Shown: positions 1-11,096 of the stretch, piece after piece | Position numbering within the stretch: the first letter of the stretch is position 1 | How the letters are laid out: the number at the start of each line of letters is the position of its first letter | DNA from: Planctomycetota bacterium | Lineage (GTDB): Bacteria > Planctomycetota > Planctomycetia > Pirellulales > Lacipirellulaceae | Direction of reading: 5' to 3' | Assembly (NCBI GenBank): GCA_039190745.1 | Contig: JBCCXZ010000094.1 | Span: 1 to 11,096, forward strand | DNA: 11,096 bases | Made by a program: the position numbers and the translations under genes | The notes under the pieces: model-generated | The model's input: the letters and a program-made list of their open reading frames with translations, nothing else | Databases searched by the model: none | Told to the model about the DNA's origin: nothing

Positions 1-603
1 CGCGGCGGCGTAGAGTTCGCCGACTGCGGACCAGTTGATCACGTCGAAGAACGCTCCGATATAGTCGGGACGGCGGTTTTGGTACTTCAGGTAGTAAGCG
101 TGTTCCCAGACATCCAGTCCCAGGATCGGCGTACGCCCCTCCATCCACGGGTTGTCCTGGTTCGGTGTGCTCTCGACAAGCAGCTTTCCGTCGGCGCCGA
201 CGCTTAGCCACGCCCAACCGCTGCCGAACCGCGTCGCGGCAGCGTTGCTGAACGCTTCCTTGAACTTCTCAAGCCCGCCCAGTTCGCCGTCAATGGCCGC
301 TGCTAGCTCGCCTTCAGGGGAAGTCGGCCCGCCGGGCGCCATGACGGTCCAGAAAAGGGAGTGATTGGCGTGACCACCGCCATTGTTCCGCACCGCGCCC
401 CGGATGTTCTCGGGAACCGAGTTGATGTTTCGACAAAGGTCCTCGATGGATTGCTCCGCTACGCCAGCTCCTTCGAGTGCCGCGTTGACTTTGGTCACGT
501 AGGCGTTGTGATGTTTGCCGTGGTGGATCTCCATAGTCTGTGCATCGATGGAGGGCTCGAGCGCGCCAAAGGCGTAGGGGAGGCTGGGGAGTTCGTAGGG
601 CAT
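1..603 (-). CDS. sodA: Superoxide dismutase, Mn-type signature (3' end truncated by the window edge)
   Basis: Manual translation from ATG at 603-601 gives [36 protein letters not shown]...[15 protein letters not shown]...RFGSGWAWL...STPNQDNP...[21 protein letters not shown]. Metal ligand motifs HHxKHH, NH and DVWEHAYY are present. GGGH and NQD are Mn-SOD signatures. An AAGGA Shine-Dalgarno lies upstream. There is no stop before position 1. Confidence 0.97.
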
Positions 604-693
604 ATCGCTATTCCTTATGCTTGGAGTGCCGAACGCATGGACCGCTGGGTCTTGGGAGTGCCGGCATCGCGCCCCACAGAGCGGGTGAGCGAA

Positions 694-713
694 CCGCGTC
701 GTCTGCGACGCGG
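694..713. other. Perfect 8-bp stem-loop CCGCGTCG-N4-CGACGCGG in the sodA upstream region
   Basis: Read directly: 694-701 pairs with 706-713 around a 4-nt loop. There is no real U-tract (TTCGCTC follows on the minus strand), so its function is uncertain. Confidence 0.5.
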
Positions 714-756
714 GATGGCCTCCTGATGGTCCCTAGCGGGGCCGGCGGCGTGTGCG

Positions 757-775
757 TGTATTCGCGCAGAATACA
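757..775. promoter_or_regulatory. Inverted repeat TGTATTC-N5-GAATACA, candidate operator
   Basis: Perfect AT-rich 7-5-7 dyad in GC-rich DNA, overlapping the predicted -10 box and +1 of sodA. Confidence 0.45.
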
Positions 776-796
776 GCAGCATCCGCCGGAGAGCAA
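768..796 (-). promoter_or_regulatory. Putative sigma70 promoter of sodA
   Basis: Minus strand reads TTGCTC (796-791), a 17-nt spacer, then TATTCT (773-768). It points toward sodA and implies a start site near 761. Confidence 0.55.
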
Positions 797-846
797 TTGC
801 CCCGGAAGACGTTGCGGCGGGCCGTGAGAGACGCCGGGTGGCCGGC

Positions 847-1116
847 TCAGGGGAGCGTGTCGGCAAGCATGGCCAGGACCTGCTCCTGGCGTGCCTGCAG
901 CTCACGCAGTTCAGCGGTGAGTGCGCCGAGCGAGGGCTTGTCTTCTTGGACGGCCACCGGCCCATCGTCCGAGTCGGCGGCCAGCGCCGCGTCCACCAGG
1001 CGTGGGGCCAGGCCAGGGTGGTCCAAGGCCTCGCGGGTTGACGCGCGGCTCGCGGTCACGTTGCCGTGACGAGAAGTCTCGCGACCTAACTTGGGTTCGA
1101 AGAGCTCGCTTCGCAT
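847..1116 (-). CDS. Small hypothetical protein (89 aa) with predicted C-terminal coiled coil
   Basis: ATG at 1116-1114 is preceded by AAGGAG at good spacing and sits 17 nt after the diguanylate cyclase stop. The C-terminus LGALTAELRELQARQEQVLAMLA has heptad periodicity. I prefer this start to the track's 1137. Confidence 0.7.
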   Translation of the reverse strand: MRSELFEPKLGRETSRHGNVTASRASTREALDHPGLAPRLVDAALAADSDDGPVAVQEDKPSLGALTAELRELQARQEQVLAMLADTLP

Positions 1117-1133
1117 CGGACGCTCCTTGGAGA

Positions 1134-3362
1134 TCAAGCTTCTGCGGGGGCAGCGGCTTCGGCCTTGAGTTCTTCCTGCGCGTCCTTCGCCATGAGATAG
1201 GCCTTGATGCTTTGCATAATGAGCCTGCCGCAGTTAGCGATCTCCGCGCTACGCCGAGATCGGTTCTTCAATGCCCTGATCTCGACGAGGATGCGGGAGT
1301 TGGGGTACTCGCCCGCGGCCAGCCCGATCCCGCTGGTGCGGGTCACGCGGATCTCCTTGAGCTGCATCTCCACGCCGAAGGTGATCGGCCGGACGTCGCT
1401 CGTGGAATGGAGCGAACTCGTAGAGACCTCCATGCGGACGGTGTTGTCCTTGATCGAAACAATCCTGGCCTTCTGGTCGGAAACAAAGCCCCGCAGTTTT
1501 TCCACAGCGATCTCGACGGGGACCGGAGAGATCAAGTCGGCCGACATCGAGTTCTTGGCCCGGGGCTTGAGGAACGACCACCAACGCTTCCCGCCTGCTT
1601 CCTCAGTCATGCCATTCCCCAACTGAACGACCTGATTCCTGCCCTGCTCTTTGGCCATCAACAAGGCCCTGTCTGAACGCCGCAGCATGGTCTCGGGTGT
1701 GTCGCCCGGCTGCACCTCGGTGACCCCAAAGCTCGCGGTGATCTGCTTGCCGCCCAGGCAGTCGTGTTCGATCTCGGACAGCCGAACCCGCATGTCTTCC
1801 GCTCGTCGGGCGGCGTCCGCGGTGCCGCAGTCCGCGCAGAGCACGGCGAATTCCTCGCCCCCGTACCTGGCGACCAAGTCTCCGGACCGGCAGTTCGCCT
1901 TCAGCAGTTTGGCGAGCGTGATGATCGCCTCGTCTCCGGCTTGGTGGCCGAAGGTGTCGTTGATCGACTTGAAGCGGTCGATGTCCGTCATGATCAAGCT
2001 GCAGGGCAGGCGAGACTGCTGGTGCGACTCGATAAACAAAGCCAGCATCCGGTCGAACTCGCCGCGATTGGCGACCTTCGTCATCGGGTCTTGCGTGACT
2101 TCGGTGTTCAGTTGGTCGCACTGCTGTTCGAGCGAGGCCAGTTGCTGCAGGTCTTCCAAGAGCAGCGTCGCCCCGAGCGGCGCCCCGTCCTTGCCCGGCA
2201 CTGGCGTGACCGTGAGCTGGATCTCCGTGTCATTGCCGGGACGTTCTCTAATGATGACCTTCTGCGACAGCCGCGAACCGCTCTCGATCGAGCGGCGCAG
2301 CGGGCAGGCGCTCTCAGTGATGGGGCGGCGGAGCTCGTTCTTCATCCCGAGCAACTCGGGCAGGAACGCCTTGCCAACCGCGGCGTCGCGGGGGATGCCC
2401 GTCAGCCGCTCCGCCCCGACGCTCCACATCGTGATCCGAGATTCGTTGTCGACAAAGACCACCCCGTCGCGGAGCGAATCAACCAGTACCTGGTCGAAGG
2501 GCGAGACGTCGCAGTCTTTGGGGGCTTCTTCAGGCAGGGCATTCGTGGCTGTCTGCCAAGGCAGAGTTTCGAGCCGCACCGCCATCTGGCCTAGCCAGTC
2601 GGAAGCCACCGTGCGGTAGAGCGATTCGTGGCCCTTGCTGTTGAGCTCCGTAAATTGCTTGACCAACGCGGGGTCGAACTGAGTTCCGGCGAACTCGAAG
2701 AGCTCCGCGAGTGCCCGCTCGCGGGGCCGAGCCGGGCGGTAGACCTGGTCGGTGACCATCGCGTCGAAGGCGTCCGCGATCGCGATCATCCGCGATTCCA
2801 GCGGGATGTCTTGACCCGCGAGGCTGCCCGGCTCTCCGTCGTAATGGTCTAGGCAATGCCGCACCGCTCTGAGCAAGCGTTCGGAACCACAGCACGCCGC
2901 GATGATCTGCACGCCGGCGGCCTGCTGGGCACGGACGAGCGACTTCTCTTCAGCGGTCAGGCGCCCCGGCTTCAGCAGTACGCGGTCCGGGACACCGATC
3001 TTCCCGATGTCGTGTAGCAGCGCTGCGAGTTCTAAGACATCCCGCGTTTCCGCGTCGAGTTCTGCGAATTGCGCCCACGCGCTGCAGCTGAGTGCAACGC
3101 GGCAGCAGTGTGCTGCGGTGTGCGGATGTTTGAAGTGGATCGCCGAGAACAGGGCCCCTCCCAGTCCCAGTCGGGCCTGCGCGATGCTGACCTCATGCCG
3201 CGATTGCTCAAGGGGCTCGCTGGCCGAGAGTCCGCTGGCTGACGCGGCCTGTTCGAGTGAACTCAGCAATGCGGGGACGCGCTGCGGGGTCGGCTCAGGG
3301 GTGGCGGGCGCAGAGTGATCCAACGCTCCAGTTGGCGCGTTGCTGGCAATGGCGTCGTCCAT
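1134..3362 (-). CDS. Diguanylate cyclase: degenerate HD-GYP, PAS, GGDEF and an unknown C-terminal domain (742 aa)
   Basis: HD-GYP-like motifs: LLHDIGKIGVPD.VLLKPGRLT.EE, IPLESRMIAIADAFDAM, AGTQFDP. PAS: DSLRDGVVFVDNESRITMWSVGAERLTG. GGDEF: DPMTKVANR, DIDRFKSINDTFGHQAGD, RSGDLVARYGGEEF, ITASFGV, AKEQGRNQV. Confidence 0.95.
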   Translation of the reverse strand: MDDAIASNAPTGALDHSAPATPEPTPQRVPALLSSLEQAASASGLSASEPLEQSRHEVSIAQARLGLGGALFSAIHFKHPHTAAHCCRVALSCSAWAQFAELDAETRDVLELAALLHDIGKIGVPDRVLLKPGRLTAEEKSLVRAQQAAGVQIIAACCGSERLLRAVRHCLDHYDGEPGSLAGQDIPLESRMIAIADAFDAMVTDQVYRPARPRERALAELFEFAGTQFDPALVKQFTELNSKGHESLYRTVASDWLGQMAVRLETLPWQTATNALPEEAPKDCDVSPFDQVLVDSLRDGVVFVDNESRITMWSVGAERLTGIPRDAAVGKAFLPELLGMKNELRRPITESACPLRRSIESGSRLSQKVIIRERPGNDTEIQLTVTPVPGKDGAPLGATLLLEDLQQLASLEQQCDQLNTEVTQDPMTKVANRGEFDRMLALFIESHQQSRLPCSLIMTDIDRFKSINDTFGHQAGDEAIITLAKLLKANCRSGDLVARYGGEEFAVLCADCGTADAARRAEDMRVRLSEIEHDCLGGKQITASFGVTEVQPGDTPETMLRRSDRALLMAKEQGRNQVVQLGNGMTEEAGGKRWWSFLKPRAKNSMSADLISPVPVEIAVEKLRGFVSDQKARIVSIKDNTVRMEVSTSSLHSTSDVRPITFGVEMQLKEIRVTRTSGIGLAAGEYPNSRILVEIRALKNRSRRSAEIANCGRLIMQSIKAYLMAKDAQEELKAEAAAPAEA

Positions 3363-3455
3363 CAGATCGCCTAGGGTTGTTGGTCGCTGCCGGTGTGGGC
3401 TGAGCGATGGAGGTCATGGCCCAGTCTGGTCCTGCAAAGGTAGGTTGCTCTGGCG

Positions 3456-3482
3456 TTATTGGCAGAGAACGCGGCGGCTTGA
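3456..3482 (-). promoter_or_regulatory. Putative sigma28 (FliA/WhiG-type) promoter of the diguanylate cyclase gene
   Basis: Minus strand TCAA (3482-3479), 15 nt, GCCAATAA (3463-3456), against the consensus TAAA-N15-GCCGATAA. One mismatch per box with exact spacing, about 95 nt upstream of the ATG. Confidence 0.55.
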
Positions 3483-3702
3483 ATCGCACCGCGGCCATGA
3501 AAGATGCGCAGAACCCCCATTTTCCGCGATTGGAACAACTGACTCCGAGTCGGGTTTGTGCAGGTTATGGCGGAAGGTATGCCGATCCCGGTTAGGCGGG
3601 CGGGTCTCGTGCCTCCCGCTAGCTTTGAGCGAAAGGCGGCGCTCTCGGCGTAACCAATGCGCATACCCGATGCACGTTGGCAGGCCCCTCCGGCGCCATG
3701 CC

Positions 3703-3725
3703 CAAAGCTCCAGTACTGGGCTTTG
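3703..3725. promoter_or_regulatory. Near-perfect palindrome CAAAGC-T-CCAGTACTGG-GCTTTG
   Basis: 22 nt of dyad symmetry with one bulged T (3709), ending 33 nt before the ATG at 3759. Confidence 0.4.
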
Positions 3726-3758
3726 TGAAGAGAACCCGGACCAAACGGCAGAGCCGCA

Positions 3759-4835
3759 ATGAACCGCAACGACGCACGTTTGGGGCGTAGAAGGCGCGTC
3801 CTTCAGGAAGAGATCCGAGTGGCGACCGAATCCGCGATGGCGATCCCCGCGCAGTCCGATCAGCAGATCGAGCCCGGAGACACGCCGCGTTACGGCGTGC
3901 GTGCGAACATCGAGAACCACCCTCAGGTGACCGACTTCGTGCCGAGAAGGTACCGTGTCATCGGGGCCTTTGTGGCTGTGCCTTTGGCAATCGGTGCGGT
4001 ATTCGAGTGGGGCCGTTATGAATCGGGTACGCTGGCCCAACTCCTCCAGATGCCGAAGCTCGAGCCCCAACTCAACTCGGTGTTTGCCAGACTGTCGGAC
4101 TGGACTTCCGCGGTCGTGATGCTCCTCGCTGCGGTGGCGGCGATTGTTGTGTTCTCGCTCCGTCGCTACCGGGTGGACGACTACCGCGGCCGCTACCGAA
4201 CCTGGCGGCTAGCGGCGCTGGTTAGTTTTCTTGCCAGCGCGAACGCTGTAGGAAAAGTCCACACTTTGGTAGCCGACGCGGGTTCCACAGCCCTGGGGCA
4301 GTCGTACCTGCCTGGGGGGGCGGGGTGGTGGCTCTTCCCGGCGACTCTGGCGGCCGGTTGGGTGCTGTTCCGCATCGCGTTCGACGCAGCCGAGTGCCGC
4401 TCGGCTTTTGCGGCCTTCGCATTATCCGGGGTCCTGCTCGCCGGCGCCGCCGCCTGCACCGTAGGTTGGGTCCCGTCCACAGCTTTGTTGGTTGAAGTGA
4501 GTGTCGCCGCGCCGATCCTCCTGCTAGGCGGCTACGTCATGGCGATGGCAGGGTGCCTCTTCTACGCCCGGTATGTGGTTTTGGACGTTCAAGGCCTCAT
4601 CGAGCACCAGTACGTGAATGTCTCAACGGCCACTACAGTAGAGCCAGAGGAGAACACTGCTTACCCGATCCAAACCGAGCCGATAGCGGCAAGGACGCCC
4701 AAGAACGAGGCCCCTTCGGCGTGGGTGGACGGCACAGAGCCCGAGGAGCAAGACTCCGGCTCGCGGCCGCGGAAGCTATCGAAAGCAGAGAAGCGTCGGC
4801 TGCGGAAGCGGCAGGCGAATCAACGGGCCGCGTAA
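3759..4835 (+). CDS. Hypothetical polytopic membrane protein (358 aa, roughly 7 TM helices)
   Basis: Long ORF filling the gap between divergent and downstream genes. It has multiple hydrophobic stretches, a charged loop RRYRVDDYRGRYRTW, and a basic tail RKLSKAEKRRLRKRQ. No family recognised. Confidence 0.85.
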   Translation: MNRNDARLGRRRRVLQEEIRVATESAMAIPAQSDQQIEPGDTPRYGVRANIENHPQVTDFVPRRYRVIGAFVAVPLAIGAVFEWGRYESGTLAQLLQMPKLEPQLNSVFARLSDWTSAVVMLLAAVAAIVVFSLRRYRVDDYRGRYRTWRLAALVSFLASANAVGKVHTLVADAGSTALGQSYLPGGAGWWLFPATLAAGWVLFRIAFDAAECRSAFAAFALSGVLLAGAAACTVGWVPSTALLVEVSVAAPILLLGGYVMAMAGCLFYARYVVLDVQGLIEHQYVNVSTATTVEPEENTAYPIQTEPIAARTPKNEAPSAWVDGTEPEEQDSGSRPRKLSKAEKRRLRKRQANQRAA

Positions 4836-4957
4836 CCTCTCATCGGGCTCCTCTCACCTGCAAGGCAACGGCTCTCCGGTAGACGACGGCCTTGCTGTCG
4901 CGGATATTGCGATACCGCAAAGCCGCCACATAGACCCGCCGAAGCCGATCCCCCAAG

Positions 4958-6535
4958 ATGACCATTCGTACCCGATTCGCCCCCAGCCCCACCGGCTACC
5001 TGCACATCGGCGGCGTCCGCACCGCGTTGTTCAACTGGCTCTTCACCCGGTCCCAGGGCGGCAGCTTCATCCTGCGTATCGACGACACCGACCAGCAACG
5101 GAATGTCGACGAAGCGCTTGCCCCGATCCTCCGCGGCTTCCGATGGTTGGGGATCGACTGGGACGAGGGGCCCGAGGTCGGAGGAGACGCGGGGCCGTAC
5201 TTCCAGTCGCAACGGTCTTCGCTTTACAGCGCCGCCGCGGAGCAACTGCTCGCTAGCGGGGCGGCCTACAGGGATTTCGCCAAACCGGAGGAGATCCAGC
5301 AAGAGCGAGAGGCCGCTCAGGCGGCCGGGGAGCCCTTCGTTTACAGCCGCAAGTGGGCGGCGGAAAACGAATCCGACAAGGCCCGTTTCCGTGCCGAAGG
5401 CCGTGAGTCTGTCGTCCGACTCAAGATGCCGCGGGAAGGCGAACTCGTCCTCGACGACATCATCCGCGGCGAGGTCCGGTTCCAGTGGGCCCGGGAGCAG
5501 GACCACGTGATCCAGCGGGCGGACGGCTCGTGCCTCTACCACCTCGCGTCGGTCGTCGACGACCACGAGATGCAGATCTCGCACGTCATCCGTGCCGAAG
5601 AACACCTCTCCAATACGCCGCGGCAAGTGTTTATCGCCCAGCAGCTGGGTTACCACTTGCCGCAGTTTGCTCATCTGCCGTACGTCGCGGAGCCGGGGAG
5701 CAAGAACAAGCTCAGCAAACGCAAACTCGAAAAGTACCTGAAGAACCGCGAATTCGCCGCACTACGCGACCACGGCCAGTCGGTCGCCGACCGCACAGGG
5801 CTGGAGACCTCGCCCGAGACCTTCAACCCGGTGATCGTGGACTTCTACGAGCAGACGGGGTTCCTCCCACACGCGGTCATCAACTACCTGCTGCTGCTCG
5901 GCTGGTCGTTGGACGACAAGACAGAGGACTTCACTCTCGAGGAGATGCTGCAGCACTTCTCGCTCGAGCGCGTCAACAAAGCGCCGGCTAGCTTCGACGC
6001 CCAGCGGCTGATGTCGTTCCAAGACCGGGCGATGCAACGACTGCCGATGAAGCAGAAAGTGGCTTTCGTCCTGGCGTTTTTGCAGAGCGCAGGCTTCGTG
6101 CCCGAGCCGCCGCCCTGCGAGACGGCGCCGTACCTCACCAAGATCCTGGAGGCGGCGGGCGACCGAGTAAAGATCGGCGGCGACATCCTCGACTACGCCG
6201 AGTTCTACCAACCCGACGAGGAGTTCTCGTACGACGAGAAGGCGTTCAACAAACGGCTGAAGAAGCCCGAGCGTGCAGCAGAGTTGCTTGGCGCCTACCG
6301 CGACGAGCTTTCCAAGGTTGAGTTGTTTTAGGCGGAGCCGCTCGATCAACAACTGCACGCGTTCGTTGAGCGACAGGGGATCAAGATCGGCGACATCATC
6401 CACGCCATCCGAGTGGCGGTCACCGGCAAGGCGGTCGGGTTCGGCGTGTTCGAGACGCTAGAGATACTCGGCCGCGACCGTTGCTTGGCGCGTATCGACC
6501 GGGCACTCAGCCTTGTAGCGACTGCCGATGGCTAG
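4958..6535 (+). CDS. gltX: Glutamate--tRNA ligase, interrupted by an in-frame TAG at 6329-6331 (codon 458 of 525 sense positions)
   Basis: [16 protein letters not shown] (HIGH), [52 protein letters not shown] (KMSKS). After the TAG the frame continues [67 protein letters not shown], the typical GluRS C-terminal anticodon-binding helical domain. Confidence 0.95.
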
Positions 6536-9456
6536 CCGGCCTCGTTCCGGCGGTTGTTGGCTCCACTGTCGCCTGGCTTCTCACCCTCGGTCTTGCCGCC
6601 CTTCTTCGTGTCCGCCGCGCCCGGCGGCTTGCCGCCTGGCCACGGTTGGGCCAGGGCCTCCGCGACCGCGGTCTTCAACTCAGACGCGGTTACACCGCCG
6701 CGGACCTTGTGCAGCCGAACAACCGTGTTCGGTTTGGCAGCCTCGTCCAGCCGGGTGATGATCTCCCGCACACTGTCCCAGATCTCTTCTTGGGCCGAGA
6801 CGATCAGCGTGTTCGAGATCGTGTCTACGCCAACAGACAACGCCCCCTCGAAAGTAACCTTGACAGCCTTGGGTTTCTTCTGTGTGTCGTCATCGGGACC
6901 CGACCTACGGAAGTAATAGGTAGTCTCCCTGCCTGACTTCTTACTGTCCTTGCCCTGGAATTCCTTATCCTTCGAGCTCAGCAAGTCTCGGTAGACTTCC
7001 TTCAGCGCGTTCGCCACGTCCGTTGCGCTGGAGTACTTCAGCTTGATCGCCTCGGTGCGACGGGTGGCGATGTCTTCCTCACCCGGCGCCCGATCGTAGA
7101 TCTCGATCAATTGCGAAACCACCCGGAGTTGCGACTCGCTAGCGTTCTGCACCACGATCGTGTTGGTGTCGTAATCGTAGATAAACCGCAGTCTCGGCGG
7201 CGCCGAGAGCGTAGCCGGCCCTTGCTTGGCCCGCTTGTTGCCCTCGTACTCGCCCCAGAGGTTGTAGACCGATTCCTTCTGGCCCTTGAGTTCTTCTTCG
7301 AAGTACTCCTCTAGGTTCAGCACAACAAACGCAGCGCTCGAATAACGGAGGTGGAAGACTTCGAACTCTGGTTGCGGTGCCGCGATCTCCTCGAGCAGCA
7401 TCTCCAGTTCGTCTAGCGCCGCGGTATCCTCGCTCCGCAGCACCATCCGGCCGTCGGGAGTGAGGATGACGTCAATCGGCGGTGACTCTTCCGCAGGATC
7501 GGAGTCGGTCGCGTGTTCGTCTGCGACCGCGGCGAACCGGAAAGGGCCGCCCGCACGCTTCCCCATTGTGACCGTGTCTTCGGCGGGCGAATCTCGTTCT
7601 TCACGCACTGGTTCGTTCGATTTCTCCTGAGCAGGCTTCTCGGACTCGCCCGGCATCACCCGCACACGGAGTCGGTTCTTCCCGCCCCACGCAGATTCAA
7701 GCTGCCTGAGCAGACGCTCGTTGTCCGCGGCGGACCGTGCCCCCAGCACCCGCATCTTGCTCGGGTTCGCCGAGCCGCCGCCCGGAGTTTCGCCCAGCTG
7801 GGTCAGCAGATCTCGCACCTGCTCGATCTCGGTGTCGTTCGCCCACACCAGCAGGCGGTTCCGTTCGAGGTCGGCAAGGGCCTTGAAGCCAGTCTGCTCT
7901 TTCTTCTCATCCTGCCTAGGACGACCGAAGTAGAAGAAACTCCTCCGAGAGGGCTGCTCTTCCTTCTTCTCTTCCCCCACAAGCAAGGCGTTGACCGTGC
8001 CCGCCACTTGGTCGGCTGCGAGCCGACGCAACCAAAAGACGGTGATCCGCCTACCCGGGCTGTCGAGTTGCACGATCATCTGGTCAATCTTGCGGTGGTC
8101 TTCCTGGGTGGCGTAGGCGTAGATCGTGTTGTTGTTAGCGTCGCTCTGAAGCTGTGTCCGCGGATCGAGCCGGGCGATTTCCTTGAGCGCCGTCACCACG
8201 GCCTCGACGCTCGCTGTGATGGTCTTGTGCGGTTGCATCGATAAGGAACCCGAAGCAAGGCCGCCGCCCGGAGCGGCCGACACCTCGGAGTCGTCGTCCG
8301 GCCGGTCGAACAGCCGGATCGTCCGCTCGATCGTCGGCATAAGATCTCGTGGCGCGTTAACCAGGATGTTGTTCCGACGCCGGTTGACTGCGATGTGCAC
8401 CGCGGGGCCGTCTTTCTTCAGCAGGTTCGAGACGTCTTTCCCCTTCTGCTGCATCTGGGAGTAGAGCTTCAGCCGCGCCTGCTCCAGTTGCAGCTCCATC
8501 GGGTTCTTCCGCGAAGCGGGGTCGAGGCCCAGCACGATCATCACCTGGTCGGCGATGTACTCCGCGCCTCGGTGGTACAACTCGAACTCGCGGGGTTTGG
8601 GGTAAGCCGCCGCAGCGGACTGCTCGGAGTAGAAGAGGTCCCGCACGTCCCGTAGGTTGGCGACCGCGTCGATCACCAGGAGCCGGTTGGTCGCCAGGAG
8701 CGGGACCACCTTTGCGTGCGGGCTGAGCAGCACCTTAACGTCTTCCTTCGCCTTTTCGATGTCGAGGCCGGGCGGCAGCTGGAAGCGCACCCGCACAAAG
8801 TCGTGCGGCGGGTAGTCCTCCAAGTCGTCGGCTTCGACCCGGGCGACCAGGCTTGGGTCGAGCTTGCTGATCTGCACGACAGAGAGCACTTCGCCCCGGC
8901 TGACCATCGTGAACCCTCGCGCGAGCAGGTGACGGTTCAGCAGGTCTCGTGTCTCCGGGATGGTGTACTTGCGCTGCGTCGTGAGGTTCAAGTAGTCCGG
9001 CGGCAACTCTTGCCAATCAAAGCTGTAGCCCGCCACGTCTGCGAACCACTGCAACACGTCGGCCCAAGGCTGGCCTCGGAAGCTGAACTGCACCAGCCCG
9101 CGTTCGTCTGGAGCCGCCTTGAGTTCATCAGGGTTGGGAGGGGTTGGCGGTTTCTCGGGACGTTTGGTGACGGGAGCCTCTTCCTCTTTGTCCTCTTCCT
9201 CCTTCTCTTCTTTTGGTTTCTCCTCGTTCGCGGGCTGCTCCGTGGCCGGAGGAGGTTGGGGAGGCTCTCCCCTGCCGCGGCTACCCCGGCGACGCATCAT
9301 CTCCCTAACACGAGCCTGCTGCTCCGGCGGCAGCTGCTGGATCTGCTCCTCGGTCGGCTGTGCCGAGCACTCCACGCCGGTCGAGACAACGACTGTGACG
9401 AGAACCATCAAGGCGAGCAGCAATCGAATGATGCGAGAGACGTGGAGAACGATCAT
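6532..9456 (-). CDS. Exported secretin N-terminal (N0 plus NolW-like repeat) protein, GspD-related but lacking the secretin beta-barrel (974 aa)
   Basis: Signal peptide-like N-terminus (RIIRLLLALMVLVTVVVSTGVECSA|Q). N0-like segment VQFSFRGQPWADVLQWFA...LNL. Repeated L-x-[YH]-x-x-A...D-x-x-x-N-x-[LI]-[LIV]-V...[IL]-x-x-[LY]-D units, e.g. IKLKYSSATDVANALKEVY...VDTISNTLIVSAQEEIWDSVREIITRLD. Ends in a low-complexity tail. Confidence 0.85.
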   Translation of the reverse strand: MIVLHVSRIIRLLLALMVLVTVVVSTGVECSAQPTEEQIQQLPPEQQARVREMMRRRGSRGRGEPPQPPPATEQPANEEKPKEEKEEEDKEEEAPVTKRPEKPPTPPNPDELKAAPDERGLVQFSFRGQPWADVLQWFADVAGYSFDWQELPPDYLNLTTQRKYTIPETRDLLNRHLLARGFTMVSRGEVLSVVQISKLDPSLVARVEADDLEDYPPHDFVRVRFQLPPGLDIEKAKEDVKVLLSPHAKVVPLLATNRLLVIDAVANLRDVRDLFYSEQSAAAAYPKPREFELYHRGAEYIADQVMIVLGLDPASRKNPMELQLEQARLKLYSQMQQKGKDVSNLLKKDGPAVHIAVNRRRNNILVNAPRDLMPTIERTIRLFDRPDDDSEVSAAPGGGLASGSLSMQPHKTITASVEAVVTALKEIARLDPRTQLQSDANNNTIYAYATQEDHRKIDQMIVQLDSPGRRITVFWLRRLAADQVAGTVNALLVGEEKKEEQPSRRSFFYFGRPRQDEKKEQTGFKALADLERNRLLVWANDTEIEQVRDLLTQLGETPGGGSANPSKMRVLGARSAADNERLLRQLESAWGGKNRLRVRVMPGESEKPAQEKSNEPVREERDSPAEDTVTMGKRAGGPFRFAAVADEHATDSDPAEESPPIDVILTPDGRMVLRSEDTAALDELEMLLEEIAAPQPEFEVFHLRYSSAAFVVLNLEEYFEEELKGQKESVYNLWGEYEGNKRAKQGPATLSAPPRLRFIYDYDTNTIVVQNASESQLRVVSQLIEIYDRAPGEEDIATRRTEAIKLKYSSATDVANALKEVYRDLLSSKDKEFQGKDSKKSGRETTYYFRRSGPDDDTQKKPKAVKVTFEGALSVGVDTISNTLIVSAQEEIWDSVREIITRLDEAAKPNTVVRLHKVRGGVTASELKTAVAEALAQPWPGGKPPGAADTKKGGKTEGEKPGDSGANNRRNEAG

Positions 9457-9502
9457 CGCTTCCGTTCCGGGGGACGCGAGGGGGGCGGGAGGTTAATCCT
9501 CC

Positions 9503-9531
9503 ATTATACGCACGGCGGCCTCAGCGCAAAA
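9503..9531 (-). promoter_or_regulatory. Putative sigma70 promoter of the secretin-like gene
   Basis: Perfect TATAAT at 9508-9503 on the minus strand in GC-rich DNA. The -35 is imperfect: TTGCGC at 15 nt or TTTTGC at 17 nt spacing. It lies 46 nt upstream of the ATG. Confidence 0.55.
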
Positions 9532-9576
9532 ACAGATCGTCGTAAGCTCCGATCGATCACTCCCGAACGTGCGGCA

Positions 9577-10575
9577 TCAACCGACTTCCGCGAGCACGCA
9601 GTCGGTAAATTGCGTGGTAGTCGCCGAGCCGCCGAGATCCCCGGTCTTGGCCGAGCCGATTGCAACGACTTGCTTGATGGCTCGGTCGAGTCGGGCAGCG
9701 GCGTCCTGCTCGCCGAGAAACTGCAGCATCAGGACCGCGCTGAGCATCAGCGCCATCGGGTTGGCAAGCCCCCTGCCTGCGATGTCCGGCGCCGAGCCGT
9801 GCACTGCCTCAAATACCGCGATGCCCTCACCCACATTAGCACTCGGCGTGACCCCAAGACCGCCCACCAGGCCGCTGGCCAAGTCGGAGAGGATGTCGCC
9901 GAAGAGGTTTTCCATCACCAACACGTCGAACGCGTGCGGGTCGCTCACCATCCGCATCGCCGCGGCGTCGACGATGCAGTCGTCGAATTCAATGTCCGGG
10001 AACTCCTCAGCCACTTTCTGGCACGAACTCAGGAACAGCCCGTCGCTTAGCTTGAGGATGTTCGCCTTGTGGATGCACGTCACCCGCTTCCGGCTCTGCC
10101 GGCGTGCGGTCTCGAACGCGAACCGGGCGATTCTTTCTGAGGCTTTGGCCGTGATAATCCGGAGGCTCTCGACGACTCCCGGCACCACTTCGTGCTCTAG
10201 GCCGCTGTATAGTCCTTCTGTGTTCTCCCGGATGACGATCAGGTCGACGTCGCTGTAGCGAGACTCGATGCCCGCCATGGAGACCGCCGGGCGAAAATTC
10301 GCGAAGAGGCACAGCTTCTGCCGCAGGGCGACATTGACGCTCCGGAAGCCGGTTCCCTTGGGCGTTGCGGTCGGGCCCTTGAGCGTGGCGTCCGCCTGCT
10401 GGACGGCTTCTAGCGTTGCATCGGGCAGCGGGTTCCCCTGGTCTTCTAACGCGACCTGCCCCGCCGGCGCTTCGATCCATTCGACCGATACGCCGGTCTG
10501 CTCAACCGCTCTTTGAGCCGCGCCAGTGACCTCGGGGCCGATGCCGTCTCCAGGGATCAAGCAGATTCGGTGCAT
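9577..10575 (-). CDS. icd: Isocitrate dehydrogenase, short NAD+-type (isocitrate/isopropylmalate dehydrogenase family, 332 aa)
   Basis: LIPGDGIGPEV, KGPTATP, RSVNVALR (S-x-N isocitrate-type motif), IRENTEGLYSG, HKANILK, NLFGDILSDLASGLVGGLG, FEAVHGSAPDIAG (Asp-Ile indicates NAD preference). Confidence 0.85.
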   Translation of the reverse strand: MHRICLIPGDGIGPEVTGAAQRAVEQTGVSVEWIEAPAGQVALEDQGNPLPDATLEAVQQADATLKGPTATPKGTGFRSVNVALRQKLCLFANFRPAVSMAGIESRYSDVDLIVIRENTEGLYSGLEHEVVPGVVESLRIITAKASERIARFAFETARRQSRKRVTCIHKANILKLSDGLFLSSCQKVAEEFPDIEFDDCIVDAAAMRMVSDPHAFDVLVMENLFGDILSDLASGLVGGLGVTPSANVGEGIAVFEAVHGSAPDIAGRGLANPMALMLSAVLMLQFLGEQDAAARLDRAIKQVVAIGSAKTGDLGGSATTTQFTDCVLAEVG

Positions 10576-10611
10576 CGAGGGCCTCGTTTTCTGTAGCGGT
10601 CGGGGAACCGG

Positions 10612-11016
10612 CTAGGGTCGAGCGGAAGCGGGGACAGTAAATGCCGCAGCGCCCCCGGCCGCGACGACCACGGCGAGGAACCCTTCGGCAGGCGGCGGTT
10701 CCTCGAAAACGGGAGCCAGGTAGGGAAAGACCCGTGGGACTTCCTCGGCGCAGCGGGCCATGGGAAAACCGTAAGCAAACAGCGCGGTCTCGTTAGCGGA
10801 CTGCTGGGCGATCGCGTCTTCGACCGCCTCAGCGCCTAGCCAGCCCCGAGCAATCTCGCCGCCGATGTCGTCCTCGCAGTCGAGCAGCAGCACCACGGTC
10901 GGCTCACCGTCGAGCGCCTCATCGTAGGCGGCGAACACTAAATCAAGGCTTTCCTCTAGGAACCGCTCCTGAGTTTCTTCCGGCGTCTCGGCGGGGCCCG
11001 GCGGCGGGGTGGTCAT
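10612..11016 (-). CDS. Acidic hypothetical protein (134 aa)
   Basis: ATG at 11016-11014 has GGAG upstream, so I prefer it to the track's 11073 start. Composition is protein-like. The stop lies 36 nt before the icd start on the same strand. Confidence 0.75.
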   Translation of the reverse strand: MTTPPPGPAETPEETQERFLEESLDLVFAAYDEALDGEPTVVLLLDCEDDIGGEIARGWLGAEAVEDAIAQQSANETALFAYGFPMARCAEEVPRVFPYLAPVFEEPPPAEGFLAVVVAAGGAAAFTVPASARP

Positions 11017-11096
11017 GCGGGGGCAACTCCAGGGGGGAGGTGCGAGCGTACCGGCGCGGTCTGGGCGGTACAAGCGGGTCCTGAAGCCGGGAGGTC

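Follow-up and report, generated by a model that had tools for sequence, protein, structure and literature searches.

Introduction

The secretin of type II secretion systems (T2SSs) is GspD, known as PulD, XcpQ or EpsD and described by PF21305, PF03958, PF00263 and TIGR02517. In model T2SSs, its N0 domain binds GspC (PMC3169554, partial text). Two-protein arrangements have been described elsewhere. In the rhizobial T3SS, the short protein RhcC1 has been suggested to connect the platform in the inner membrane with RhcC2, a barrel protein without that N-terminal domain; the two halves are of different origin, RhcC2 coming from Tad (PMC3459982, partial text). In the mitochondrial T2SS, GspD is split into a barrel protein and separate N-domain polypeptides, GspDN1-3. 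One N-domain is divided between two of the GspDN proteins, which form its N- and C-terminal halves, and two-hybrid data indicate that GspD and GspDN1 interact (PMC8134430, partial text). Finally, the PilQ of Thermus thermophilus has six N-domain rings, with a periplasm of about 70 nm and a channel of about 35 nm (PMC5745081 and PMC4463427, partial texts).

We describe here a planctomycete gene, P0001, that encodes the N-terminal half of a secretin without the barrel. It lies in a stretch of 11,096 nucleotides (the window). Like T2SS GspD, P0001 has the N0 fold and N-domains; residues 123-467 are collinear with PulD 27-339 (Z 14.3, rmsd 10.2 A), and its paralogues likewise occur in T2SS operons. 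P0001 differs from GspD in that it has no barrel or S-domain, it has seven and a half N-domains rather than three, and its gene is separate and far from the gsp operon, with one member of its clade (L107) as an exception. It resembles RhcC1 in being a barrel-less N-terminal protein alongside a barrel protein without N0, in this case the GspD encoded on contig C41 of the same genome. However, P0001 and GspD would belong to a T2SS, both halves trace to one fused gene that broke within a domain, and proteins of the N-half type have 7 to >30 domains. Unlike RhcC1, P0001 has no T3SS core genes among the neighbours at its locus. The half-domain break is the only feature shared with mitochondrial GspDN; those proteins are eukaryotic, tiny single-domain pieces, with no N0, no GspC and a shortened channel, whereas P0001 has N0 and 7.5 domains. 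Thermus PilQ is similar in placing extra N-domain rings across a wide periplasm, but it is one polypeptide of a type IV pilus, whereas the tube that we propose would combine two proteins into about 14 rings.

Our literature search, confined mostly to open main texts, found no paper on the P0001 family or on planctomycete secretins of split or giant form. PMC12673574, which reviewed the phylum in 2025, does not contain the words 'secretin' or 'T2SS', gspD appears only as a neighbour in a preprint on giant genes (10.1101/2023.11.21.568195), and the available part of PMC8567305 covers prepilin-like proteins only. Public annotation offers only two names for the family, 'secretin N-terminal domain-containing protein' and, wrongly, GspD.

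Results

P0001 is a secretin N-half without a barrel

The features of the locus are as follows.

6532..9456 (-): barrel-less secretin N-half gene P0001, ORF of 974 aa
9503..9508 (-): sigma-70-type -10 hexamer of a putative own promoter (upstream conservation in orthologues; weak -35)
9361..9456 (-): residues 1-32, predicted from hydropathy alone to be a Sec signal peptide
9106..9360 (-): residues 33-117, disordered acidic/proline linker with short helices (model)
8869..9105 (-): N0 domain, GspD-type, residues 118-196 (superposition on 4jtm)
8059..8808 (-): N1-N2-N3 domains, residues 217-466 (model); unit tandemly repeated in longer orthologues
7093..8055 (-): N4, N5 and N6 domains (model)
7483-7650 (-): disordered N5 insertion of about 55 aa, within the N4-N6 stretch
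6736..7068 (-): N7 domain, the one most similar to the final complete domain ahead of the junction in fused secretins
6625..6732 (-): conserved half N-domain (beta1-alpha1) with PWPGGKP motif, which we propose as the docking element
6535..6624 (-): tail, disordered and rich in G/R/K; corresponds to the first part of the long linker in fused secretins

The original prediction described a protein made only of N-domains, with no pore domain and no secretion genes nearby, and we found both statements to be correct. In a Pfam scan, Secretin_N (PF03958) matched with E 3.5e-43 and passed in five stretches, whereas the secretin barrel (PF00263) had no match at E<=1. P0001 scored 117.6 bits against TIGR02517, below the cut-off of 351.35. 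The protein ends in PWPGGKP and a short charged tail. Downstream, no barrel remnant was found; gltX (PF00749) comes next, on the opposite strand. The neighbours had been called the housekeeping genes gltX and icd. The name 'icd' is a family label only, as this gene matches PF00180 (isocitrate/isopropylmalate dehydrogenase) and falls under every NCBIfam cut-off. An HD/GGDEF gene is also among the neighbours. The region 6000-9700 is covered by contigs from one DNA run, with one substitution and no indel; these contigs are probably from the source sample and hence not independent.

The AlphaFold model (alignment of 114 sequences, mean pLDDT 76.4) contains an N-terminal helix (2-25), N0 (~118-196) and, over residues 217-907, seven domains of the beta-alpha-beta-beta-alpha type. 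Insertions at 501-516, 605-656 and 832-868 are disordered, and there is no beta-barrel. The N0-like domain and the approximately seven repeats with insertions that had been read from the sequence are thus present in the model. N0 superposes on that of ETEC GspD (4jtm) with Z 11.3 and rmsd 1.5 A over 78/81 residues, and PF21305 was found in 8/16 N0N1 segments of the family. The predicted signal peptide is backed by hydropathy only: the N-terminus is signal-peptide-like, and a hydrophobic N-terminal stretch occurs in 109/120 listed family members. Hydropathy detected an internal TM-like stretch in 0/120, which indicates no membrane anchor, and 3/120 have a lipobox pattern.

A conserved half N-domain at the C-terminus had been overlooked. 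In the model it consists of a lone helix (924-936) preceded by an unpaired strand, and it is poorly folded in isolation (pLDDT 51-63). Conservation of the half-domain equals that of N7 (0.62 for each) and drops to 0.35 after it. It terminates 18/18 other family members inspected.

The gene had also been credited with its own promoter, which we regard as putative. A perfect -10 hexamer occupies 9508-9503 (-) and precedes the ATG by 47 nt; the -35 is weak and was left uncalled, and a promoter scanner found no minus-strand site upstream of P0001. In 35/42 orthologous loci, the interval -300..+150 around the start contains a -10-like hexamer, compared with 9/168 in-gene windows, a background that is not matched for AT content.

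The barrel-less form is conserved and its middle is elastic

The 120 homologues listed, at 42-90% identity to P0001, keep the same end: the barrel profile matches 0/120 and the N0 profile 119/120. Orthologues thus stop before the barrel. More distant homologues do run into a barrel as intact fused genes, which points to origin by fission and not by recent truncation. Genomes have one to five family matches of about 900 to 3,400 aa. At the gltX-linked locus, three orthologues reach 2,376-3,416 aa through N1-N2-N3 repeats and retain N0 and N4-N7-tail, so that the ends are fixed and the middle is elastic.

The P0001 clade is a long-branch paralogue (support 100/100). Within up to 10 kb of its closest orthologues, gspD, E, F, G, K, L or M was found at 0/54 loci; the conserved neighbours there are housekeeping genes, and no other co-localized partner candidate was seen.

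Fused secretins place the break inside an N-domain

We picked long planctomycete GspD frames (1,899-3,269 aa; families f100, f104 and f101), and 14/14 contained N0, a half like the P0001 family, a GspD-like half and the barrel in one ORF. In profile alignments, P0001 121-938 matched residues 118-766 of the fused form with P=100 and E 1.8e-56; residues 130-939 of a short GspD matched fused 945-1793. The N-terminal half of these fused T2SS secretins and P0001 are homologous domain by domain. The last domain before the junction scored 119 with N7 and <=51 with N1-N6, and the second half scored 65 with the GspD half and <=35 with others. The junction in 9/9 fused proteins inspected reads beta-alpha, long G-rich linker, beta-beta-alpha. 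Thus, the break between the two halves falls inside one N-domain.

Fused relatives have 38-49 N-domain matches, and at 6/14 fused loci the gene is in the gspD position, with the same lipoprotein gene downstream as at C41. Two loci, L109 and L110, represent fission intermediates: the halves are adjacent genes, and GspD has a signal peptide at its start and then the second half-domain.

The family tracks the T2SS

Phylogenetic profiling of 201 genomes, one sample of the class in which related genomes are not independent, found the family and T2SS GspD together in 133, the family only in three, GspD only in none and neither in 65. In 37 of the 133 (f100, f104), the two matches may be one fused gene. 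Within the order, 44/50 genomes had both and 6/50 neither. GspK was present in 2/3 family-only genomes, and the family occurred without T2SS markers only as one weak match (G377). Other secretins were retained in 24/24 family-negative genomes checked, whereas 23/24 had no GspK. The family therefore tracks T2SS GspD and GspK, not other secretins. A genome of the same genus (G001) with GspD and no P0001 orthologue was rejected as a true exception; its gltX and dehydrogenase orthologues are also missing, which indicates a probable assembly gap.

Paralogues link the family to T2SS operons. At L080-L083 and L051/L070, the barrel-less gene comes first, followed by gspE F G H I J K L M and then gspD, and among paralogue loci chosen regardless of proximity, 8/15 have gspE inside the fetched stretch. 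At L107, a member of the P0001 clade is in tandem with a paralogue and gspD. In five genomes, the P0001 clade is the sole N0N1 protein found, and all five have a C41-type GspD.

The candidate partner

The partner that can be named is the genome's own GspD, which is in a T2SS operon on C41 and keeps its barrel. Among 120 listed relatives, the N0 profile matched 0/120 and the barrel profile 118/120; profile-profile comparison likewise detected no N0 (P 0.1%). In a structure search, residues 115-361 of C41 GspD aligned over XcpQ N0-N2 (Z 10-11, rmsd 4.4-5.8 A), and this protein may therefore have a substitute for N0 that is highly diverged. A fold search with the GspD model returned no isolated N0 structure among the matches listed for its N-terminal domains.

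C41 GspD also has a cis beta1-alpha1 of its own (204-233, pLDDT 84-88), present in 99% of relatives and preceded by two further domains. Thus, it needs no trans half to complete that domain. The segment formed by Nb and the cis half scored 54 bits over 107 columns against the last domain and half of the extension (next best 40) and might be a copy of it. Against the fused half, cis and trans halves scored alike (22 vs 24-35 bits), so sequence favours neither as occupant of the site. Complex prediction of P0001 790-948 with C41 GspD 196-440, cis half included and both given as alignments, scored 0.00 and gave no answer; we count it neither for nor against docking.

We initially considered a split located simply at N0, and revised this because the GspDs of family f19 keep N0 (P 98.8%) and the break is mid-domain. 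As f19 genomes retain a barrel-less gene beside such a GspD, N0 supply cannot be the sole reason for it.

Discussion

We propose that P0001 is a separate periplasmic extension subunit of C41 GspD, homologous to the N-half of fused secretins, and we consider this likely. The original prediction of an extender for a secretin encoded elsewhere is strengthened by the fused forms, the co-occurrence and the paralogue operons; the docking itself is what we infer. In our model, P0001 would be exported by Sec and oligomerize as stacked rings, as isolated XcpQ N-domains self-assemble into rings (PMC5646246, partial text). Its N0 would contact the inner-membrane platform. The C-terminal beta1-alpha1 would pair in trans with beta2-beta3-alpha2 of GspD (about residues 251-290), displacing GspD's own, less conserved cis half and rebuilding the N-domain in which the ancestral gene broke. 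The conduit for the secreted cargo would then have about 14 rings plus the barrel, and its length could be tuned by N1-N2-N3 repeats or by swapping the paralogue. Taken alone, the half-domain swap has somewhat less than an even chance of being right. More tentative is a general reading in which planctomycete T2SS channels are adjustable and modular, with the cis half of short, self-complete GspDs displaced by extension half-domains to give 14 to >40 rings. Tube length would then fit a wide, variable periplasm, and fused secretins of 1,900-5,000 aa would possibly be the one-gene version.

Another explanation is that P0001 is a T2SS accessory, such as a transient assembly scaffold, chaperone or tether on the GspD N-domains or platform, which does not lengthen the channel. 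The C41-type and f19 GspDs appear self-complete at the split domain, the gene has a putative promoter away from the operon, and co-occurrence is compatible with any T2SS-dependent role. We think this unlikely, because homology to the fused N-half is collinear right up to the break point and the short GspDs at L109 and L110, which adjoin the barrel-less gene, have no cis half. Furthermore, fixed-end tandem expansion to 3,416 aa suits a spacer, not a chaperone.

The long branch and lost operon link could instead mean that the P0001 clade is neofunctionalized and extends one of two further barrel secretins in the genome, a Tad/CpaC-type on C58 or a pilM-linked one on C46. One clade member (L092) is near a gspE/pilB-like gene, and RhcC1 serving the Tad-derived RhcC2 is a precedent (PMC3459982, partial text). 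However, family-negative genomes keep other secretins and mostly miss GspK, the L107 tandem includes gspD, and the clade supplies the only N0N1 protein in five genomes with an N0-less GspD. We regard this reading as distinctly improbable.

P0001 might instead form a tube or scaffold in the periplasm by itself, as part of an uncharacterized, unrelated system; a stand-alone role of this kind had also been suggested. N-domains can form rings in isolation (PMC5646246, partial text) and secretion genes are absent from all 54 close-orthologue loci, but T2SS markers are always co-present in the class sample, save for G377, the family has no membrane anchor and the conserved neighbours of the close orthologues are housekeeping genes, so we consider this very improbable. 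Decay of a truncated secretin gene would account for the missing barrel, but it is refuted by family-wide conservation of the same barrel-less end and by the lack of a barrel remnant before gltX on the other strand, and has almost no chance of being correct.

Planctomycetes have an enlarged periplasm. If P0001 is an extension subunit of GspD, the family would be a two-protein T2SS solution for crossing it, found in most of the genomes in the class sample that have a T2SS, and the predicted conduits would be the longest proposed so far for a secretin. A phenotype is predicted and could be sought in genetically tractable planctomycetes, and the domain-complementation joint could allow secretin channels to be extended by design. 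The model may also be relevant to this genome's 41 prepilin-like matches to SBP_bac_10 (DUF1559), and to the membrane-pinning crateriform complexes of planctomycetes (PMC5394234, partial text).

Results

The gene of the barrel-less protein P0001 is placed as follows.

Window 9456-6532, minus strand: P0001 open reading frame, 974 aa

Secretin_N was the sole Pfam match in P0001 (E 3.5e-43), and the same search found no secretin barrel. The AlphaFold model, built on 114 homologues, starts with a hydrophobic helix and a disordered linker. N0 and seven beta-alpha-beta-beta-alpha domains come next, the latter interrupted by three long insertions predicted as disordered. The seventh domain is followed by a lone helix (924-936) behind an unpaired strand, modelled with low confidence (pLDDT 51-63), and a disordered tail. 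The original prediction of an N0-like domain, about seven repeats and no secretin C-domain is confirmed. P0001 N0 superposes on ETEC GspD N0 (Z 11.3, rmsd 1.5 A, 78/81 residues), residues 123-467 track PulD N0-N3, and the best Foldseek matches were GspD-type secretins throughout. P0001 is no GspD, because the barrel is absent and its TIGR02517 score is 117.6 bits against a cut-off of 351.35 bits. The gene had also appeared to have its own promoter. It is preceded at 47 nt by a perfect -10 hexamer, and 35 of 42 orthologous loci carry one like it close to the gene start; the -35 element is weak.

A homologue search that scored 8,000 candidates yielded 517 matches. The 120 homologues that were listed (843-1,477 aa, median 987), which record names place in Pirellulales (e.g. 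Lacipirellula parvula, Bythopirellula and Aeoliella), all carry PF03958. The possibility that P0001 is a truncated secretin gene, raised earlier in case its orthologues ran into a barrel, is ruled out because none of these 120 has PF00263 and the C-terminal end is conserved: the strand-helix plus PWPGGKP matches the preceding domain in mean top-residue frequency (0.62 vs 0.62; 0.35 downstream). The barrel is also missing in 12 of 12 more distant relatives (920-2,040 aa, up to 13 Pfam N-domain matches), and the 18 ends of distant barrel-less relatives that we examined show the same strand-helix followed by a G/R-rich tail. At this same gltX-linked position, three orthologues reach 2,376, 2,637 and 3,416 aa; they repeat N1-N2-N3 about 7, 8 and 11 times and keep N0 and N4-N7-tail single. 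Fixed ends with a variable middle would be expected of a spacer.

P0001's own clade is detached from the secretion genes: gltX was present in 34 of 54 of its loci, and gsp genes in none. Barrel-less paralogues often head the type II secretion (T2SS) operon (barrel-less gene, gspE, F, G, H, I, J, K, L, M, gspD; L080-L083, L051 with L070), with gspE in view in 8 of 15 paralogue loci not picked for proximity. At one further locus, L107, a member of P0001's clade, a paralogue and gspD are arranged in tandem. The neighbours of P0001 include the following.

Window 4958-6534, plus strand: gltX, with an in-frame TAG at 6329-6331, some 67 codons short of its expected end
Window 10612-11073, minus strand: 153-aa acidic protein, no Pfam or NCBIfam match; near the barrel-less gene in 22/54 related loci
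Window 3759-4835, plus strand: 358-aa membrane protein, no family match; kept beside gltX in 28/54 related loci
Window 1134-3362, minus strand: HD-GYP-like, PAS and GGDEF signalling protein; syntenic in 18/54 related loci

Past the TAG, the gltX frame still encodes the conserved anticodon-binding segment, which 27 of 29 gltX frames of related loci reach without a stop. A contig from a sequencing run, probably of the source sample, has the same letters. The TAG may be a strain-level nonsense variant, read-through or an assembly error.

In one sample of 201 genomes from the class, 136 were positive with the N0N1 profile and 133 with the C41-type barrel profile, the latter a subset of the former: 133 had both, 3 the family only, none GspD only and 65 neither. 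For 37 of the genomes with both, a single fused gene can account for the two matches, and kin are not independent. In the window's order, where the two are separate genes, 44 of 50 genomes had both and 6 neither. The family-negative genomes that we checked keep other secretins (24/24) but lack GspK (23/24). Thus, the family tracks the T2SS rather than Tad- or pilus-type secretins, labels that in other genomes derive from length and score. In five genomes, including the source, P0001's clade was the only N0N1 protein found, and all five have a C41-type GspD. Genome G001 lacks a P0001 orthologue, which suggests an assembly gap because its gltX and dehydrogenase orthologues are missing too.

The source genome has three barrel secretins. 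One, the GspD on contig C41 (1,120 aa), is the last gene of a gspE-F-...-K-L-M-D operon, and its model has eight N-domains and a barrel, without N0. An N0 profile built from the barrel-less family matched 119/120 family proteins and 0/120 C41 GspD relatives, whereas the barrel profile matched 0/120 and 118/120, respectively. Profile-profile comparison of N0 with C41-type GspD (P 0.1%) agrees with an absent N0. As structure search overlays GspD 115-361 on XcpQ N0-N2 (rmsd 4.4-5.8 A), this GspD may contain a strongly diverged N0 substitute. Further genes noted were these.

L068:3159-3935 (source genome, C41:17155-17904): lipoprotein-like gene directly 3' of gspD, conserved in fused as well as split systems; without a Pfam or NCBIfam match; candidate pilotin
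L080:4609-6507 and L068:7429-8376: gene before gspD of GspM/PilO-type look, whose beta-rich C-terminal segment could correspond to GspC HR; candidate N0 partner; the L080 gene also bears Ig/cadherin-like domains
L070:3222-7534 (genome G017): gspD with a frameshift at the barrel start; operon headed by a 1,732-aa barrel-less gene, regulatory genes inserted ahead of gspD
L069:1192-4899 (source genome, C46:9188-12850): 1,220-aa secretin of atypical architecture; contains long helical stretches and lies 3' of a pilM-like gene; probably the type IV pilus secretin
Source genome C19:4156-5523, minus strand: 455-aa exported-looking protein with a coiled-coil acidic region and a single Secretin_N, no barrel

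In three other families of the class, f100, f104 and f101, GspD is 1,899-3,269 aa long. Each of the 14 long frames fetched combines N0 and a first half resembling the barrel-less family with a GspD-like second half and a barrel, and six are then followed by the same lipoprotein gene as C41 gspD. P0001 121-938 aligns with fused 118-766 (P=100, E 1.8e-56) and one short GspD with fused 945-1793. The nine junctions examined run from the last complete domain through strand-helix and a long glycine-rich linker to strand-strand-helix. This is a single N-domain into which a loop is inserted; the barrel-less protein ends with its first half and the loop start, and GspD has the second half. Domain-by-domain scores confirm the half-to-half correspondence: the fused last complete domain scored 119 with N7 of P0001 (others 51 or less), and the fused second half 65 with that of GspD (others 35 or less). 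L109 and L110 show an intermediate state: the halves are adjacent genes, and GspD opens with a new signal peptide, then the second half-domain.

Of the 120 listed longer homologues, 111 have a barrel, some named Phycisphaerae or Verrucomicrobia (Limisphaerales, Pedosphaera); the five best are barrel-less expansions of P0001's clade. One-gene secretins of 3,942-5,073 aa with N0, 38-49 N-domain matches and a barrel occur elsewhere in the phylum (L074-L079, about 3,900-5,070 aa, genomes G128, G173, G159, G094, G187 and G073; P0246-P0360). A tree of N0N1 segments (all 55 rows kept; midpoint root for drawing only) places P0001's clade (100/100) inside a group of barrel-less paralogues (80/77), and these and the fused forms lie within one class-wide group (98/95). 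From the leftover linker, and from intact GspDs forming the outgroup, we infer that fusion preceded fission.

Discussion

We consider it likely that P0001 is an extension subunit of GspD. N0 is reported to bind GspC, an interaction that secretion requires (PMC3169554), and XcpQ N-domains to assemble rings without the barrel (PMC5646246). We propose that P0001 is exported, stacks into rings, contacts the platform through its N0 and joins GspD by rebuilding the broken N-domain in trans. The conduit would have about 14 rings plus the barrel, roughly 60-70 nm at an estimated 4 nm or so per ring. Planctomycetes are described as having an enlarged periplasm (PMC5394234), and PilQ, with six rings and a channel of about 35 nm, as spanning the wide periplasm of Thermus (PMC5745081, PMC4463427). 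Prepilin-like proteins are possible users of this T2SS; the source genome has 41 SBP_bac_10 matches (PF07596, DUF1559 prepilin-like family) across many contigs.

The half-domain swap itself is a tentative proposal, somewhat short of an even chance. What chiefly stands in the way of the proposed mechanism is that a first half is already present in C41 GspD (pLDDT 84-88) and that f19 GspDs retain N0. This cis half shows lower conservation than the second half does (0.41 vs 0.69) and could be a placeholder displaced by the extension, permitting short and long channels. Alternatively, the extension may dock at another site, or act in assembly only.

The extension subunit that we propose would resemble RhcC1 of the rhizobial T3SS, described as a barrel-less linker to an N0-less secretin; unlike P0001 and GspD, the halves of that system are reported to have different origins (PMC3459982). 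A half-domain break is also described for mitochondrial GspDN2/3 (PMC8134430). We found no description of the P0001 family in the literature searched. This locus contributes a detached extension gene with its own putative promoter, a single class in which both fused and intermediate states occur, a test of distribution, and the expansions of the repeat.

Follow-up and report, generated by a model that had tools for sequence, protein, structure and literature searches.

The glutamyl-tRNA synthetase (GluRS) gene, gltX, of this planctomycete MAG is interrupted by an in-frame TAG, and nine further mid-gene stops lie elsewhere in the genome. These stops are probably consensus errors of an oxidative-damage type, which in the case of gltX affect an ordinary gene covered at low depth. 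In the living cells GluRS would then be a normal protein of 525 residues, and the TAG would be one of a genome-wide series of G:C>T:A changes of the type made by oxidised guanine (8-oxoG). The main evidence is the genome-wide pattern of stops. It is out of view from the window alone, that is, the stretch of 11,096 nucleotides analysed here, which is the entire contig C94 of the assembly G000 (draft, 3.89 Mb in 125 contigs, 65% GC, 95.5% complete).

The interrupted gltX gene

gltX opens with an ATG at 4958 and meets the TAG after 457 codons, with 67 sense codons beyond it (Table 1), as the original prediction had read them. Its named homologs are planctomycete proteins (Pirellulales, Bythopirellula). 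The catalytic domain (PF00749, E 8.4e-87, Pfam) carries the HIGG and KLSKR motifs, and the G000 gene scores above the TIGR00464 cut-off. With an X at the stop, the 525-residue product also matches the Anticodon_2 domain (PF19269) at residues 388-517 (E 2.7e-31), and the 67-residue tail alone matches positions 84-141 of that profile (E 5.2e-19). The TAG splits this domain, which is complete only on readthrough of codon 458 and not in one open frame. The tail is identical to the closest ortholog, P0001, at 59 of 67 residues (422 of 457 before the stop) and keeps 26 of its 27 strongly conserved columns. Judged from its sequence it is intact and without decay, which bears out the C-terminal domain proposed beyond the stop. 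The CTAG palindrome shared with the convergent gene is consistent with position 6535 being the true end of gltX.

GluRS is an essential enzyme, and its distal anticodon domain contacts positions 34-35. The part lost beyond the stop corresponds approximately to residues 409-468 of Thermus thermophilus GluRS (from an ungapped match to its residues 373-467). A literature search for papers that identify the anticodon-contacting residues of the distal part found none. Position 36 is decided by Arg358 according to the accessible part of PMC2978374, and the equivalent of this residue lies upstream of the internal stop.

The tail has no usable restart near its beginning, as had been claimed: a scan for start codons found no ATG, a first GTG at 6413 (28 codons past the stop) and a CTG at 6353. 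The hairpin proposed downstream of the stop can indeed be drawn (-10.6 kcal/mol) but does not rise above chance level. The 60 nt past the stop fold with z = +0.48, 136 of 200 shuffles are as stable and the segment ranks 112th of 152 windows along gltX. No second full gltX was found in G000, the other matches being a GluQ-like gene (C87) and a GlnRS-like gene (C5).

Several neighbours of gltX were also characterised. A 358-aa membrane-like ORF adjoins it upstream. The convergent gene (6532-9456, minus strand) encodes a 974-aa protein with five Secretin_N repeats and, by Pfam, no secretin pore domain. A 742-aa HD-GYP-like/PAS/GGDEF protein (1134-3362, minus strand) is predicted to combine domains for c-di-GMP synthesis and breakdown in a single chain. 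Pfam gave no match for three ORFs, namely the 358-aa membrane-like one at 3759-4835 (plus strand) and those at 847-1137 and 10612-11073 (both minus strand).

Table 1. Coordinates of the features discussed, in the window or by contig of G000
Feature	Location	Strand	Remarks
gltX, glutamyl-tRNA synthetase	4958..6535	+	525 codons with the internal stop read as sense
In-frame TAG, codon 458	6329..6331	+	Glu opposite in the closest ortholog; column variable (E/T/D/A/S/N)
Conserved tail of 67 codons (C-terminal portion of the alpha-helical anticodon-binding domain)	6332..6535	+	natural TAG at the end (6533-6535)
Hairpin of the original prediction	6339..6372	+	no stronger than chance
CTAG palindrome	6532..6535	.	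natural gltX stop (+) and stop of the convergent Secretin_N-repeat gene (6532-9456, -)
Nine sister stops in G000	C23:50449, C41:15077, C33:9627, C40:3733, C42:14084, C3:26954, C17:35232, C73:14579, C1:129960		
tRNA coordinates given with the tRNA-Glu/tRNA-Trp observation	C9:4906, C118:1177, C12:1457, C121:2560		

The relatives have a sense codon at codon 458, where an alignment of orthologs had been suggested as a check. In all 29 loci taken from relatives in the family and the order, the frame stays open across the site, with Asp (16), Thr (9), Glu (2), Ala (1) or Asn (1) at the column. Among the best 120 protein homologs a residue is present in 119 (Glu 39, Thr 33, Asp 31, Ala 7, Ser 5, others 4), the remaining one being a partial record. 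PF19269 was matched in 115 of 120 family genomes and a stop inside the domain occurs in G000 only; three other family genomes have split or partial matches. The only congener, G001 (92% complete), gave no match to the 11-kb region, gltX included, which is probably an assembly gap. With gltX missing from the G001 genome, the nearest comparison is P0001 (92% identity, 525 aa, no gaps), which has Glu opposite the stop. The original codon 458 was likely GAG, changed by G-to-T. Another family MAG, G113, carries a TGA in the catalytic domain of its gltX (C357:12825-13598).

Stops elsewhere in the genome and their spectrum

A coding-potential scan of all of G000 yielded 51 candidates, of which 22 passed filtering and ten were kept as mid-gene TAG or TAA stops (six TAG, four TAA). 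They fall in gltX, in rho, in greA-, uvrA- and methionine aminopeptidase (map)-like genes, these three recognised by eye, and in genes on C42, C3, C17, C73 and C1. The rho stop is the sole one among 40 full matches to TIGR00767; G000 also has a second rho-like gene. The discarded candidates comprise a conserved TGA (C4:22163), stops present in G001 as well (C16, C26, C53), adjacent in-frame genes identified by eye (C19, C58, C106, C25, C56) and cases judged antisense or weak (C100, C46, C33:276). Gene annotation of G000 will call the nine sister-stop genes broken.

The residues opposite these stops are mixed. Glu is found for gltX, for rho, the greA-like gene and C42 (GAA in G001; C42 through a 76%-identical alignment) and for C3 (GAG in G001), and the C17 stop is presumably a Glu site, an assignment made from its GxxExxY motif alone. 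The uvrA-like stop lies opposite Asp/Glu (GAC in G001, GAG in G015, GAT in G008), the map-like stop opposite Lys (AAG) and those of C73 and C1 opposite Tyr (TAC).

G001 could be compared over 2.8 of its 4.9 Mb, at about 91% nucleotide identity to G000. In G000, 19 stops aligned within 1366 orthologs (466,754 codons). Four were clean and mid-gene; the other 15 were terminal or in poorly aligned ends. The reverse control, 1246 G001 orthologs (436,209 codons) under the same rule, gave 12 aligned stops and none clean, a contrast of 4 versus 0 that involves small numbers.

Nine of the ten stops fit a single G:C>T:A change from a Glu or Tyr codon where 47% would be expected (P = 0.007), the expected shares being calculated from G000 codon use with all substitutions equal and the original codons being partly inferred. 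Seven are Glu and two Tyr (expected shares within this class 54% and 17%); Ser, Cys and Gly source codons, with an expected share of 30%, are missing. On the coding strand these changes are 7 G>T and 2 C>A. The mixture of opposite residues thus entails both directions, as a strand-blind process gives. Transitions account for 0 of the 10 stops (26% expected, P = 0.05). Normal divergence from G001 has no such G:C>T:A bias: four-fold sites show 20,729 transitions and 16,312 G:C/T:A differences. The estimated rate is about 7e-5 per susceptible base. Missense G:C>T:A changes (148 vs 153, 82 vs 78 and 46 vs 43) show no visible excess at an expected surplus of 4-8, which is below noise. A repair-mutant origin was rejected because mutY and fpg are intact in G000.

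Two further regularities emerged post hoc. G001 differs at codon position 3 as well in all five acidic sites for which it has a codon (GAA/TAG three times, GAG/TAA and GAC/TAG, as G001/G000; post hoc about 0.004). Each of the five housekeeping stops is a TAG with G as the next base (post hoc 0.003), a context found in 5 of the 6 TAGs overall (post hoc 0.015); at true TAG stops a G comes next in only 23% of cases.

The stops might also be real, recent nonsense alleles, with GluRS(1-457) active enough, perhaps by means of basal readthrough or a separate tail. The truncated protein still contains the catalytic domain and half of the anticodon domain (the first half), and G000 has a second rho-like gene. 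Dubois 2009, cited in PMC3927822, announces in its title that the free distal domain stimulates a C-truncated GluRS, and the available part of PMC7918605 reports in-frame stops briefly persisting under selection in bacteria. Such an origin is nevertheless quite unlikely. About ten null alleles, several of them in housekeeping genes, would have to be at majority in one wild population, and none arose by transition although transitions are about as common as G:C/T:A changes at four-fold sites. The repair genes are intact, the gltX tail has no usable start close to where it begins, and no full-length paralog was found in G000. The version first put forward, a nonsense mutation covered by a paralog or a suppressor tRNA, gains no support: neither a second full gltX nor a suppressor tRNA was found in G000, whose tRNA set is incomplete.

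Base support and route to the consensus

Run X1 (marine metagenome, contigs) contains 98% of the region's words and is the probable source run of the window. One X1 Logan contig (2826 bases, depth 9.66) spans 5701-7000 with 0 differences, TAG included, and neighbouring X1 contigs have depths of 9.0 and 9.5. The X1 assembly probably derives from the same reads and is not independent support; moreover, contigs drop minority alleles. A slip peculiar to one assembler is excluded because the X1 contig shows the same base. The site is uncovered in runs X2 and X3, no RNA dataset is listed with the region, and scanning JGI metagenome contigs for the site's pattern gave 0 matches.

A plain sequencing or assembly error without any particular chemistry (a base-calling fault in a T run, or a wrong bubble path) would suit the depth of about 10, the TTTT directly before the gltX stop and the lone TGA in the gltX of G113, which shows that such stops occur in drafts. 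This is unlikely all the same, given that the second assembly agrees over 1300 bases, that T runs are lacking at the nine sister stops and that the spectrum is skewed to G:C>T:A. There is also no frameshift excess in G000 relative to G001 (1 split ortholog in each direction). Of the GAG>TAG error initially favoured, the base change remains likely, P0001 having Glu, while the T run and the single-assembler slip had to be given up. The order in which the explanations had been ranked, with error first and programmed readthrough last, holds.

Oxidative damage, which we prefer, would date from the environment, the extraction or the library preparation. The damaged base would then have entered the consensus through the roughly ten-fold coverage, by way of duplicated molecules or of an assembly bubble that strain variants had split. 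Sample handling can form 8-oxoG, and the C>A/G>T artefacts that result are documented (Costello et al. 2013, PMC3616734), and in the portion of that paper at hand the artefact is a minority allele (<20%). Against damage, the gltX TAG is the consensus in two assemblies at an even depth of 9.0-9.7. For a damaged base to reach this status, heavy duplication or bubble splitting would be required, and depth so uniform speaks against whole-genome amplification. Polymorphic third positions could explain the two-step differences from G001 and help a damaged allele to win. The points that still count against damage are the minority-allele nature of the published artefact, the third-position differences and the TAG-G context.

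If damage is indeed the cause, low-depth MAGs may carry G:C>T:A changes of this type at consensus level. G000 would hold some 150-200 such bases, a figure extrapolated from about ten stops. In essential genes they would be mistaken for nonsense alleles, pseudogenes or recoding, and assembling the same reads anew would reproduce them. Before recoding is invoked for a lone stop at a Glu or Tyr codon, the substitution spectrum of the whole genome should be consulted.

Genetic code and comparison with known systems

The code of G000 looks standard. RF1 and RF2 are present, RF1 with its PQT and GGQ motifs. The 2751 predicted genes end in TAG (1198), TGA (1009) or TAA (544), so that 63% terminate with TAG or TAA, and G001 is similar. 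No drift to TGA was detected against G001 orthologs (83 TGA-to-TAR pairs, 70 reverse), and neither the base after TAG (p = 0.13) nor the distance to the next stop (p = 0.97) differs from G001. A search for PylS in the 95.5% complete genome gave a best score of 27.7 bits against a cut-off of 178. No tRNA with a CUA or UUA anticodon occurs among 48 ARAGORN and 46 Infernal hits, in a bin that misses His, Phe, Lys-UUU and Gln-UUG, and a relaxed ARAGORN scan produced noise-level hits only. The searches for a second gltX, a CUA tRNA and pylS that had been suggested came back empty in G000. The literature, searched non-exhaustively, offered phage, ciliate and engineered cases but no bacterial TAG-to-Glu reassignment among the matches listed.

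Among the tRNA genes of G000 are four different ones for Glu (two CUC, two UUC) and two identical copies for Trp. In G001 at least 36 tRNA genes are arrayed within about 7 kb; a counterpart of this array was not seen in G000.

The stops could also be real and fixed, UAG and UAA being leakily read as Glu so that gltX, rho, greA, uvrA and map are made at full length. Such reading would depend on an unbinned tRNA-Glu with anticodon UUA or CUA, or on inefficient termination at UAG-G. Eight of the ten sites are Glu, Asp/Glu or Lys, and the two-step differences from G001 would suit older, fixed stops. The TAG-G context of the five housekeeping cases, compared with 23% at true TAG stops, the TAG consensus in two assemblies, the four tRNA-Glu genes and a tRNA set incomplete enough for a suppressor to lie outside the bin point the same way. 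We find this very doubtful, as two sites are Tyr codons and the opposite residues are mixed rather than one. TAG and TAA still end most genes, with neither a TGA drift nor closer back-up stops; RF1 is intact and the ARAGORN and Infernal hits hold no CUA or UUA tRNA. About 8 sites against about 69,000 Glu codons are far too few for a settled reassignment. Were it true, a free-living marine planctomycete would be in the ambiguous-intermediate stage of stop-codon reassignment, its GluRS dependent on readthrough. With RF1 kept and UAG/UAA still the main stops, it would be a living bacterial example of a stop turning into a sense codon.

A stop in the same genome that is likely to be truly recoded served as positive control. 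The TGA of an FG-GAP/ASPIC-UnbV gene is present in 39 of 39 matches, from 21 of 120 family genomes; the gltX TAG is unlike it, since this TGA is widely shared and the TAG is not. The gene encodes a 1391-aa FG-GAP/ASPIC-UnbV/redoxin/TPR protein, and the TGA falls in one column in the three copies checked (G000 C4:22163 and C7 at about 2312, both minus strand, and G001 L131:15196). The three best-scoring homologs have Cys at this column, but only 7 of 120 do overall, and selA and tRNA-Sec lie together on C29 of G000. The protein is likely a selenoprotein and appears among the candidates in S9 Table of PMC4807772.

Programmed readthrough specific to gltX, or pyrrolysine insertion, by which GluRS would regulate itself, could draw on the tolerant column at a helix start and on the conserved tail. 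It is extremely improbable and, on sequence grounds, appears largely refuted by the unconserved stop, which no relative shares. The hairpin is at chance level, PylS scores below the cut-off and similar stops interrupt unrelated genes, and the autoregulation put forward in the original prediction is not supported on these points. Shared in-frame stops under selection are described in bacteria in the accessible part of PMC7918605, where unshared ones are set aside as largely artefacts.

Among known systems, amber recoding (pyrrolysine, or the TAG-as-Gln phage code 15) resembles G000 in having in-frame TAG or TAA opposite a sense residue. G000 differs in its lack of PylS, its intact RF1, TAG as main stop, only about ten sites and mixed residues; a suppressor tRNA was not found. 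Codes with UAR as Glu exist in some ciliates and in Blastocrithidia. Lone stops in draft or MAG genomes, such as that of G113, are likewise single, unshared stops in an otherwise intact conserved gene, whereas G000 has a genome-wide set of one substitution class. The 8-oxoG artefacts, as far as the available part of PMC3616734 describes them, are also G:C>T:A, blind to the gene strand, seen at strongly selected sites and absent from relatives. They differ in their low allele fraction in deep human data, their CCG>CAG context and their read-orientation bias; the G000 changes are consensus bases at about 10x, and the CCG context is inapplicable to stop codons. Finally, compared with bacterial GluRS (PF00749 and PF19269; TIGR00464; T. 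thermophilus 1J09/1N77), the G000 gene has the same domains, the HIGG and KLSKR motifs and the 525 codons of P0001, and differs by one TAG at codon 458.
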